A stretch of 64,000 bases of DNA, taken from positions 9,056 to 73,055 of the forward strand of contig JANNQN010000055.1 of the NCBI GenBank assembly GCA_031400775.1, in the 5' to 3' direction. Positions 1-64,000 of the stretch are shown here, piece by piece; positions within the stretch are counted from its first letter, which is position 1, and every line of letters starts with the position of its first letter. Below the pieces are notes generated by a model. It saw only the letters and a list, made by a program, of their open reading frames with translations, was not told the origin of the DNA and ran no database searches. The stretch comes from Planctomycetia bacterium. GTDB lineage: Bacteria > Planctomycetota > Planctomycetia > Pirellulales > PALSA-1355. The translations under genes and the position numbers were made by a program.

Positions 1-106
1 AAAGCCGTCAGAGGGAACAGAGGCCCTTGGAAGAAACGCGCAGAGAAACGCCGCCTGTGGAGGTGTACCAGGCGGCCAGCGCGCTCTCAGCCAATCGCTA
101 ACGACG

Positions 107-1132
107 CTAGCGGGGCTTCATCCGGCGATGTCGACCGGCGCGGGTCAACGGGAAGTCCGACTCCGACTCGGCCTCGATCTGCGCCAGCATGCGGGTCAGG
201 GTGTTGGCGTGAACGCCCAGCAGCTTGGCAGCGCGCCCCTTGTGGCCGCGGGTGGTTTGCAGGGCCTGATGAATCGCCGCGGAACGCAGTCGGCCCAGAT
301 CCGTGTAGGGCAGCGTCACGTCCAGCGGCATCACCGGATCGGAGGTCGGCAAATTCGGAGCGCAATCGAGCACGTAGGACTGCTCGATCACGTGCGACAA
401 TTGCCGCACGTTGCCGGGCCAGGGAAATTCGCAAAACCGCTTGAGCGTGACGGGATCGGGCCGCCACAGCGGGCGTTTGTAGCGCTCGGCGAATCGGCGC
501 GAAAAGAACTCGACCAGCTCGGGAATGTCTTCGACCCGATCGCGCAGCGGGGGAACCTTCAATTCCACCATATTCAGGCGGTAATAAAGGTCTTCGCGGA
601 ACCGGCCGTCCATGACTTCCGACTCCAAATCGCGATTCGTGGCCGCGATAATCTGCACGTTGATCGGCACCGGATAAGCGGCCCCGACCGGAGTGACTTC
701 GCGCTGCTGCAAGACACGCAATAGCTTGGGTTGCAACTCTAGCGGCATTTCGCCGACTTCGTCCAGAAACACCGTGCCACCTTCGGCGGCACGGAACACG
801 CCAGCAGAACGGCCCGCGGCGCCTGTGAACGAGCCCTTCTCGTGGCCGAACAGTTGGCTCTCGGCCAACGTGACTGTTAGCGCGGCGCAGTTCACGGGAA
901 TGAACGGTTTTTTTGCGCGAGGGCCGTGCTCGTGAATCAACTGAGCCCAGAGTTCCTTGCCCGTGCCGGTCTCGCCCGAAATGAGCACGGTGCAATCGGC
1001 TGCGGCTGCGCGTTCAGCATGTCGCGCAATTTGTCGAACCGCAAGATTTTGCCCCAACACCCAATCGGCCGCGCCACGTTGGGCGGCAATCCGACCATCG
1101 ATGCTGGGTGCAATCGACGAATGATCAGCCAT
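107..1132 (-). CDS. sigma-54-dependent transcriptional activator (bacterial enhancer-binding protein): AAA+ core plus C-terminal Fis-type HTH, with no receiver or sensor domain
   Basis: 341-aa ORF. Walker A 'GETGTGKE'; sigma-54 contact loop 'EKGSFTGA' (GAFTGA variant); Walker B 'GTVFLDEVGE'; 'RFREDLYYRL'. C-terminal HTH 'GHKGRAAKLLGVHANTLTRML'. Only about 40 aa precede the AAA+ core. Confidence 0.9.
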   Translation of the reverse strand: MADHSSIAPSIDGRIAAQRGAADWVLGQNLAVRQIARHAERAAAADCTVLISGETGTGKELWAQLIHEHGPRAKKPFIPVNCAALTVTLAESQLFGHEKGSFTGAAGRSAGVFRAAEGGTVFLDEVGEMPLELQPKLLRVLQQREVTPVGAAYPVPINVQIIAATNRDLESEVMDGRFREDLYYRLNMVELKVPPLRDRVEDIPELVEFFSRRFAERYKRPLWRPDPVTLKRFCEFPWPGNVRQLSHVIEQSYVLDCAPNLPTSDPVMPLDVTLPYTDLGRLRSAAIHQALQTTRGHKGRAAKLLGVHANTLTRMLAQIEAESESDFPLTRAGRHRRMKPR

Positions 1133-1328
1133 TGAATCCAGATGCCTTTAGCTTTGAATCGGCGCGATTGCCCCTTGCAACCGATTCCTCGTTCCTGAGC
1201 TTCCCCCCGGCAGGTCTTGACCGTGGAAACGCCCCTTCAGTTCATTAGCGACTACCGACCCGCGAATTGATGGTGCAAAAACACCCTTGGACCCCTCGTG
1301 TCCAAACGGCCCTTATTTTAGGCAGGAT

Positions 1329-1350
1329 TCAAAAGTAATGCAACTTTTGA
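1329..1350. repeat. perfect 8-6-8 A/T-rich palindrome TCAAAAGT-aatgca-ACTTTTGA (candidate operator)
   Basis: Read directly: 1329-1336 is the exact reverse complement of 1343-1350. It lies in the A/T-rich gap between the methyltransferase stop (1492) and the activator start (1132). Confidence 0.6.
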
Positions 1351-1491
1351 CTCGTAGTCTTCAACCATTTAACGGGTTAGCGCAATTCCAATGGTCAAAG
1401 GGGCCACAAATGCTAGACATGAAATGGCATATTGGCTGGCTGCTAAGGAACCGCTGAAAAAAGCCATCGATTCCCCATACAAATACCACCC

Positions 1492-2259
1492 TTATGGCAG
1501 ATCCCGCCGCTCGAAGAACATCAGATGCTGCCAGGGCAATTTGTCGAACTGCTCCACCAGCTTGAACCCGTTGGGAGGTATTTCTTTAAGAATTTGCTTC
1601 TTGCTCATCTTGTGCAGCAGTTTGATCGGCACGTTGGGGTCCTCCAGTCGGAATTCGACCAATGCGATTCGTCCCCCGGGCTTGAGCGATTGCCGCATCG
1701 CCTTGAGCATGGCCTCGGGGTGCGAAAACTCGTGATACACGTCGACTAGCAGAATCAGGTCGATTTCGCCCGCCGGCAGTTTTGGATCGATGGGCGTGCC
1801 CTCGATCAGCTCGATGTTGCCGATCTGCTCGGCTTTGGCCCGTTCGTCGAGCATGTGCAGCATTTCCGGCTGAATATCGACGGCCAAGACGCGACCCCCC
1901 TCGCCCGCCAGCCGGGCAAGCTGCAGCGTGTAGAATCCGTTGCCGCAGCCCATATCGCACACCACCTGGCCGGGTTTCACATCCAGGGCCTTGAGCAGCG
2001 TGGCGCAGTCTTCCTCGCGTTGCCGCTCGTCGTGCATCAGCCACGGCGCGCCGAGATAGTGCATCGTGACCGCAATTTCTCGACCTTTATAGCCCTTCTT
2101 GGCCCGCGGAATCGCTGGATCCACATCGCGCGCGGGCGACGAGTCGTCCTCTTGAGCCCCCACAAGTTGCCGCGATTCGAACAGGCAACAAGCGGCCGTG
2201 AGGCACGCGCAACAACACACCATCCACTTGTAAACACGGGCGGATAAACTTCGCTTCAT
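1492..2259 (-). CDS. class I SAM-dependent methyltransferase with N-terminal signal/anchor
   Basis: 255-aa ORF. Hydrophobic Cys-rich N-terminus 'WMVCCCACLTAACCLF'. SAM motif I 'VVCDMGCGNGFYTLQLA'; 'VLAVDIQPEML'; 'DLILLVDVYHEF'. Confidence 0.8.
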   Translation of the reverse strand: MKRSLSARVYKWMVCCCACLTAACCLFESRQLVGAQEDDSSPARDVDPAIPRAKKGYKGREIAVTMHYLGAPWLMHDERQREEDCATLLKALDVKPGQVVCDMGCGNGFYTLQLARLAGEGGRVLAVDIQPEMLHMLDERAKAEQIGNIELIEGTPIDPKLPAGEIDLILLVDVYHEFSHPEAMLKAMRQSLKPGGRIALVEFRLEDPNVPIKLLHKMSKKQILKEIPPNGFKLVEQFDKLPWQHLMFFERRDLP

Positions 2260-2511
2260 GATGATCGAACCTTGCCTGGTGACATTCCCGCGGCGTTTTC
2301 GATGCCGCTGGCGCCGTGCTCTTATAATAACCGGTCAACAGGACGCTCGCCGCTCGTTCGGCGCGAGAAATCACCGTGCGAGGAGTCGGCGCGGAGCCTT
2401 GAAACGCGACGATCGCCGGTTGTCTCGACCGATTTCACGCTTTTGGGACGACCCACGTTCGGGCTACAATCGCCGCAGCCGGCCGTCGAGCTGGCCCAAA
2501 CGAGCGGCACG

Positions 2512-3750
2512 ATGGCAACTTTGCAGAATCAACCGATTGAAACTCCGGGCGTCGATGCGGCCACACACGCCGCGGGTGCGCCTCACGCCGCCACGCCTCG
2601 CGAGCAATTCATTCCGCTCAGGCGGGCGGCGCTGGTCGAAACCCTGGCCGGATTATCGCCTCAATCGGGCGGCGCCGCGGAGGGCTTTCGCCGCCTGTGC
2701 CGCGTGCTTCAGGCAGTCTTGCACGGCGAATACTTGCCGAAGCTCGAAGAATTGAAGGAAGCCTACGCCGCCTTCGATCCGGATCTCGACACGCGGGCCG
2801 TCGTCGGACTTTCCGACGCCGAGCGCGACGAGCGACGGCAGAAGCTATTCGATCAGTTCAACTGGCTGCTCGAGCGCGGCAACTTTACACGACTCACGCG
2901 CGAGCATATCGAACATTCCCTATCCGACGCCAGCCATTGGGGCTTGAACCTGACGGTCGACTTCGAGTTGTTCGAGCGACTCGAAGTGTACTCGCGCGGC
3001 GACACGATCGGCACCCGCTTTCGACGCCGTCTGAGAAACCGTTTCAAGATCGAAGCCGTCGACGTGCCAATCTACGAGCGGCTGGTGCTGATCTTTCGTT
3101 TCCGCCCCGGCCGCCGGTTCTCGAAGCTGTTGGATACCGACGACGTTTACATCAAGCTCTTCAAGGAGATTCCAAAGCTCGACCTGGACATGCTCCTCCC
3201 CGAAACCCGCGTCCGGATGTCACTCGTCGACCGCGCGAAGATCATGTTTCCGACGCTCTCGGGCATGTCGCTGGCGGCGATCAAGATCATCCTGGCGTGG
3301 GGCTCGACGCTGGCCATGTGGGGACTGATCGGCGGAACCTTGGGCTATGGCGTCCGCTCGGTTTACGGGTACCTCAACACCAAGCAAAAGTACCAGCTCA
3401 ATCTGACCCAAAGCCTGTACTATCAGAACATCGATAACAACGCCGGCGTGCTGCACCGCATTCTGGACGAAGCCGAGGAGCAGGAGAGCCGCGAGACGAT
3501 CCTGGCCTACTACTTCTTGTGGACAAGTCACGCGCCGGAGGGCCTGACGGCTGACGAGCTCGATCGACAAATTGAGGCGTTTTTGCGGACCGAAGCCGCC
3601 CGCGAAGTCGATTTCGAGATCGTCGATGCACTGGCGAAGCTGGAGCGATTCGGCATCGTCGAGCGCGGTCCGGGCGACAAGTGGAAGGCGGTGGAGATCG
3701 ATCGGGCGCTCGAGGCGCTGCGTCGCTTTTGGGGCGGGTTGCTTTCGTAG
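2512..3750 (+). CDS. DUF3754/TMEM143-like membrane protein (function unknown)
   Basis: Long ORF 2272-3750. The first internal ATG at 2512 ('MATLQNQ') removes an Arg/Ser-rich leader. 'DDVYIKLFKEIPKLDLDMLLPE' is followed by two predicted TM helices ('LSGMSLAAIKIILAWGSTLAMWGLIGGTLGYG'). Family assignment is from memory of DUF3754 motifs. Confidence 0.6.
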   Translation: MATLQNQPIETPGVDAATHAAGAPHAATPREQFIPLRRAALVETLAGLSPQSGGAAEGFRRLCRVLQAVLHGEYLPKLEELKEAYAAFDPDLDTRAVVGLSDAERDERRQKLFDQFNWLLERGNFTRLTREHIEHSLSDASHWGLNLTVDFELFERLEVYSRGDTIGTRFRRRLRNRFKIEAVDVPIYERLVLIFRFRPGRRFSKLLDTDDVYIKLFKEIPKLDLDMLLPETRVRMSLVDRAKIMFPTLSGMSLAAIKIILAWGSTLAMWGLIGGTLGYGVRSVYGYLNTKQKYQLNLTQSLYYQNIDNNAGVLHRILDEAEEQESRETILAYYFLWTSHAPEGLTADELDRQIEAFLRTEAAREVDFEIVDALAKLERFGIVERGPGDKWKAVEIDRALEALRRFWGGLLS

Positions 3751-3792
3751 CGCCGGTGCAATGCAGCGCCGCGACGAAGGCGCGTATCGCTT

Positions 3793-4266
3793 TCAGGCCA
3801 ATTGGCCGTAGCCGCCGCGAAAATACAGGAGCGGTTTTCCTTCGGCGACCGAGGTGGCTTCGACGGTGCCGATGACGATCGTGTGGTCGCCGCCCGGCAA
3901 CAGCTCGGTGATGCGGCATTCCACGGTGGCGATGGCCCCCGCGATGAGCGGCGCGCCGCTCGTGCCTTCTCGATACCCGATCTCGCGAAACTGGTCGGGC
4001 TCGCTGGATGCGAAGCGGCGCGAGACAAACTCCTGATCCTGGGCCAGCATGTTCACCGCGAAGGCGCCGCCGACTTGCAGTCGGTCGTGAATGCGAGCGC
4101 GCTTGTCGATGCAGATCAAGGCCAGCGGCGGATCGAGCGACAGCGAACTGAAGGCCGTCACCGTGATTCCGACCGCTTGACCGTCGGCGAGCTTCGCCGT
4201 GACGACCGTAACGCCGGCGGCAAAGTGCCCCAAGGCTCGGCGAAATTCAGCTTTTTCGACAGGCAC
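3793..4266 (-). CDS. flavin reductase family protein (FMN-binding split barrel)
   Basis: 'FRRALGHFAAGVTVVTA', 'ITVTAFSSLSLDPPLALICI', 'DHTIVIGTVEA'. GTG at 4266 has 'GAAGGAGA' 7 nt upstream. The ORF-track start at 4407 adds 47 non-conserved residues. Confidence 0.85.
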   Translation of the reverse strand: MPVEKAEFRRALGHFAAGVTVVTAKLADGQAVGITVTAFSSLSLDPPLALICIDKRARIHDRLQVGGAFAVNMLAQDQEFVSRRFASSEPDQFREIGYREGTSGAPLIAGAIATVECRITELLPGGDHTIVIGTVEATSVAEGKPLLYFRGGYGQLA

Positions 4267-4510
4267 GTTGGATTCTCCTTCGATCGCATGAAGTTTGCGC
4301 GTCGCACGAATGAAATTGGTCGCCGCATTCCCCTGAAGATAACGCGGCGCCGCGACGATGGGCAGTGTTTTGCGATAAAAATAAACTGGTGAAAACTTTT
4401 TTCGCAATGCCTCGATCTCTTTGACCGTAGTACTTTACGCCGCGCGCGAGCGTCGCAGACAGCGGCCGAATCCTTGACGCTTTCGGGAATTGCTCGCTAA
4501 GCTGAGCCGC

Positions 4511-4540
4511 ACGCCTGCCAACCGTGCAGGCGTTTTTGTT
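4511..4540 (+). terminator. orphan rho-independent terminator-like hairpin (ACGCCTGC-caaccgt-GCAGGCGT followed by TTTTGTT)
   Basis: 8-bp perfect GC-rich stem, 7-nt loop and a U-rich tail on the plus strand. No plus-strand CDS lies upstream. It sits between the divergent genes at 3793-4266(-) and 4793-5083(+). Confidence 0.5.
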
Positions 4541-4792
4541 CGAGTCGATTGCACTGCCCCTTGCGGGCCGCGCGACGCTCGCATGTGCGAGGTTCCACGG
4601 AAGGGCCTCTTGTTGCCGCGTGGACGGGACGCCGCGCTCTCGCCGATTTTCCGGCGACGAAATTGCTTGCTGAATTTACGGCTGGAACGATTGTCACTTC
4701 CGGCCGACGACAAGCCTTCTTCAAACTGCAAACCACAACGGTCATTGAGCGATAGGAGTTCGTGTTTTCGTTTCCAAGTCTAGGAGGATTTC

Positions 4793-5083
4793 TTGATGCG
4801 AAGTAAATTTGGAGTCGGTGTCATCGCGTTGGCCGCGGCCACCCTGGTGTTGAGCGAGGCCCAATCGTTCGCGGGTCGCCGCCACGGATGTTCGAGTTGC
4901 GGATCGGCCGGTGGATGCACCGCTGCCGCGGCGCCGGATCATGCCAGCACGACGGCCCCGGCTGAGGGCTCGGCCCCGGCAGTTGCCGCCGCGCCCTCGC
5001 AACCGTCGGCTTCGGTCGCCGTGATGACCACTTCCAATACCCGCTACCGAGCCAACGGCCGCCGCGGATTTTCCCGCCGCTAA
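4793..5083 (+). CDS. small secreted protein (hypothetical), Ala/Pro/Ser-rich with a CxxC pair
   Basis: 96-aa ORF. Strong SD 'AGGAGGA' just upstream. Signal peptide 'MMRSKFGVGVIALAAATLVLSEAQS'; 'GCSSCGSAGGC'. A strong terminator follows at 5118-5159. Confidence 0.6.
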   Translation: MMRSKFGVGVIALAAATLVLSEAQSFAGRRHGCSSCGSAGGCTAAAAPDHASTTAPAEGSAPAVAAAPSQPSASVAVMTTSNTRYRANGRRGFSRR

Positions 5084-5117
5084 AAGTGACTCGGCCGCGA
5101 TGATTCGCAACCACGAC

Positions 5118-5159
5118 GCCGGGAGCGCAAGCCCGTATTGCGCTCCCGGCCTTTTTTTC
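5118..5159 (+). terminator. rho-independent terminator
   Basis: 12-bp perfect stem GCCGGGAGCGCA/TGCGCTCCCGGC, 9-nt loop, then C+T7. Confidence 0.8.
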
Positions 5160-5346
5160 GCGCCTGGGCGGAGCACTGTTTCGCAAAGGCCGCACAGCTT
5201 CGCAATGGGCACACATCCGCCGGTCGGGTCAAAGCCGGCGGGACATTTCGCCATCAGCCTTGTAAGATAAGTGGAGCCGGGGCACACCGCCGACGCATGT
5301 GCCCCGGGGCGCTGGCGGCACGCTGCCGAACCCGCGCAACGCTTGG

Positions 5347-7296
5347 ATGGGAAAAAACTTCATGCCAGATGCCGCTCGTGGATTTGCCGGGCTACGGGTT
5401 GCCGCGTTCGAAAGTCGCCGCGCCAGCGAAATGACCAGCCTGATCGAGCGCTTCGGCGGAGTTGCCTCGGTGAGCCCCTCGATGCGCGAAGTCGCGATCG
5501 CGGAGAATCGCGAGGCCATCGATTTCGCCCATCGCGTCATGACCGGCGGCATCGACATCATCGTCTTCATGACCGGCGTGGGCATTCGCCACCTGATGGC
5601 CGAAGTCGAACGGCACGTCGACCGGCAGCGGCTGCTGGCCGCGATCTCGGACATCACGACGATCGTTCGCGGTCCCAAGCCGGTTGCCGCGCTGAAAGAG
5701 CTTGGCCTGCAGCCCACGTATCGTGCGCCCGAGCCGAACACTTGGCGCGAGGTGCTTTCGACGATCGACCAAAACGTCAACGTCGGCCAGCAGACCGTCG
5801 GCTTGCAAGAGTATGGACAGCCGAACGCCAGTCTCGTGGCGGGACTCGAAGCGCGCGGGGCACACGTGCATTGCCTCAAGGTCTATCGCTGGGACCTGCC
5901 GCTCGATTTGGGCCCGCTCGAATCCAACGTGCGGGCCTTGGCCGCCGGTGACATTGACGTGGCGATGTTCACCTCCAGCCACCAGGTTGTGAACATGCTG
6001 CGGATGGCGGAAGAATTGCAGCTCACGGCGCAGCTTCGGCAGGGAATCTCGCGGGCGATCATCGCTTCGATCGGCCCGACCACGACCGAGACACTGCACG
6101 AGCTTGACTTTCGCGTGGATGTGGAACCGCAGCACTCGAAGATGGGGCAACTCGTGGCCGCGGCGGCCGGCAGGGCAGGGGAGCTGGCGCGCGGTGCGCG
6201 GCCGGCAGCCGTCCCTCGCGCAGCGACGGTCGCGGGCGAGATCTCCACGACATCGATCGTTCGGGGCGCCTGGGACGACGGTCCCTTCATGCGCGCCTGC
6301 CGACGCGAGCCGACCGATCGCGTTCCCATCTGGCTGATGCGTCAAGCCGGCCGGTACATGAGCGAGTATCGCGCGATTCGCGAGAAGACCACGTTTCTCG
6401 AGCTTTGCAAGAATCCGGCACTGTGCGCCGAGGTGATGATTACCGCGGTGAACCGCTTGAACGTCGACGCGGCCATTATTTTTTCTGACTTGCTGCCGAT
6501 CCTGGAGCCGATGGGGCTGGAGCTTGAGTTCACCTCCGGCGACGGACCGGCGATCCACAATCCGCTGCGCGAGGCTCGCGATCTCGAGCGATTTCGCGAA
6601 TTGGAATCGGTCGAGCCGTTGAGCTTCGTGACCGAAACGGTGACGCTAACCCGCGCCGGACTGCCTGAGCAGATTCCAGTAATCGGCTTCGCTGGGGCGC
6701 CGTTTACCTTGGCCAGCTACGCCATCGAAGGAGGCGGCAGCCGCAACTATCTGCACACGAAGGCGCTCATGTATCGCGATTCGGGCGTTTGGAACGAGAT
6801 CATGGCGCGGCTGGCCCGCGCGGTCACTCGTTACTTGAACGCCCAAATCGCCGCGGGTGCACAGGCCGTGCAACTTTTCGACAGTTGGGTCGGGTGCCTG
6901 GGGCCGGACGACTATCGCCGCTTCGTATTGCCCCACACCAAGGCAATCATCGACGGGCTGCCGCAGGGCGTACCGGTGATTCACTTCGCCGCGGGCAATC
7001 CGGCTCTGTTGCCGCTGGCGGCCGAGGCCGGCGGGGGCGTGATGGGCATCGACTGGCGGGTGGCGCTCGACGATGCCTGGCGAGCCGTGGGCCACGACCG
7101 GGCCGTCCAGGGCAACCTGGACCCTGCCGTGTTGCTCTCGGACCGCGAGCAGATTCGCCGTCAAGCCCAGGAAGTGCTGGCCCGCGCTGCCGGCCGGCCG
7201 GGACACATATTCAACCTGGGGCACGGCGTGCTGCAACAAACGCCGGTCGACAACGTGCTGTACCTGATTGAAACGGTACGCGAGCTAACCGGTTAG
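5347..7296 (+). CDS. hemE: bifunctional uroporphyrinogen-III synthase (HemD-like N-terminal half) / uroporphyrinogen decarboxylase (HemE C-terminal half)
   Basis: The N-terminal ~260 aa have HEM4-like features ('GLRVAAFESRRASEMTSLIERFGG', 'IIASIGPTTTETL'). The C-terminal ~345 aa carry HemE signatures 'PIWLMRQAGRYMSEYR', 'FDSWVGCL', 'IFNLGHGV'. Start is ATG 5347 or 5362; the ORF-track start is 5299. Confidence 0.85.
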   Translation: MGKNFMPDAARGFAGLRVAAFESRRASEMTSLIERFGGVASVSPSMREVAIAENREAIDFAHRVMTGGIDIIVFMTGVGIRHLMAEVERHVDRQRLLAAISDITTIVRGPKPVAALKELGLQPTYRAPEPNTWREVLSTIDQNVNVGQQTVGLQEYGQPNASLVAGLEARGAHVHCLKVYRWDLPLDLGPLESNVRALAAGDIDVAMFTSSHQVVNMLRMAEELQLTAQLRQGISRAIIASIGPTTTETLHELDFRVDVEPQHSKMGQLVAAAAGRAGELARGARPAAVPRAATVAGEISTTSIVRGAWDDGPFMRACRREPTDRVPIWLMRQAGRYMSEYRAIREKTTFLELCKNPALCAEVMITAVNRLNVDAAIIFSDLLPILEPMGLELEFTSGDGPAIHNPLREARDLERFRELESVEPLSFVTETVTLTRAGLPEQIPVIGFAGAPFTLASYAIEGGGSRNYLHTKALMYRDSGVWNEIMARLARAVTRYLNAQIAAGAQAVQLFDSWVGCLGPDDYRRFVLPHTKAIIDGLPQGVPVIHFAAGNPALLPLAAEAGGGVMGIDWRVALDDAWRAVGHDRAVQGNLDPAVLLSDREQIRRQAQEVLARAAGRPGHIFNLGHGVLQQTPVDNVLYLIETVRELTG

Positions 7297-7320
7297 TCTC
7301 GCGGCCGGCAAATCAACCTC

Positions 7321-7989
7321 TTAACCTCGACGCGGCGACCTGCCGCCAAATTTGCCCAGGCATATTGTCAACATTCCGACGCCCCACAGCGCGATCGTGC
7401 TGGGCTCCGGCACGATGTGGGCTTCCTGGAGAAATACGATTTCGGCCACCGCCATCAGCGGAACAAAGGGGATCGCCTGATACACGCCGCCGAAGTCGAT
7501 GACGTTTCCGCCATAACTCAGGTCGGGAAGCGTGGGAACCTGCGGGCCCAGGATTTGGGTTAATGCGCCAGTGAAGCCGCCGGTGTTGATGATCGGCGCA
7601 AATTCGGCCGAGAGGACAAAAGTGCCTTGAGAAACTCGCAAATCCGCGGGATCGCGGGTGTCGTTTCCGTCGACGTTGAAAAAGAACTCGTACGTTCCGC
7701 TGTAGTTGATCGTGTTGCCAGCGATACTGTCGATGATGCCGGCAATCGTATAGCCGATCGCTGCCACTTGAGCCGGGGTCAACTGAATGTCGGCCGGGGA
7801 GTCGGGCTCGAACGTGGAAAAAGTGCCCACCTTAACGGAAAACGAATCGCCCGGACTTTTGCCCGGTGCTCCGACGTCGGTTTGACTCACCGCATCGAAA
7901 TTGGTGGTAAATGTGTACCCAGCCAAGGCCGGGGTGGTGACCGTCAGACAAACGGCCCCGATGAGAAATCGCAAGATCTCGACGCGCAT
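7321..7989 (-). CDS. PEP-CTERM sorting-domain secreted protein (hypothetical)
   Basis: Signal peptide from the internal ATG ('MRVEILRFLIGAVCLTVTTPALA'). C-terminal 'VPEPSTIALWGVGMLTICLGKFGGRSPRRG' is a PEP motif plus TM helix plus basic tail. Confidence 0.8.
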   Translation of the reverse strand: MRVEILRFLIGAVCLTVTTPALAGYTFTTNFDAVSQTDVGAPGKSPGDSFSVKVGTFSTFEPDSPADIQLTPAQVAAIGYTIAGIIDSIAGNTINYSGTYEFFFNVDGNDTRDPADLRVSQGTFVLSAEFAPIINTGGFTGALTQILGPQVPTLPDLSYGGNVIDFGGVYQAIPFVPLMAVAEIVFLQEAHIVPEPSTIALWGVGMLTICLGKFGGRSPRRG

Positions 7990-8229
7990 ACGCTCTGCCC
8001 TCGTGCTAATAGGAATGAATCCGCGGTGCACCGCAGCGAGCCTCGAAGAGCTCGACTGCACCAGTTGGATCGCAAAACCATTAGCAACTCAGAGAGAGCA
8101 AAAACACGCCTCAAGAAGCCCCTTGTATAGCGAATTATGTGCCAATTCGGCAATGGCGCCAGCGTCAAAATCGTTTTCGTCGGGCACGAAAGGGGGGATG
8201 GCGGCCGTGAAGGGGGCACTTCACACCGA

Positions 8230-9468
8230 CTATTGAATCGCCGCCTTCGGGATTTCGAAGCGCAGGGGCTCGCTGCCGCTAAAGCCGCTGGGGGGCAGCT
8301 CCAATCGCAAATACTCGATTGCGTCCAACGGCGGCGGAAAAACCAGCTCGGCCTCAGTGAGCTTGCCCGGTCGAAGCGATTGGTCCTGGGGCACGATCTT
8401 GGCGCCGAAGATCATGTGCAGAGGGGTTTGCTTGTAGTTATTGCCGGCATTGTCCGTCAATAGAGCGGTGGCGGTGGCCCCCTGCCCCGACTTTCCCAGA
8501 GCGGCTTCGACGGCCGCTTCCAGCTCTTTCGGCACCAGACCGCCGGCGCCGGTCCAACCGGGCACGTCCACGATCTTGTCGGCCGTCGTGTTCTCGATCG
8601 CCATGCGAACCTTCAACATTGGCTGCGGCTTCTGTCGCTTATTCATGTTGCTCAGATCAGCGTTTTCCAGACGCACCTGTTCGATCTTGGCGGAAATAAT
8701 ACTGGCCCGGATGCCCCCCTGTTCGATCGATTCGCTGATGTCGGTCCAAGCCGGTTCGGGCTCGAGTTCCGGCTCGGGTTCAACCGGCGCGGCCGCGACC
8801 TGCGGCGGCGGCAAGATTGGCTTGGGCAACTGAATGGCAACCGGCGGCGCCGGCGCCGCGGAGAACATACCGAACATGACGCCAAACACGACAGAGAGCA
8901 CCAGGCCCACGACCGAGCTGCTCGTGCCGGCAATGCCCAGGTACAACCCCGAACCCTGGTGCATCGCCGAGAGCACCAATCCAGCGATTCCCAGCACTAG
9001 TCCCAGGCCGCCAACGATGATGCCGATCCACCCCATTGCGCCGAACACGGGCAGCCAAAATGTCGCCAACGCCAACGTGCCCAGGATCAAGGCGACCGCG
9101 GCCAGAATCTTAGCCGGCATCGATCCGGTTGGCTCGGGCGTTGCCTTGGTTGGGGCGCCGAACGAGCCGACCGCCGGTCGCGCTACCGGTGTCGCCACGA
9201 GCGGGGCCGGAGGCGGCGTAATCGGCGGCGCCGCAACCTGAGCCCGTAGCGGCGGAGCGATACCGTCGAGCGGCGATGGCGCAGGTGTCGTCGCTGGTGC
9301 CGCGAACAGTCCCTGCACGCGCGATGCGGGGGTCCAAGCTCCCGCGTCGCCTAAGCGCACGGAGGTGGACTGCGTAATCTTGCCCTCGGTCGCCAGCTTC
9401 TTGAGATTGGCCGAGGTCAGCGGACCGTACTGCTTTCCTCCCTGCTGGACATACCATTGGTGGGCCAT
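8230..9468 (-). CDS. GYF_2 (DUF4339) domain membrane protein
   Basis: N-terminus 'WYVQQGGKQYGPLTSANLKKLATEGKITQSTSVRLGDAGAWTPASRVQGLF', then a Pro-rich linker. About 4 TM helices ('ILAAVALILGTLALATFWLPVFGAMGWIGIIVGGLGLVLGIAGLVL...'), then a ~180-aa C-terminal extracytoplasmic domain. Confidence 0.75.
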   Translation of the reverse strand: MAHQWYVQQGGKQYGPLTSANLKKLATEGKITQSTSVRLGDAGAWTPASRVQGLFAAPATTPAPSPLDGIAPPLRAQVAAPPITPPPAPLVATPVARPAVGSFGAPTKATPEPTGSMPAKILAAVALILGTLALATFWLPVFGAMGWIGIIVGGLGLVLGIAGLVLSAMHQGSGLYLGIAGTSSSVVGLVLSVVFGVMFGMFSAAPAPPVAIQLPKPILPPPQVAAAPVEPEPELEPEPAWTDISESIEQGGIRASIISAKIEQVRLENADLSNMNKRQKPQPMLKVRMAIENTTADKIVDVPGWTGAGGLVPKELEAAVEAALGKSGQGATATALLTDNAGNNYKQTPLHMIFGAKIVPQDQSLRPGKLTEAELVFPPPLDAIEYLRLELPPSGFSGSEPLRFEIPKAAIQ

Positions 9469-9624
9469 TGGCTGGCTCCGGCTTGGATGGAAAGATTTTT
9501 GGATGAGGAACGTCGGCTGTCCGGCGTGAGGTCACCGAGTCGGCGTAGCAGTGGCGTCGCACAGCCCCCAGTCTAAGACCCGGGGAGACTGCCCGCAAAT
9601 ATCGACGCGCAAGGAGATCGGCCG

Positions 9625-10719
9625 CTACAGGCCCGGTGCGACGGGGGGCTCGACGCGGCCGCGATTCAGCGCGTCGATCAATTGCCGCAGGCGCCCGAGA
9701 CTGCGTCGGTTGAAGCGGAAGATCAGCCGAGGTAGCGCTGCCAGGTCCGGTTCGTCCTTTTCCTCGCCCAGCGGTCCGCCCACAGTGAATTCGCCGCCGT
9801 TGACGATGTCGGCGAACTCGACGTTGATGGCCGCCAACAGTTCGGGCGTGGGAGCTTCCTTAAGTCTCAGTGCGAGCTTGTTCTTCACGTAACGCATGCT
9901 CTGGTAGACCTTGAAGAACTGCAGGATTTCGCCGACCGCCGTCTCGACGTTGTCGGTCAGGCGATAAAGCGACAAGTCGTCGGGCGAGATCATTCCCTGG
10001 CCCAGCAGCTTCCGTTCGACATATTGCTGAAACTCGCTCCAGAAGGTGCCGCCGGGTGCATCCAAAAAGACTACCGGCACCATGTCGCGTTTGCCGGTTT
10101 GCAAAAGAGTCAGCACTTCCAGGCCTTCGTCGAGCGTGCCAAAGCCGCCCGGCAACAGACACACTGCGTCGCACTCTTTGACGAACATCAACTTGCGCGT
10201 GAAGAAATACTTCATGTGGACAAGCTTCGTATCGCCGGCGATGATCGGGTTGGCGTATTGCTCGAAGGGGAGCATGATGTTCAGCCCCATCGAGTTTTCG
10301 CGCCCCGCGCCCACGTGCCCGGCTTCCATGATGCCGCTGGCCGCGCCGGTGACGACCAGCCATTTTTGCTCGGCCATGGCTTTGCCAAAGGCGACGGCCT
10401 GCCGATACGCGGCTTCGTCGGGCCGGGTGCGGGCTGAGCCGAACACGGTCACCTTGCGCCGCGAGCGATAGGGAGTGAACACCTTGAAGGCGTATCGCAA
10501 CTCGCGCAGCGTGCGACTGAGCAACTTCAAGTCGCCGCGCGACGTTTGATCGACTGCCAGCTTGTCGGCCGATTCCTTGATCTGGTCGATCAGGTCCGTG
10601 AGTCGCGAGCGATCCAAGTTCCCATTGGGCTGGGCGAGCGTCTGCTCGAGCTTGGCGACGGCCGATGCCACCGGCTCAACCGGCGACTTGCCGTCAGGGG
10701 AACTATCGGTCACGCACAA
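9625..10719 (-). CDS. LOG/TIGR00730 family protein (PpnN-like nucleotide 5'-monophosphate nucleosidase)
   Basis: 'KVTVFGSAR', 'VVTGAASGIMEAGHVGA', 'LLPGGFGTLDEGLEVLTLLQTGK'. Extra N- and C-terminal domains as in long PpnN-type LOG proteins. TTG start at 10719 (alternative GTG at 10713). Confidence 0.8.
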   Translation of the reverse strand: MCVTDSSPDGKSPVEPVASAVAKLEQTLAQPNGNLDRSRLTDLIDQIKESADKLAVDQTSRGDLKLLSRTLRELRYAFKVFTPYRSRRKVTVFGSARTRPDEAAYRQAVAFGKAMAEQKWLVVTGAASGIMEAGHVGAGRENSMGLNIMLPFEQYANPIIAGDTKLVHMKYFFTRKLMFVKECDAVCLLPGGFGTLDEGLEVLTLLQTGKRDMVPVVFLDAPGGTFWSEFQQYVERKLLGQGMISPDDLSLYRLTDNVETAVGEILQFFKVYQSMRYVKNKLALRLKEAPTPELLAAINVEFADIVNGGEFTVGGPLGEEKDEPDLAALPRLIFRFNRRSLGRLRQLIDALNRGRVEPPVAPGL

Positions 10720-10863
10720 TCCTCACGACATGCAGGCAAGTGGAAGTTACAGCGCCCCTGTCAAGGCAAGGCCCGAAACATCGCGGGGCGCCGACTTCCA
10801 ATTATACCCCGCTCGCCGGCCGACTGCGCGCCCGAATTGCACCCTGCGGCGCCCCGCAGCGCG

Positions 10864-10891
10864 TAAAAAAAGCCTGCCGAGTTGGCAGGCT
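10864..10891 (-). terminator. rho-independent terminator (minus strand)
   Basis: The minus strand reads AGCCTGCC-aactc-GGCAGGCT followed by T7. It lies about 45 nt downstream of the stop of the small CDS at 10936. Confidence 0.75.
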
Positions 10892-10935
10892 GTTGTGGGC
10901 GTATCAAGAAATTGAAGAACTTTCGCGCGAATCAC

Positions 10936-11181
10936 TCAAGCCGAAGGCCGGCGGTAGTGCTGATATGCGAGAATCACTTCATACAGATCGGTCGAAATCG
11001 TGACCTGGTCGTCTTCGAAGTCACGCAGCCAGGTCCGTTCCTTGCGAACGGCGTCGGCCAGCAGCGGCAGAATCTCGCCGAGCGGGACGGAAACCGAATC
11101 CTTGGTTTCCTTGGCTTCGCTGACGGTCGCACAGACATCGCTCTGGGGACCGTAATACACTCGCAATTGGCTTCGAGCCAT
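10936..11181 (-). CDS. small hypothetical protein (81 aa)
   Basis: ORF 10936-11211; internal ATG at 11181 ('MARSQLRVYYGP...'). Balanced, non-Arg-rich composition. It has its own terminator immediately downstream. Confidence 0.55.
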   Translation of the reverse strand: MARSQLRVYYGPQSDVCATVSEAKETKDSVSVPLGEILPLLADAVRKERTWLRDFEDDQVTISTDLYEVILAYQHYRRPSA

Positions 11182-11462
11182 GAGACGCTTCCTTACGTCA
11201 AAGGACCTCAATAAGCACTCAGCGGAAACCTTGAGGCGACGGTTTCTCGCAGGGAAGCATGCACGTGATGCTATCTACGTCCGCCCCCCGCGCCTTTGTA
11301 TCGGCAAAGAGCATGCTGAGGGTTTGCTTCAATTGTCCGAAGTTGACGTTTTTTCTCGGCGACCTTGTGGCAGCGGTAAAGCCGGGCGGACCGGTCGCAC
11401 GCGCGGTAAGGGTTCGTTGGGTAATCTGGGAAAAGATGCTGGTTCAGAAGACGGCTCGATCC

Positions 11463-11491
11463 TTGACAACGATACCCGCAAGCGCTAGATT
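11463..11491 (+). promoter_or_regulatory. candidate sigma-70-type promoter for tex (TTGACA-N17-TAGATT)
   Basis: Perfect -35 hexamer at 11463-11468, 17-nt spacer, -10-like TAGATT at 11486-11491. It lies about 68 nt upstream of the tex ATG. Confidence 0.35.
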
Positions 11492-11558
11492 GCCATGCTG
11501 TCAAGTCAAACGCAGCTAAACATTTGCGTCAAGTCTTACCGCGACGCGTAGATTCTGC

Positions 11559-14183
11559 ATGGGCAGCACGAACACGATCGCCATCGATCTGCGACCGGTG
11601 GCGCAAGCACTGCAATTTTCGTTGCGGCAAGTCGAGTGCGTCGTCGAATTGCTCGATGCTGGCAACACGGTGCCGTTCATCACGCGCTACCGTAAAGACC
11701 AGACCGGCGGCCTGGACGAAGAGCAGATCCGCCAGATCGAATCGCGGCTCATCAGGATGCGGCTGCTGGGCGAGCGCAAGCAAACGATCCTGCGCTCGAT
11801 CGAATCGCAAGGAAAGCTGACGGCCGAGCTGGCCGCTGAAATCGAGGCCGCGCAGAGCACCAAGCGGCTCGAAGACCTATATCTGCCGTTCAAGCCCAAG
11901 AAGCAGACCCTGGCCACCGTGGCTCGCGAGCGCGGCCTGGAACCGCTGGCCGAGGAAGTCTTGGCGGCCTCGCAGGCTTGCGCCGATCTCGACCTACGAG
12001 CCGCCGATTTCGTCAATCCCGATCGCGGAGTTACCAGCGCGGCCGACGCGCTACTGGGCGTGGGGCATATCCTGGCAGAGGGACTGAGCGAACGGGCCGA
12101 TCTGCGACACAAGCTGCGGCAGGTCCTCAACCGCACCGGCAAGCTGGTTAGCGCCCGCGGCGAAGCCGACGAAAAGCTGGCCCAAGGATTCCGCGATTAT
12201 TTTGAGTTCAACGAAACGCTGGAGCGCGTGCCGCAGCATCGCGTGTTGGCGATCAATCGCGGCGAGAAAGCCAAGGCGCTCAGGGTCAAGATCGAAGCCG
12301 ATCTCGAGGCCATGCAGGCGGCCGTCGACGAATCGGTCTGCCCCGCCGATCATCCGCATGCCGACTTCCTCCGCGGCTGCGGACGCGATGCGCTCGCGCG
12401 ATTGGTCTTTCCCAGCCTAGAACGCGAGGTGCGCCGCGAATTGACCGATTGGGCCGAGTCGCACGCCGTCGAAGTATTCGCCCGCAACCTTCGCAACTTG
12501 CTGTTGCAGAAACCGGTTTGCGGCCGGCGGGTGTTGGGGATCGATCCGGGCTTCAAGAGCGGATGCAAGCTGGCCGCGCTCAATGAGTTTGGCAATCTGC
12601 TGGATCAGGCCGTCATCCACCTGATCGGCAAGCCCGAGCGAAAGCAGGAGGGCCGCGCGAAACTGGTTGAGATGATCAAGCAGCACGATCTCAGCCTGGC
12701 CGTGATCGGCAACGGCACGGCCTGTCGCGAGACGGAAGAGTTGATGTCCGAAATTCTGGCAGTCGAGCTGGCGGGCACGGGCGTAGCCTACGTGATCGTC
12801 AACGAGGCCGGCGCCAGCGTGTATTCGACCAGCCCGCTGGGGCGCGAGGAGTTTCCCGAGTACGACGCCACTCTGCGCGGCGCGATATCGATCGGACGTC
12901 GAATCCAGGACCCGCTCAGCGAATTGGTGAAGATCGATCCAGCCAGCATTGGCGTGGGCATGTATCAGCACGACGTAAAGGCTAAGCATCTGCGCACGTC
13001 GTTGGACGCGGTGGTCGAGTCGTGCGTCAACTACGTGGGCGTGGACTTGAATACGGCCAGCCCGGCGCTGTTGCGCTACGTTTCGGGCTTGAATCAATTG
13101 ACGGCCCGGCGGGTGTACGATTACCGCGCTCAGAACGGCCCGTTTCGCAATCGCGAGCAGCTCAAGGAAGTGCCCGGGTTTGGCGAGGCGGCGTTCGTGC
13201 AGTCGGCCGGTTTTTTGAAGATCGCCGGCGGCGACAATCCGCTGGACGCGACCTGGATTCATCCGGAGAGTTACGAGCTGGCCGAGCATGTGCTGGCGAA
13301 GTTGGATCGCCGTGTGCCGGACCTGGCCGAGAAGGAAACCGCCGGGCAGATCGCCGAGCGGGCGGCGCAACTGCAACTCGACGAGCTGGCCGGGCAGCTC
13401 AATGCCGGCGCCATGCTGCTCAAAGACATTTTGGCACAACTGGCTCGCCCCGGGCGCGATCCGCGCGAGGATCTGAACCCGCCGATCTTCAAGAAGGGCG
13501 TAATCAAGCTCGACGATTTGACTCCGGCGATGGAACTGGCCGGCACCGTACTGAACGTGGTCGATTTCGGCGCGTTTGTCGATATCGGCCTGCACGACAC
13601 GGGTCTGGTACACATCAGCCAACTGGCGAATAAATACGTGCGTGATCCGCACGAAGTGGTTTCGGTCGGCGACATTGTGAAGGTCTGGGTTCACGAGATC
13701 GACAAGACCCGCCGCCGCGTATCGCTGACGATGATCGCCCCGGGTACCGAACGAACGCAACCGCAGCGCCGAGAAAAGCGCAAGGGAGACGGAAAGCGGG
13801 GCAGGGCAGGGACTCAGGCTCCGGCTGGGGGCCCGGAAGGCGCTGCCGCGACAGCCGTCGCCGAAGAGACCCCGACCGTCGCGCCGCCCGATCGCCGCCC
13901 CTCGCGTCCCCAGCGACAGCCAGAGCAGCGTCGGCCACAGCAGCGGCCTCCACCACAGGGCGGCCCCGGGCGGGCTGGAGACCAAGGCTCGCGTCCGCCG
14001 CAGCCCAAGTTCAAGACTCGTAGCGATCACAAGCCCAAGCCGAAACCGCTGGTGCCATTGACCACCGAGATGAAGGCCGGCAAAGCGCCCTTGCGAACCT
14101 TCGGCGATTTGAAACAATTCTTCGAGTTGCCGCCCGACGAACCGGCCGACGGCGGCACGAGCGCTCCGCAGTCGGAAAACTGA
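11559..14183 (+). CDS. tex: Tex-like RNA-binding transcription accessory protein with a long Pro/Arg/Gln-rich C-terminal tail
   Basis: 874 aa. 'VPFITRYRKDQTGGLDEEQIR'; YqgF/RNaseH-like 'VLGIDPGFKSGCKLAALNEFG'. S1 domain 'GTVLNVVDFGAFVDIGLHDTGLVHISQLANKYV'. The last ~140 aa are low complexity. Confidence 0.9.
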   Translation: MGSTNTIAIDLRPVAQALQFSLRQVECVVELLDAGNTVPFITRYRKDQTGGLDEEQIRQIESRLIRMRLLGERKQTILRSIESQGKLTAELAAEIEAAQSTKRLEDLYLPFKPKKQTLATVARERGLEPLAEEVLAASQACADLDLRAADFVNPDRGVTSAADALLGVGHILAEGLSERADLRHKLRQVLNRTGKLVSARGEADEKLAQGFRDYFEFNETLERVPQHRVLAINRGEKAKALRVKIEADLEAMQAAVDESVCPADHPHADFLRGCGRDALARLVFPSLEREVRRELTDWAESHAVEVFARNLRNLLLQKPVCGRRVLGIDPGFKSGCKLAALNEFGNLLDQAVIHLIGKPERKQEGRAKLVEMIKQHDLSLAVIGNGTACRETEELMSEILAVELAGTGVAYVIVNEAGASVYSTSPLGREEFPEYDATLRGAISIGRRIQDPLSELVKIDPASIGVGMYQHDVKAKHLRTSLDAVVESCVNYVGVDLNTASPALLRYVSGLNQLTARRVYDYRAQNGPFRNREQLKEVPGFGEAAFVQSAGFLKIAGGDNPLDATWIHPESYELAEHVLAKLDRRVPDLAEKETAGQIAERAAQLQLDELAGQLNAGAMLLKDILAQLARPGRDPREDLNPPIFKKGVIKLDDLTPAMELAGTVLNVVDFGAFVDIGLHDTGLVHISQLANKYVRDPHEVVSVGDIVKVWVHEIDKTRRRVSLTMIAPGTERTQPQRREKRKGDGKRGRAGTQAPAGGPEGAAATAVAEETPTVAPPDRRPSRPQRQPEQRRPQQRPPPQGGPGRAGDQGSRPPQPKFKTRSDHKPKPKPLVPLTTEMKAGKAPLRTFGDLKQFFELPPDEPADGGTSAPQSEN

Positions 14184-14304
14184 TCCGCGACGGCTGGCGG
14201 TCGCCGCCCTGCTCGTCCGAACCAGCGTGGGTCTGCGATTCACGGTCGATCCGGTCGACCGCTCGAAACTTTTCCCACTCCGCGCATTCAATAAGCAGCA
14301 AACG

Positions 14305-14787
14305 ATGGACTTCCAAGAGCGGCTCGAAAAGGCGATTCAACGCGGACAACGCACTCAAGACGCCGAAGCGCGCGCCCGGGCCGAGCAGGCGATGGGCGAG
14401 GAGGAGCTCAAGCGGCTCCACTCGCAGTATCGACTCGAGCTGTCCGAGCATATCGAGCAATCCATGCGGCAGCTCGCGCTGCAATTTCCGGGCTTTCGCT
14501 TCGAGACCCTGGTGGGCGCGGCCGGCTGGGGCGCGGCGATCAGCCGCGATAACCTGGTGATGTCGTCCGGCCGCCGGGAAAATTACTTCAGCCGCCTGGA
14601 GGTCGTGGTCCGCCCGTTCGCCTCGTCGCATGTGCTCGAATTGGCCGCCAAGGGCACGATCCGCAACAAGGAGACCTTCAACCGCAACCAGTACCAGATG
14701 CTCTCGCACGTCGACATGGCCTCGTTCGGCGAGGTCGTCGACCGCTGGATCCTGGAATACGCGGAACTGTATGCCGCCAAGGGCTGA
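14305..14787 (+). CDS. hypothetical protein (160 aa)
   Basis: ORF 14227-14787; first ATG at 14305 ('MDFQERLEKAIQRG'). Protein-like composition; no motif recognised. Confidence 0.5.
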   Translation: MDFQERLEKAIQRGQRTQDAEARARAEQAMGEEELKRLHSQYRLELSEHIEQSMRQLALQFPGFRFETLVGAAGWGAAISRDNLVMSSGRRENYFSRLEVVVRPFASSHVLELAAKGTIRNKETFNRNQYQMLSHVDMASFGEVVDRWILEYAELYAAKG

Positions 14788-14827
14788 CTGCCGCAGGCCA
14801 CCCTGGCAATTGGGCAGGGGAGCGCCC

Positions 14828-15658
14828 CTAAACTTCGGCCGGCGCCAGCGCCAGCATCTTGAGCGCTTCGAGGCTCGAAATCATGTCGTCGCTCGAAATC
14901 TCGCTCCAGCCCGAAAGCTTGTGGCGCAGGATGCACAGCTTATAGGCTTCGAAGGCGTCGTTCACGTCGGCCGGCAGCGGCGGCAGATTCTCGAACGGGC
15001 GGACCCCCTCACTGCGCTCGGCTGACTTGGCCTGCTCTCGCTCGTCGCCATCGTCGAATTCGCTGCGGTCGTAGCCCTCCTCTCCGTCGTCCTCGCTCTC
15101 GCTGCTGCGCTTTGGCGTGTGAACCGCGGCGATCGTGCCGGAGGTGACCTCGTGCGAGGCGTCGTCGCTGTCGGCGTCGTCATCCCAGGGAACCGATTGG
15201 CTCGTCTCTTCCTCGCGTGGCTCTTCTTCGCTGGCGCCCCCTTGCGCCTCCCAGCGCTGGTGTCGCATCGCGGAAATGGACCAGCCGCTCTGCACGGCTC
15301 CCTCAAGCCACATTTCGGCGTCGTCCCAATCCAGCGCGGCCTGAAAATGACTCCAATACAGCCCCGGGTAGCCGTCCCGCGTGGCGGCAAATCGCTCGCT
15401 GGCGCGGCGCAATCGGCCCACGTGCTGCGGCGTAACGTTGCCGACGCGCCGGCTCCAGGCCTCGTCCGAATACTCCGACGCCGGAGCGCCCGAGGCTTGC
15501 AGAGCGTCTCGCCAATCGCAGATGATCTTGCCTTTCTCCCAGTTAGTCGTGCTGACCAACCGCTTCCATTGGTCCAAGTATTCAATCGAAGTCCGATCAA
15601 CGAGCGCGGAATCCATGCGTCGGGGTGCTTCCTGAGAGAAGGGGATCGCGATTGCCAA
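14828..15658 (-). CDS. hypothetical protein with a putative N-terminal DNA-binding-like region and a central acidic tract
   Basis: 276-aa ORF (TTG at 15658; ATG alternative at 15616). 'LYWSHFQAALDWDDAEMWLEGAVQSGWSISAMR' recalls the 'SWSH...WSVRxL' motif of YhcG-N/DUF3102-type helical DNA-binding domains (from memory, weak). Followed by an Asp/Glu/Ser-rich segment. Confidence 0.55.
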   Translation of the reverse strand: MAIAIPFSQEAPRRMDSALVDRTSIEYLDQWKRLVSTTNWEKGKIICDWRDALQASGAPASEYSDEAWSRRVGNVTPQHVGRLRRASERFAATRDGYPGLYWSHFQAALDWDDAEMWLEGAVQSGWSISAMRHQRWEAQGGASEEEPREEETSQSVPWDDDADSDDASHEVTSGTIAAVHTPKRSSESEDDGEEGYDRSEFDDGDEREQAKSAERSEGVRPFENLPPLPADVNDAFEAYKLCILRHKLSGWSEISSDDMISSLEALKMLALAPAEV

Positions 15659-15897
15659 GGGGCCGTATCGACCGGCGACGGCGCGATTCTATCAAACGTT
15701 GTTCAGTCAGCCAGCCGCCGGCCGCGGACAAAAGCAGAAATGCGCGTTCGCGCCCCGTCACAACCGCTAAGGGCGACAATCTTTCCATGTCCGTCGCGCG
15801 CTCGGAGTGCAGTCCAAAACGATTGGGGAAAACTTGTCGATCCCAATCGCGAGTTCGCAAATCCCAGCCCGTCGTACGTAAGCCTCCATCGGACGTG

Positions 15898-16116
15898 CTA
15901 CGGCGCGGGCGTGGGCGCAATCTCGACCGATTGGAAACCGCAGGTGTTGTGCGTTCCATCGCAAAAAGGGCGACGGCTCGACTGGCCACAGCGGCACAAA
16001 GCCACGTTCGGCTTGGCAGGATTCAGCGGAAATGGATTGCCGTGCTGATCGATGATCGTGACTTCGCCTTCAATCAAGAGCGGGCCATTGGGACGCACGC
16101 GAATGGTGACCGGCAT
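15898..16116 (-). CDS. CDGSH iron-sulfur domain protein (72 aa)
   Basis: 'CRCGQSSRRPFCDGTH' CDGSH motif. ATG at 16116 preceded by 'GAGGA'. The upstream in-frame extension to 16272 is Arg/Gly-rich and implausible. Confidence 0.8.
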   Translation of the reverse strand: MPVTIRVRPNGPLLIEGEVTIIDQHGNPFPLNPAKPNVALCRCGQSSRRPFCDGTHNTCGFQSVEIAPTPAP

Positions 16117-16275
16117 GAGATATTCCTCGGCTCGATTTTCCTTGCTTGACGCATGCCCCGCGGGCTGCCGTCCCAAGAGTCTACCGCCACCGGGGACGAA
16201 TGCACAACGTCCGCAATCGCGAATCGGCGGGCCGCGATCGACCAATTTCCCTTGATGCTGGGCACGCGGCATCCG

Positions 16276-17388
16276 CTACGGCTTGGCTTTACCGTCGGCG
16301 GGCGCTACCGGAGCCGACTCCGGCGCTGAAGCTTCCAGCACGATCCTGAGCGGACGGATCGTTGTGACTTTTTGCGCGACCTTGTCGGACTCAACAGCGC
16401 GTCCGGCTTCGGATCGGTGCTCTTCGGAGTTCGCGTCGCCGTCCGTCCGCTTGGCCGCCGCGCCGACGACACTGCGAGCCAAAGCTTCGATCTTCCTGAC
16501 CTGGTCCGATTTCGCGCCCAGCTCGGCAAGTATCTTGTCCCGTTGCTCGTCTGAAACGCGCAGCACGTAAGCCTTCCGCCCGAGGGGTGAAGCGGCTTTC
16601 ATCGACAAGGAATCGGCTGCGGCCGGTTCGTCGCGTTCTTTGAAATTAATGCCGAACGATGGATCGGCGGGGTTGTCGGCAGACCAAACAATCTGACTCT
16701 TGGCGAGCATCTTTTCGAGAGAATTCTCGCGGAGAAACTCAGGCGAGACCCGATAGACGATGGTTTCCAACTGTGGATTCGACGTGTCGGCGTCCTTCAA
16801 TTCCCTGCCGGCTGCGACTTCTCCGGGCGTGGCTGCATATCGCGACATCGCCGCCGAAGGCTTCGCCACGGCCGTCGAATTCTGAGCCGGCGACGCCGCG
16901 GACGTTTGCGGCTGAGCCTCGGCGGCTAGCTTAGCCGATGGCACCTCTTGACGGGCGGCGATCGATGTCGGTCCTTTGGGTGCTTGCGCGACTTCGCGAG
17001 GAGCCGGGGCTTGCTGGGCGTCGAACAGCATCACAACTAATGCTGCCGCGACCGCCACCGCGGGCCATGCCAACCGCCGCCAGCCTGCGCCGCGTAGCCA
17101 CAATGGTATTTTCGAGGCGGGACGAATGTCGCTTGCATTGGGTCCCCGCGCGGCGCCCCCAGCCAACACGGTTTGCTCCGCACGGCGCAACACCGCCGCT
17201 TGGAGATCTTGCGTCAGTTGGTGTCGCGGCAACGCCTGGATGCTCGCCCCCAGCGCTTTCAGCTCGTCGTGCAACTGCCGAAGCTCGGGGCTCTCGGCCA
17301 GCCACCTTTCGACCTGGGCGCGTTCCTCGACGGAGATCTCGCCATCCAGGTAGGCGCTGATCATTTCTTCGCGGCGTTCAGGGTTCAT
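16276..17388 (-). CDS. anti-sigma factor (single-pass membrane protein)
   Basis: ATG at 17388 gives 'MNPERREEMISAYLDGEISVEERAQVERWLAESPELRQLHDELKAL', a typical anti-sigma N-terminus. TM helix 'LAWPAVAVAAALVVMLF'. It lies directly downstream of the ECF sigma gene. Confidence 0.7.
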   Translation of the reverse strand: MNPERREEMISAYLDGEISVEERAQVERWLAESPELRQLHDELKALGASIQALPRHQLTQDLQAAVLRRAEQTVLAGGAARGPNASDIRPASKIPLWLRGAGWRRLAWPAVAVAAALVVMLFDAQQAPAPREVAQAPKGPTSIAARQEVPSAKLAAEAQPQTSAASPAQNSTAVAKPSAAMSRYAATPGEVAAGRELKDADTSNPQLETIVYRVSPEFLRENSLEKMLAKSQIVWSADNPADPSFGINFKERDEPAAADSLSMKAASPLGRKAYVLRVSDEQRDKILAELGAKSDQVRKIEALARSVVGAAAKRTDGDANSEEHRSEAGRAVESDKVAQKVTTIRPLRIVLEASAPESAPVAPADGKAKP

Positions 17389-17426
17389 GGGGTTTTGCCG
17401 GCTTGCGGCGCCGGCCAGCGAGGATT

Positions 17427-18089
17427 TTACTTCGCTTCCTCTTGAAAACTTCCCTTCAGTTGATCGCGCAACTGCAGCCGCGCGCGATACAAGCGGCTGC
17501 GAATCGTGCCGATCGGCAAGTCCAGGATTTCGGCAATTTGCTCGTAGGCACAACCGTCGATCTCTCGCAGAATCAATATCGCCCGGTGCTCTTCGCTCAA
17601 CGTCGCTAGCGCCGCCCGCACCTGGCAGGCGCGCTCTTGCTGCTCCAGCCGCGCGGTGGGCGACGCGCCTCGGTCGACCGGCTCGTGGCCCAGCGCCTCG
17701 CGGGCATGCTCGACCGACACGGTCGGTTTGTCGCGGCGACGGTAGCTGATGGCCATGTTCATCGCGATGCGGTACAGCCAGGTATAAAAACCGCTGGCCC
17801 GTTCGAACGTCTCGAGCTTCACGTATGCCTGCACCAACGCATCTTGTGCCACGTCGCGCGCCGCATCGGCCGACCCCACCACGTGGACCAGCGTGTTGTA
17901 CAACCGGTCCTGGTAGCGAGTAACCAATTGCCCAAACGCAGCCGAATCGCCGCCGAGCGCTTCGTCGATGAGCTGCCCGTCGGTTTTCACAACCGCTCCG
18001 ATCAATTGGACGCGAAAGTGGCGGCTAAAGTTCCCTATCGCCCCGTTTCGCGGCATGTCGGGTCGAAATTCGCGGCGATTCCGGGCCAT
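17427..18089 (-). CDS. ECF-type RNA polymerase sigma-70 family factor
   Basis: Region 2 'FGQLVTRYQDRLYNTLVHVVGSADAARDVAQDALVQAY...FYTWLYRIAMN'. Region 4 'EHRAILILREIDGCAYEQIAEILDLPIGTIRSRLYRAR'. Confidence 0.9.
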   Translation of the reverse strand: MARNRREFRPDMPRNGAIGNFSRHFRVQLIGAVVKTDGQLIDEALGGDSAAFGQLVTRYQDRLYNTLVHVVGSADAARDVAQDALVQAYVKLETFERASGFYTWLYRIAMNMAISYRRRDKPTVSVEHAREALGHEPVDRGASPTARLEQQERACQVRAALATLSEEHRAILILREIDGCAYEQIAEILDLPIGTIRSRLYRARLQLRDQLKGSFQEEAK

Positions 18090-18164
18090 TGTTCGCTCTG
18101 CGGCCCGCTTGTGTCAAATCCGGCTGGATTCCTCAGGCGTACAGTCAAAAGCCAAATCGGGCTG

Positions 18165-19418
18165 CTAGGCGGCCAGCGCCGGCTGTGCCGGCCAACTCGG
18201 CTCTTGTGGACGGCGCCACAGCAAGTAGGTCCACAATGCAATCCCGCCCAAAAAAATCGCGATGCTGATGTTCTGCGAAATACTCATGCCCGTGTTGAAC
18301 ACGCTGGCCTCGTCGACGCGAATGATCTCGAGCAGGAACCGCGACAACGGGTGGATCGTGAGCAGTAAGGCCGTCAATTCGCCTTCGTGCTTCTTATACG
18401 GCTCGTAGGCCAGCAGGAGAAAACACAACAAAAGCGCATCGATCAGGCTGTAGAGCTGCGTCGGATGCACGGGCCGGCTGCGGGGGTCCTCGCCCTGGAC
18501 CGTCCACGCCATGTCGACCGGCTCGCCGGCAACTCGGATCGATACCGGCGTGCCGGTTCCATAAAGCTTCAGCAGCTCGAACTGTGCCCTCTTAACCGTA
18601 TCGATGGGCTGGCCGTTGATCCCGACCACGCGCAGTCCCGGCTTGAGCCCCTGCCCTGCTGCCTGCGACTCGGGTTCGACTCTTTCAATCAACGCCGGCT
18701 CGGTCGGCGAACCCGCGAAGACCAGGCCATGAATGTACAGCTCTCCGCGCTGCATTTGGTCGACATAGGGCGGACTGCCTTGCGGAAACTGGACCGCCCA
18801 GGGCAAGTCGCAGACGCCGCCGTAGCAGCAACCATTGAGAAAGCAGCCGATTCGTCCCAGGCCAACGCCCAGCACGACTCCCGGCGCAATCAAGTCAGCA
18901 AATGCCAGGGCGGGCAGGTGATGCCGGCGAACGAACAACAACATCGCCACACCGCCTGCCAGCAGCGAGCCATACACGACCAGGCCACCCTGCGTTACAT
19001 TGACCATCGCCAGCAGTGATTCGGCCAGCGTCGCCCGCTGGAACTCGGACCAATACTCGATGACGTAGAATAGTCGCGCGCCTATCAGCCCAAATACCAA
19101 GAACCAGACCGCCATCGAGAGCACAAGCTCGGGATCGAGGCCCACGCGCCTTGCCCGAACCATCGACAGCCCGACGGCCGAGGCCATTGCGACAAACAGC
19201 ATCACGCCGTAACCGCGAATCGGCAGGCCCTCGGATCCGACGAGCACTGGTAACACGAAAGCGATCACCGCGCCGATTCCGGCCAGCATAAATGTTTGAT
19301 CGCGCGTTTCCGATCGCCAGCCGTGCCGCACGAGCGACCACGCGGTCAACATCGTTGCGGCAACCGCCCAGAAGCCCAGTAGCCAGCGATAGTCGATGAC
19401 AAATAGCGTTTGATACAT
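18165..19418 (-). CDS. lgt: prolipoprotein diacylglyceryl transferase with a PDZ-like insertion
   Basis: 417 aa. Lgt signature 'GRIGCFLNGCCYG', 'LPWAVQFP', 'VHPTQLYS'. About 90 extra residues lie between them, including the PDZ-like 'GLKPGLRVVGINGQPIDTVKRAQFELL'. Confidence 0.85.
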   Translation of the reverse strand: MYQTLFVIDYRWLLGFWAVAATMLTAWSLVRHGWRSETRDQTFMLAGIGAVIAFVLPVLVGSEGLPIRGYGVMLFVAMASAVGLSMVRARRVGLDPELVLSMAVWFLVFGLIGARLFYVIEYWSEFQRATLAESLLAMVNVTQGGLVVYGSLLAGGVAMLLFVRRHHLPALAFADLIAPGVVLGVGLGRIGCFLNGCCYGGVCDLPWAVQFPQGSPPYVDQMQRGELYIHGLVFAGSPTEPALIERVEPESQAAGQGLKPGLRVVGINGQPIDTVKRAQFELLKLYGTGTPVSIRVAGEPVDMAWTVQGEDPRSRPVHPTQLYSLIDALLLCFLLLAYEPYKKHEGELTALLLTIHPLSRFLLEIIRVDEASVFNTGMSISQNISIAIFLGGIALWTYLLWRRPQEPSWPAQPALAA

Positions 19419-19472
19419 ACTGACTTTCTCTGCGTGCCGGCCTCAAATTACTGGCGCAATGCGCTCGATTCG

Positions 19473-20339
19473 TCAGGCGATGAATTCGTTGTCGATCAGC
19501 CGCGTCTTACCCACGCGGGCAGCGACGAGCGCCACGGTCGGGCGGTCGACGACGGTCCGCGGGTCCAGCGTGTCGGGGTCGGCGAGCGCCACGTATTCGA
19601 TCTCCAAATTCGACCCGCGCAAAACCTCTTGCATGCGCGCGATCACGGTCGGCGCGTCGCGAGTCCCTTCCCCTACCAACCGCGCCGCCAACCGCAAGCT
19701 TTTGGAAATCGCCAAGGCCCGTTCGCGCTCCTCAATGCTCAAGTACTGGTTTCGCGAGCTAAGGGCCAGGCCATCGGCCTCACGCACCGTGGGACAGACT
19801 TCCACGTGAATCGGCAAGTCGAGATCGCGCACCATCTGCCGCACCACGAGCGATTGCTGATAGTCTTTGCGCCCGAAGTAGGCGCGGTCGGGCTGAACCA
19901 AATGAAAGAGCTTGAGCACGATCGTGGCCACGCCGCGAAAATGTCCCGGCCGAAACACCCCTTCCAATTGCAGGGCCAGTCCCGCGACTTCGACGTGCGT
20001 GGCGTGGCCGGCCGCATACATCGATTCAGTCGATGGCGCAAAAACCAGCTGCGCGCCGTGCCCGCTGAGCAGTTCCAGATCTTCCGCCAGCCTGCGCGGA
20101 TACTTGCCAAAATCCTCGCCCGGTCCGAATTGCGTCGGATTGACGAAGATGGTGACGATCGTCAGATCGCACTCGCGGCTGGCCGCATCGGCCAGGCTCA
20201 CGTGGCCGGCATGCAAGGCGCCCATCGTCGGCACGACTCCGACCGTCTGGCCAGCGCGACGGGCCGCGGCCACTTCGCGACGCAACTCGTCGACGTTGGC
20301 GATCACTCGGGTTGGAGCCGCGGCGTGGGACGTCTTCAT
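19473..20339 (-). CDS. panC: pantoate--beta-alanine ligase
   Basis: 'VGVVPTMGALHAGHVSL', 'IVTIFVNPTQFGPGEDF', 'YFGRKDYQQ'. Confidence 0.92.
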   Translation of the reverse strand: MKTSHAAAPTRVIANVDELRREVAAARRAGQTVGVVPTMGALHAGHVSLADAASRECDLTIVTIFVNPTQFGPGEDFGKYPRRLAEDLELLSGHGAQLVFAPSTESMYAAGHATHVEVAGLALQLEGVFRPGHFRGVATIVLKLFHLVQPDRAYFGRKDYQQSLVVRQMVRDLDLPIHVEVCPTVREADGLALSSRNQYLSIEERERALAISKSLRLAARLVGEGTRDAPTVIARMQEVLRGSNLEIEYVALADPDTLDPRTVVDRPTVALVAARVGKTRLIDNEFIA

Positions 20340-20394
20340 GCGATTCTTGCGGAGGTCCGCGGATGGGAACTGTCGTTAAACCGCGCCGCCGGGG

Positions 20395-21447
20395 TCATTG
20401 CATCGAGGTAATGGCGGCCGATATCTCTTCGTATTGCGTTCGCTGGTCTGTGCGACCTGTAAACAAGAGCGGGCCCAAACCTTGACGACTCGCCAACCGC
20501 AGCAACTCCTGTCGCAGCCGCTCGGTTGGCGGCGAGTCGCCATCCACGGCAGTAAATTGTTGTTCTGGCGGCCGCGACTGGCCAGGGGGCGGTGAGTCGA
20601 AGACGATCAATAATTTTGGCAATACGACCCGCTGTCCGGCTTCCTGCCAGGCATGGGTAAACGCCGCTTGCTGGTCTTGGTCCAACTCGAATCGAGCGTA
20701 TGCCAGGCATTGATCCAGGTAAAAATCGCTGACCGCCAATTGCTCTGGCCGGGGCCAGTTGGACCTCGCCAGCAAGCTGGAGAAGCGATCGAGGAATTGT
20801 ATCTGTCGCGCGAAACGGTGACTAGGCGGATCGACCGTGTCCTGGGGCCTTCTATCGGGCGTTTTCGCGGTTGTCGCGACCAATCCATGCACCAGCAGTC
20901 GACCGTCGAAGGCCTGCGCCAGCGACGCGGCTAGCGCGGTCTTGCCGCTGCCGGGCAATCCGAGCAGGGCCACGTACTCGGCCGCCGAATCGAGATGCTC
21001 GAGCAAGCGACCGACCGTCCAGCCGATCGTGGGATGAACCATCTCCGGTGCGACCTCGACGGCGGCTTCCAACACGAAGCGCCGAAAGGCCATCCGCGGA
21101 TGCGGCACGACCAACTGGGGGGTCTCAATCACCTGGTCCTCGTAGAGCAGCAAGTCGAGATCAATCGCGCGGGCTTCCCAGCGCTCGACGCGACGGCGTC
21201 CCAGGTCCAGCTCGATCTGCCGCAGTGCCAAATGCAGTTGCTCGGCGCTGGCCGTGGTTTCCAGCCGCACGGCGGCATTGAGAAACGGCCCCTGGTTGGC
21301 CGGTCCGCCGACGGGGGCCGTCTCGTGCCAGCCGCTGCGGCGGAGCGCGACGGTTTGCTCAAGGGCGCCGAGGCGTTCGATCGCGGCATTGAGCGTTTGC
21401 ACACGATCGCCCAAATTGGCCCCCAGGGCGATGAGCGAGCTGGCCAT
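20395..21447 (-). CDS. folK: 2-amino-4-hydroxy-6-hydroxymethyldihydropteridine diphosphokinase (HPPK) fused to a C-terminal P-loop (deoxynucleoside-kinase-like) domain
   Basis: N-terminus 'SLIALGANLGDR', 'WHETAPVGGP', 'IDLDLLLYEDQ', 'VVPHPRMAFRRFVL'. C-terminal ~190 aa begin with Walker A 'LLGLPGSGKTALA'. Confidence 0.85.
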   Translation of the reverse strand: MASSLIALGANLGDRVQTLNAAIERLGALEQTVALRRSGWHETAPVGGPANQGPFLNAAVRLETTASAEQLHLALRQIELDLGRRRVERWEARAIDLDLLLYEDQVIETPQLVVPHPRMAFRRFVLEAAVEVAPEMVHPTIGWTVGRLLEHLDSAAEYVALLGLPGSGKTALAASLAQAFDGRLLVHGLVATTAKTPDRRPQDTVDPPSHRFARQIQFLDRFSSLLARSNWPRPEQLAVSDFYLDQCLAYARFELDQDQQAAFTHAWQEAGQRVVLPKLLIVFDSPPPGQSRPPEQQFTAVDGDSPPTERLRQELLRLASRQGLGPLLFTGRTDQRTQYEEISAAITSMQ

Positions 21448-21630
21448 GGATCACCGAAAGCCACGGTTGATCTAGAGGGAGCACGCCCGCATCGACGAGC
21501 ACGGGCGCCTAGCCTCGGTACAAGCACGGTCGGCGCCCCAGGCGCCTGCGAACCGCTACAATTTTACCGGGCAATCGATGATGTGAGAAATACGCGGTGC
21601 GAGATTTCAGCCAGGGGTAGGTGCGTATTA

Positions 21631-21706
21631 CCAGAAAAAACCTAGGGGGGGCATCCGAGCCACGACCGGGGCCGTCGACTTTCGATCCGTTCAGTCGCCG
21701 CCCCCC
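21631..21706 (-). terminator. GC-clamped branched hairpin followed by U6 on the minus strand (terminator-like, or the 3' end of an unannotated RNA)
   Basis: GGGGGGGC (21645-21652) pairs with GCCCCCC (20700-series: 21700-21706) around a 47-nt interior holding CGAC/GTCG sub-stems. The minus strand then continues UAGGUUUUUUCUGG (21644-21631). Confidence 0.45.
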
Positions 21707-21960
21707 AAGCTGCATTGATATCGAGCGAACCAGCACACACTACAACCTGGCGAGCTCGCGACGTAGCGCGAATCCGCCCCGCTCACGAAGGAGCGTCGGG
21801 GCAACGATACCAAACTCGTGGCTGCGCAGCGCGAAGGTCTCTCTACTTGCCGGCGATAGGACCGCGATTTATCGCAAACCTTCAGACCACCACAGGTCAG
21901 CCACACACCAAGAACTCGGTGTCAGTCGAATTTCGTTTCGTTGCCTCGGTTGCATCAGAC

Positions 21961-22014
21961 GACATTTTGCGACCGGCGTCGAAAATGTCAAGCAACATTC
22001 TCGCCTATTTTTTT
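21961..22014 (+). other. two mutually exclusive hairpins followed by T7 (attenuator/terminator-like) on the plus strand
   Basis: Hairpin A: GACATTTT(g)CGAC-cggc-GTCG-AAAATGTC (21961-21989). Hairpin B: GAAAATGT-caagca-ACATTCTC (21981-22002, 7/8 bp), then gccta + T7 (22008-22014). A and B share 21981-21989. Confidence 0.4.
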
Positions 22015-22166
22015 GCGTGAAAGAATCCGCTTGCATTTTCCCGTTGGAGTTGTTCCCTTTCGCCGGCTCCCGACCCAGATTGGCCATGACAGCACGCAAG
22101 GCGATGGTCGGCGAGGCGCGATCGTTTCGCCTAGTGGCTCGCGGCGTCGAACCCGGCAAGTTCACT

Positions 22167-23216
22167 TCACGGTCCTGCGGTCTCATCAGAAATGTCGTCG
22201 GGAAGTGCTGTACTGTCGTCGACTGGCATTGTCATGTCGCGTCGAATTTTCACGGACTCGCTGCCTATCGACAAGGTTATTCCGAAATCATCCATTTGCG
22301 CAGTCAAATCCGGCAACCGATCCGGCACTTCGACCAACATGGCCTGGATCGGAGCGCGCACGTATTTTTCAAGAAATAGCGCCATTGTTCGGCCGCCGGC
22401 AGCTTCTAGATGCGCCCAGGCTGCTGATCCCGTATACGCTTCGCCACCCTGTGCCAAGAATGCCGCTTCAAGTTGTTGAAGTTTGGGGTTGGGAGTTGCG
22501 TCCAATACAATCAAGATCGGCGAATACCCGCTATTCTTGCAATCGATCGGAAAGTCCAGTTCTTCTTGCCATCGGCCTTGACCAGACGATGCAATTGTCA
22601 CGCGAATCTTAAACTCGTATGCCCGCTGCTCGCGAATGCAATCCACTTGTCGTCCCTTCAAGGCATCGTTTGCACGACGAATTGGGCTCTTCGTCGCCCC
22701 ATAAGGCACGCCTCCAATAGCGTGTACGATAATCGGCTCGAATAGATAGCCAGTCTCTTGTCCGGCCCGATTGTCGATGTCAAAAAACCACTTCCGCCAA
22801 AACATTAGTCCAGTCAACGCGCGTGCGCTCATCGTTCCATATTGCAGAAGTCCTCGTGGTCCAACTTGCTCAATTGTGGGAATGGGCTGTGTTTGCAGAA
22901 TCCGCTCGTATTTAAGTCGATGCTTGTGAAGGCTTGCTAGGCAAACGAAAAACGTATCGGCGTCGGAATTCAGCTTGAGTAGTTTTTCCAACAGTTCAAG
23001 GAAGTTGACGCCCGGAACTACAAGGGAAGAGAAATTCGCGTCACAAAAGAACGGGGGCAAGCTCTTCGGCAATTTAGGAAACTTTCGGACCAGCCCCAAG
23101 TCGATGGCGATGACCGCGACTAGGTACGAACACGCCTCGTCGGACAAAGTGGTTGCTTGTTCGCCGCCACCGCCTGACCGGGCCTTCTCGATCATCGCAC
23201 GCTGTGCTTGAGTCAA
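22167..23216 (-). CDS. putative restriction endonuclease / PD-(D/E)XK-like partner of the adjacent C5 methyltransferase (family unassigned)
   Basis: 349-aa ORF with protein-like composition in an A/T-richer segment. Its TTG start overlaps the methyltransferase TGA stop (TTGA; alternative ATG at 23195). Candidate catalytic motif 'RQVDCIREQRAYEFKIRV' (D-x9-E-x-K). Confidence 0.5.
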   Translation of the reverse strand: MTQAQRAMIEKARSGGGGEQATTLSDEACSYLVAVIAIDLGLVRKFPKLPKSLPPFFCDANFSSLVVPGVNFLELLEKLLKLNSDADTFFVCLASLHKHRLKYERILQTQPIPTIEQVGPRGLLQYGTMSARALTGLMFWRKWFFDIDNRAGQETGYLFEPIIVHAIGGVPYGATKSPIRRANDALKGRQVDCIREQRAYEFKIRVTIASSGQGRWQEELDFPIDCKNSGYSPILIVLDATPNPKLQQLEAAFLAQGGEAYTGSAAWAHLEAAGGRTMALFLEKYVRAPIQAMLVEVPDRLPDLTAQMDDFGITLSIGSESVKIRRDMTMPVDDSTALPDDISDETAGP

Positions 23217-24505
23217 ACCCGTAATGTCTTCTGAAGCTCAATCTCGGTGGACAGTCCGAATCGGGAACGCACTCTCTCGCTAACGGCTGTAAGGGCCGGG
23301 CTCATTCCGTTTGATAAAGTTGGAACAAAACTGAGCAAAGCTCCCTCAGGCTCAACGTGTAACTCGTCTCGACTGCGCAGATCATTAACGAGGCAGCGTG
23401 CAAAGTGTTCCGCGAGCCTGGGTGGAACAGCATTCCCGATCAACTGTATCTTTTCAGCCTTAGTGCCTGTGAACACGCAATCGTCGTCAAATGTTTGGAG
23501 TCTGGCGCATTCACGAATTGTCAACGGGCGATTTTCAGTCTGGTGGAGGAAATCACGTAATGCGCCGCCTGTAATGGCCTTGGCCGGCTCATTTGAATCC
23601 AATAGCCTGAGCCCAGCAGGTGCTCCACCTCTCTTTTCGGTTGGCGTGCCGTCTTTCACTCGTCTGAACGCTCGCTTGCGATAGCTGTCATGCCAAAGAC
23701 GCTCAGGCAAATCTCGCATCCTTTGACCAGGCTCAAGTAGCTTTGCACGTTCAAGGTCGATGCCTTCCAGCGGACGTGAATCATGGTCGGTCGGCCAGAG
23801 TGATCCAGAACATGGGGAGGGCAATCCAACAAGTGCGTCCGCCACCGATGGCGTGCGCGGCAAATGTGTGCCCGCAAGCCGCGATCCCGGGGCACCAAGT
23901 GCTGAATGTGTTGGCTCCGGAAAGGTTGGATTCCAGCCCAACCCACCAATTGCGATCACTCGCTTCCGGTGTTGAGGAACACCGTAATTCGCAGCATTGA
24001 TTTTTCGCAGGTGAACATGATATCCAGCGGCAATAAGAGGTTCCAGGAGGTCCAGAACAAACTTGCCATTGGCGCCGGTTATGAATCCCTCAACGTTCTC
24101 GAAAACAAACGCCTTTGGGCGCAACCGGGCAACAATCTTCGCGAAGACTGTGACAAGCGAATTTCTCTCGTCGTCGTCATGTCGCCGGCCAGCCGACGAA
24201 AAACCCTGGCATGGAGGTCCACCAGCGACAACCGTCGCCGAGGGAAGGTCAATTTCGGGCAGAATAAATGCGTCAATTACGTGGTTTCTATCAACGTTAT
24301 TCCGATATGTCGCAATAGCCGGGCTCCACGAATCAACTGCACAAACAAGATCAAAACCCGCACGCCTGAAACCGATGGAGAGGCCACCCGCACCACAAAA
24401 TAGGTCAACGAGCGTTGGCTTGAATTGCCCATGCATTCTTAAAAGGCTCCCAGCATTGCGGCATAGGTCCGACAAGCTCCGCAACCGATCCGCCGTTGCG
24501 GGCAT
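23213..24505 (-). CDS. DNA (cytosine-5)-methyltransferase
   Basis: Motif I 'LVDLFCGAGGLSIGF'; IV 'GGPPCQGFS'; VI 'FVFENVEGF'; VIII 'GVPQHRKRVIAIG'; X 'LIGNAVPPRLAE'. A long variable (target-recognition) region lies between VIII and IX. Confidence 0.93.
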   Translation of the reverse strand: MPATADRLRSLSDLCRNAGSLLRMHGQFKPTLVDLFCGAGGLSIGFRRAGFDLVCAVDSWSPAIATYRNNVDRNHVIDAFILPEIDLPSATVVAGGPPCQGFSSAGRRHDDDERNSLVTVFAKIVARLRPKAFVFENVEGFITGANGKFVLDLLEPLIAAGYHVHLRKINAANYGVPQHRKRVIAIGGLGWNPTFPEPTHSALGAPGSRLAGTHLPRTPSVADALVGLPSPCSGSLWPTDHDSRPLEGIDLERAKLLEPGQRMRDLPERLWHDSYRKRAFRRVKDGTPTEKRGGAPAGLRLLDSNEPAKAITGGALRDFLHQTENRPLTIRECARLQTFDDDCVFTGTKAEKIQLIGNAVPPRLAEHFARCLVNDLRSRDELHVEPEGALLSFVPTLSNGMSPALTAVSERVRSRFGLSTEIELQKTLRV

Positions 24506-24824
24506 GATGCGTAAGCTACCATGCCTCCAACATCAGTTGTAGTGGGCAACGTGGAAGGTGACCGCTAACGCCATCGAGGCAACTTGGCACGAATGAATCG
24601 GGAAGTCGGTCGGAGAACGGGACGCTTATGGGCCAATGCCATTGGAACTTCGGGAATGTCGCGTCCGTCGAATCGACGTCATACGGATTTCCAAAAACGA
24701 GTAAGCACGGCGCGAAAGCCAATTCAAACTGGAACACTCGCCACTGCCCTTGTACGCGGTGCGCCGCGTGGAATAGGATGAAGATAGCAGTTCATTCCAC
24801 GATCGAAAGCGGTGGAGCGCGCGT

Positions 24825-25682
24825 TTGAATCGAGACAAAGCCACGCCCGATGTTTCGCAACTGCGAGAGGCTTTTTTGCAGTGGAAGCAGGGCGATTGCC
24901 AGCTAGCAGGATCGGACTCGCGCGACGCGATCGGGTTTCTCGAGCAACTGCTGGGGCCGGCCGTGTGCCGCCGCCTGGGCATCTATCGCTTGAGCGACGA
25001 TTTTCTGCTCTCCGTCGTGATCCCAGTGTTCAACGAAGTCCACACGGTCGACGAAGTGATTCGTCGCGTGCGCGGTTGCGGTATCCGCTGCGAGTTGATC
25101 CTGGTCGACGATGGCAGCACCGACGGCACTCGCGCGGTGCTCGAGAAGTACCGCGACCAGCGAGATATTCAGGTCTTGCTCCACGACACGAACCAAGGCA
25201 AGGGCGCGGCGCTGAAGAACGGTTTCCAGCGCGCGCGGGGCGACGTCGTCGTGATTCAAGATGCGGACCTGGAGTACGACCCCGCGGATTACTCCCGGCT
25301 GCTACAGCCGATCATCGAGAACCAGGCCGACGTGGTCTTCGGCAGCCGCTTCATCGGCGACAGCCACCGCGTGCTCTATTTCTGGCACTCGGCCGGCAAC
25401 AAGTTTCTCACGCTGTTGTCCAACCTGTTCACGAATCTGAACCTTTCCGACATCGAAACGTGTTACAAAATGTTCCGTCGCGAGATCATCCAACAGATCG
25501 CGCCCACGCTCAAAGAAAAGCGTTTTGGCATCGAGCCGGAGTTGACCGCCAAGGTCGCGCGCATTCCCGGCGTGCGCATTTATGAGCGGCCGATCAGCTA
25601 CTCCGGACGCACGTATGCGCAAGGCAAGAAAATCGGTTGGCGCGACGGACTGCGGGCCCTGTGGTGCATTCTGAAGTACTAA
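24825..25682 (+). CDS. family 2 glycosyltransferase (polyprenol-phosphate sugar transferase-like)
   Basis: '[18 protein letters not shown]', '[13 protein letters not shown]', '[12 protein letters not shown]', 'GSRF'. TTG start at 24825. An alternative TTG at 24990 would give the usual short N-terminus. Confidence 0.85.
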
Positions 25683-25799
25683 TCTCGCCGACCGGCGGGG
25701 CGCTCGACTGGGCCGCCGCGTCGAAATCGATACAATGGGCCATTTGCCGCGGCGATTGCGGCCGATCTCTGAACCGCCACGCGCTCGAGGGCTGTAACC

Positions 25800-26909
25800 G
25801 TGATTGTCGGCGTTCCCAAGGAGATCAAGCGCGACGAATATCGCGTCGCCATCCTGCCGGTCGGGGTCGAAGAGTTGGTCCGCGCCGGCCACCGGGTGCT
25901 GGTCGAAACCGGGGCCGGAGCTGGCTCGGGACTGACCGATCTGGCGTATCAGAATAGCGGCGCCGAGCTGGTCGCTTCGCCCGCCGAGATTTTTGCCCGC
26001 GCCGACATGATTCTTAAGGTCAAAGAGCCGCTGCCGACCGAATGGCCCCTGTTGCGTCCCGGGCAGATCGTGTTCACCTACTTCCACTTCGCGGCCGATC
26101 GGCAATTGACCGAGGCGGTGCTCAAATCGGGCGCCACGGCGGCCGCCTACGAAACGTTGCGAGACGACCAGGGACGATTGCCGCTACTGACGCCGATGAG
26201 CGAAGTGGCCGGCCGGATGAGCATTCAAGAAGGGGCCAAGTACCTGGAACGGCCCCAGATGGGGCGCGGGATTCTACTGGGCGGAGTGCCCGGCGTGGCG
26301 CCCGCGCATATCACGATCCTGGGCGGCGGAATCGTGGGCGCGAACGCCGCCAAAGTGGCAGCCGGCTTTGGCGCGGACATCTGCCTGTTGGATATCAACA
26401 TGGAGCGGTTGCGCTATCTGGACGATATCATGCCGGCCAACGTCGATGTGTTGTTCAGCGACCGGCACACGATTCGCGAGCAACTCGAACGGGCCGATCT
26501 GGTCATCGGCGCCGTGCTCATTCCCGGCGCCAGGGCCCCGCGGCTAATCGAGCGCCGAGATCTGGCGGTCATGAAGCCTGGCAGCGTGATCATCGACGTG
26601 GCGATCGATCAGGGAGGCTGTGTCGAAACCAGCCGGCCCACTACCCACAGCGAACCGACCTACATCGTCGACGAAGTGCTGCACTATTGCGTTACTAATA
26701 TGCCGGGCGCCGTGGGTCGCACCAGCACCTATGCCCTGTGCAACGTGACGCTTCCCTGGGCCCTGGCAATCGCCAAGGGCGGCATCGAGCAAGCCGCCGC
26801 CCAGTCGCGCGCGGTGGCCCGCAGCATCAATATCATGGCAGGTGAAATCACCAATGTGGCCGTCGCACGGACATTTGACATGCCGTGCAATCGGCGATTC
26901 GACGTTTAA
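25800..26909 (+). CDS. ald: alanine dehydrogenase
   Basis: GTG start. 'MIVGVPKEIKRDEYRVAILP', 'ITILGGGIVGANAAKVAAGFGA', 'VIGAVLIPGARAPRL'. Confidence 0.92.
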   Translation: MIVGVPKEIKRDEYRVAILPVGVEELVRAGHRVLVETGAGAGSGLTDLAYQNSGAELVASPAEIFARADMILKVKEPLPTEWPLLRPGQIVFTYFHFAADRQLTEAVLKSGATAAAYETLRDDQGRLPLLTPMSEVAGRMSIQEGAKYLERPQMGRGILLGGVPGVAPAHITILGGGIVGANAAKVAAGFGADICLLDINMERLRYLDDIMPANVDVLFSDRHTIREQLERADLVIGAVLIPGARAPRLIERRDLAVMKPGSVIIDVAIDQGGCVETSRPTTHSEPTYIVDEVLHYCVTNMPGAVGRTSTYALCNVTLPWALAIAKGGIEQAAAQSRAVARSINIMAGEITNVAVARTFDMPCNRRFDV

Positions 26910-26924
26910 GAGGAATCCCACTCC

Positions 26925-27992
26925 ATGGCCACGGACCGAGCAGCTAGTGTCGCAACAATGGCCTGGGTGGGCGGCGTCGATGGATACTTGACGCTGATCG
27001 ACCAGACGTTGTTGCCCACCGAATTGAAATATATCGAGTGCCGCACGGCACAAACCGTGTGGGAGGCCATCAAGACGCTCCGAGTGCGCGGAGCTCCCGC
27101 GATCAGCATTGCCGCGGCCTATGGTGTCGTGCTCGGGCTGCAAGGAGTCGTGTCGCAGGATGAAGCGAAGTTCCTCACCCAACTGAACCTGGTGGTCGAC
27201 GAGTTGGCGACCAGCAGGCCCACGGCGGTGAATCTGTTTTGGGCCTTGAATCGGATGCAGTCTCGCGCCGAGGCTCTGCGGCACAAGATGTCACCTCGCG
27301 AGATCCTGTCCGTTCTGTTGGGCGAGGCCCGCGCAATCGAAGAACAGGATCGCAAGGAATGTCGTCAGATCGGGCAGTTCGGCGCTAACTTGCTATCGGA
27401 TGGCCAAGGCGTGTTGACGCACTGCAACGCCGGCGGACTAGCCACCGCCGATTACGGCACGGCGCTAGCGCTATTCTTCGCGGCCCAGGAAGCTGGCAAA
27501 CACTTGCACGTTTACGCCTGCGAGACGCGGCCGCTCTTGCAGGGGGCGCGGTTGACCGCCTGGGAACTGCACGAACGAGGGATTCACGTCACCTTGATTT
27601 GCGATTCGATGGCGGCACAAGTCATGCGCGAGGGGCGCGTGACGGCCGTCGTGACCGGCGCCGATCGAATCGCGGCCAATGGCGACACCGCCAACAAGAT
27701 TGGCACCTACGGCCTGGCGGCCTTAGCCGGCGTACACGACATTCCGTTTTACGTAGCCGCGCCCACGAGCACATTTGATTTGTCGATCACCGCGGGCGAT
27801 CAGATTCCGATCGAACAGCGCGATCCACGCGAGATCACGCACGGATTCGGCCGCCAAACAGCGCCCGATGGAATTGATGTCTACAATCCGGCCTTCGACG
27901 TCACGCCCGCCAAAATGATCCGCGCGATCATCTGCGAGCGGGGAGTGATTGAGCCGGTGACGGCGGAGAGAATTACTGAAGTCGTTCGATAG
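26925..27992 (+). CDS. mtnA: S-methyl-5-thioribose-1-phosphate isomerase
   Basis: 'LTLIDQTLLPTELKYIEC', 'IKTLRVRGAPAI', 'LTHCNAGGLATADYGTAL', 'VVTGADRIAANGDTANKIGTY'. Confidence 0.9.
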   Translation: MATDRAASVATMAWVGGVDGYLTLIDQTLLPTELKYIECRTAQTVWEAIKTLRVRGAPAISIAAAYGVVLGLQGVVSQDEAKFLTQLNLVVDELATSRPTAVNLFWALNRMQSRAEALRHKMSPREILSVLLGEARAIEEQDRKECRQIGQFGANLLSDGQGVLTHCNAGGLATADYGTALALFFAAQEAGKHLHVYACETRPLLQGARLTAWELHERGIHVTLICDSMAAQVMREGRVTAVVTGADRIAANGDTANKIGTYGLAALAGVHDIPFYVAAPTSTFDLSITAGDQIPIEQRDPREITHGFGRQTAPDGIDVYNPAFDVTPAKMIRAIICERGVIEPVTAERITEVVR

Positions 27993-28001
27993 ACCTACCG
28001 C

Positions 28002-28724
28002 CTACTTCCTCACCCGCTCCGTCATTTTCGCCACGACCGCGCCGTATTCCTTCCGCGCGGCGCTCAGCCCGGCTGGCGTCTTTTTGCCAGTGCCGTTCAC
28101 ATAGTCGAGGACGATCTTCTCGGCGTCGACGAACGCTTGTGAGATGTCGGCTACTTCCGTGGCGATTGCAATCGGGATGTTAGTCACGCCGTTGGCATCG
28201 CCATGCAACAGATCGCCCGGATCGACGACCAGGCCGCCGACGCGAATCGGCAGGCCAATGTGCAGGATGTGGCAGCAGGCGTGCGAGCAGATGGTCGAGC
28301 CGGTGAACACCGGATAGTCCAGGGCCTTGACCTGCAATAAGTCGCGACCGCCGCCGGAGGTGATCAGGCCCACTGAGCCAAATCCCTTGTAGGTCGAGCA
28401 CATCACTTCGCCAAAGGTCGCCCCCACGGCCGGATCGTCCAGATCTTGAAATACCACCACGGCCGGACCTGGCAGCTCCGCAAAGCCTTCGACCTGCTTT
28501 TCCATCGAGCCGTAGGCATCGCCCTTGCCCGGAAAAGCGCCGGAACGAAACGAGGCCGTGCTGGCGAAGCCGACCATTGGCGGCATCTCGGGAAAGTTGG
28601 CTTTGATCTGGGCGTTCATGAAGCCGGCGTAACGCGGCCGGACATCGAACAACTCGATGACGTTGCAAATCGTGGGCGTGTCGAACTGTGCGAGTCGCTT
28701 GAGCGTGTCGGCGTTGATAGCCAT
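28002..28724 (-). CDS. RraA family protein (aldolase/decarboxylase-type)
   Basis: 240 aa. 'DTPTICNVIE', 'AVVVFQD', 'ATFGEVMCSTYKGFGSVGLITSGGGRD', 'IRVGGLVVDPGDLLHGDANGV'. Confidence 0.75.
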   Translation of the reverse strand: MAINADTLKRLAQFDTPTICNVIELFDVRPRYAGFMNAQIKANFPEMPPMVGFASTASFRSGAFPGKGDAYGSMEKQVEGFAELPGPAVVVFQDLDDPAVGATFGEVMCSTYKGFGSVGLITSGGGRDLLQVKALDYPVFTGSTICSHACCHILHIGLPIRVGGLVVDPGDLLHGDANGVTNIPIAIATEVADISQAFVDAEKIVLDYVNGTGKKTPAGLSAARKEYGAVVAKMTERVRK

Positions 28725-28768
28725 GCAAGATCCCGTGATGAACTAGAAAAAACCGCGACAACGTCGAG

Positions 28769-30196
28769 CTAAATGTCGTAGTACAAGCAGAACTCGTAGG
28801 GATGCGGACGCAGGCGCATCGCATCGACTTCCTTCTCGGTCTTGTACCAGATCCAGGTGTCGATCACGTCAGGCGTGAATACGTCGCCACGCAGCATGAA
28901 TTCGTGATCGCGCCGCAGGGCCGCCAACGCCTCTTCGAGCGAGCCCGGCGTCTTGGGCACCTGAGCCAGTTCCTCGGGCGCAAGATCGTAAATGTCCTTG
29001 TCCAGCGGATCGCCCGGGTGGATCTTGTTCTGAATGCCGTCGATGACCGCCATCAGAATGGCCGCGAACGCCAGGTAGGGATTGCAACTCGGGTCGGGGC
29101 AGCGGAACTCGACCCGTTTGGCCTTGGGGCTGGGGCTGTACATGGGGATCCGGCAACTGGCCGAGCGATTGCGCTGCGAGTAGGCCAGGTTGACCGGCGC
29201 CTCGTAGCCGGGCACCAACCGCTTGTAGCTGTTCGTGGTGGGATTGGAGAACGCCAAAATCGCGGGAGCATGACGCAGCAAACCGCCGATGGCATGCATG
29301 GCCATTTCGCTCAGTCCCGCGTAGCCACTGCCGGCGAACAGGGGGTTGCCCCCCTTCCACAGCGAAACGTGCGTGTGCATTCCCGAGCCATTGTCGCCGA
29401 ACAGCGGTTTGGGCATGAACGTCACGGTTTTTTGATGCCGCGCCGCGACGTTTTTGATGATGTACTTGTAGATCATCATGTTGTCGCCCATGCGAACCAG
29501 GTCGTTGAAGCGCAGGTCGATCTCACTCTGACCGGCCGTGGCCACCTCGTGATGCTGGGCTTCCACGTCCAGACCGCAGTCGATCATCGTCTGCATCATC
29601 TCGTTGCGGATATTCATCATCTGGTCGGCTGGCGGGACCGGGAAATAACCCTCCTTGTAACGCAGCTTGTAGCCCAGGTTGGGATTTTCTTTGCGGCCGC
29701 GGTTCCATTCGCCTTCAATGCTGTCGACGTGGTAGTAGCCTTCGTGGGCGTTCTGATCGAAGCGCACGTCGTCGAAGATGAAAAACTCAGCCTCGGGACC
29801 GATATTGCACGTGTCGGCGATGCCGGTGCTCTTCAGGTAGTTGACCGCTTTGCGGGCCACGTTGCGCGGATCGCGCGAGTAGTCCTCGCGCGTGATCGGA
29901 TCCTGGATATTGCAGATCATCACCAGCGTGGGCAGATCGGTGAAGGGATCGAGAAACGCCGTTTCAGGTTGCGGCACGACGAGCATGTCGCTCTCGTTGA
30001 TCGCCTGCCAGCCGCGAATGCTCGAGCCGTCAAAGCCCAGGCCGTCCTCGAACACGCTCTCTTCGAGCTTGCTGACGGGAATCGTGAAGTGCTGCCAGAG
30101 ACCTGGGAAATCCATGAATCTCAGGTCGACGCTACGAACGTCCTTCTCTCGACAAAGCGCGAGGACTTCTTTGGGAGTCATTTCCTTGGCGGTCAT
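28769..30196 (-). CDS. glnA: glutamine synthetase, type I
   Basis: ATG at 30196 gives 475 aa. '[15 protein letters not shown]', '[15 protein letters not shown]', '[13 protein letters not shown]'. Adenylylation-loop-like '[10 protein letters not shown]'. The 264-codon upstream in-frame extension in the ORF track overlaps the next gene and is rejected. Confidence 0.93.
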
Positions 30197-30305
30197 GGGG
30201 AGCCCCCTGTTGCTCGAAGACTTGTGCGTTTGATCGAAATTACCGAATTGCGCGCCGCGAAAAGCGCACGGCGCGAGGCCGAAATTCGCGGTAACGAGCA
30301 TCATA

Positions 30306-30321
30306 GGCAATCGGCACGCCG
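30306..30321 (-). promoter_or_regulatory. candidate sigma-54 (-24/-12) promoter upstream of glnA
   Basis: The minus strand reads CGGCGTGCCGATTGCC. GG and TTGC are spaced as in the consensus TGGCAC-N5-TTGC. It lies about 110 nt upstream of the glnA ATG and is embedded in the inverted repeat ATCGGC-ac-GCCGAT. Confidence 0.3.
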
Positions 30322-30363
30322 ATGCAACAGGCGCGCTTTCGCCGGCACAGAAGGGGCCGATCG

Positions 30364-31113
30364 CTACTTCGCCACGCCGTTTCGCACGAGCAGATAGGCG
30401 TAGCTGGTCAGCAGCGGCGAGGGATGCCGCACGAGAAAATTGGCCAGCGCCCCGTGCACGCGGCGAACGGCCGGCACGCGGGCGTAATAGTTGTGTCCAA
30501 AGAAACCGCGGTAATCGAGAACCGCGTATCCCAGCCGTTCGAGCCGGCGGATTTGGCCGGCCGTGGGTCCACGGCACCAACTGTAGTAGGCGGCAAACTT
30601 CTTTTCGCGCACCGGATCGCGCGGCGCAAAGGCCCTCAGCAACCGAGCGGTCCAAGCCGGCTTCATCAGCCTGTTGGCGAGAAACGGCGGGCAGTACAAA
30701 GTGGGAAAGAAATGAAACGCCACGCCTCCCGGCTCGAGCATCTTCAGCACGTTGCGATGAAACTGCCCGCCGTCGGGAACGTGCTCCAGCAGCATTCGCG
30801 AGAACACGAAATCGAATCGCGCGGGCATATCCAACCGAGGGTCGCAGACGTCCGCTTGCAGCCTGGCATAGCCGGCCGGCGCCTTGGCCAACTCTTCGGC
30901 CGAGATATCCAACAGCGTGTATTCCAGCCCTCGCGCCGCGATGTCTTCCAACGAAAGTGCCGGGTTCGCTCCGCCCCCCAGTTCGCACACCCGGCGGGGC
31001 TTGAATCGATCGAGCAGGTTAGCGAGCCCCTGCGGATACTCCGACCAGGCCGACTGGGCGTTGCCGTAGGCGATCTGGGCGCTACCGCGGATGATGGGTC
31101 GTGCGAGCGGCAT
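30364..31113 (-). CDS. class I SAM-dependent methyltransferase
   Basis: '[15 protein letters not shown]', '[11 protein letters not shown]', '[16 protein letters not shown]', '[13 protein letters not shown]'. ATG at 31113 avoids overlap with the upstream gene. Confidence 0.75.
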
Positions 31114-31132
31114 CGCGGATGCTCCCGGCGCC

Positions 31133-32455
31133 TCAGACGCTCGTCTGATCGACGAGGTAGCGGAATTTATTCTGCCAGCCTCGCCGCTCCAGGCCCGCAA
31201 AGTTGGTGAACTCCAGCTCGACCCGATTGCCCCACCATTGCTCGACCCGTCGCGAAATGGCCGGGTGCCGTCCGGCGTCGGGCACGACCAGCCGCAAGGT
31301 CAGCGCGCCGTCCAACCGTTGTTCGACCTGGAACTCGTCGACTCCGTCGAGGCGGTCGACCAGGTCTTGTATATAGTGCGTGGGGAATTTCTTCGCGCCG
31401 ATTTGCACGACATCGTGGACGCGTCCCACGATTCGGCTGACGTAGAGTCCGTCGTCCTCGCGGATCAGCTCGGCCAGGTCCCCGGTCTGATACCGCACTA
31501 GCGGCATCGCCTCGTTGAGCAAGCCCGAGAGCACCAACTCGGTCGAGCCGCTCTCGTGGTCGATCGTTTCGGGCCAGGCCACGGCGTCCAACACCCGCAA
31601 GCGATTGCTGGGCTCGGAGATTTGCTCATAAGCCACGACGCCGAACTCGGCGTTGCCGAAGCGATCGATCACGCGGCAGTGAAACGTGCTCTCGATCAGC
31701 TCGCGCTTCTTGGGATCGAGCACTTCGCCGGTCGATTCGAACACCTGAAACACGCCTGATGCGTCGCGGCGATTGTCTCGCAGGTGTACTGCCAGGGCGT
31801 AGAGCGTGGAGGGATGGCCCTGCAACAAGTAGGGACGAAATCGAGCCAGTTCCCGCCACAGCGCGTCGAGTCCGTTGGGTTCGAAAGTATCGATATAGAT
31901 ATTGGCCCGATTCGTGGCCAGACATTTCAGCCGTTCCTTGAAGCGGTCCTTCCAGGGAAAGACCTCTGGGAAGCGGCTGGCCAGGTGCGCCTCTTTCATG
32001 CCCAGCGACTTGCCGGCCCATTCGCGCGCGGCCAGATTGACCGCCGCGCTCCAATCCAGAGCTTCGTCGTCGTAATAGATTGGCGTCGTGGGACCGGTCG
32101 ATCCGCCCGTCTTGCGGAGGTGGAGCTTCTCGCGGGCGAAGCGCTCGGAGAGGAGCCGCACGCCTTGCTCGCGAACGATGTCCTTGGTCAGGAAGGGAAG
32201 GTCCTCGAGATACCGCTGGTCGCGAGCGATTCGCCGCGGATCGAACGCGCAAGTTCGCACCAGATCTCGGTAGTAAGGCACGTCGCAGGCCGCCCGCTCG
32301 ATCACACCGGCCAACCGCTCCAATCGCCGGCGACGCCGCTCGGCAAACGGAAGAGCCATCTCGACGCGCAGCGCGGTGACTTTCCGGCGGATGTCTCGCC
32401 CCGTCCAGCGCTCGGCCAGAGGGTACGCGATCCAGGCGTTCAAGTAGCGGTGCAC
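31133..32455 (-). CDS. phenylacetate-CoA ligase family adenylate-forming enzyme (CapK / F390-synthetase-like)
   Basis: 440 aa. 'LRKTGGSTGPTTPIYY' (adenylation motif), 'YLLQGHPSTLYALA', 'FESTGEVL', 'RYQTGDLAE'. Confidence 0.8.
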   Translation of the reverse strand: MHRYLNAWIAYPLAERWTGRDIRRKVTALRVEMALPFAERRRRRLERLAGVIERAACDVPYYRDLVRTCAFDPRRIARDQRYLEDLPFLTKDIVREQGVRLLSERFAREKLHLRKTGGSTGPTTPIYYDDEALDWSAAVNLAAREWAGKSLGMKEAHLASRFPEVFPWKDRFKERLKCLATNRANIYIDTFEPNGLDALWRELARFRPYLLQGHPSTLYALAVHLRDNRRDASGVFQVFESTGEVLDPKKRELIESTFHCRVIDRFGNAEFGVVAYEQISEPSNRLRVLDAVAWPETIDHESGSTELVLSGLLNEAMPLVRYQTGDLAELIREDDGLYVSRIVGRVHDVVQIGAKKFPTHYIQDLVDRLDGVDEFQVEQRLDGALTLRLVVPDAGRHPAISRRVEQWWGNRVELEFTNFAGLERRGWQNKFRYLVDQTSV

Positions 32456-32736
32456 GCGGCGGGATCCTACAAGGCTGGCAATTGGGGCAAAAGGCGTCGA
32501 TCTGGCGCGTCGTGGCGGGGGGTATCTTCCTCAAATCGGCAGACAGCGGCAAGATCAGTTTCGTGGCGGATTCTGGGCGTGATCGCGACACAAAATCGGC
32601 CCTGTTCGACCAGGCTGCCGGCAGCGCAATGGTCCACTGCGAGAGCGCAAAAAAAGACCCTGGCCGCAGACGCTGGGGGTCCGGACCAGGGTCGTCGTGA
32701 ACTCCAAGTCGAGTCGCGTTCGTCAAAAGGATGCGA

Positions 32737-34914
32737 CTACTTGATAAACAACATTTCACGGTAGGTGGGCAGCGGCCACAGGTCGTCGGCGACAATGCCT
32801 TCGAGCTTGTCGGCTACTTCGCGGACGGCTTTCATCGCGGGGATGACGTCGTGCTGGAAGTGCTTCGCCTCGGCCATCAGATCGCCGCCGCCGTGATGGC
32901 TCGTAACTGCCTCAAGGCCAGCGATGCTCTTCTCCAAGTCGGCGACCAATTGAGTGACCGTTTGCAAGGTCCCGATATGGACGTTTCCGCCCAGGGCCGT
33001 CTTGAGCGAAGCGGCTGTGGCGGCCAATTCACCCTGGTAGCGATAGGCGGCTGGCAAGATCATCGTTTTGGCGATGTTGAGCGCCGCGGCGCTTTCGGTG
33101 TTGATGTCCTTGCAATACCGCTCCATGTAGATGTCGTAGCGGCTGTGTGCCTCGCGTTCGCTGAGCACGCCGTACTTTTCGAATACGGCCAGGTTCTTCT
33201 TGGCAATCAATGCCGGCAAGGCCTCGATCGTGTTTTTCAAGTTCGGCAATCCGCGCTTCGAAGCTTCCTGGTGCCACTCCTCCGTGTAATTGTCACCGTT
33301 GAAGATGATTCCCTTGTGCTCCTTGATGACGTCTTGCACCACCTTTTGCACGGCCGCATTGAGCTTGGCCGGATCGCCGCCCGTGGCCTTTTCCAATTGC
33401 GTGGCGACCTCGTCCAGGCTCTCGGCCACGATCGTGTTGAGCACCACCAGCGGCCCGGCGATGGATTGGCTCGAGCCCACGGCGCGGAACTCGAACTTGT
33501 TCCCCGTGAAGGCAAACGGGCTCGTGCGGTTGCGATCGCCCGCATGCTTGGGCAGGGGTGGTAACGTGTCGACGCCGATCGTCAGGGTACCGGCCCGCTT
33601 CGAATTCGTGGCCCCTCCCTTTTCGATTTGCTCGAAGACGTCGGTCAACTGGTCGCCCAGGAAGATCGAGATGATCGCCGGCGGAGCTTCGTTGGCGCCC
33701 AGACGGTGATCGTTACCGCTGTGGGCGACGGTGACGCGCAACAAGTCGGCGTGCATATGGACCGCGCGGATCACGGCCGCGCAGAACACCAGGAACTGGG
33801 CGTTCTCGTGCGGATTGTCCCCCGGCTCCAGCAAGTTGCCCACCGAGCACCCCATCGACCAGTTGACGTGTTTGCCCGAGCCGTTGATGCCAGCGAAAGG
33901 TTTCTCGTGCAACAGGCACGACATGCCATACTTCTGCGCCACGCGCTGCAAGGTGATCATGATCAATTGCTGATGATCGGTGGCTACGTTCGCATTCTCG
34001 TAGACCGGCGCCAGTTCGTATTGCGCGGGCGCGACTTCGTTGTGACGCGTCTTGACCGGGACGCCCAGTTTGTAGAGCTCGCGCTCGGTCTCGAGCATGC
34101 AAGCCAGGACACGCTCCGGAATCGCGCCGAAGTAATGATCCTCGAACTCCTGGCCCTTGGGCGGCTTGGCGCCGTACAAGGTTCGGCCGCAGGTGATGAG
34201 ATCTGGCCGCGAGAAGAAGAAGTTGCGGTCGATCAGGAAATACTCCTGCTCGGGACCCGCCGTGGCCGTTACCGGGCTGGGGTTCATATGGCCGAACAAC
34301 TTCAAGATTCGCTGCGCCTGCTTGTTGAGGGCCTGCATCGAGCGCAGCACGGGCGTTTTCTTATCCAATGCCTCGCCGGTCCACGAACAGAAGGCCGTGG
34401 GGATGCACAGCGTCGTGCCGTTGGGATTCTCGAGAATGTAGGCCGGGCTGGTCGGGTCCCAGGCCGTGTATCCGCGGGCCTCGAACGTGGCGCGAATGCC
34501 CCCCGAGGGAAAACTGGACGCATCCGGCTCGCCTTGAATCAACTCCTTGCCCGAAAATTCGATCAACGCCCCGCCGTCTTCGCTCGGCGAGAGAAAGCTG
34601 TCGTGTTTTTCGGCGGTCAAACCGGTCAAAGGATAAAACACGTGCGCATAGTGGGTGGCGCCTTTCTCGATGGCCCAATCCTTCATGGCCGAGGCGACCG
34701 CGTCGGCAACGCTGCCATCGAGCTTCTCGCCCTGCTTGATCGTCCGCTGCAGCGCTTTGTAGGCGCTCTTCGGCAGGCGATCCTTCATGACTTTGTCGTT
34801 GAACACATTGCAGGCGAACAGGTTCGCCGAGGGCGTTTCCCGAAAGTTCAGGGCCTGCCCATTCGATTTGTAATTGGTGACTGCCGCGATGGCGTCCTGG
34901 CGTGCACTACTCAA
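32737..34914 (-). CDS. glnN: glutamine synthetase, type III
   Basis: 725 aa. '[21 protein letters not shown]', '[11 protein letters not shown]', '[17 protein letters not shown]'. TTG start preceded by 'AGGAG' 8 nt upstream. Confidence 0.92.
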
Positions 34915-34983
34915 GGTCTCGACTCCTGCCTAAGAATGTGAGGGACTTTAGAATTCGCGCGCAGCGCGTCAGGGGGTCGGGTG

Positions 34984-34999
34984 TGCAAATCGTGCGCCG
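34984..34999 (-). promoter_or_regulatory. candidate sigma-54 (-24/-12) promoter upstream of glnN
   Basis: The minus strand reads CGGCGCACGATTTGCA. GG-N10-GC spacing is correct and the -12 TTGCA is perfect. It lies about 70 nt upstream of the glnN start. Confidence 0.35.
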
Positions 35000-35206
35000 A
35001 CCGCTGGCAAGACCTGCTTGCTAAGCTCGGCGCGTTGGTATGTCCATGCTCGCAATGAGGTTACACTTGGCTAGCCTGCGGTGCGTTCAACCCCTCGAGG
35101 GCGAGTTGGCCGCTTAAAGACTATGCAGCCACACGCCGGCCATCAGTTTAGCGGCTGAATTTGTAAGCACAAGCAAATCCTGGCAGGGGGATAGGCCTGC
35201 TCCGTT

Positions 35207-37600
35207 TCACGATTGCACGACGGCCGGATCGACGATCGATTCGTCGTCAAAGCTCGCGAGCCGAACTCGGGACTCCGGCGGTCCACCGCCCCCCTGCCCT
35301 CGGCGCTCCAGGAGCGCCAGAAACGCCGGCACCAGAATGGGCCGCACCACGCAGGTATCCAGCATCACGCCCAGCGCCAGGGCGAAACCCAGCTCCAGCA
35401 TGCCGCGCAGGGTGCTGCTCATCATCGAGATGAACGTGCCTGCCATGATGATGCCGCAACTGGTGATGATGCCGCCGGTGCGCGCCACGGCCCGACGCAG
35501 CCCCTCGATCGGTCCTCGCAGGCGCTGCTCTTCCAGGACTCGCGTAACCAGGTAGATGTTGTAGTCTTCACCCACCGCGATCAGGATGACGAACAAGAAG
35601 ATGGGTACCTTCCAGTCCAGCCCGTGATAGGCCTCGCCGTACAGCCAGGAAAAATACACCTGCGTCAGGCCGATCGTGACAAAGTAGCTCAACAGCACCG
35701 ACAAGATCAGGTACATGCACACCAGCGGCCGCCGCAACAGCACGATCAACACCGCCAACACGGCCAGCACGACCAGTTTCTGAATCAGCCAGCGGTCGCT
35801 TTCGGTGACCTGCGCCAGATCGCGAATGCCGACGGTCGTGCCCACGTAGGCGAATTTCGTGCCCTGCCAGGGCGAGCCGGGTTCGTCGCGCAAGCCGTCG
35901 AGAAACCGCTCGACCCGATCGAGCGTCTGCAAGGCCTGGGGCGAAAAGGGCTCGTCGCGAAAGACCAGATCGAAACGCGCTACGTCGCCGGCCAACTCCG
36001 GCACCTGCGTCAAGAACCGGGACTTGGTGATCTTGTGCCGCCGGGCTGCCAACTTCTTCAGCCCGCTCGAACGAAACGGCTGAAAGTATCCCGGTGTATC
36101 GCCGGTCGGCTCCGACATGCTGCGCACGGAGGAAATGCCATCGAGTTCGTAGAATTGCTTGGTGAGCCGTCCGATTTCGCGCTCGCCGTCGGGCTGGTTG
36201 AAATGTGCATCCTGCTTGAGCGCCAAGACGGTGATCGGCGCCATCTCTCCGGCCGGAAAATGCCGCTTGGCCAGTTCGGCCCCTTGGACGCTCGGCGAGC
36301 TGGGCTCCAACTCGCTGAGAAAGTCGTACGTCAGCTCGACCGAAAGCCCTCGCCAGGCCATCGGCGCCAACAGCAACAGGCTGGCCACGAGAATTAAACC
36401 GGGATGCGAAGTGATGACGCGACTGGCCCACTCCCAGAAACGATTGGCGGGCCGCTCATCCGTCTCCTGCTGCTCGAGCGTGCCAGTCCGCCGGGCGCGA
36501 ACGCCAAATGGCCAGAACACGGCCCGTCCACTGGCGCGAAGCAGGGCAGGGGCCAAAGTCAAGCAGGCCAACAGCGTAATCGCCAGGCACACGGCGATGG
36601 CCGGCCCGCTGTTGCGAAACTTGCCGAAGTCGGCGAAGTACATCGTGCCCAAGCCGACAATCGTGGTCATGGCGCTGCCGACCAGCGCGCCGCCGACGCG
36701 TCCTACCGCTTCGGCCGCGGCCGTCGCCTGATCCAAGCCGCGCTCCAGTTCTTCTTTGTAGCGCGCGATCAGAAACAGGCAGAAATCCGTGCCGGCGCCA
36801 AACAAGATCACGACGATGAAGATTTTCGTGGTGGTAAAGACCTTGAAGTTCCACCATGAGAAACCGTCGACCTTCGAAACCTGCGTAGCCAGCGCCAAGA
36901 TGTCGATCGAAACGAACAACGACACGCCGATCGTCACCAGTGGAATCGATACCAACAGCGGAGCCCGATAAACGACCAACAAGATGATGATCACCAGGGC
37001 CACGGTGATCAGCTCGGTGCTCTTGATGCTCTCGGCCGCGGAGCGGAGCATGTCGCCCCCCACGGCGGCCGGACCGCTGATGCCGACATTCAAGCCCGCA
37101 GGAGCCTTCTCGCGCGACTTGGCCAGCAGTCGCTGCACTTCCTCGATCAAGACGATGTTGCCGGCGGCCATGAACTCGTTCTTGATTTGCAATAGCGTGA
37201 CCGCGGCCTGGCCGTTGGCGCTTACTCGGCTGGTGAGCTTGTCGCCGATGACGTCGGTGTTTCGATTGCGGACCTCGACGATCGGCAGTTCGCTTTGATG
37301 CTGACGGAACAGTTCAGCCAGCGAGTCGGACCAAAGCAGATCGGCCGGCGACAGCGGGCCGTCGGGCCGCTCGACCACGACCGCCATTTCGCTTTTGCTC
37401 AACTGCGCGGGAAAGGCTTGGTTCAGCAGCCGCTCGCCCTCGACGCTGGGGAGCGAGGCCGGAAGGTAGGCCAGATCGCCGTCGTGCGTGACGTCGTTCC
37501 AGCGCGGCGCGACGCGGTGAAGCCCCACCGCCAACAGCAACCAACAAACGACCACCAGGGCCCATCGTCGCGCAATCAATGCCCCCAGCCAGTCGAACAT
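35207..37600 (-). CDS. MMPL/RND-superfamily transporter
   Basis: ATG at 37600 gives 797 aa. Two blocks of ~6 TM helices are separated by large soluble domains. 'GTDFCLFLIARYKEEL' and 'GEDYNIYLVTRVLEE' are the duplicated MMPL motifs. Confidence 0.85.
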   Translation of the reverse strand: MFDWLGALIARRWALVVVCWLLLAVGLHRVAPRWNDVTHDGDLAYLPASLPSVEGERLLNQAFPAQLSKSEMAVVVERPDGPLSPADLLWSDSLAELFRQHQSELPIVEVRNRNTDVIGDKLTSRVSANGQAAVTLLQIKNEFMAAGNIVLIEEVQRLLAKSREKAPAGLNVGISGPAAVGGDMLRSAAESIKSTELITVALVIIILLVVYRAPLLVSIPLVTIGVSLFVSIDILALATQVSKVDGFSWWNFKVFTTTKIFIVVILFGAGTDFCLFLIARYKEELERGLDQATAAAEAVGRVGGALVGSAMTTIVGLGTMYFADFGKFRNSGPAIAVCLAITLLACLTLAPALLRASGRAVFWPFGVRARRTGTLEQQETDERPANRFWEWASRVITSHPGLILVASLLLLAPMAWRGLSVELTYDFLSELEPSSPSVQGAELAKRHFPAGEMAPITVLALKQDAHFNQPDGEREIGRLTKQFYELDGISSVRSMSEPTGDTPGYFQPFRSSGLKKLAARRHKITKSRFLTQVPELAGDVARFDLVFRDEPFSPQALQTLDRVERFLDGLRDEPGSPWQGTKFAYVGTTVGIRDLAQVTESDRWLIQKLVVLAVLAVLIVLLRRPLVCMYLILSVLLSYFVTIGLTQVYFSWLYGEAYHGLDWKVPIFLFVILIAVGEDYNIYLVTRVLEEQRLRGPIEGLRRAVARTGGIITSCGIIMAGTFISMMSSTLRGMLELGFALALGVMLDTCVVRPILVPAFLALLERRGQGGGGPPESRVRLASFDDESIVDPAVVQS

Positions 37601-37816
37601 GCACCGCACTTCCCGTGGATTCGTGAATTGCCGATGGCTCTGGTTCAAGAGAGCCCGCCCACGAATACAAATCCTAGCGGTTTGCGAAGGCAAATCCAAG
37701 CTGCCGGGTGCTGGCAAATGAGCGCGACGGGCCATCCTACTGGGAAACTACAAGACGGCGGCCACTCCTTGTCACGCAAATGTCGGATGATGCTTTGCGA
37801 TCCAGGCCTTAACATC

Positions 37817-38212
37817 TTAGTGAAGCGTCTTAGCCTCCTTGAGAAGCTCGGTTGCATCCGTCGCCGAGACAACTCCCTCTGAATCATAGGCCAGATCGTT
37901 TCGCTTGCGACGGCAGCGATCGAGGTAGTCGGCGGTCTTATTGACGGATGAGCCAAGGGCGAGCTTCAGGGCCTGGAAAGTCGCTTGATGAGCGCCCTGG
38001 CCCTTCACCCTGTAGCCCGCACACGCAACGGCCATTTTTGCGGCAAGGAGAGCGGCCTGATAGGCGATGGAAAAGCGATTATCCGCGGAGAGCTCTTTGA
38101 TCGCGGCGTCACCTAAGTTCCGCTCAATGGCTGCACGCAGGTCATCGAGCTCGGCTTTGCTCGTGACGTGCGGTTCGACGCGGCCTTGATTTTGCAAATT
38201 CTTCCAAGTCAT
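37817..38212 (-). CDS. HEPN-like helical protein, putative partner (toxin) of the upstream nucleotidyltransferase
   Basis: 131 aa from ATG 38212; predicted all-alpha. 'RCRRKRNDLAYD' resembles the HepT 'RNxxxHxY' motif but has Tyr where His is expected. There is also 'RVKGQGAH' (R-x6-H). It overlaps the upstream gene by 71 nt. Confidence 0.5.
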   Translation of the reverse strand: MTWKNLQNQGRVEPHVTSKAELDDLRAAIERNLGDAAIKELSADNRFSIAYQAALLAAKMAVACAGYRVKGQGAHQATFQALKLALGSSVNKTADYLDRCRRKRNDLAYDSEGVVSATDATELLKEAKTLH

Positions 38213-38786
38213 GTTCGGCGCCTGCAACGAAGATTTTCTCTTTTGCAAGCACTGACCGCAAGAAGTGATTTTTGCGTCCGAGCTTCTCGGCAAAATCGCT
38301 AGGGGAATAGACCGTCACATTGACAGGTCGACCCAGGCGACTCTCGGCTTTTGCGAGAGCAGGAGTGAGGCCGGAGAGCGTGGTTCGGCCGACGAGCAAC
38401 AAATCAACATCGCTCCCGGAGCGCTCTTCGCCCCTGGCGACTGAGCCATGGACGAAGGCGACCTTGATCGACTTCGAGTGTGGGCGGAGAACATCGCGGA
38501 GAACATCCACAAGCCCCACCGTCTTCGTCAATAGGCTCCGCAGCTCCGGCAACAGGGGGCATTCCGGGTTTGCCGCGAAATAAGCTCTGTTTCCCTCGGT
38601 CCACTTTTTGAGGATCCCCGCCTGGACAAGCGACGCTAGCGGCCGTTGCAGGGTTGAAGGCGTGCGAGTGAGGCGTCTTGCCAGGTCATGCAAGTACCAC
38701 GGCTTCTCCCGTTCCAGCAGCAGGGCGGTTAGTATCTCCTGGACGGACCTGGAGAGCAGGGGGTCGAGGGAGTTTCCTGTACGCAT
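38142..38786 (-). CDS. winged-HTH-fused minimal nucleotidyltransferase (MntA-like)
   Basis: N-terminal wHTH 'WYLHDLARRLTRTPSTLQRPLASLVQAGILKK'. NTase motif 'HGSVARGEERSGSDVDLLLVG'. The ATG at 38786 lies 8 nt downstream of a near-consensus -10 box. Confidence 0.8.
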   Translation of the reverse strand: MRTGNSLDPLLSRSVQEILTALLLEREKPWYLHDLARRLTRTPSTLQRPLASLVQAGILKKWTEGNRAYFAANPECPLLPELRSLLTKTVGLVDVLRDVLRPHSKSIKVAFVHGSVARGEERSGSDVDLLLVGRTTLSGLTPALAKAESRLGRPVNVTVYSPSDFAEKLGRKNHFLRSVLAKEKIFVAGAEHDLEEFAKSRPRRTARHEQSRAR

Positions 38787-38794
38787 AATACGTA

Positions 38795-38823
38795 AGTATA
38801 GACGCAAAACGCGTACATGTCAA
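38795..38823 (-). promoter_or_regulatory. near-consensus sigma-70 promoter TTGACA-N17-TATACT driving a probably leaderless MNT/HEPN operon
   Basis: The minus strand reads TTGACA (38823-38818), a 17-nt spacer, TATACT (38800-38795), then tacgtatt + ATG (38786). The spacer and downstream bases contain the palindromes ACGCGT and TACGTA. Confidence 0.55.
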
Positions 38824-38892
38824 ACGTTTTCATTCAGCAGTCGGGGGGTGCCATGTAGGTCGAAGCTGGCAAAAGAGCAAAAGCACAAAGGG

Positions 38893-39912
38893 CTACTTGA
38901 ACCGCTTCCTTAGCACCCACATCACCGCACAAGCGAAGATCGCTAGCAGTGCGGAACTTGGCTCAGGGACGGTTGCCACGCGGAATCCAATACCGGCGTC
39001 CTCGCCCACCGGGAGGATGTCGAACCGGCGCGAGGACCGCAAGTCGCTCGCGATGCCGACCCACAAACCACCCCGCAAACCCCGACGCGAGCCGCTAATC
39101 AAGGCTTCGTTCCACTCAATTAAGTTGCCCCCTTGGTCCGAAGTGCCGTAGAAGCTCTCGCTCAACGGTCCGGCGCTGCCGACGGTCGTCAAGTTGCCAT
39201 TCTGGCTGTTCCAATCAGCGCCTGCGTTGTAGTTGGCGACGTTGGCCCCCGGATTGCTGATGTCGCCTACGCTGTTGGCGGTGGCGATCGTGGGCGCGTT
39301 GTTGCTGCGCGTGGGATAAAGCCAGTAATCGTCCGCATCGCCACCCTGCGCAGCCGGCTGATGGTGGGCCGCCTTGTACCACTCGTTTTCGCTGGTCAGA
39401 AACCACGTCGCGCCGCCGTTGCGAGTGATGCTCAGACCGTTGCTGGGCGTGGGCGTGCCGCCTAAGAGCGTGTACGCGCCAGTTTCCGTGTCGCCGGTCC
39501 CCTGCCCGTTGTGCAGCCAGTTGGCAAAGCGGATCGAATCGTACCAACTCACATGGTTCACGGGCTTGTCGCCCATATCGGTCGTCGCGGCGTAGGTAAA
39601 GCTGCCGCTGACGCCACTGCGCGTGATCCCGCCCCTACGTATTAACAAGGTGCCCATACTTGTGTTGTACAGGGCCAACGGATCGCTGGCGGCCTTGGCG
39701 TTCAAGAACTCGGAGTACTGGGCGTTGGTCACTTCCGACGTGCCGATGTTGTAGGCATAGCCGACGCCGCCGTACAAGTTCCCAGTTGATGGGTCGTTGG
39801 CGTTGCCCGCATTGCCGACGGGGACCGTGTCGATCGTGACGGCCGAAGTCGCCAGCGGCGCGACGAGGAACGTCGCACAGAGAAGAATTAGCGAACAGAG
39901 AATGCGGGTCAT
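38893..39912 (-). CDS. formylglycine-generating-enzyme (SUMF1/EgtB/PvdO) family domain protein with a PEP-CTERM anchor
   Basis: Signal peptide 'MTRILCSLILLCATFLVAPLATSA'. 'PVNHVSWYDSIRFANWL', 'RGGLWVG'. C-terminal 'VPEPSSALLAIFACAVMWVLRKRFK'. Confidence 0.85.
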   Translation of the reverse strand: MTRILCSLILLCATFLVAPLATSAVTIDTVPVGNAGNANDPSTGNLYGGVGYAYNIGTSEVTNAQYSEFLNAKAASDPLALYNTSMGTLLIRRGGITRSGVSGSFTYAATTDMGDKPVNHVSWYDSIRFANWLHNGQGTGDTETGAYTLLGGTPTPSNGLSITRNGGATWFLTSENEWYKAAHHQPAAQGGDADDYWLYPTRSNNAPTIATANSVGDISNPGANVANYNAGADWNSQNGNLTTVGSAGPLSESFYGTSDQGGNLIEWNEALISGSRRGLRGGLWVGIASDLRSSRRFDILPVGEDAGIGFRVATVPEPSSALLAIFACAVMWVLRKRFK

Positions 39913-39961
39913 TAGCGGGCTCGTGAGGCTGTTGTCAGCGTCATCGTTTACAGGCCAGCAA

Positions 39962-40017
39962 AGAAACAGGGCGCTGGCGTTCCACCGGCAATGGCGGAGC
40001 GCAAGCGCCCTGTTTCT
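39962..40017. repeat. 56-nt near-perfect long hairpin/inverted repeat
   Basis: 13-bp perfect outer arms AGAAACAGGGCGC (39962-39974) and GCGCCCTGTTTCT (40005-40017). A 10-bp inner helix (GCGTTCCACC/GGCGGAGCGC) has one mismatch and one G-U pair. It lies 50 nt upstream of the FGE-family gene start. Confidence 0.65.
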
Positions 40018-40375
40018 GGGGAGAATCGAGTTGTGGTTGTCACTAGCGTGCTCCGTTTAGGTCGTCCCGGTGCGTCGTAGCGAGCGAAAGTTCACGCTTA
40101 GCATCGCGACCAGCCACCCGAGCGTCAAGTAATTTTGACCCGCCCGAAGAATTCTTGAGATTTCTGAGAATACCGGGACTCCGGTCGGTGGCCCGGTTCG
40201 TGAGACGCCCCGGCAGCTACGAGGTGTTCGGGGACAAGCGTGAAGCAGTAGCTTGTCCCTGAAAATGCCACCGCACGGTTTCCGCCAGAGTCTCGAAGGC
40301 ATAAGCGGACGAGCTTCGCGCAGGTCGCTATCACCAACAAGACGCGTTTCAGCCAACGGCGCCCCGGTGCGCGCC

Positions 40376-42016
40376 CTAACGGCTGGCGGTCTGGCTGCGT
40401 GCGGCTTGCAGGCCGGCATTCAGCACGGCGTCGTCGGCCGGGTCGTTGGCGGCCGTTTGTCCGCCCGTCACGGGGCGAGCCACGCGGTGTACGGCGATGT
40501 CGGGCTGGACACCCACGTTGCTGATCGGGTGTCCGCTGGGCGAATAGAACTTGGCCGTCGTCAATCGCACGCCCGATCCGGCCAGGCTCAGCGGGAAGAT
40601 ACCCTGGACCGAACCTTTGCCGTAGCTCCGCTCACCCACCAGGTTGCCGCGACGATGATCGCGAATGGCTCCGGCGAAAATCTCGCTGGCGCTGGCGCTC
40701 TCGCCGTCGATCAGCACGACCAACGGAACTCGCCACGTGCCGGCCTTGTGCGCCGTGTAGTTGAAATCTTCCAGCGGGCTGCGGCCCCGCGTCGAGACGA
40801 TGATGCCTTCCTCGACGAACTTGTCGGCCACTTCGACCGAGGAGGTCAGCAGGCCGCCCGGGTTGCCGCGCAGATCCATGATCAGGCACTTCATGCCCTG
40901 GCGGTGCAGCTTCCACAGGGCGGCGTCCAGGTCGCGACTGGTCGTCTTCTGGAAGCAGGTCAATTTCAGATAGCCGACGCCCGAGTCGGCGTCGATGATC
41001 TTCACTTCGTCGACGCTGGGCACTTCGACGTGCTCGCGGCGAATCGACAACCGGCGCGATGAGCCGTTGGAGCCGACTACGACGATCTTGACGATGCTGT
41101 TTTCCTGACCTTGCAGCAGGTCGGCGGCCTGATCGGTGGTCATCTCGGACGTGGCTTTTCCGTCGACCTCGGCGATCCGATCACCGGCGTGCAAGCCCGC
41201 TCGCTCGGCAGGGCTGCCGCTGATGACTTTGACGATCGCCAAGGCGCCGCCAGAAGCCTTCAATTCGATGCCCAAGCCCACGAAGTTGCCTTCGATCTGG
41301 GAGTAGACATCGTTGAGCTGATCGCTGGTCAGGTAGGCCGAATAGGCGTCCAGGGCACCGATGGCACCGCAGGCATATTCCAAAGCCACCGAAGTGACGG
41401 GCAGCTGCAAGTGCTGCTGGGCCAACTGGCCGACGGCCGAAACGGCGTCGACAGCCTGTTGCCGCGTGGTGATCTGGCGAGTTTGCAACAGGCGTCGCAG
41501 GCGGCCGGTGAAGGCGTCTAGATCGGCGGGAGTGCGACGAGCCAGGTTCTGCTCGACAAACGCTTTCTCATGCAGCGCGATTTCAAGGTCTTGCGTGCCG
41601 CGAGCCACGAGCGCCGCCCAGTTGGGGCTGGTCACGTAGTGCGACTCGATCTTCACCAGGACTTCCGAGTACAGGCTCAAGGCCTGCCGTTCGGGCAGCG
41701 TGGTCAGGGCCCGCAGAAAGCTGGAATCGCCATAGCGGCGTCCCAGGTCGTAGTGGATTTTGGCCAGATTGTGGCGGTCGCCGATCGTGGGCTCGTTCGG
41801 ATGATCGCGCAGGGCCTCTTCGTAGACCGTCAGCGCCTCGCCCCAACGACGTTCGCCCTCGAGTTGCGAAGCGCGGTGCAAAACTCCGTCCAGTTCCGCC
41901 ACCGAGATCTGTCCGGTCGGTGGAACAATGCGGACTTCGGCAACGGCCGGCGCGGCCAGGAAGGCAAGGAGGATCGCACAGAGCAACCATCGTCGCGGCC
42001 GCGTGATGTTTTGCAT
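40376..42016 (-). CDS. S41 family C-terminal processing peptidase with a PDZ domain
   Basis: Signal peptide after ATG 42016 ('MQNITRPRRWLLCAILLAFLAAPAVA'). PDZ 'IVKVISGSPAERAGLHAGDRIAEVDG'. 'LIMDLRGNPGGLL', 'VVLIDGESASASEIFAGA'. Confidence 0.9.
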   Translation of the reverse strand: MQNITRPRRWLLCAILLAFLAAPAVAEVRIVPPTGQISVAELDGVLHRASQLEGERRWGEALTVYEEALRDHPNEPTIGDRHNLAKIHYDLGRRYGDSSFLRALTTLPERQALSLYSEVLVKIESHYVTSPNWAALVARGTQDLEIALHEKAFVEQNLARRTPADLDAFTGRLRRLLQTRQITTRQQAVDAVSAVGQLAQQHLQLPVTSVALEYACGAIGALDAYSAYLTSDQLNDVYSQIEGNFVGLGIELKASGGALAIVKVISGSPAERAGLHAGDRIAEVDGKATSEMTTDQAADLLQGQENSIVKIVVVGSNGSSRRLSIRREHVEVPSVDEVKIIDADSGVGYLKLTCFQKTTSRDLDAALWKLHRQGMKCLIMDLRGNPGGLLTSSVEVADKFVEEGIIVSTRGRSPLEDFNYTAHKAGTWRVPLVVLIDGESASASEIFAGAIRDHRRGNLVGERSYGKGSVQGIFPLSLAGSGVRLTTAKFYSPSGHPISNVGVQPDIAVHRVARPVTGGQTAANDPADDAVLNAGLQAARSQTASR

Positions 42017-42572
42017 GAGCTCTTTCGTTCTGGGCTGACAGAGCTCCACGGCGCGCATCAAGCGCAACGGGGGCTGGGCAATCGGTTGAAATGAGCCGCG
42101 CCGCGCGTATTCGGCCATGAAGACTTCTGCGGAAGGCTCGTCTCGTGATGTCGTTCAAACGGAGGCCGGAAAGGCGGGTCCGGGGCTTCGGCCTGTTTCA
42201 ATATAGGTCACGAAATGGCTGCGGTCAAAAAACGTCGGCAACTTTTTTTCGCACTGGCAGTGCGCGCATCCGTCAAAACCCGCGCCACGGGGTGCGCGCC
42301 GCGGCGGATGTACCCAGTGTTCTCAGGAAACGGCCCGCGCCGAATGCTCCCGACGTGGCGAGCAGGCCGTGCGCGCGGCCAGGGTAAAACTTGCGGTCGC
42401 GCCAGGTGACGGAAAATCCGCTACAGGCCGCCCCCGCGGATGCTGGCATGTCGTGCCGTATAAGCCCCCTTTGCGATAGACAACCCGCGATGTCCAACTG
42501 GCCATATCCAACTGGACAGTCTCGCTCGCTCGGGGCCGGCTTGGACACGTCGCAATCCGGGAGCCGCCCGCG

Positions 42573-43616
42573 CTACACGCTTACCAGCCGCCGCTTGCGG
42601 ATGCTCTCGGTCTGCTTTTGACACAGGACCACCGCGTCGCGTGCCAGCTCGCCGTCCAATAGGGCCGAGCGCCGGCCGCTCTTGACCGTCTTTTGAGCTT
42701 CGGCCAACTCGCTGACAAACGCGTCGACCGGATCGGCTGAGGCCATCGTGGGCCGCTGGACTTTGCCGTCCGCCAATAGCACGGTCAGGGGCATATTCAC
42801 CTCGGGCTTGCCGTCGATGACCGCGAAATCGTAGAGAAGTGTCCCCTTCTCGAAGTGAATCTCGAAGCCCGCGCAGAATCCACGCCCTTGCTGGTGGATC
42901 ACGCCGCTCTCGGCGCTGACGACCAGCCGGCGATCTTCAAACAGGTATTGCGAGGTGAAATACTCGGCCACGTCGCCGCGCATGCGACCGGTCGCGAATA
43001 CCGCCTGGGGCATGCCGCACAGCAAGCGGATGAAATGCGCGTCGTGGACGTGCAGGTCGAGCATCGGCCCGCCGACCTTTTTGGGATCGTAGAAGTCCTT
43101 GAGCCACAGCGGGTCGGAGATCACGCGCTTGAAGTGCCCGCCTAGCAGCCGGCCCAGCTTGCCGCGCCGCGCGGTCTCATAGGCGTAGCCGTACTCGGGA
43201 AAGAACGGGAGCACCTGGCCGATCATCAACTGCTTGCCGACAGCCCCTGCCGTTTTGACCATGCGGTTCGCGTCGGCCGCCGAAAGCGCAATCGGCTTTT
43301 CACAAAAGACATGCTTGCCCGCCTTCAAGGCCGCGATCGCCACTTCGGCGTGCGCCGCCGGCGGAAGGCAGATGTCGATGACGTCGATCTTGGGATTGGC
43401 CAGCATGTCGCCGAGCTTTTCATACTTTTCGATGCCCGACAGATCCATCTTCTCGCCGGCCGGTCCAAAATTGCCTTTGATCGTCCGCCAATCGCCGGCC
43501 AACCGCGCGCGATCTTGCTCGCACACGGCGGCGACTTTCGCGCCCTTAAGTTTCTGATACGCCAGATAGTGAATCATGCCCATGAAGCCGATGCCGGCGA
43601 TGCCGATGCGAATCAT
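42573..43616 (-). CDS. Gfo/Idh/MocA family oxidoreductase
   Basis: 'MIRIGIAGIGFMGMIHYLAY' Rossmann N-terminus; 'HVFCEKPIAL'. Confidence 0.88.
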   Translation of the reverse strand: MIRIGIAGIGFMGMIHYLAYQKLKGAKVAAVCEQDRARLAGDWRTIKGNFGPAGEKMDLSGIEKYEKLGDMLANPKIDVIDICLPPAAHAEVAIAALKAGKHVFCEKPIALSAADANRMVKTAGAVGKQLMIGQVLPFFPEYGYAYETARRGKLGRLLGGHFKRVISDPLWLKDFYDPKKVGGPMLDLHVHDAHFIRLLCGMPQAVFATGRMRGDVAEYFTSQYLFEDRRLVVSAESGVIHQQGRGFCAGFEIHFEKGTLLYDFAVIDGKPEVNMPLTVLLADGKVQRPTMASADPVDAFVSELAEAQKTVKSGRRSALLDGELARDAVVLCQKQTESIRKRRLVSV

Positions 43617-43809
43617 TCGTCGTCGATTCCTGTAGTTTTGAACGGCCAAAAACGAGTTGCAGTCTTGCGCAAAACTTGCGCGATGAACTGAGCTGTAAGC
43701 TACACGCCCCGCTGCTCGAGGACCAGTTGTCGGGGCGCGGAAAGATTCGGAAAATGTTGTAAGTTGCTATGCGGCCTAAGCGAGCGCACGAGCGGCGCGC
43801 ACGGCTGGC

Positions 43810-43836
43810 TTGCTTTCCGTAAAAAACTGGTACAAT
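43810..43836 (+). promoter_or_regulatory. candidate promoter TTGCTT-N15-TACAAT, with the -10 box 8 nt from the ATG
   Basis: TACAAT at 43831-43836, ATG at 43845. This is the same -10-to-ATG geometry as the MNT promoter. The spacer to the -35 is short (15 nt). Confidence 0.3.
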
Positions 43837-43844
43837 CCTCGTCC

Positions 43845-44045
43845 ATGCCACTCGCCAAATGCCCAAGCTGCAACCGCGCGTTTCACGTCGATGCGGTCGA
43901 TCCTCAGTCGTGGTACAGCAAACGTTGGCCGCAACTGCAATCGGCGGAGTTCGTGCCAGACGTTTGCTGGACTTGTCGCAACGAACGACGGCTGACCTGG
44001 CATGCCAGCCTGGAAGGCGATGTCGACGAGCGCAAGGTCTCCTAG
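43845..44045 (+). CDS. small zinc-ribbon-like protein (66 aa, hypothetical)
   Basis: 'MPLAKCPSCNRAF...VCWTCRNE' is a CxxC...CxxC pair. ATG at 43845 within ORF 43764-44045. Confidence 0.45.
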   Translation: MPLAKCPSCNRAFHVDAVDPQSWYSKRWPQLQSAEFVPDVCWTCRNERRLTWHASLEGDVDERKVS

Positions 44046-44133
44046 TCGAGCCCATCGCCCAGTTGAGCTCGCTCTCGGCAATTCTCATCCAACGCACACA
44101 CGTTGATAACATTCGCCGCTACACTTGTGTGAC

Positions 44134-44382
44134 ATGGACCTCGACGAGCTCGACCAGCGCATCGATCGACTTAGCATCCGCAAGCAGTTGGATCTGCTGC
44201 TCAAGAGTCTCACCGAATCGAAGCACAAGCTGGAGATCTCCAATCTCTTGTGGCATCGCGTGCTGGCCGCCGAAGATTTGCTAACGCCTGAGGAATCCAA
44301 GGTATTCGATGCCGCCGCCGATGCGCTGCTCCACATTCGCGACTCGGTCGGCGTGCGGCGGAGGAATCGGCGAACGAAGTGA
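44134..44382 (+). CDS. small helical/coiled-coil protein (82 aa, hypothetical)
   Basis: 'MDLDELDQRIDRLSIRKQLDLLLKSLTESKHKLEISNLLWHRVL'. Basic tail 'RRRNRRTK'. Confidence 0.4.
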   Translation: MDLDELDQRIDRLSIRKQLDLLLKSLTESKHKLEISNLLWHRVLAAEDLLTPEESKVFDAAADALLHIRDSVGVRRRNRRTK

Positions 44383-44396
44383 GGCAAGCGTGGGCG

Positions 44397-44954
44397 TCAT
44401 CCTTTTGGCTGTTCCTGCGACCGCTGCTGCCGGGCTAGCGTGATTAACATCGGGTCGGGTAGCGACGCCTCGCCCAATTGGCGCAGCATGTTCACGACTT
44501 GCGCCGCCGTGTAATGGGCATGCGTGCAGACGTGCAACAACAGATCGCTGCGCGGCGTGCCGGTTCGCCGCCCATTCGACGATACCTTGAATACGATCTC
44601 GTCCAACGCCTCGCTGCTCAAGCCTTGCAAGTACGCTCGCCAGCGGGTTTCCAGGTCGGCCCACCGCTCGCGCAGCTCGGCAAACGATTGAATCCCGCCG
44701 ACATCTTCCTGGTTGCCCGGCAACTTGTCGGCCCGATCGCCTGGCAGCAGGGCCTTTTCGTCGCCCATGAGAGCTTGCAGCCACACGTACTCTGCGGCAT
44801 ACAGATGCATGAGAGATCTCCAGACCGATCCTTGCCCGATGGGCAGTGGCCGCCGGAGCGCCTCTGGGCTCAATGCGGCTGCTGAGTCCAGCAGCTTGCG
44901 GTTTACCGATTCCCGATGCTCGTGCATCCGGCGGATCACGTCGATGGCATTCAT
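44397..44954 (-). CDS. DinB family protein
   Basis: ATG at 44954 gives 185 aa. 'SVWRSLMHLYAAEYVW', 'LLLHVCTHAHYTAAQVVNMLRQLG' (His-containing four-helix-bundle pattern). Confidence 0.78.
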   Translation of the reverse strand: MNAIDVIRRMHEHRESVNRKLLDSAAALSPEALRRPLPIGQGSVWRSLMHLYAAEYVWLQALMGDEKALLPGDRADKLPGNQEDVGGIQSFAELRERWADLETRWRAYLQGLSSEALDEIVFKVSSNGRRTGTPRSDLLLHVCTHAHYTAAQVVNMLRQLGEASLPDPMLITLARQQRSQEQPKG

Positions 44955-45108
44955 GACGGTTTGAAACCTCCTGGGTGGGCCGCGACGGCAATACTGAGGG
45001 CTATCCGTAATACTATGCCAGTCCAATGACTTCGGCGAGGTTCGTGAATCGCGTTGAGACCGCTCTGCTGCCATGCTAGGCTGGAGGACCTCCTCCGGGA
45101 TTGCCCCA

Positions 45109-46563
45109 ATGAGGCCTGTTATGCGGCGCGGCCCCCTGCAAATCAACAATCCGCTCGATCGCCGCGGGTTCTTGCAACATGCCGGCGGCGGACTGGGCGC
45201 GATCGCTTTGGCCTCGCTATTGCAAAGTGATGGCCTGCTGCACGCCGCTGCCCATGCGAATCCGCCGCGCCCCTTGGCGCCTCAGCCGTCGCATCGCGTG
45301 GCGCGGGCTCGCCGCGTGATCTACCTGTTCATGCATGGCGGACCCAGCCACGTTGATCTGTTCGATCCCAAGCCCGAGCTGGTGCGCCATGCCGGTGAGC
45401 CCCTGCCGGATAGTGTTGGCGCGGTGATGACTCGCCGCAAGGTGGCGCACAATCCGCTCTTGGCTCCGGTGATGCCTTTTCGGCCGCGGGGCAACTCGGG
45501 ACTCGAGATCAGCGACTTTCTGCCGCATCTCGCCGAGCTGGCCGACGAGCTGTGCGTGCTCCGCGGCTGTCACGGCGACAGCGTGAACCATCCGCAGTCC
45601 GTGTATCAGATGAACACGGGCAGCATACTCATGGGCCGGCCCAGCTTGGGGAGTTGGGTGAGTTACGGACTGGGAACCCAGAATGACAGTTTGCCGGCAT
45701 TTGTCGTGCTGCCCGACCCGGGTGGCGGGCTCAAAGGAGGGCCCTCGGCCTGGGGCAATGGCTATCTGCCCGCCACGTTCCAGGGCACGACATTCCGCTC
45801 GGGAGCGGCGCCGGTCGTGGATCTTGCGCCGCAGAGCGCCATCGGCGCCGGCCAACAAGCCGGCATGCTCGACTATCTGCGCTCGATGAATCACCGCCAT
45901 AGCATCGAGCGCGGATCGGCCAGCCAACTGCAAGCCCGAATCGAAGCCTACGAGCTGGCATTCCGCATGCAATCGGCCGCGCCGGCGGCGGTCGACCTGT
46001 CGGACGAAACGCCCGAGACCATGGCACTGTACGGAATTGGCGAAAAGGACACCGACGAATTTGGGCGCCGCTGCCTGTTGGCTCGTCGCCTGGCCGAACG
46101 GGGCGTGCGCTTCGTGCAACTTTACTCGGGCGATACCAACGGCTGGGACGCCCACAATGACGTCGCGCAGAATCACGGCCTCTACTGCCGCCGCACCGAC
46201 AAGCCGATCGCCGGGCTGCTGACCGACCTGCGCCGCCGGGGTCTGTTGGACGATACGCTCGTGATCTGGGGCGGCGAATTTGGCCGCATGCCCATGAGCG
46301 AGCAGGGCAAAGGCCGCGATCACAATCCTTGGGGATACAGCGTGTGGTTGGCGGGGGCCAAGGTTCGCGGAGGGTTCGCGCACGGCGCGACCGATCCGTT
46401 CGGTCTGCGGGCTGCCGAAGGCAAAGTCCACGTCCACGATCTGCATGCTACGATTCTGCACCTGCTCGGCCTGGACCACGAATCGCTCACTTACCTGCAC
46501 AACGGCCGGGACGAGCGGTTGACCGACGTCGCGGGCCGCGTCGTGACGGAGGTCCTAGCATGA
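45109..46563 (+). CDS. DUF1501 domain protein (sulfatase-like fold) with a Tat signal
   Basis: 'DRRGFLQHAGGGLGAIALASLL'; 'VIYLFMHGGPSHVDLFDPKP'; 'GRDHNPWGYSVWLAG'. Start ATG 45109 or 45121. Confidence 0.9.
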   Translation: MRPVMRRGPLQINNPLDRRGFLQHAGGGLGAIALASLLQSDGLLHAAAHANPPRPLAPQPSHRVARARRVIYLFMHGGPSHVDLFDPKPELVRHAGEPLPDSVGAVMTRRKVAHNPLLAPVMPFRPRGNSGLEISDFLPHLAELADELCVLRGCHGDSVNHPQSVYQMNTGSILMGRPSLGSWVSYGLGTQNDSLPAFVVLPDPGGGLKGGPSAWGNGYLPATFQGTTFRSGAAPVVDLAPQSAIGAGQQAGMLDYLRSMNHRHSIERGSASQLQARIEAYELAFRMQSAAPAAVDLSDETPETMALYGIGEKDTDEFGRRCLLARRLAERGVRFVQLYSGDTNGWDAHNDVAQNHGLYCRRTDKPIAGLLTDLRRRGLLDDTLVIWGGEFGRMPMSEQGKGRDHNPWGYSVWLAGAKVRGGFAHGATDPFGLRAAEGKVHVHDLHATILHLLGLDHESLTYLHNGRDERLTDVAGRVVTEVLA

Positions 46564-48776
46564 GCCGCCCGCGCATACTGCTGGGTGTTATGGTGTTGGC
46601 AGTTGCGATTTTCCTGACCGCGAACCGCCCGGCTCCTGCGGCGGAACCGGCCGGCGAAGGCCCCGTCGAACGGCCGATCTCCACCGAAGAACGCGACCAC
46701 TGGTCGTACCGACCGTTGATCGCGGTCGACGTGCCGGCTGCTGGCGTCGAGGGTCGCGTCTCGCACCCGGTGGATTGTTTCTTGCGAGCGGCGATTGATA
46801 AAAAGGGCATCGAGCCCTTGCCGCGCGCCGGTCGCGCTGTGTTGTTGCGGCGGGTGACTTTCGATTTGACAGGATTGCCGCCGAAACCGGAGGAGATTCG
46901 CGAGTTCCTCGACGACGACAAACCCGATGCATACGAGGCGCTCGTCGATCGATTGTTGGCTTCTAGCGCCTACGGCGAGCGCTGGGCGCAGCACTGGCTC
47001 GACGTAGCGCGATTCGCCGAGACCGATGGCTTCGAGCACGATCTCGTGCGCCCAAATGCCTGGCGCTATCGAGATTGGGTGATCGACGCCTTGAACCGCG
47101 ATCTGCCCTTCGATGAATTCGCCCGCCAACAAATCGCCGGCGACTTGCTGTATCCCGGCGATCCGCAGGCAGCCGTGGCCACGGGCTTCCTGCTGTGTGG
47201 GCCCGACATGCCCGATTTGAATTTGCAAGAAGAGCGCCGCCACGTCGTGCTCAACGAGATGACGGCCACGGTGGGCAGCGTGTTTTTGGCCATGCAGATG
47301 GGCTGCGCCCAATGCCACGATCACAAGTACGACCCGATCCGCCAGCACGACTTCTACCGGCTCCGCGCGTTTTTCGAACCGGCCGATATCTTTCGCGATC
47401 ACCCGGTTCCCTCGGCCGCGGAACTGGCGGCGCGACAAACGGCCGAAGCCGCCGTCGATCCGGCATTTAAGCTCGCCGAAGAGCGACGACGTGAATTGGA
47501 AGCGACCGGTCGCAATCAATTTCGCGATAAGAATCCCGACGTGCAGCCCGCGATCAAAGAATTGTTGGCCGAACTATCGGCCGACGAGCGAGCCGATCAT
47601 GCGGATCTCGTCAAACGGCTCAAGTCGGCCCCCAAGTTGCCCGCGCTTCCGCTGGGGCGCGTCCTCAGCGAAGGGAAACCGCACGCGGCGCACCTTTATC
47701 TTCGTGGCGATTTCCGACAGCTCGGCCCGGGCGTGGAAGCTGGCGTGCCACGTGTGCTCCTGACAAGTTCTACGCTCACAGGTGATTCGGATGAGCCACC
47801 CCGCGCTCGACTGGCACGCTGGCTAACGAGCCCGGACAATCCGCTGACCGCGCGGGTGATCGTCAATCGCCTCTGGCAATGGCATTTCGGCGCGGCGCTA
47901 TCGACGAATCCCAGCGACTTTGGCGTGATGGGCGTGGAACCCTCGCACCCGGAGTTGCTCGATTGGCTCGCGCGACGATTCATGGCCGACGGCTGGAGCC
48001 TGAAGAAAATGCACCGGCTGCTGGTGACCTCCGAGGCTTATTGCGCGGCCAGCACCCCGCGGGATCGGGAATGGACAGCCGCGCAAACCGAAGCCGGCAA
48101 ACGCGCCTGGCAACGCTTGCAGACGATCGATCCGGCGAACAGGCTGTTGTGGCATCGGCAACCGCTGCGCCTCGACGGCGAGGCCATTCGCGACGCAATT
48201 CTGGCCGTCGGTGACCGGCTTTCTCCGCGCCGTGGGGGTCCTGGTATTCGTCCGCCGCTGCCGCCCGAAGTCACCGCGACGCTGCTCAAAGATCAATGGT
48301 CCGTCAGCGGCGACGAGGAAGACCACCGCCGCCGCGGCATTTATCTGTTTGTGCGGCGCAATCTCCGCTTTCCCATATTCGACGTCTTCGACCGGCCCGA
48401 CACCAACGCCAGTTGCGCCGTGCGACACGAATCGACCACGGCCCTGCAATCTCTGACCCTGTTGAACTCGGAATTCAGCCTGCGGGCCGCTCGGCAATTG
48501 GCCGGGGCGGTTGTGCGCTCTCACCCAGGTCATCCGCGCGCGCAAATCGAAGCCGCCTACTTGCGTGCATTCGGCCGTCCCTCCACGGCGGACGAGGTTC
48601 GCGCGGCCGAGGAATTTCTCGATTCCCAGTCGAAGCGGGTGCGAGCGCAAAGTCGCGAGGCCATTGAGCTCGCGCTGCCCGAAGGAGTTGCTTCGGACGA
48701 CCCGTCGGCGTTGGCCGCGCTGGTCGACTTGTGCCTGACGTTATTCAACGCCAACGAGTTTATTTATCTCGATTGA
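46560..48776 (+). CDS. DUF1549/DUF1553 (PSD1-type) domain protein
   Basis: The ATG at 46560 overlaps the upstream TGA (ATGA). Signal peptide 'MSRPRILLGVMVLAVAIFLTA'. 'YGERWAQHWLDVARFAETDGFEHD', 'CAQCHDHKYDP', 'LNSEFSLR', 'FNANEFIYLD'. Confidence 0.9.
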   Translation: MSRPRILLGVMVLAVAIFLTANRPAPAAEPAGEGPVERPISTEERDHWSYRPLIAVDVPAAGVEGRVSHPVDCFLRAAIDKKGIEPLPRAGRAVLLRRVTFDLTGLPPKPEEIREFLDDDKPDAYEALVDRLLASSAYGERWAQHWLDVARFAETDGFEHDLVRPNAWRYRDWVIDALNRDLPFDEFARQQIAGDLLYPGDPQAAVATGFLLCGPDMPDLNLQEERRHVVLNEMTATVGSVFLAMQMGCAQCHDHKYDPIRQHDFYRLRAFFEPADIFRDHPVPSAAELAARQTAEAAVDPAFKLAEERRRELEATGRNQFRDKNPDVQPAIKELLAELSADERADHADLVKRLKSAPKLPALPLGRVLSEGKPHAAHLYLRGDFRQLGPGVEAGVPRVLLTSSTLTGDSDEPPRARLARWLTSPDNPLTARVIVNRLWQWHFGAALSTNPSDFGVMGVEPSHPELLDWLARRFMADGWSLKKMHRLLVTSEAYCAASTPRDREWTAAQTEAGKRAWQRLQTIDPANRLLWHRQPLRLDGEAIRDAILAVGDRLSPRRGGPGIRPPLPPEVTATLLKDQWSVSGDEEDHRRRGIYLFVRRNLRFPIFDVFDRPDTNASCAVRHESTTALQSLTLLNSEFSLRAARQLAGAVVRSHPGHPRAQIEAAYLRAFGRPSTADEVRAAEEFLDSQSKRVRAQSREAIELALPEGVASDDPSALAALVDLCLTLFNANEFIYLD

Positions 48777-48785
48777 GCCGTTGGG

Positions 48786-51188
48786 TTACGACACGATTGG
48801 CTCAGGAACCAAGACTCCCTCGCACAGCAAATTCAATAATTGAACCGTTGCGGCCTTGTTCGGCATGGGATAACCGCGGCTCAAGTCTGGATCGCTATGG
48901 ATCGCCGGGCGCAGGTTCGGAAGACCGACGCAACTGGGGCACCCGTCTTCGCACTGGCATTCGGCGACCATCTGCCGGCAAATCGCCAGCACGTCCTCCA
49001 TTCGCTCGAAGCCCTTCTCGCAGTAACCCAGGCCGCCGGGATAGCGATCGTAAAGAATCACCGCGCTCTTGCCCAGATTCTTGCTGTCGACCACACCCCC
49101 CAGATCGCGACTGTCGCACATCGCCACCAAAGGCAGCGCGACCACGGCCAGATTTCGCAAGCCCACCACTCCCTCGCTCGTGCGATATCCGGCCGCTTTC
49201 ATATTCCGCGCGATAGCTTCGTCCGGAGAAAGCCACACGCCGGTAGTCGGCAGCATTTGCGCGGGAATGTCGACCGGCCCTTGACCGATATTCTCGCGTG
49301 AGTTGAATTTGATTTTCTTGAAGGCCACGGTCTGCCAGGTCACGTCCACCTCGCCATACGCCAGCAGCGATGCAGAGACGATTGGGCGCTCTTGCCGTTG
49401 GGCCTTGATGACGACGCTGCTCTCGAGAACGGCCTGCGTGTAGTAGTCCATCTCGTGCCGTTCGACGTAGGCCACCTTGCCCTCCAGGTCCAGCTCGCGC
49501 ACAAAGTACGACTCGCCGTTGTGCAGATAGACGGCCTGCGGATAGACGAGCTCCGGGGCGCTGATCGAATCGACGTTGGCGATCACTTCGTGATCGACAG
49601 TGGTCGACTTGCCGGGCCGCTTCACGCTGCGGCGCAGCACGATGCTGAACGTGTTGTCGCTCATGTGCCGCAAACTGGTCCGCGCCGCGGGGTTTTGGCC
49701 GCCGGAGAAGAAGTACTGGCCGCCGACCTCGCTCAACTGACCGCCGTCGCAGAGCACTTCGGCGATTGGCATTGCCAGGCGTCCGAAGCGCTCCACGTCG
49801 GCTTCCGCCAAAGGCAGCTCGAAGGCGGCCGATTGCAGATGATTGGCCAGCACGTAAGGGTTCTCGGGATCGACGACCGCGTGTTCCGGCGACTGCGAGA
49901 AGAAATAGTCGGGATGCCGCCACAGGTATTGATCGACCGGGTCATTGCCGGCCAGCAGGATGGCCAGGCTCTCGTCGTGCCGCCTGCCGCTGCGCCCGGC
50001 CTGCTGCCAGGTGCTGGCGATCGTGCCGGGATAACCGGCCAGCAAGGCCACGTCGAGCGAACCGATGTCCACGCCCAACTCAAGCGCATTGGTGGCGGCC
50101 ACGCCCCGCAGGGTGCCGCCGAACAATTGCGCCTCGATCTCGTGGCGTTCGAGCGGCAGGTAACCTCCGCGATAGGCGCGGACCTGGTCGGCCAGCTTCG
50201 AGTGACGTGCCTCGAGCTGTTCTTTCACATAACGGTGTACCAACTCCGCCGCTTGCCGGGTGCGGGTAAAGGTCAGTGCCTGCGCGCCGCCGAGCATGGC
50301 CTCGACCATGAGCGACACGGCGTCGTCAGTCGCGCTGCGTCGAGCCAGGCGATCGTTCGAGGCCGCCGCGGGGTTCCAGAGTGCGAAATATTTCCGCCCG
50401 CGCGGGGCGCCATCGCCGTCAACGACCGTGACGTCGCGGCCCAGCAGCTTTCCGGCCAGCTCGCCCGGATTGGCGATCGTAGCGCTGGCGGCCAACATGA
50501 CCGGCCGCGATCCATAGTGCTCGCAGACCCGCGCCAGTCGGCGCAGCACGCAAGCCACGTTCGCGCCCAGAATGCCGCGATAAGTGTGGATCTCATCGAT
50601 CACGACGTACCGCAGGTTGCTGAAGAACCGGCCCCATTTCGGATGGTACGGCAGGATCGAGGCGTGCAGCATATCGGGATTCGACAGCACCAACTGAGCC
50701 TCGGCCTGAATCCGCCGTCGCTGGGCCGTGGGCGTGTCGCCATCGAAAACACCCGCGGTGATTCCATTTTCCTGCCAACCGCCGGAGAGCAACTCGAGCA
50801 AATTCTTGTGCTGATCCTGGGCCAGGGCCTTGGTCGGAAAGAGATACAGCGCTCGCGATTCGGGATCCGCCAGCGCCGTTTCCAGAATCGGCAGGTTGTA
50901 GCACAATGTCTTGCCGCTGGCCGTGGGCGTTACCACGACCACGTCGCGCTCGGAGCGGGCCAACTCGAGCGCCGCGACCTGGTGCTCGTAGAGTTGGGAA
51001 ATCCCCCGCTGGGCCAACAGATTCTGCAACTCGGCGGGCAGTGGCCGCGCGGGCTCAGCAAAGCGGGCCGGGCGCTCGGGCAGGATCTCGACGTGCTCGA
51101 TCTGCCCGCTGTAGAAATCCGCTCGACGAATCGTATCGAGAAACGCTGCGACATCCATGGCCAAGACGCTCCGTTGGGTACTGCTCAA
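48786..51188 (-). CDS. DEAD/DEAH-box helicase with a C-terminal four-Cys DUF1998 (MrfA/YprA-like) domain
   Basis: 800 aa. Motif I 'VTPTASGKTLCYNLP'; II 'VVIDEIHTY'; VI 'QQAGRSGRR'. C-terminus 'CQCEDGCPSCVG'. Confidence 0.9.
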   Translation of the reverse strand: MSSTQRSVLAMDVAAFLDTIRRADFYSGQIEHVEILPERPARFAEPARPLPAELQNLLAQRGISQLYEHQVAALELARSERDVVVVTPTASGKTLCYNLPILETALADPESRALYLFPTKALAQDQHKNLLELLSGGWQENGITAGVFDGDTPTAQRRRIQAEAQLVLSNPDMLHASILPYHPKWGRFFSNLRYVVIDEIHTYRGILGANVACVLRRLARVCEHYGSRPVMLAASATIANPGELAGKLLGRDVTVVDGDGAPRGRKYFALWNPAAASNDRLARRSATDDAVSLMVEAMLGGAQALTFTRTRQAAELVHRYVKEQLEARHSKLADQVRAYRGGYLPLERHEIEAQLFGGTLRGVAATNALELGVDIGSLDVALLAGYPGTIASTWQQAGRSGRRHDESLAILLAGNDPVDQYLWRHPDYFFSQSPEHAVVDPENPYVLANHLQSAAFELPLAEADVERFGRLAMPIAEVLCDGGQLSEVGGQYFFSGGQNPAARTSLRHMSDNTFSIVLRRSVKRPGKSTTVDHEVIANVDSISAPELVYPQAVYLHNGESYFVRELDLEGKVAYVERHEMDYYTQAVLESSVVIKAQRQERPIVSASLLAYGEVDVTWQTVAFKKIKFNSRENIGQGPVDIPAQMLPTTGVWLSPDEAIARNMKAAGYRTSEGVVGLRNLAVVALPLVAMCDSRDLGGVVDSKNLGKSAVILYDRYPGGLGYCEKGFERMEDVLAICRQMVAECQCEDGCPSCVGLPNLRPAIHSDPDLSRGYPMPNKAATVQLLNLLCEGVLVPEPIVS

Positions 51189-51266
51189 ATGCCAGTACTA
51201 AACGGACGTATACTAAGGCCGCGCGGCGGCGAAATCAAGATCAGAGTGAGGCGACAAACACCGCGA

Positions 51267-53072
51267 TTAGAACGGCCAGACCAGCGGCGCAATCGCGACC
51301 GTGATGATCCACACCAGGATATCGAGCGGGACCCCCATTTTTAGGTAGTCGCTGAAGCGATAGCCGCCAGGACCGTAGACCATGAGGTTCGTTTGATAGC
51401 CGATCGGCGTGGCGAAACCGGCGGAGGCTGCCATCATCACGGCGATCACAAAGGGCATGTAGTTCACCTCCAACCCGGAGGCCGTATCCATGGCAAAGGG
51501 AAACATCAGCGCAGCTGCGGCATTGTTGGTGATCAGCTCCGTGGCCAGCAGGGTAACTCCGTACAACACTGCCAGCGAGATCCAGGGGTTGCCGCCGGCC
51601 AGAGCGATCATTCGATCAGCGATTTCGCGAGCTGCCCCGGTTTTTTCCAAGGCCATGCCAACGGCAAACGAGGCCGCGATCGCTAACAGAACTTCCCAGT
51701 CGATGCTCCGCCGGGCCCCTTCGGTCGAAACGCAGCGGGTAAAGATCATCGCTCCGGCGGTCACCAGTGACGCTTCGAGCATCGACACCCAATCGAAGCT
51801 CACCGCCAGGACCATGGAAATCAACAGGCCGACGGCGAGCAGGGCCCGATCGTGGCTCGGTGGATTCGAGTCTTCCAGGCGGCTGACCAGGAAGAAGTCC
51901 CGCGAGTTGCGTTGCTGGTCGGCGAACGAGGGGTGAGCTTCGACCAGCAGCGTATCCCCGGCGCGCAGCACGATATCGCCGATTTTCTTTTGCAGCCGCT
52001 CTCCGTTGCGACCCACGGCCACCACCACGGCGTTGTAAACGTTTCGGAATCGCCCGTCGCGAATCGTCTTGCCCACCAGAGGACAACTGTTCGAGACCAC
52101 CGCCTCGATCAAGCATCGTTGCGGCCGCGGCGCGCTGAGTTGCGAGATCTGGTCCGTCGCCGGAAGCAGTCCTCGAATGCGCTGCAAGTCGACGACCGAC
52201 TCGACGATGCCCACGAACAGCAAGCGGTCGCCCGCGCGCAGCACTTCTTGCGGCGAAACGGCCGGCAGGATGGCGCCCTCGCGGTCGATCTCGGCCAGGT
52301 ATGCGCCTGGCAAGTGCCGCAGACCGGCCGCCTCGATCGTCTTTCCGATCAAGGGGCTTTCGCCGGCGACCTGCATCTCGATGGTGTATTCGCGAGAATC
52401 GTCGAGCGTGCTGATCGGCGGACGTCGATCGGGCAGCAGCCAGCGGCTGGTTGCAATGATAAACAGGGCCGATGCCAGTGCGGCGGGAACCCCGACCCAA
52501 GTAATGTCGAACATCGCCAATCCGCCGGTGCCGGGCCGGGCCTTGAGCAACATGCCTTGCACAACCAGGTTCGTGCTGGTGCCGATGAGCGTGCAGGTGC
52601 CGCCCAAAATGGCCGCATAGCTGAGCGGGATCAGCAGCTTCGAAATCGGGAATCGATTTGCGCGCGCCCAATCGGTCACGGCCGGAATGAGCATCGCCAC
52701 CAGCGGCGTGTTGTTCATGAACGCGCTCAAGCCCATCGTGGGTAACATCATGCGGGCAATGGCTCGCGTGGGCGTTTTGGGGCGGCCGAACAGGCGCGAG
52801 GCGATGAAATCAACTCCGCCCGTCTCGCGCACGGCCGCGCCCACCACGAACAACACGCCCACGGTGATCATGCCTTCGTTCGACATGCCAGACAGGGCCT
52901 CGCCTGGCGTCAAGATTCCCGCCACGAGCAAAATCGTTACGGCGAAGATCAGGATCAGGTCGGGAGTCACCTGACTGACCATCAGCAGTAAGAAAATCAT
53001 CCCGACAACGCCCAGCGTAAAATGGGCCTGCGAGAGAGGGCTATGTTCCCAGGAAAGTTCGGGCCACGACAT
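51267..53072 (-). CDS. SLC13/DASS-type permease with two central TrkA-C (RCK_C) domains
   Basis: Multiple TM helices at both ends. RCK_C-like 'LIGKTIEAAGLRHLPGAYLAEIDREGAILPAVSPQEVLRAGDRLLFVG' and 'LVGKTIRDGRFRNVYNAVVVAVGRNGERL'. ATG at 53072 (TTG alternative at 53144). Confidence 0.85.
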   Translation of the reverse strand: MSWPELSWEHSPLSQAHFTLGVVGMIFLLLMVSQVTPDLILIFAVTILLVAGILTPGEALSGMSNEGMITVGVLFVVGAAVRETGGVDFIASRLFGRPKTPTRAIARMMLPTMGLSAFMNNTPLVAMLIPAVTDWARANRFPISKLLIPLSYAAILGGTCTLIGTSTNLVVQGMLLKARPGTGGLAMFDITWVGVPAALASALFIIATSRWLLPDRRPPISTLDDSREYTIEMQVAGESPLIGKTIEAAGLRHLPGAYLAEIDREGAILPAVSPQEVLRAGDRLLFVGIVESVVDLQRIRGLLPATDQISQLSAPRPQRCLIEAVVSNSCPLVGKTIRDGRFRNVYNAVVVAVGRNGERLQKKIGDIVLRAGDTLLVEAHPSFADQQRNSRDFFLVSRLEDSNPPSHDRALLAVGLLISMVLAVSFDWVSMLEASLVTAGAMIFTRCVSTEGARRSIDWEVLLAIAASFAVGMALEKTGAAREIADRMIALAGGNPWISLAVLYGVTLLATELITNNAAAALMFPFAMDTASGLEVNYMPFVIAVMMAASAGFATPIGYQTNLMVYGPGGYRFSDYLKMGVPLDILVWIITVAIAPLVWPF

Positions 53073-53276
53073 CAGATTGTTCGCGTGCGAGAAAAGGGAC
53101 CAGAAGGATTGCGGCCATGTTAACGCTCGCCCAGCAAGCTGCAAACCCCGACACAGCGGTCGGTGGCAAGAGGCGCCGGCGCAAGTCTGGTGTTTTCCGG
53201 TTCACCGGCGTGTTAGAATCACGCCCGATCGCTAGCCACCCGTTTGATCGTTTGCATGCCAGGAGATTTCCAGCCG

Positions 53277-54539
53277 ATGATTTCGCGATGCTTCTGGTCC
53301 GTGTTGGCCATGCTGGTCTTGTTGCCATCGGGCGCGAATGCCGAGAATTGGCCGGCCTGGCGCGGGCCGCGCGGCGATGGCACCAGTCAAGAACGGGATA
53401 TTCCCACTCGCTGGACGGCCGACGAGAACATTGCCTGGAAGGCAGCCGTGCCGGGCGTCGGCCATGCCTCGCCCATCGTGTGGCAAGACCGGGTGTTTAT
53501 CGTCTCCTGCTTGGACGAGACGCAGGAGCGCATCCTGCTCTCGTTCGATCGCGTCGGCGGCAAGCTGCTTTGGCAACAGGTCGTCTTGCGCTCGCCGCTG
53601 GAAGACAAGCACCAGCTCAATAGCTTTGCCTCCAGCACGCCCGCCACCGACGGCCGCTTGGTGTTTGTCACGTTTCTCGATCGCCAGGAAATGGTCGTGG
53701 CGGCCTACGATTTCACCGGAAAGCAGGTTTGGCTCGTCCGTCCGGGTGGATTCTCCAGCAAGCATGGCTACTGTAGCTGCCCGGTGTTGTTCGAGGACAA
53801 AGTGATCGTCAACGGCGACCACGACGGCGACGCTTACCTGGTCGCCTTGGAATGCTCGACCGGCAAGACCGTATGGAAGATCGACCGCGAAAACAAAACT
53901 CGCAGCTACTCGACGCCCATCATTCGCCAGATCGACGGTCGCACGCAGATGATCCTCTCAGGTAGCAAATGCGTGGCCAGCTACGACCCGCACGATGGCT
54001 CGCGGCACTGGATCGTCGACGGGCCGACCGAACAATTCGTGGCCTCGGTGGTCTACGACGGCAAGTTGCTTTTCCTGACGGCGGGATTTCCGGAATTGCA
54101 CATGATGGCCATCCGGCCCGACGGACGGGGCAACGTGACCGACACGCACATTGCCTGGCGGACCAAGCGGGCGGCGGGCTACGTTCCTTCGCCGATCGCC
54201 GAAGGAGGCTACTTCCTGGCTGTTTCCGACGGCGGCGTGGCTAGTTGCTTCGAGGCGGAAAGCGGCGAACGCCTGTGGATGGAGCGCCTGGGCACGCATT
54301 ACAGCAGTTCGCTGGTCTCGGCCGGGGGCCGGGTGTATTTCACCTCCGACGAAGGCGCCACGACGGTCGTCCGCCCGGGACCGAAGCTGAACGTCCTGTC
54401 CGAGAACAAGCTGGGCGAGTACTGCTACGCGTCGCCCGCTATCAGTCGGGGCCAGTTCTTCTTTCGCGGCGAAAAGCACTTGATCTGCATCGGCGCGCCC
54501 AAGGTGGCCGGCAGCGCGGCCGCCTCACTGAACCCGTAA
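53277..54539 (+). CDS. PQQ-like beta-propeller repeat protein (secreted)
   Basis: Signal peptide 'MISRCFWSVLAMLVLLPSGANA'. 'ENWPAWRGPRGDGTS', 'HASPIVWQDRVFI', and repeated propeller blades. Confidence 0.85.
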   Translation: MISRCFWSVLAMLVLLPSGANAENWPAWRGPRGDGTSQERDIPTRWTADENIAWKAAVPGVGHASPIVWQDRVFIVSCLDETQERILLSFDRVGGKLLWQQVVLRSPLEDKHQLNSFASSTPATDGRLVFVTFLDRQEMVVAAYDFTGKQVWLVRPGGFSSKHGYCSCPVLFEDKVIVNGDHDGDAYLVALECSTGKTVWKIDRENKTRSYSTPIIRQIDGRTQMILSGSKCVASYDPHDGSRHWIVDGPTEQFVASVVYDGKLLFLTAGFPELHMMAIRPDGRGNVTDTHIAWRTKRAAGYVPSPIAEGGYFLAVSDGGVASCFEAESGERLWMERLGTHYSSSLVSAGGRVYFTSDEGATTVVRPGPKLNVLSENKLGEYCYASPAISRGQFFFRGEKHLICIGAPKVAGSAAASLNP

Positions 54540-54674
54540 CGCGGTTGTCGGGTCCCAATTCTTGACTGCCCCTCGGTCGCCGGACCGCGGGGCTCACGCA
54601 AACCGCTCGGCATCGTTACAATTGCGGCTTCGAGCATTCGTTCCGGCCGCCGCAACCGAGACCACGCAATAATC

Positions 54675-56819
54675 GTGAGCAGTTCTCCCGCCCAAATTGA
54701 ACACCCCGCCCCGGCGAGCCAGCGCAAAATCCTGGTGACCGCGGCGTTGCCCTATGCCAACGGCCCGATTCACCTGGGCCACCTGGTCGAGTACATCCAG
54801 ACCGACATTTGGGTTCGTTTTCAAAAGTTGCGCGGCCATACGTGCATCTATCTGTGCGCCGACGACACGCACGGCACGGCGATCATGATTCGCGCACGGC
54901 AGGAGAATCGCAGCGAAGAGGCCATGATCGCCGACATGCAGCAGGCCCATCTCCAGGATTTCAAGCGGTTCGACATCGAGTTCGACAACTACGGCAGCAC
55001 GCACAGTCCGGACAATCGAGCCCTGTGCGGAGAGATTTGGGCTCGACTGCGCCAGGCCGGACTGATCAGCGAGCAGGAAGTCACGCAACTGTACGATGCC
55101 ACGGCCGGCACCTTTCTCGCCGATCGATTCGTCAAAGGCACCTGCCCCAAGTGCGGCTCGACCAATCAGTATGGCGACAGTTGCGACAAATGCGGAGCGG
55201 CTTACAGCCCGACGGAACTGAAAGATCCCAAGAGCACTCTCTCGGGCGCCACTCCGGAGTTGCGCTCGGCCAAGCATTTGTTCGTTCACATCGAGCAATT
55301 GCGGCCTTTCCTCTCCGAGTGGACGCAGAGCGGCGACCATTTGCAGCGCGAAGTCGCGAATTACCTGGCCGGGCATTTTCTGGGAGAGCCGCTGCGCGAT
55401 TGGGATGTCTCGCGGCCGGCGCCCTACTTCGGCTTCGAGATACCAGACAGCCCGGGCAACTATTGGTACGTATGGTTCGACGCGCCGATCGGTTACGTTG
55501 CCTCGACGGCTGAGTGGTGCCGCCGCGAAGGACAGAAGCTGGACGACTGGTGGCGCAGCGATAACGTCGAGATCCACCATTTCATCGGCAAGGACATCAC
55601 GTATTTTCACACGCTGTTCTGGCCGGCGATGCTCAAGACGGCCGGGCTCAGTCTGCCCGCCAAGGTCCACGTTCACGGGTTCCTGACGGTCGACGGCGAG
55701 AAGATGTCGAAAACCAAGGGCACCTTCGTTCGCGCGGCCACATACTTGAATCACATGAGCCCGGCCTATCTGCGCTACTACTACGCCTCGAAGCTGGGAC
55801 CGGGCTTGGACGACCTGGATCTCAATCGCGAGGAGTTCGTCAGCAAGGTGAACTCCGACCTGGTTGGCAAGGTGGTCAATCTCGCCAGCCGCACGGCCAA
55901 GTTCGTGCGCGAAGCCGGATTGTCGACGTCGTATCCGGACGACGGCGGCCTATTTGCCCACGCGGCCGCCGAAGGCGACGCGATCGCGGCGGCGTATGAG
56001 GCCTGCGACTACAATCGGGCCATGCGGCTGATCATGGCCCTGGCGGATCGGGCCAATCAGTTTGTCGATGCGGCACAGCCCTGGAAGCTGCGCGACAACA
56101 TTGACCGGGCGGTGGAGCTGCAATCGAGCTGCACGATCGCGCTCAACCTGTTCCGCCAACTGGCGATTTACCTTTCGCCGGTGCTGCCGAGCTTGCAACG
56201 CCAGACCGAGGACCTGCTCGGCCAGAAGATCGCTCACTGGAACGAAACGAAGACGCCGCTTGTTGGCGCGGCGATTAACGAATTTTCGCACATGATGAAG
56301 CGCGTCGAGATCGCTCACGTCGAGGCCATGATCGCCGAAAGCCAAAAGGAAAATGCCGTGACAGATTCTCCCGCTCCGCAATCCGGCGCGCCGGCTCCCG
56401 CTGCCGCGTCCAGCGCCGTGTCGAATGCCGCTTCGGACCTCGCTGCAAGCGACAGCGGCGCCACGCTCGAAAAAGAGCCGCTCGTTGCCGAGTTGATCAG
56501 CATCGACGACTTCACCAAGGTCGATCTGCGCGTGGCCCGCGTGGTGTCGGCCGAGGAAGTGCCCAAGGCCAAGAAGCTGATCAAGCTCACTCTCTCGCTG
56601 GGGGGTGATCAACAACGCACCGTGTTTGCCGGCATCAAGAGCGCCTACGAACCCGCGGCGCTGGTCGGCCGGCTGGTGATTTGCGTGGCCAATCTGGCGC
56701 CGCGACAAATGACGTTTGGAATCAGCGAAGGCATGGTCGTGGCCGCCGGCGCCGGAGGCCAGGAGATTTATTTGCTAAGTCCCGACTCGGGGGCTCAGCC
56801 GGGACAACGGGTACATTAG
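54675..56819 (+). CDS. metG: methionine--tRNA ligase with a C-terminal tRNA-binding (Trbp111/EMAP-like) domain
   Basis: '[17 protein letters not shown]' (HIGH region), Zn knuckle '[18 protein letters not shown]', 'KMSKT'. C-terminus '[27 protein letters not shown]'. GTG start. Confidence 0.95.
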
Positions 56820-56839
56820 TCTGCCGGTCCCCGGAAACC

Positions 56840-56870
<31 letters not shown>

Positions 56871-56975
56871 TTCCTCGTGACAACCCAGCGACTACATTAA
56901 CTCAATACCGTTCAGCCTCAGCTTGCACTTAACTAGCCGATCGTCACCCAGTTCATCACCAGGGAGATACCGAAC

Positions 56976-57758
56976 ATGCAGGCTTTCATGCTCGCGGCAT
57001 TGCTATGGAACGCGGTGGCGGCGACGCCATCGGACGAGGTCGTCGCGCAATTCGAAGAGCGCACGTTTGACGTGCCAGGAGCGCAGCCGCCGCGGCAGGT
57101 GCGATACCGGTTGCTCAAGCCGGCCGTGGTCGAGCCGGGAAAAAAATATCCAGCGGTGCTCTTTCTGCACGGGGCCGGCGAGCGGGGAGACGACAACCGC
57201 AAGCAGTTGCTGTACCTTCCAGAATGGATGACGCGCAGCGAGTGGCGCGAGAAGTATCCTTGCTACCTGATCGTGCCGCAGTGCCCAAGCGACAAATGGT
57301 GGAGCGGCACGCGCCGTCCCAGCGAAAAGCCGGCCGATCCACCAGTCGCCGCGCCGCCGGCGGAGTCCGAAATCGCCTTGGACATTCTGCAGTCGCTGTC
57401 GAAGGAATTTCCGATCGACTCGAAGCGAGTCTATCTGACCGGGCTGTCGATGGGAGGCTACGGCAGTTGGATGTTGGCCGCCAAACATCCCGAGCTGTTC
57501 GCCGCCGTGGTGCCGATCTGCGGCGGCGGCGATCCGACGACGGCCGCTGTGCTGAAAGACATCCCAATTTGGGCCGTGCATGGCGACGCCGACAAGGTCG
57601 TGCCGCCCGCAAAATCGCGCGAGATGATCGACGCGGTCAAGGCCGCCGGCGGCAGCCCGCAGTACACCGAGCTCAAAGACGTGGGCCACGACAGTTGGAC
57701 CGCGGCCTACAACGACCCGGGCGGCGTCCTGCCCTGGATGTTCCAGCAGCACAAGTAG
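56976..57758 (+). CDS. alpha/beta-hydrolase esterase (carboxylesterase / prolyl-oligopeptidase-type), secreted
   Basis: 'YPAVLFLHGAGERGDDN', nucleophile elbow 'LTGLSMGGYGSW', 'WAVHGDADKVVP', 'VGHDSW'. Confidence 0.8.
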   Translation: MQAFMLAALLWNAVAATPSDEVVAQFEERTFDVPGAQPPRQVRYRLLKPAVVEPGKKYPAVLFLHGAGERGDDNRKQLLYLPEWMTRSEWREKYPCYLIVPQCPSDKWWSGTRRPSEKPADPPVAAPPAESEIALDILQSLSKEFPIDSKRVYLTGLSMGGYGSWMLAAKHPELFAAVVPICGGGDPTTAAVLKDIPIWAVHGDADKVVPPAKSREMIDAVKAAGGSPQYTELKDVGHDSWTAAYNDPGGVLPWMFQQHK

Positions 57759-57784
57759 TCTGACGTGCGTCGTCCGCAATCGCC

Positions 57785-58852
57785 CTACCGATACGGCTTC
57801 CAAACCGGGCGGTTCTTGCGGCTGGATTGTCGCGGCGTGCCGTCCGCGGTGGCCCGAGCGTTCTTGTTCGATGCCGCGGGCTGATCCGCTTCATCGGATG
57901 AACTGCCCGGCGCGGCGGAAACACGCGACGACTTAAGGCGCGAGCTGGGCGTTCGGTCGCGCTGCGGGCGACTGGCGCCGTCGCTGGACGACCAGTTCTT
58001 CGCTTCGCGATCCTCGCGCGGAGGATCGGCCGGCGAGCGGACGTCGATCGGCACGTCGGCATTGATCTTCGCTCCGTCGGCGGTGGTGAAGCGAACGAAT
58101 AGTTGCACCTGGCGATTCTTGGGCGGCTCGGCCGGCCAGGCGAGTTGAAATCGCAAGCCTGCTCCAAGCGGCGTGCTTTGGAAATGGCTCGGCACTTCGT
58201 CGGCGGCAAAGTCCCACCGCGCCACTCGCTGCGCGGCGCCTTCCAAGGCCGGATCCATCACCACGATCGAGACGTCGCCGGCACTCTTGACGAGTTGCCC
58301 CTGAGCGTCGCGCGGCTCGACGACCACCAGCACCCCCTCGTCGCCGTTGTGGCCGTCGCGATCGAGCCCGCCGGTCAATCGCTTGTTGATGACTAGCTTC
58401 GTCGGCACGCCAGTGGCGGCACTGGCGCCGCCGCCGGCCGGACCAACGCTTGGGGCGCTGCTGGGAGGGCCGCTGGGCGTGCCGGGCAGTTCCTCGGGCG
58501 GCGTATCGCTGGGCTCGGGCAGCTCGATCGTGGGGGCTTCCAAGTTGGGCGCAGCACCGCGACCCGATCGCCGCGGTATGTCGGAGGGCGGGCCCATGGA
58601 CGGGCCGCCGGATGATCCGCGAGTGTCGCGTCCTGGCCCCGGATCGCCGCCGGCTAGCTCTTTCTTGAGCGACTCGTTTTCGCGAATCGTGGCTTCGCGG
58701 GCCGCACAGCTATCGTCTAGCTGCGCTTCGAGTTGATAAATGCGATCCTCGAGCAGACGCGACTCCTGCTCGAGCAGCACCTGGTTGGGATTCGTGCGGC
58801 AACCGAGCGTCAGCAGGGTCAGCGCGCAGAGCGCAAATGGTAACGTTCTCAT
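57785..58852 (-). CDS. lipoprotein (hypothetical): coiled-coil N-terminus, Pro/Gly/Ser-rich linker
   Basis: ATG at 58852 gives the lipobox 'LTLLTLGC'. 'LLEDRIYQLEAQLDD', then a low-complexity region and a ~150-aa C-terminal domain. Confidence 0.6.
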   Translation of the reverse strand: MRTLPFALCALTLLTLGCRTNPNQVLLEQESRLLEDRIYQLEAQLDDSCAAREATIRENESLKKELAGGDPGPGRDTRGSSGGPSMGPPSDIPRRSGRGAAPNLEAPTIELPEPSDTPPEELPGTPSGPPSSAPSVGPAGGGASAATGVPTKLVINKRLTGGLDRDGHNGDEGVLVVVEPRDAQGQLVKSAGDVSIVVMDPALEGAAQRVARWDFAADEVPSHFQSTPLGAGLRFQLAWPAEPPKNRQVQLFVRFTTADGAKINADVPIDVRSPADPPREDREAKNWSSSDGASRPQRDRTPSSRLKSSRVSAAPGSSSDEADQPAASNKNARATADGTPRQSSRKNRPVWKPYR

Positions 58853-59063
58853 GTCAGCCTCATGCGACAGAAAAGCGTTTCTCGACTCACCGCGCGCCCG
58901 CGTCGCACGAGCGGCGCACCGGGCGGCGGCACTTCCATGTTTCAATCGATATTCACCCGCGAGGCAGCCGGCGGTGCGGGATGTGAGGCTGCCTTTGCTC
59001 GCCGAGCGAACCCCGAAAGGCGGGCTCGATCGGGCTCACTGACTTGTCCTAAAACTTGCCGTC

Positions 59064-59669
59064 CTAGATCTTCGCCATTGGGTTGGTTTCCATGTGCTCG
59101 ATCACCTGGTCGATTAGCTTGTATTCCATGGCTTCTTCGGCCGACATGAAGCGATCGCGATCCGTATCCCTTTCGATCTGCTCCAGCGGATGGCCGGTGT
59201 GCTTGATCAGGATTTGGTTCAGCTTCTGCTTAACCTTCTTGAATTCCATGGCGTGGATCATGATGTCTTCGGCCGTGCCTTCCATGCCCGCCAAGGGCTG
59301 GTGGATCATGATCCGGGCGTTGGGCAGCGCGTTGCGCTTGCCGCGCGCACCGGCGGTCAACAGCACGGCGCCCATCGAGGCCGCCTGGCCGATGCAATAC
59401 GTCGCCACGTCGCAGGTGATGAACTGCATGGTGTCGTAGATCGCGAGTCCGGCCGTGACGCTGCCGCCCGGCGAGTTGACGTACAGGTGAACGTCGGCCT
59501 TGGGATCTTCGGACTGCAGGAACAGCATCTGGGCGACGATCGAGTTGGCCACTTCGTCGTTAACTTGTGAGCCCAGGAAAATGATGCGGTCCTTGAGCAG
59601 GCGACTGTAGATGTCCATCGCCCGCTCTTCGCGGCCGCTCTTTTCGATGACGAAAGGAATCAAAGGCAT
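59064..59669 (-). CDS. clpP: ATP-dependent Clp protease proteolytic subunit (paralog 1)
   Basis: '[15 protein letters not shown]', catalytic '[11 protein letters not shown]', 'IMIHQP'. Confidence 0.95.
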
Positions 59670-59771
59670 AATCGTGTGCTTTATGTGCGTCGTTGTGCGG
59701 CGGCCCGTTCGACGATTGCCGCTCCTCGCTTCGGAGCGCCCACGGCGAATTGGCCACCGGGGATGGTTAGT

Positions 59772-60371
59772 CTAGACCTTGTCTTCGTCCTCGCCTTCGG
59801 CCATGACGGGCGGTCGCGTCAGGATGTCGTCGACGATTCCATACGTCTTGGCCTCGATGGCCGACATGTAATAGTCGCGGTTCGTGTCCTTGGCGATTCG
59901 CTCCAGCGGCTGAGTCGTGTGCTGAGCCAGGATTTGGTTCAGCACCTCGCGCGTCTTGAGGATTTCTTCGGCCTGGATTTCGATATCCGAAACCTGCCCG
60001 CCCACCTGGCCGTATGGCTGGTGGATCATGATCTTGGCGTTGGGCAGGGCATAGCGCTTTCCCGTGGTGCCGCCGGCCAGGAGCACGGCTCCTCCGCTGG
60101 CGGCCAATCCTACGCAGTTCGTCGCCACCGGGCAGGTACACATTTGCATGGTGTCGTACATCGCCAGCGTGGCGCTGACGCTGCCGCCCGGCGAGTTGAT
60201 GTAAAAGTGAATCGGCTTGCGGCGGTTTTCGCTCTGCAAATACAAGAGCTTCATTACGATTTCGTTGGCGTTGCCGTCGTGGATCTCGCCTTGCAGGAAA
60301 ATGATGCGATTCTCCAGCAGCAAATCTCCCAGCGTCATTTGCCGCTGGCGTTGATAGTCGCGATAGGCCAT
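59772..60371 (-). CDS. clpP: ATP-dependent Clp protease proteolytic subunit (paralog 2)
   Basis: 'LLLENRIIFLQG', 'GLAASGGAVLL', 'IMIHQP'. SD 'GAAGGA' upstream. Confidence 0.95.
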   Translation of the reverse strand: MAYRDYQRQRQMTLGDLLLENRIIFLQGEIHDGNANEIVMKLLYLQSENRRKPIHFYINSPGGSVSATLAMYDTMQMCTCPVATNCVGLAASGGAVLLAGGTTGKRYALPNAKIMIHQPYGQVGGQVSDIEIQAEEILKTREVLNQILAQHTTQPLERIAKDTNRDYYMSAIEAKTYGIVDDILTRPPVMAEGEDEDKV

Positions 60372-60590
60372 TTAAGTATCCTTCTAAATGCCGCGCTTTG
60401 GCAGTCGTCGGCGCGGCGGCAATATCATTGTTCGTGGCAAAGCTCTCGGCGGCAACACCACGCTTGTCCAGCTTGTGTAATTCGCGAGGCACGGCTCGGA
60501 AAGCGGACAGTTTCCCCGCATCCTTGCAAGGTCGGCCGCCCCTGTGGTGCCGTGGTTTAACGGCGCCGCCTGGTTTACTTACAGCCTGGT

Positions 60591-62090
60591 TTAGTCGCGT
60601 TCCTTCGACGCTCGTAGCGGTTCGGCTTCGCCCGGATGCTTGGCTTCCGGAATGTCCGATTCGTCGTCCTCGCCCCCCGCTGACTGATCGATTGCCTCGG
60701 TGTCGGCGCCCTCGGGCTTGTAGGGCACATCCTTGAATTGAGCGTGCGACAGCACCAGTTCGATCACCTTGCGTTCGATGATTTGATTTCGCAAGGAGTC
60801 CATCAGGCCGCCCTTTTCCAAGCGGGCCCGCACGCGGCGCACACTCTCGCCGCTTTGCGCGGCCAGTAGCGTGATCTCGCTTTGATAGTCCTCGGGGCTG
60901 GCTTCGAATGCCTGATCTTCGGCCAGCCGCTCCAGAATGAAATGCTCCTTGAGTGCCTTGGCCGTCGAGGCGGCGCTGTTCTGCCGCAGGTCGTTCTCGT
61001 AGGCCTGAATCTCGGCGTCGGTGAAGCCGTTGCGCCGCAATTCCAGCACGGCTCGCTCCAACTCGCGGCGGCTCTGGCGCCGCAACAGTTCGGGCGGCAA
61101 TTGCCAATTGGCACTCTCGGTCAGGGCCGCGGTAATCTGCCGCCGTGCTTCCTGTTGCTGCGTATATTCTAGCTGGCGCTTCAAGTCCTCTTGGATTGCG
61201 TCGCGCAGCTCGCCTTCCGATTCGAAGTCGCCCAACTCGGACAGCAACGCGCTCGTCAACTCCGGCGTCTCGAGCTTCTTGACTTCCAGCACCTCGAACA
61301 CGGCGGTGATCTCTTGTCCGCGCAGCGATTCGTTGGGAGCGTCGGCGGTGAGCTTGGCCGTGGCCTCGCGCGTTTCGCCGGCTTTGACGCCCTTCATCAA
61401 CTTGTCGAAAGCGTCGATCTTGCCGTCGCGGAAGCTCAGCACAGGGCGGATCCGGATCACTTCTTCCTTGCTGGAAGAAAGCTCGACCGCGCCGTTCTTG
61501 AACGTCAAATTGCAGGTGATGTAATCGCCGGCCACCGCGGGCCCGTCGAACGGAATCAGCCGGCCGTGCCGGGCCAAGACCTGTTCTACCCGCTTGTCGA
61601 CGTCTTTCTTGCTGAACTCGCGCACCGGTCGCTCAAGCTTCAGACCCTTCCACTCGGGCAGGTCGAACTCGGGACGCACTTCCAGGTCGAACTCGAACGT
61701 CATGGGACCATCGTCCGGCAGCGTGACCGCCAGCGGATCGAAATCCGGCTCGCTGATCGCCGAAAAACTCTCGTCCTCCGTGATCTGAGTCATGCTATCC
61801 ATCAACAGCGACCCTTTGACTTGGTCGGACACTTCCTTGCGAAAGCGGGCCTCGACCAGCTTGCGCGGCGCTCGGCCGGCGCGGAAGCCCGGCACGTTGG
61901 CCGTGTCCATCATCTCGCTGAAACCCTTGTCGTAATAGCGCTCGATCTCGTCGCGCGGAATCGTGACCGTGATGTGCCGCTGGCAGGCCGACGGCTTGTC
62001 GATCTTGATCGACAGGTTCAGCTTCTGTGGTTCGGCATCGGCGGCTTCTTCGGCCACCAGCTCGGGCGAATTCTTGTCGGAAGGTGACAT
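60591..62090 (-). CDS. tig: trigger factor
   Basis: 499 aa. 'VPGFRAGRAPRKLVEARF' (ribosome-binding signature GFRxGxxP). Central FKBP-like region and an acidic C-terminal extension. Confidence 0.92.
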   Translation of the reverse strand: MSPSDKNSPELVAEEAADAEPQKLNLSIKIDKPSACQRHITVTIPRDEIERYYDKGFSEMMDTANVPGFRAGRAPRKLVEARFRKEVSDQVKGSLLMDSMTQITEDESFSAISEPDFDPLAVTLPDDGPMTFEFDLEVRPEFDLPEWKGLKLERPVREFSKKDVDKRVEQVLARHGRLIPFDGPAVAGDYITCNLTFKNGAVELSSSKEEVIRIRPVLSFRDGKIDAFDKLMKGVKAGETREATAKLTADAPNESLRGQEITAVFEVLEVKKLETPELTSALLSELGDFESEGELRDAIQEDLKRQLEYTQQQEARRQITAALTESANWQLPPELLRRQSRRELERAVLELRRNGFTDAEIQAYENDLRQNSAASTAKALKEHFILERLAEDQAFEASPEDYQSEITLLAAQSGESVRRVRARLEKGGLMDSLRNQIIERKVIELVLSHAQFKDVPYKPEGADTEAIDQSAGGEDDESDIPEAKHPGEAEPLRASKERD

Positions 62091-62209
62091 CTAATTTGTC
62101 GTTCGCTGCGTGTGCAGCAACGCCTGAAAGGCCGGCAAAAACCGGTGCGCGTCGTTACCAACCGCCCGTGAGACTATGCCGTGGAAACTGAGAGTTGTAG
62201 GAAAACAAG

Positions 62210-62282
62210 AGCGGGTGATGGGATTCGAACCCACGACAACGACGTTGGCAACGTCGTGCTCTACCAACTGAGCTACACCCGC
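62210..62282 (-). tRNA. tRNA-Gly (anticodon GCC)
   Basis: Hand-folded cloverleaf: acceptor GCGGGTG/CACCCGC, D-arm GCTC-AGTTGGTA-GAGC. Anticodon arm CGACG-TTGCCAA-CGTCG; T-arm GTGGG-TTCGAAT-CCCAT. Discriminator U; CCA not encoded. Confidence 0.92.
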
Positions 62283-62352
62283 AGCGCAAGCCAATCGCGG
62301 TTAATCCGCCACCCGCAAGCAGGCAGTTGCTCGATAAGCCTGGGATGAACGG

Positions 62353-62380
62353 ATTATAGAGGCGCCTTGTACCCTGACAA
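62353..62380 (-). promoter_or_regulatory. near-consensus sigma-70 promoter TTGTCA-N16-TATAAT upstream of tRNA-Gly (and possibly tig/clpP)
   Basis: The minus strand reads TTGTCA (62380-62375), a 16-nt spacer and TATAAT (62358-62353). It lies about 70 nt upstream of the tRNA 5' end. Confidence 0.5.
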
Positions 62381-62604
62381 GGTCACTTGCCCGCTGTCGG
62401 CAAGCCTATGATAGCACACGCAAGAACGTCAAGACCCGGGCCGGCTCAAGGGGGCTTTTTTCGCCTGTTTCGGCGGATGGTTTTCCAGCGACTTGACCGT
62501 GAGAGCCGGCTGGGTTAGACGGCCCGTGCTTGGAGCGGGGCCGATTCGAATTGCCTGGGCGGCGAGCTCGGACACTCGGAAAAACCGACCCACCTCAGCG
62601 CGTC

Positions 62605-63333
62605 CTACTTAATAGCCCCAAACGCGGCAAACACGCTGTTCTTATGCAGCACTTCCACAGCCCGAAAACCCACGGCGCGCAATAATTCGAGCTGAAACCC
62701 CAGGCTTCGCGGCGTATCCTCACGCTCGACATATGCCAGCACGCGCTCGCGATACTCGGGCCCGTCGAGCGCCGCCAGATATTCGCCATATCGCTGCCAC
62801 ATCAATTCCTGCACCGGCGGCAGCGTGTGATCGACCAGGTCCGCGATCCACAGCGTTCCGCCGGGCCGCAAGCAGGCGTGCAACTTGGCGAAAACGCTCC
62901 GCCACTCGTCGTCGGTTCGTAAATGATGCAACACCGCGGCGGCGACGATCACATCGTAATGGTCAACTTCCAGCGGGATCTCGCGGATGTCCCCTTGGAT
63001 CGAGCGGATAACCGCCGGGCTCACTTGGCCGATCCGCTGCTGGGCCCGCTCGAGCATCGGACGGCTCAAGTCGACCAGCGTCACTTCGGCCAGCGGCACG
63101 CGCTCGCACAGCTTGAGCGTGTAGTTACCGGCCCCGCAACCCACGTCGAGCAAGCGAATCGGCCCGCTGGAGACGGCCGCGGCGGCGCGGGCGATCAAAT
63201 CCAACACCAGAGGAGCATCGATCGCCGCCGACTGGCCTGTGTCGAGGTTGCTGAACCGCTCGACATCGCCATCGAACCGCTGGCGAATTTCTTCGACGGA
63301 GGATTTCTCGGCAGGTGACTCGGATGGTGTCAC
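62605..63333 (-). CDS. class I SAM-dependent methyltransferase
   Basis: 'RLLDVGCGAGNYTLKL', 'VTLVDLSRPMLERA', 'YDVIVAAAVLHHL', 'LRPGGTLWIADL'. GTG start. Confidence 0.8.
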   Translation of the reverse strand: MTPSESPAEKSSVEEIRQRFDGDVERFSNLDTGQSAAIDAPLVLDLIARAAAAVSSGPIRLLDVGCGAGNYTLKLCERVPLAEVTLVDLSRPMLERAQQRIGQVSPAVIRSIQGDIREIPLEVDHYDVIVAAAVLHHLRTDDEWRSVFAKLHACLRPGGTLWIADLVDHTLPPVQELMWQRYGEYLAALDGPEYRERVLAYVEREDTPRSLGFQLELLRAVGFRAVEVLHKNSVFAAFGAIK

Positions 63334-63354
63334 GAGGTTCTCTCGCTTAAACGG

Positions 63355-64000
63355 TTAGTTACGGCGACGCTGGTACCGGCGGCTGGCTTCCTCCAGCGTG
63401 CGGCGCTCGGCCTTGGTCAAGCTCGACTCGCCTTGGCGGCTGATCTTTTCCAGGATTTCGTCGACCTGCGCGTTCAAATCGCGGGCATCTTGCTCGGGAT
63501 CGTGAATCTTTAGCTTCGGTCGCAGCCGAAAGACCATCCCGCTCAGATCCGACAGCCGTCGCGGAACGAGGCGTCCCAGGTTCATGCCCGCTTGATAATA
63601 CGCCAGTCCAAAGGCCATTCCCGCCAGATGCGCGATGTTGGCCACGTTGCTAGAGCCAGGATTCATAAAGCCGGTCACGTCCATCACGACATACAGCCCG
63701 CCCAATGCCCAGGCCGGCAATGGGAAAATGCCCCAGATGTAAAATACGCGGCGGGGAAAGTGAAGCACGTACAAGGCCATCAAACCCATCACGCCGCCCG
63801 AGGCGCCCAACAGCACGTTCTGGCTGCCATTGAACGCTTCAATGCCGAACCACGCCAGTCCTGCGATCAGGATTGCAACCAGGTAGATCCGCAAGAATTC
63901 CGCGCGCCCGTAGATGCCTTCCATGTCGGTGCCGAAGAGCCACAGCCCAAACATGTTGAAGGCGATGTGCGCGACTGAGTTCGGATCGTGCGCAAATCCG
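63355..64000 (-). CDS. rhomboid family intramembrane serine protease (5' end lies outside the window)
   Basis: The frame stays open to the window edge ('...VAHIAFNMFGLWLFG' is the HxxxN motif). Catalytic 'GASGGVMGL' and 'AHLAGMAFGLAYY'. About 70-aa charged C-terminal tail. Confidence 0.85.
   Translation of the reverse strand, partial: GFAHDPNSVAHIAFNMFGLWLFGTDMEGIYGRAEFLRIYLVAILIAGLAWFGIEAFNGSQNVLLGASGGVMGLMALYVLHFPRRVFYIWGIFPLPAWALGGLYVVMDVTGFMNPGSSNVANIAHLAGMAFGLAYYQAGMNLGRLVPRRLSDLSGMVFRLRPKLKIHDPEQDARDLNAQVDEILEKISRQGESSLTKAERRTLEEASRRYQRRRN

Follow-up and report, generated by a model that had tools for sequence, protein, structure and literature searches.

Organization and composition of the locus

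The window, the whole stretch of 64,000 nucleotides of planctomycete DNA that was analysed here, carries on its minus strand two adjacent genes, one for a C5 DNA methyltransferase (23213-24505) and one for a 349-aa protein (22167-23216), both at the positions where a preliminary description had placed these ORFs. The features of the locus are as follows.

21448..22166, spacer of 719 bp downstream of the nuclease gene, from the GC profile
21800..24820, no strand, approximate extent of a low-GC, presumably imported segment, from a 200-bp GC profile
22167..23216, minus strand, predicted gene for a distantly ApaLI-like type II restriction endonuclease, 349 aa from the TTG at 23216
22608..22643, minus strand, putative catalytic motif D192-x8-E201-x-K203 (VDCIREQRAYEFK), from conservation and predicted strands
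23213..23222, minus strand, methyltransferase-nuclease junction ACG GGT TTG A, from the sequence
23213..24505, minus strand, gene for a C5 cytosine DNA methyltransferase, 430 aa from the ATG at 24505
24506..24824, divergent intergenic region of 319 bp between the methyltransferase gene (minus strand) and a GT2 glycosyltransferase gene (plus strand)

The GC content of the cassette formed by the two genes is 0.534, compared to a window mean of 0.618 (sd 0.020), and is the lowest of all 2.3-kb windows, while its GC3 is 0.50-0.55 as against 0.70-0.82 in nine neighbouring genes, so that the A/T-richness noted earlier for both genes is apparent by either measure. Beyond the two genes, the low-GC segment covers the 319-bp spacer on the upstream side and ~370 bp past the end of the nuclease gene. 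Accordingly, the downstream spacer has two parts, one of host-like GC (21448-21800) that lies upstream of folK, the start of a folK-panC-lgt gene row, and one (21800-22166) that forms the low-GC tail of the cassette. No flanking repeats beyond chance were found at the low-GC segment, and no convincing terminal repeat was found in the spacers. The cassette occurs in sequencing runs SRR20217196 and SRR20217205 of the source community. When the proteins of both flanking genes were looked up by exact match, the same two contigs, each with the cassette, were all that came back, and hence no empty-site allele was found; the 80 control loci without the cassette, which were found via alanine dehydrogenase, share no local synteny; for these reasons the insertion boundaries rest on GC alone. 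The cassette also has a lower GC content than its flanks in 87% of other hosts. From composition, together with a patchy distribution across phyla, we infer that the cassette was acquired horizontally, as had been proposed from the window.

Both spacers, which had been described as about 720 and 320 bp long and free of ORFs, are 719 and 319 bp long and contain no Pfam-matching ORF, no tRNA and no Rfam match, and neither resembles the sequence flanking 80 other cassettes or the 80 control loci. Thus, the conserved unit consists of two genes only, with no hidden controller, Vsr or mobility gene. The promoter of the cassette presumably lies within 24506..24824, where no sigma-70-like site was found. 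Pfam-matching genes within ~10 kb are housekeeping genes, with matches to HPPK, PanC, an Lgt-like protein, GT2, alanine dehydrogenase, Tex, an ECF sigma factor and glutamine synthetases; in agreement with the preliminary description, no integrase, transposase, Vsr or controller protein was seen among them.

The methyltransferase

The 430-aa product is a C5 cytosine methyltransferase. It matches the DNA_methylase family PF00145 at 204.1 bits (cut-off 22; E=5e-60) over profile positions 3-320 of 324, and the dcm model TIGR00675 at 166 bits (cut-off 100.65; E=1.5e-48); its best PADLOC model is MTase_II (6.4e-82), and M.HaeIII is matched at 2e-34. The canonical motifs reported earlier can all be read in the translation and align to M.HaeIII, namely motif I as FCGAGG (residues 36-41), motif IV as PPCQGFS with the catalytic Cys99 (codon at 24209-24211), motif VI as FENV, motif VIII as QHRKR and motif X as GNAVPP. 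A further remark, that the variable region is unusually long, does not hold, as it measures ~138 aa compared to ~112 in M.HaeIII and the Pfam alignment runs in a single stretch. The true start is probably Met24 at 24436, which would give a protein of 407 aa, because gene callers settled on it in two identical contigs and the alignment of most orthologs begins near residue 30. Models for DISARM and Druantia methyltransferases (DrmMII and DruM) both score below MTase_II, and the partner genes of such modules (for example helicase, DUF1998 and PLD) are absent from the housekeeping neighbourhood, so a DISARM or Druantia module was rejected.

Family placement of the nuclease

The 349-aa protein belongs to a large and tightly conserved family of 2527 homologs; at the level of 50% identity, a library of 1.84 billion representatives contains only 362 clusters of it. 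Members occur in the genomes of 399 species from about ten phyla, Planctomycetota, Acidobacteriota, Chloroflexota, Cyanobacteria, Nitrospirota, Gemmatimonadota and Myxococcota among them, and cultured carriers include Oscillochloris sp. ZM17-4 and Cyanobacteria FACHB-471. An alternative start at the ATG at 23195 gives a protein of 342 aa, the version on record in the protein collection (P0001). NCBI names some members of the family "restriction endonuclease" and most "hypothetical protein". No relative was found in the phage collection, and the plasmid collection yielded only three, all on Sulfitobacter plasmids; these are distant, match in the core only and have no methyltransferase next to them.

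R.ApaLI of Acetobacter pasteurianus, which cuts G^TGCAC and has the isoschizomers Alw44I, SnoI and VneI, is the founding member of the Pfam family RE_ApaLI (PF09499). This family is classified among the PD-(D/E)XK type II nucleases and has a patchy, horizontally transferred distribution (PMC3424549). RE_ApaLI is the sole recurrent Pfam match of the nuclease family, and in every member tested residues ~180-290 align to profile positions ~75-187 of 189, that is, to the C-terminal half of the model, with positions 1 to ~75 unaligned. With PF09499.16 the window nuclease scores 16.1 bits (E=0.009), which does not reach the gathering cut-off of 25 bits, and eight homologs score between 13.7 and 22.9 bits; among diverged relatives, P0153 exceeds the cut-off (27.5 bits) and P0146 scores 24.8 bits. 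A match to the newer model PF09499.18 is on record for the window nuclease and for all 120 homologs among the matches listed. Because 16.1 bits falls below the cut-off with PF09499.16, the protein is called ApaLI-like and not a member of RE_ApaLI, a placement that nonetheless supersedes the earlier statement that it fits no named family. No model in NCBIfam 20 or PADLOC-DB 2.0 matches the nuclease, PDB sequence searches with the protein and with a 23-sequence profile returned nothing at E<=10, and the N-terminal helical region of ~130 residues matches nothing known.

Residues D192, E201 and K203 are invariant in 23 sequences with 57-72% identity to the window protein, and the motif that they form falls within the region aligned to RE_ApaLI. 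An AF2 model of the nuclease (pLDDT 81, pTM 0.82) has a helix at 150-166, strands at 170-172, 184-188, 191-195 and 198-203, a helix at 215-228 and a strand at 232-237, with D192 on the predicted strand 191-195 and both E201 and K203 on the adjacent strand 198-203. The preliminary description had proposed a D-x9-E-x-K triad; its residues stand, invariant and on adjacent predicted strands, with the spacing corrected from x9 to x8. In the predicted structure, we read the order of elements as the alpha-beta-beta-beta-alpha-beta core of the PD-(D/E)XK fold. Foldseek searches of the PDB with full and core-only models gave no significant match (best E-value 0.11), and PD-(D/E)XK-type folds (Avs4, MUS81, XPF/ERCC1 and FAAP24) are enriched among sub-threshold matches only.

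Gene linkage, junction and fusions

Conservation of the gene pair across genomes, suggested earlier as a check, is complete wherever it can be seen. Of 80 loci, drawn from about ten phyla, 78 have an orthologous methyltransferase (54-67% identity) upstream of the nuclease gene and on its strand; the other two are cut by contig ends, so that all 78 loci with upstream room possess one. An IS element separates the two genes in L004, and in the rest of the 78 they are immediately adjacent. The linkage of methyltransferase and nuclease is thus obligate across about ten phyla.

At the junction in the window, the methyltransferase stop TGA (23215-23213) overlaps the candidate nuclease start TTG (23216-23214), confirming the TTGA arrangement seen in the preliminary description. 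In 56 of the 80 loci the junction reads ATG/GTG GGN YTG A, which amounts to a 10-nt overlap, and the N-terminus MGLTQAQ of the nuclease is conserved in homologs. By comparison with these junctions, the window copy has ACG (23222-23220) where the nuclease gene ancestrally began with ATG. In a junction scan of the 78 other loci, the nuclease start closest to the ancestral one was GTG or TTG in 21.

A few loci carry in-frame fusions of the two genes. In these relatives a single polypeptide of 740-806 aa, or an open frame of 757-776 aa, has the C5 methyltransferase at its N-terminus and the ApaLI-like nuclease at its C-terminus, as in type IIC-like single-chain enzymes; in the window copy the two ORFs are separate. 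Assembly indels in the 10-nt overlap may account for these fusions, and some members of the family may be natural single-chain C5-methyltransferase/nuclease fusions.

Taken with the RE_ApaLI match and the invariant D...ExK motif, the conserved pairing argues strongly for the type II restriction-modification (R-M) reading of the preliminary description, and the cassette is very probably such a pair; a different methylation-linked effector, its fallback, finds no support.

Avoidance of GTGCAC around the cassette

In 685 kb of flanks around the cassettes, with the R-M genes masked, GTGCAC was observed 50 times against 147.5 expected (O/E 0.34) and is the most depleted of 3891 six-mers (rank 1). 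At the control loci it was observed 92 times against 114.5 expected (O/E 0.80; rank 26 of 64), and the difference between cassette loci and controls is significant (binomial p=3.4e-7). The purging of GTGCAC is therefore specific to cassette-carrying genomes. Loci with no GTGCAC at all number 51 of 80 with the cassette (20 expected) and 30 among the controls (30 expected). The depletion is present in every GC bin, is stronger in Planctomycetota loci (O/E 0.22) than in other phyla (0.42), and extends to the R-M genes themselves, which contain 2 sites as against 23.5 expected. In the window, where depletion of the target motif had been proposed as a check, GTGCAC occurs 5 times against 11.4 expected (p=0.03), a mild effect. 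The earlier reading of an R-M system stands, and its specificity, then given as unknown, is no longer fully so, as it is the ApaLI site that is selectively depleted around the cassettes. These counts, which are indirect evidence and say nothing of the cut position or the methylated base, suggest that GTGCAC is likely to be the target. ApaLI is blocked by 5mC (PMC7653180).

Other candidate sites were tried and rejected. The non-GTGCAC members of GWGCWC and GDGCHC are undepleted (GAGCAC 0.99, GGGCAC 0.92), as are those of RTGCAY and TGCA. The products of m5C deamination, GTGTAC/GTACAC, are not significantly enriched (1.13 against 0.99). Enrichment of ATGCAC/CTGCAC was not used as evidence, because it is partly an arithmetic effect of GTGCAC depletion on the Markov expectation. 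A literature search found no published methylome that ties the nuclease family to a motif. AAGCTT is absent from the 14 most depleted palindromes in the controls, and the test of cassette against control loci covered GTGCAC, not AAGCTT.

Alternative readings

It is rather unlikely that the cassette is a genuine type II R-M system with a recognition sequence other than GTGCAC, be it a related palindrome or an unrelated one. Specificity is often not preserved between remotely homologous restriction enzymes, and the weak resemblance to RE_ApaLI does not extend beyond the catalytic half, the N-terminal ~130 residues being unrelated to anything known. Furthermore, the same loci are depleted in AAGCTT (0.40), CTCGAG (0.41) and CAGCTG (0.46), and GTGCAC ranks only fourth among non-Planctomycetota loci. 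However, GTGCAC was predicted from the Pfam match before any counting and then came first of all six-mers, it has been shown to separate cassette loci from controls, and CAGCTG (0.49) and CTCGAG (0.60) are depleted in the controls too; degenerate relatives such as GWGCWC and GDGCHC are excluded by their undepleted members.

There is a small chance that the system is decaying in the window genome, with a nuclease that is poorly or not translated and a methyltransferase that is functionally an orphan. The ATG GGN YTG of orthologs reads ACG GGT TTG here, so that nuclease expression may be reduced, and the depletion of GTGCAC in the window host is mild. Decay is also known at other loci: in L004 an IS has inserted and the methyltransferase is broken, and L005, L040, L073 and L082 show split methyltransferase matches. 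Against this, the frame of 349 codons is unbroken and all residues invariant in the family are retained, both the in-frame TTG overlapping the stop and an ATG seven codons on remain available, and weak starts are normal for the family, as the junction scan showed. As GC3 is un-ameliorated, recent acquisition would explain a mild depletion just as well.

It is highly improbable that the 349-aa protein is some other methylation-linked factor (repair, regulatory or methyl-reading), because, although it has no significant structural match to a solved nuclease and no NCBIfam or PADLOC model, and its distant Sulfitobacter relatives lack an adjacent methyltransferase, the only recurring family match is to a restriction endonuclease family, with one member above the cut-off, the D/E/K residues are invariant at canonical strand positions, the purging of one palindrome from both host DNA and cassette is the signature of a cutting enzyme and not of a reader, and a length of 349 aa with strict 1:1 linkage is unlike Vsr or a controller protein.

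Proposed mechanism and relation to known systems

The preferred reading is a type IIP R-M operon, probably an ApaLI isoschizomer. The upstream gene would supply an AdoMet-dependent C5 methyltransferase that modifies the host's copies of a short palindrome, and the downstream gene a Mg2+-dependent PD-(D/E)XK endonuclease whose core is distantly related to that of ApaLI, with D192, E201 and K203 as the predicted catalytic residues. Acting probably as a homodimer, the endonuclease would cut the palindrome where it is unmethylated, for example on incoming phage or plasmid DNA, and that palindrome would most probably be GTGCAC, as for ApaLI (G^TGCAC). The scheme involves no controller protein. Because the last codons of the methyltransferase gene contain the nuclease start (most copies overlap by 10 nt, this one by TTGA), the nuclease would be made by translational coupling, later and in smaller amounts than the methyltransferase, and this delayed, lower level would protect a new host before restriction starts. 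We infer here the cleavage activity, the cut position, the cytosine that is methylated and the translational coupling.

The cassette resembles the ApaLI system in its C5 methyltransferase partner, in a nuclease whose catalytic region aligns to the C-terminal half of the RE_ApaLI model, and in the identity of the sequence purged around it. It also shares with PF09499 a patchy phyletic distribution driven by horizontal transfer (PMC3424549). It differs from ApaLI in that the window nuclease scores 16 bits against the 25-bit cut-off and in its N-terminal ~130 residues, which have no detectable relative. It is thus possible, albeit doubtful, that the nuclease represents a distinct, uncharacterised lineage that has only the catalytic core in common with ApaLI, with an unrelated helical N-terminus of ~130 residues and a specificity that has never been measured. 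In that case, the lineage would be among the more widely exchanged R-M cassettes of environmental phyla.

Like the type IIP operons of the HaeIII/HhaI kind, the cassette consists of two adjacent, co-oriented genes with a separate nuclease of about 350 aa, and its methyltransferase has motifs I, IV (PCQ), VI (ENV), VIII (QxRxR) and X (GNAVP). Unlike those operons, it has the order methyltransferase then nuclease with a conserved 10-nt stop/start overlap and no C protein, and its methyltransferase has a specificity domain with no relation to that of M.HaeIII or of M.HhaI, with only residues 32-187 and 325-372 aligning to M.HaeIII.

The cassette is an ordinary two-gene bacterial R-M system of a known kind. 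Its practical value is modest, and the understanding of R-M biology is unchanged. The analysis gives a function, and GTGCAC as the likely target, to a nuclease family that the genomes of about 400 species carry, and that family could yield new ApaLI isoschizomers. Transformation of these Planctomycetes and of other carriers may require DNA that lacks GTGCAC sites or has been methylated beforehand.

A methyltransferase gene overlapping a nuclease gene

The cassette consists of two minus-strand ORFs, both present as the preliminary description had claimed, within a tract of low GC:

23213-24505, minus strand: C5 DNA methyltransferase ORF, 430 aa
22167-23216, minus strand: ApaLI-like nuclease ORF, 349 aa
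~21800 to ~24820: low-GC tract in the GC profile

By its sequence, the product of the 430-aa ORF is a canonical C5 DNA methyltransferase, matching PF00145 over the whole profile (204 bits), TIGR00675 (1.5e-48) and M.HaeIII (2e-34), with MTase_II as its top PADLOC model (6.4e-82). Every C5-methyltransferase motif named earlier was found in the translation, and the more likely start is Met24, which would give a protein of 407 aa. The variable region, initially thought unusually long, is not unusual, at ~138 aa versus ~112 in M.HaeIII. The TTGA overlap joining the stop of one gene to the start of the other is real in the window sequence, as is the A/T-richness of the cassette, whose GC of 0.534 is the minimum among 2.3-kb stretches of the 64 kb (mean 0.618, sd 0.020). 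GC3 is 0.50-0.55 in the cassette genes versus 0.70-0.82 in neighbouring genes.

Housekeeping genes make up both flanks: one has HPPK/folK, panC and an lgt-like gene, the other a GT2 glycosyltransferase, alanine dehydrogenase and an mtnA-like gene. No tRNA, Rfam family, Pfam-matching ORF or meaningful repeat was found in the spacers (719 bp and 319 bp). The folK product (20395-21447, minus strand) is a 350-aa fusion in which the HPPK domain (residues 6-134) precedes a P-loop region similar to AAA_16 and AAA_28 (residues 146-319). Elsewhere in the window two glutamine synthetase genes lie ~2 kb apart (28769-30988 and 32737-34914, both minus strand), one coding for a 739-aa protein whose GS domains are preceded by an extension of ~280 residues, the other for a type III enzyme (725 aa).

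Conservation of the gene pair

The preliminary description had proposed a check of whether the pair is conserved across genomes, and it is: in 78 of 80 related loci with nuclease homologs, tblastn located a methyltransferase ortholog (54-67% identity) on the same strand upstream of the nuclease, and each of the remaining two starts at a contig end. The paired genes directly adjoin each other except in locus L004, from a Planctomycetaceae MAG, where an IS4-type DDE transposase (L004:4743-5894; PF01609, PF13808) sits between a fragmented methyltransferase and an intact nuclease gene; in this locus the cassette is decaying. In 56 of the 80 the methyltransferase gene shares exactly its last 10 nt with the nuclease start (ATG or GTG, then GGN YTG A), a conserved arrangement best explained by a putative translational coupling. 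Cassette GC is below that of the flanks in 87% of loci, with a mean difference of 4.3 points.

In several representatives a single chain of 679-806 aa has the methyltransferase N-terminally and the nuclease C-terminally, and unbroken frames of 757-776 codons span both genes in at least three species genomes. Examples of the two as one open frame, of about 740-806 aa in several genomes, are L008:4723-7047, L053:4786-7053 and L063:1187-3508 and the proteins P0121, P0138, P0157 and P0164. A 1-nt frame change inside the 10-nt overlap would suffice to fuse both genes, and the fused frames may reflect either assembly indels or natural enzymes that combine the C5 methyltransferase and the nuclease in a single chain.

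An ApaLI-like nuclease family

The 349-aa partner, which could not at first be placed in any named family, has many relatives, with 2527 homologs (E<=1e-3) in a large protein collection; among the matches listed, 120 of 120 homologs have PF09499 (RE_ApaLI) on record, and a few carry the NCBI name 'restriction endonuclease'. PF09499 is a PD-(D/E)XK type II nuclease family with a patchy, transfer-driven distribution (PMC3424549). In the Pfam version run, RE_ApaLI is the sole recurring match, always aligning residues ~180-290 with profile positions ~75-187 of 189, and the family scores mostly under the cut-off of 25 bits (16.1 bits for the window nuclease, 13.7-22.9 for eight homologs, 27.5 and 24.8 for diverged members). 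Because its score with this model version lies under the tested threshold for strict Pfam membership, the window nuclease is termed ApaLI-like and not an RE_ApaLI member.

With each species represented by one genome, a scan found the nuclease in 399 species, the best 80 of which (52-69% identity) include Planctomycetota, Acidobacteriota, Chloroflexota, Cyanobacteria, Nitrospirales, Gemmatimonadota, Myxococcales, Alpha- and Gammaproteobacteria, Binatia and Opitutaceae. So wide a range at such high identity indicates that the family has spread horizontally. Separately, Sulfitobacter faviae plasmid NZ_CP139727.1 (L163:3500-4402) and two other Sulfitobacter plasmids encode a hypothetical protein of ~300 aa that matches residues 194-290 of the nuclease, its catalytic part, at 30-33% identity. 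No methyltransferase adjoins it, and IS66 and RelB-family genes lie nearby.

Depletion of GTGCAC

GTGCAC was predicted from the Pfam match before any sites were counted, and expected counts were taken from a maximal-order Markov model. In the 80 related loci it is the most depleted palindrome (52 observed versus 157 expected), and with the R-M genes masked it is the most depleted of the 3891 six-mers expected 30 or more times (50 versus 147.5, O/E 0.34); the R-M genes themselves hold 2 sites versus 23.5 expected. The cassette is absent from all 80 control metagenome loci fetched with the alanine dehydrogenase of the window, in which GTGCAC has an O/E of 0.80 (rank 26 of 64 palindromes; case-control contrast, p=3.4e-7). 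Zero sites were counted in 51 of the 80 cassette loci versus 20 expected, and in 30 controls versus 30 expected. Depletion is seen in every GC bin, with an O/E of 0.22 in Planctomycetota (rank 1) and 0.42 in other phyla (rank 4). The window, where depletion of the target motif had been suggested as a check, has 5 sites versus 11.4 expected (p=0.03), in line with a cassette that came in recently and whose GC3 is un-ameliorated. 5mC blocks ApaLI (PMC7653180), in keeping with a partner that is a C5 methyltransferase.

A deamination footprint (GTGTAC) was not significant. An R-M system with another specificity might be argued from the weak, mostly sub-threshold Pfam scores; given the depletion and its contrast with controls, we consider it unlikely. 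Degenerate alternatives were rejected, their members being undepleted (GAGCAC 0.99, GGGCAC 0.92). Thus the specificity, initially called unknown, has GTGCAC as its likely target.

The most significantly depleted palindrome of the window is CAGCTG, the PvuII site (3 observed, at 20046, 41402 and 51512, versus 20.3 expected). The controls, which lack the cassette, are low in this site as well (O/E 0.49), so its depletion looks common to these lineages and unconnected with the cassette.

The start codon of the window copy

The junction reads ACG GGT TTG A in the window versus ATG GGN YTG A in orthologs; judged by this comparison, the ancestral nuclease start codon is lost. Translation would have to begin at the TTG, giving the 4-nt overlap reported earlier, or at an ATG seven codons downstream, giving the 342-aa protein on record in the collection. 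Such a loss might point to a nuclease decaying or silenced in this host, a reading we hold to be quite improbable: since the frame is intact, all invariant residues are kept and about a quarter of other copies start with GTG or TTG, the gene is regarded as functional, and possibly down-tuned.

A putative catalytic core

Across 23 aligned sequences D192, E201 and K203 do not vary, nor does the DIDNRAGQETGY.FEP block (residues 146-161); the spacing of the triad proposed from the sequence is corrected from D-x9-E-x-K to D-x8-E-x-K. In the AlphaFold model (pLDDT 81, pTM 0.82) D192 lies on strand 191-195 and E201 and K203 on strand 198-203, and the predicted helix-strand-strand-strand-helix-strand order is that expected of a PD-(D/E)XK fold. 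Neither the full model nor its core alone had a significant PDB match in Foldseek, with the nuclease-fold proteins Avs4, MUS81, XPF-ERCC1 and FAAP24 recurring among the non-significant matches (E 0.1-1.3). Given the invariant triad, the recurring RE_ApaLI match and the depletion of one palindrome, a non-nuclease partner is held to be very improbable.

A probable type IIP restriction-modification operon

The cassette is best explained as a type IIP R-M operon of the classical kind, which would work as ApaLI does. The methyltransferase would protect host GTGCAC sites by C5 methylation and the putative PD-(D/E)XK nuclease would cleave unmethylated sites on incoming DNA. The overlapping stop and start would limit nuclease output and tie it to translation of the methyltransferase, in place of a controller protein. 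It differs from the ApaLI family (Pfam RE_ApaLI) in a nuclease scoring under the cut-off, with ~130 N-terminal residues for which no relative was found. Foreign GC and GC3, the conserved pair and the broad range of homologs support the original reading of a horizontally acquired type II system, an ordinary one whose partner can be placed and whose likely target can be named. Annotation based on PADLOC-DB 2.0 and NCBIfam 20, which hold no model matching the nuclease family, would name the methyltransferase only. The result has some use in annotating genomes and in the genetics of carrier organisms.

Follow-up and report, generated by a model that had tools for sequence, protein, structure and literature searches.

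The described systems closest to the locus analyzed here pair a minimal nucleotidyltransferase (MNT) with a HEPN-fold protein. Type VII HepT/MntA systems (Shewanella SO_3166/SO_3165 and HEPN-MNT pairs of Aphanizomenon and Legionella) combine MntA, whose activity is defined by the motif GSX10DXD (PMC7641770), with HepT, which carries RX4HXY, the Tyr lying two residues after the catalytic His. In class II HEPN/MNT pairs (PF05168 with PF01909; Yao et al. 2020), an upstream MNT with GSX10DXD accompanies a HEPN partner that has no RX4H and retains a conserved Tyr that can be adenylylated (PMC7641770). Classical MNTs are shorter than 150 aa and have no DNA-binding domain (PMC7641770; Makarova 2009), and the absence of a DNA-binding component from the classical MNT-HEPN modules has been remarked upon (Makarova 2009). 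HEPN proteins of the AF0298 type lack the His of the R-x4-6-H motif but strongly conserve another His on the N-terminal side of the motif, an arrangement described as an alternative active site (PMC3710099, section 6). In AbiE, a type IV toxin-antitoxin (TA)/abortive infection system, a winged-helix protein is reported to repress its own bicistronic operon via paired inverted repeats in the promoter; an NTase-fold protein is also part of that pair. Finally, PADLOC lists as PDC-M05 a candidate defense system in which a HEPN protein comes after a protein with an ArsR-like HTH and an NTase domain. In a single heterologous test, on a member different from the one described here, PDC-M05 gave E. 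coli B protection from one or more of phages T4, T5 and T7 (PMC12881386).

Family assignment and gene A

Judged by its sequence, the locus is an ordinary member of this large, already catalogued two-gene family. The window, a 64,000-nucleotide stretch of planctomycete DNA, contains on its minus strand gene A (38142..38786; ATG at 38786, stop at 38144-38142), encoding a 214-aa winged-helix (wHTH) and minimal nucleotidyltransferase protein, and gene B (37817..38212; ATG at 38212, TAA at 37819-37817), encoding a HEPN-fold protein of 131 aa as it stands. Residues 4-197 of protein A aligned with positions 4-198 of the 201-position PADLOC profile PDC-M05A (PDLC04368; E 9.8e-60) and residues 1-131 of protein B with the 146-position profile PDC-M05B (PDLC04374; E 7.8e-48). 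The two genes are adjacent and overlap by 71 nt as called, in agreement with an earlier note made from the letters of the window, and form the pair that PADLOC requires for PDC-M05. No family-level difference from PDC-M05 was apparent; this copy differs in having a premature stop in gene B and in sitting among housekeeping genes rather than in a defense system.

The same note had described the upstream protein as a winged helix joined to a minimal NTase motif, and Pfam, the exact motif and the modeled domains all agree with this description. The sequence GSVARGEERSGSDVDLLLVG (38403..38447, residues 114-128) is an exact GS-X10-DXD, consisting of G114-S115, ten residues and then D126-V-D128; G114, S115, S125, D126 and D128 were invariant in 30 homologues. 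Pfam scores exceeded the cut-offs for NTP_transf_2 (29.8 bits; cut-off 21) and Polbeta (30.5 bits; cut-off 26.9), while ArsR/MarR-type HTH models matched weakly. In Foldseek searches with an AF2 model (pLDDT 82.6), the NTase domain resembled MntA/MNT structures (MntA 7bxo_A at 3.7e-5), with HI0073 (1no5) also among the matches, and the N-terminus resembled winged helices of the ArsR/MarR type. The model places the predicted recognition helix at residues 43-55 (PSTLQRPLASLVQ; 38622..38660), ahead of a beta-hairpin wing at residues 59-72.

About 160 related loci were compared. Homologues numbered 421 for A, typically of ~200-214 aa and beginning with MR, and 352 for B; at 50% clustering, 1,485 representatives of the B family scored E≤1e-3. 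Of 80 genome loci, which span six or more phyla, about 72 had gene B following gene A, and A lay upstream of B in 65 to 66 of 66 assessable metagenome loci. The two reading frames always overlapped, by 23 to 116 nt, with the start of B at nt 575 of A in most loci. The features that had been singled out as making this locus a variant, namely, the fusion of a wHTH to the NTase, the overlap of the two genes and the motif R-N-x3-Y in B, are by these sequence comparisons family-wide, and none is locus specific; the fused regulator belongs to a full-length PDC-M05 member and the Tyr is the family norm.

The locus had also been proposed to be a type VII MntA/HepT-like module. The MNT and HEPN domain calls behind this proposal are right, and type VII pairs have their genes in the same order, an NTase of the same fold with the same catalytic motif, and likewise a partner of the HEPN fold; by analogy, AMPylation of a Tyr near the HEPN motif is a likely shared logic. 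The specific assignment was not upheld. The motif RX4HXY is absent from B, which reads R104-N-D-L-A-Y109-D and so has residues other than His and Tyr at positions +5 and +7, respectively; Pfam DUF86 (PF01934) and NTase_sub_bind (PF08780) gave no match at E≤1; and A scored only 24.9 bits against a cut-off of 60 for the NCBIfam MntA model NF047752. Moreover, MntA has no wHTH whereas A has one, and the Tyr of B occupies the position of the HepT His, with a conserved His elsewhere (H75). Class II provides a closer counterpart. A PF01909 MNT lies upstream of the HEPN gene (NTP_transf_2 above its cut-off; order A then B), and B lacks RX4H while conserving the Tyr (Y109 in ≥90% and R104 in all of 87 diverse members), although the match of B to the class II HEPN family PF05168 is weak, that to the related PF18726 being stronger. 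In contrast to classical MNTs, the family has its wHTH fused in cis, and its reading frames always overlap; the DNA-binding component that was remarked to be absent from MNT-HEPN modules is, in PDC-M05, fused to the MNT. In AbiE, the toxin is the NTase AbiEii (DUF1814), and the antitoxin AbiEi, a wHTH protein, is a polypeptide of its own; the present pair combines both domains in A and has a HEPN protein as the partner. The DUF1814/AbiE models of Pfam and PADLOC matched neither A nor B.

The genomic surroundings consist of genes for glutamine synthetases, an MMPL transporter, an FGE-sulfatase-like protein, an S41 peptidase and typical planctomycete DUF1501/PSD1 proteins. A defense-island setting in the window was rejected on the basis of these housekeeping-type neighbors. 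A phage-borne origin was likewise rejected, as only four distant relatives were found in 2.9 million viral contigs and one weak match in a phage collection, and integration beside a tRNA gene was discounted, the sole tRNA being 23 kb away. The location outside defense islands and the near absence from viral contigs count against the reading of the locus as a mobile TA-like module favored below. Homologues were present on 26 plasmid records, of which 18 are predicted conjugative plasmids, and similarity to one nonsyntenic relative starts exactly at the −35 hexamer. The locus is A/T-richer than its flanks, as claimed, though modestly (GC 0.565-0.595 over 37600-39000 versus mostly 0.61-0.67), and comparable dips occur elsewhere in the window (for example, 0.57 over 36800-37199). 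A 14-nt direct repeat flanks the module (37710-37723 and 38865-38878). A target-site duplication was rejected for this repeat; it is treated as a chance occurrence because the syntenic relatives L081 and L082 do not preserve its downstream copy and because ~0.3 such pairs are expected by chance by our own estimate.

Fold, motif and decay of the HEPN partner

Protein B was modeled with a four-helix up-and-down core (pLDDT 96.5). Foldseek matched this model to HEPN proteins; a lack of HEPN-fold similarity in B had been named beforehand as an outcome that would count against the proposal. The top PDB matches of B (2hsb, 7bxo_F, 1ufb, 6m6u_H and 3o10_D) had probabilities of 0.98-1.00 and TM scores of 0.53-0.74 but weak E-values of 0.04-0.33, and they agreed consistently on a HEPN fold; the best of them are AF_0298 (2hsb), HepT, TT1696 and the sacsin HEPN domain. 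The closest, AF_0298, a UPF0332 'HEPN-T' protein (TM 0.66/0.74), shares with B an R-x4-Y motif (LREESDY) and an upstream His, with marginal sequence similarity (profile E 0.034). Among PDB sequences, B as a single query had no meaningful match; 9xbd, 9xbc and 2hsb came up with the family profile only, and with marginal E-values. NCBIfam had no model matching B. Window B scored 23.1 bits with Pfam HEPN_SAV_6107 (PF18726; cut-off 27.2) and 15.3 bits with PF05168 (cut-off 22), as opposed to 29.8 and 21.0 bits for a full-length, 90% identical relative; among family members, 48 of 87 matched PF18726 and 13 of 87 matched PF05168. Existing annotations place homologues of B in the UPF0332 or SAV_6107 family. 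The latter family is described as actinobacterial and with no stated gene context, whereas the B family is always coupled to a wHTH-MNT.

The stretch RRKRNDLAYD, correctly read by the earlier note as having a Tyr at the position of the usual His, corresponds to R101-R-K-R104-N105-D-L-A-Y109-D110 (37883..37912, minus strand). R101, like Y109, was conserved in ≥90% of the 87 diverse members. The pattern R-N-x3-Y with Tyr in the His position was found in 118 of 120 close homologues, and a Tyr at that position in 79 of 90 aligned sequences (89 full-length representatives plus window B). Describing the protein as 'His-less' was nonetheless misleading, since a second His, H75 (codon at 37988..37990, minus strand), is conserved in 87 of these 90 sequences. 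With Y109 at the His position and H75 conserved N-terminal to it, B has the arrangement of AF0298-type HEPN proteins. A His-less motif with a second conserved His is already known from these proteins (2013), and also from class II HEPN/MNT pairs (2020). The same RNxxxYD motif occurs in the solved HEPN chain 9xbd_A from a HEPN/NTase complex, of which a Tyr-to-Phe variant was crystallized as 9xbc. No paper associated with either entry was found, and the meaning of the Tyr-to-Phe variant is hence a matter of inference.

The length of 131 aa given for the downstream protein is accurate as encoded, but a premature stop had been overlooked. Nearly all homologues of B have the same MTWK start and a length of 146 aa, and close syntenic relatives (L081 and L082) have an AGA at codon 132, where the window has TAA; relatives have Arg or Lys where window B stops. 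Beyond this codon, 14 in-frame codons (37816-37775), encoding DVKAWIAKHHPTFA, lead to the ancestral TGA (37774-37772), the remainder occupying 37772..37816 on the minus strand and encoding almost the same residues as the C-terminal end of intact 146-aa homologues. Window B is, therefore, a truncated allele from which a nonsense codon has removed the last 15 residues, and the undecayed state of the 14 codons indicates that the change is recent. In the model, residues 132-141 fall within the last helix (117-141).

Loss of B is not confined to the window. Gene B was deleted, frameshifted or truncated in ~15 to 16 of 78 loci chosen by an intact A (~20%), while A was missing in none of 66 loci chosen by B. 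This asymmetry is significant by Fisher's test (p ~6e-5; 15/79 versus 0/66), with the proviso that it counts loci, many from closely related Acidobacteriaceae, rather than independent events. The premature stop and the B-only pattern of decay are new observations, and the toxin-like asymmetry in these sequences fits a costly partner.

These findings raise the possibility that the module in this genome is a decaying relic, with A persisting as an orphan, self-repressing DNA-binding protein and with no toxin or defense activity. We consider this quite possible, though with somewhat less than an even chance. The nonsense codon may have weakened or killed the effector arm while leaving A and the operators intact, so that the module may not function in the host organism; approximately 10 residues of the last helix and the moderately conserved V134, W137, H142 and P143 are lost, the truncated protein falls below a Pfam cut-off passed by its full-length relative, and decay of B beside an intact A is common in the family. 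Conversely, the catalytic-motif region and all four core helices are retained, a few homologues (P0033 and P0076) end naturally at 130-133 aa, and the TAA could be a sequencing or population variant. The relic reading concerns the present state of the locus and is compatible with the mechanism proposed below for its ancestor.

A different explanation is that A and B form a two-subunit nucleotidyltransferase in which B is a nontoxic HEPN subunit that binds the substrate or regulates the enzyme, comparable to HI0073/HI0074 or to the C-terminal domain of kanamycin nucleotidyltransferase. Such a complex would modify either a small molecule or some third macromolecule, leaving the wHTH with autoregulation as its sole role. 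HEPN domains without Rx4-6H are typical of the substrate-binding domains attached to NTases (PMC3710099), antibiotic nucleotidylation was left open for MNT-HEPN pairs by Makarova 2009, HI0073 is among the structural matches of A, and the homologous pair on the Legionella plasmid pLPP adjoins a gene of the aminoglycoside adenylyltransferase family. This explanation is nevertheless improbable. The strongly conserved polar set of B (R31, D35, S42, D44, R46, Y51, Y67, R68, H75, R101, R104, N105 and Y109) is unexpected for a passive domain, decay affects B while A persists and never the reverse, as fits a costly partner, and one PDC-M05 system conferred phage protection.

Promoter, predicted paired operators and start codon

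The promoter reported upstream of gene A was confirmed by its coordinates. On the minus strand, a −35 hexamer TTGACA (38818..38823) is followed by a 17-nt spacer, a −10 hexamer TATACT (38795..38800), 8 nt and then the ATG at 38786; both hexamers were identified by direct reading and by a promoter scan. Matches of 11/12 to the promoter consensus occurred only twice in the window, as compared to 0.05 expected in first-order Markov simulations, the other preceding a tRNA-Gly gene. The palindromes ACGCGT and TACGTA, suggested as operators, are both present but proved to be merely fragments of two 15-bp dyads with the consensus TACGCA-N3-TGCGTA. Predicted operator O1 (TACGCG-TTT-TGCGTC; 38801..38815), a poor copy with an imperfect dyad and two mismatches, fills the spacer between the −35 and −10 hexamers. 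Predicted operator O2 (TACGTA-TTA-TGCGTA; 38780..38794; one mismatch) contains the ATG of gene A at its positions 9-11 as well as the expected transcription start. The −10 hexamer lies exactly between the two dyads, whose centers are 21 bp apart.

This layout recurred among the related loci. In 62 of 81 loci, a pair of dyads spaced by exactly 21 bp enclosed a −10-like hexamer, and most loci had an O1-type dyad at −29 relative to the ATG; upon addition of metagenome loci, the same layout was seen in 98 unique promoter regions, which represent several phyla. The 6 nt separating the dyads resembled a −10 hexamer in all 98 of these regions (≥4/6 matches; ≥5/6 in 79), a TTGACA-like hexamer (≥4/6) lay 2 to 3 nt upstream of O1 in 71, and the ATG occupied positions 9-11 of O2 in 91. 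The last of these findings, which explains the invariant M1-R2 of protein A, supports the earlier choice of the ATG over a TTG start. With its −10 hexamer only 8 nt ahead of the ATG, the promoter leaves no room for a Shine-Dalgarno sequence, and the layout predicts a near-leaderless mRNA, as the earlier note had also proposed.

The sequences of O1 and O2 change together and also with the recognition helix of A. Helices with P-S-S/T-L-Q-R are paired with TACGCA dyads, those with G-x-G-A/S-x-Q-R with TACCCA dyads and those with H-H-A-T-L-Q-R with GCTGC..GCAGC dyads. This covariation and the dyad layout back the proposal of autoregulation by the wHTH, at the level of sequence comparison. The dyads in place of short palindromes, the layout shared by the 98 promoter regions and the apparent covariation of operator and helix are new here; no description of a twin-operator, near-leaderless promoter was found in the literature on PDC-M05.

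It is highly improbable that the promoter and palindromes reflect chance, another regulator or an RNA structure, with expression by read-through from the FGE-like gene and a TTG start at 38807, for although that gene shares the strand of the module and stops only 70 nt short of the −35 hexamer, some gene callers extended homologues to an MRLYLRI start and the dyad count in the window is not significant singly (3 versus 1.7 expected), the fixed-position layout is shared across several phyla and covaries with the recognition helix, the dyad background amounts to only 17 sites (≤2 mismatches) in 815 kb of flanking DNA, Rfam gave no structured-RNA match over 37000-39500, and the family N-termini are MR, the MRLYLRI extension being translated −10/O2 DNA.

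Proposed mechanism and meaning for the family

As a whole, the findings are best explained by a self-contained, horizontally mobile PDC-M05 module, probably a class II MNT-HEPN TA-like pair with its DNA-binding domain within the NTase protein. In the mechanism we propose, the near-consensus sigma-70 promoter would produce an mRNA whose leader is as good as absent (0-2 nt). As suggested by the covariation, the winged helix of protein A, which is probably dimeric, would bind both 15-bp dyads. With O1 predicted to occupy the −35/−10 spacer, O2 to span the transcription start and the ATG, and their centers two helical turns apart, the occupied operator would block RNA polymerase and the operon would repress itself. 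By analogy with described pairs, the NTase domain of A, whose GSX10DXD is intact, would most likely nucleotidylylate B and so keep it inactive, with Tyr109 of R-N-x3-Y-D as the probable acceptor. Protein A is thus predicted to be both an autorepressor and a modifying antitoxin. As a HEPN-fold protein of the AF0298/UPF0332/SAV_6107 type, B would probably act on RNA, either through an alternative active site comprising His75 with Arg104/Asn105 or by noncatalytic RNA binding. The combined proposition that A is a DNA-bound autorepressor and modifying antitoxin, that the Tyr at the canonical His position is nucleotidylylated while catalysis has moved to H75, and that the start codon lies inside an operator on a leaderless transcript is more tentative, and it is doubtful that all of its parts hold together; if they did, the family would represent a regulatory design distinct from that of other MNT-HEPN modules.

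The window itself is of little significance; it should be annotated as a PDC-M05/class II MNT-HEPN module with a truncated HEPN gene. For the PDC-M05 family, a widespread and mechanistically uncharacterized candidate defense/TA system, the comparison yields concrete handles: a 15-bp operator consensus with the amino acid positions apparently responsible for its recognition, a promoter layout predicting leaderless expression, genomic signs that B is a costly partner, candidate catalytic residues (H75, R104 and N105), a candidate acceptor (Y109) and a homologous pair in a culturable host, on plasmid pLPP of Legionella pneumophila Paris (LPP_RS15985/LPP_RS15980). Were the combined proposition correct, expression signals independent of a Shine-Dalgarno sequence could help the cassette to work after transfer between distant phyla. 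Should B or NTP levels additionally affect DNA binding by A, a single polypeptide would couple transcription to toxin neutralization.

Family identity of the A/B pair

Genes A (ATG at 38786, stop at 38144-38142; 214 aa) and B (as encoded, ATG at 38212 to TAA at 37819-37817; 131 aa) both lie on the minus strand. Protein A matched the PADLOC family model PDC-M05A (E = 9.8e-60) and protein B matched PDC-M05B (E = 7.8e-48), with full-length coverage in both cases. At the level of sequence these matches are decisive for the identity of the pair, and the locus is a further member of the already known PDC-M05 family. This phage-defence candidate entered PADLOC via a guilt-by-embedding study (10.1101/2024.01.29.577857) and is described as a nucleotidyltransferase paired with a HEPN protein, as is typical of toxin-antitoxin modules, its antiviral role awaiting confirmation (PMC12988326); one representative gave E. 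coli B protection from one or more of T4, T5 and T7 (PMC12881386).

The earlier note had assigned protein A a winged helix-turn-helix (wHTH) joined to a minimal nucleotidyltransferase (MNT), and this was supported by Pfam, the predicted structure and Foldseek. Protein A scored above the Pfam cut-offs for Polbeta and NTP_transf_2, while ArsR/MarR/IclR-type HTH models gave sub-threshold matches to residues 7-76. The model (pLDDT 82.6, but <50 for residues 201-214) contains a winged helix (helices 13-25, 32-38 and 43-55; beta-hairpin 59-72) followed by the MNT domain; Foldseek matched the N-terminus to ArsR/MarR-type repressors and the NTase part to MntA (7bxo_A, E = 3.7e-5) and to the MNT 8xeo. 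The GS-X10-DXD catalytic motif (G114-D128) is intact and is invariant across 30 homologues. A total of 421 homologues were found, typically of ~200-214 aa with the N-terminus MR. The linker of protein A contains DVLR-DVLR, specified by an exact 12-nt tandem duplication (38484-38507; two plus-strand copies of GCGGAGAACATC); as the same or a similar peptide is present in close homologues, this duplication is old rather than fresh.

The downstream protein had been described as HEPN-like, and all of the best Foldseek PDB matches of protein B (family model, pLDDT 96.5) were indeed HEPN proteins, namely AF_0298 (2hsb, TM 0.66/0.74), HepT, TT1696 and the sacsin HEPN domain, with probabilities of 0.98-1.00 and weak E-values. 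Homologues numbered 352 in a 90%-clustered collection and 1485 representatives (E<=1e-3) at 50% clustering. The 'His-less' motif, previously singled out as an alteration, is family-wide and already published: R-N-x3-Y is present in 118/120 close homologues, and of 90 aligned sequences (89 full-length representatives and the B protein of the window), 84 had R104, 67 had N105, 79 had Y109 and 87 had H75, a second histidine. In AF0298-type HEPN proteins, the His is missing from Rx4-6H and a second conserved His lies N-terminal to the motif, maybe as an alternative active site (Anantharaman et al., PMC3710099 section 6). In class II HEPN/MNT pairs (PF05168/PF01909), the MNT retains GSX10DXD while the HEPN partner is without RX4H and retains a Tyr 'which can be adenylylated' (Yao et al., PMC7641770 section 22). 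Both published patterns fit protein B, whose best structural match is AF0298. The profile of B's family also reached PDB chain 9xbd_A, a HEPN protein whose entry also includes an NTase chain and whose motif LRNRSDYD has the same R-N-x3-Y-D; entry 9xbc is this HEPN protein with Phe replacing the motif Tyr. A literature search for 9xbd and 9xbc found no paper.

Assignment to type VII (HepT/MntA) fails on the defining tests, as the HepT motif RX4HXY is absent from protein B, a Pfam search of the pair gave no DUF86/NTase_sub_bind match and protein A reached 24.9 bits with the NCBIfam MntA model, whose cut-off is 60. Classical MNT-HEPN modules have been noted as being without a DNA-binding component (PMC2701414), whereas in the PDC-M05-type family described here this component is fused to the MNT. 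The locus put forward as a variant worth testing is real and was well read, yet it is neither rare nor a variant: among the homologues compared, its 'variant' features are family-wide and previously described.

Promoter and predicted operator architecture of gene A

The proposed promoter, TTGACA-N17-TATACT with 8 nt before the ATG of gene A, is present on the minus strand (-35 at 38823-38818; -10 at 38800-38795). Only two 11/12 matches to the sigma-70 consensus were detected on both strands of the 64-kb window, relative to a chance expectation of 0.05 (first-order Markov simulations). The second, TTGTCA-N16-TATAAT (62353-62380, minus strand), lies ~70 nt before a tRNA-Gly(GCC) gene (62209-62282) and is probably its promoter, which suggests that near-consensus sigma-70 promoters are used in the source organism. 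The arms of a 24-nt inverted repeat with 79% complementarity lie upstream of the promoter (38858-38881) and close to where gene B begins (38234-38257), possibly by chance.

The regulatory architecture of this promoter is new in the present analysis. It was derived from 80 genome loci chosen by an A homologue (Planctomycetota, Acidobacteriota, Eisenbacteria, Armatimonadota, Proteobacteria and Zixibacteria MAGs) and a further 80 loci from metagenomes, picked through a B homologue. A single layout upstream of A is common to nearly all of them: a -35 hexamer, a predicted operator O1, a -10-like hexamer of 6 nt and a second predicted operator, O2. O1 is a 15-bp dyad, TACGCA-N3-TGCGTA, placed 2-3 nt downstream of the TTGACA-like hexamer; O2 is a second copy of this dyad, and the two centres are exactly 21 bp apart. 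The interval between the dyads matched TATAAT at >=4/6 positions in 98/98 unique promoter regions (>=5/6 in 79/98), the -35 hexamer reached >=4/6 in 71/98 and the ATG of A occupied O2 positions 9-11 in 91/98. Elsewhere in the compared loci, 815 kb contained 17 dyad sites with <=2 mismatches. In the window, O1 is TACGCG TTT TGCGTC (38815-38801) and O2 is TACGTA TTA TGCGTA (38794-38780), both on the minus strand; the short palindromes ACGCGT and TACGTA, suggested earlier as operators, are both present but are mere pieces of these dyads. As the right half-site of O2 (ATGCGTA) encodes M1-R2 of protein A, these residues are invariant, and the 'MRLYLRI' starts of some homologue gene calls are the translated -10 box and O2.

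Operator sequence varies with the recognition helix of A. Helices with P-S-S/T-L-Q-R go with TACGCA dyads, those with G-x-G-A/S-x-Q-R go with TACCCA-N3-TGGGTA at both O1 and O2, and H-H-A-T-L-Q-R (two loci) goes with GCTGC-N5-GCAGC at both. Variant pairs upstream of A were observed in loci L008, L009, L021, L030, L065, L067, L069 and L075-L080, with GCTGC-N5-GCAGC, GACGC..GCGTC or TACCCA-N3-TGGGTA; O1 and O2 change jointly in these loci, together with A residues 43-47 in the recognition helix. This covariation, drawn from sequence comparison, is the strongest evidence that A reads O1 and O2.

The predicted near-leaderless transcript of A is well supported by the comparison, as is rejection of the TTG start at 38807. 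The -10 hexamer abuts O2, and a transcription start 7-9 nt downstream would fall 0-2 nt from the ATG, too close for a Shine-Dalgarno sequence to fit. Translation from the first in-frame alternative, the TTG at codon 32, would remove helix 1 of the wHTH. In most loci, the ATG or GTG start of gene B is at nt 575 of A, within the conserved H-D-L-E codons of A. The A/B overlap ranges from 23 to 116 nt among loci (mode 29), its length being set by the variable C-terminal tail of A. The 71-nt overlap claimed for the window was confirmed from the ORF coordinates and is common to 8 other loci; hence, it is a normal family state.

Premature stop and one-way decay of gene B

The 131-aa length of protein B is correct as encoded but reflects shortening by a premature TAA, as nearly every homologue has 146 aa and runs on past this stop with ...LH(K/R)DVxAWIxKxHPxxx. 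The in-frame TAA (codon 132; 37819-37817, minus strand) replaces Lys or Arg of other homologues; after it come 14 in-frame codons that are still intact (DVKAWIAKHHPTFA), then a TGA (37816-37772). Two close syntenic relatives, which share the order S41 peptidase, FGE-like gene, A, B, MMPL, GSIII, have AGA at codon 132 and encode full-length B. Residues 132-141 fall in the last helix of the model (117-141). The truncated protein scored 23.1 bits on PF18726, below the threshold of 27.2, while a full-length relative, 90% identical to B, scored 29.8 bits. The truncation looks recent, since the codons after the TAA are still intact; the TAA could instead be a sequencing or population variant. A few B homologues have natural C-terminal ends at 130-133 aa.

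Gene B was damaged in ~15-16 of ~78 assessable loci chosen by an intact A (~20%), by remnants, internal deletion, frameshift, stops or C-terminal replacement (L002, L004, L005, L010, L019, L020, L027, L046, L052, L053, L056, L058, L066, L069, L071 and L073). In the reverse comparison, A was intact upstream in 65-66 of 66 assessable loci chosen by an intact B and absent in none (Fisher p ~6e-5 for 15/79 versus 0/66, counting loci, many closely related, and not independent events). One-way decay of this kind is the pattern that toxin-antitoxin logic predicts, with B as the putative costly partner.

Genomic setting and proposed mechanism

The genes around A and B in the window are housekeeping rather than defence genes. 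The A/T-richness claimed for the module holds but is modest (GC 0.565-0.595 versus mostly 0.61-0.67 in the flanks), and similar dips are present elsewhere in the window. For L001, a relative that lacks synteny (81% protein identity), similarity starts exactly at the -35 hexamer. A 14-nt direct repeat (13/14 identical; GCTGGCAAA[T/A]GAGC) brackets the module at 37710-37723 and 38865-38878; it is probably not an insertion scar, as L081 and L082, the syntenic relatives, have not kept the downstream copy and chance alone would yield ~0.3 pairs of this kind. The neighbouring MMPL ORF, listed as 842 aa from an ATG at 37735 (minus strand), is probably too long: it has 797 aa in the syntenic relatives, equivalent to a Met at ~37600 (MFDWLGALI...), and this start would leave a ~170-nt non-coding gap after the module, which is well conserved between relatives.

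Homologues were found on 26 plasmid records, 18 of them predicted conjugative plasmids, and were nearly absent from the viral contigs and phage genomes searched. One homologous pair is in a culturable host, on plasmid pLPP of L. pneumophila str. Paris (NC_006365.1, 88231-91758), with a wHTH-MNT protein of 192 aa (LPP_RS15985) and a 145-aa B homologue annotated as 'DNA-binding protein' (LPP_RS15980), which has RKQRNIADY and GHHQT. Directly after this pair comes a gene of the aminoglycoside adenylyltransferase family. Upstream of this pair is a different palindrome, TTGAAGC-N6-GCTTCAA, again with few nucleotides between a -10-like box and the ATG.

In the mechanism that we propose, dimers of A would occupy O1 and O2 on the same face of the DNA, occluding RNA polymerase, and the NTase of A would nucleotidylylate B, probably at Y109. 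Unmodified B would harm the cell, either by cleaving RNA with an H75/R104/N105 site or by binding RNA, and may be released by phage infection or loss of A. The added value of this analysis lies in a family-level operator model and the truncated effector gene of the window, and the loci with variant operators form a small natural specificity-swap series.
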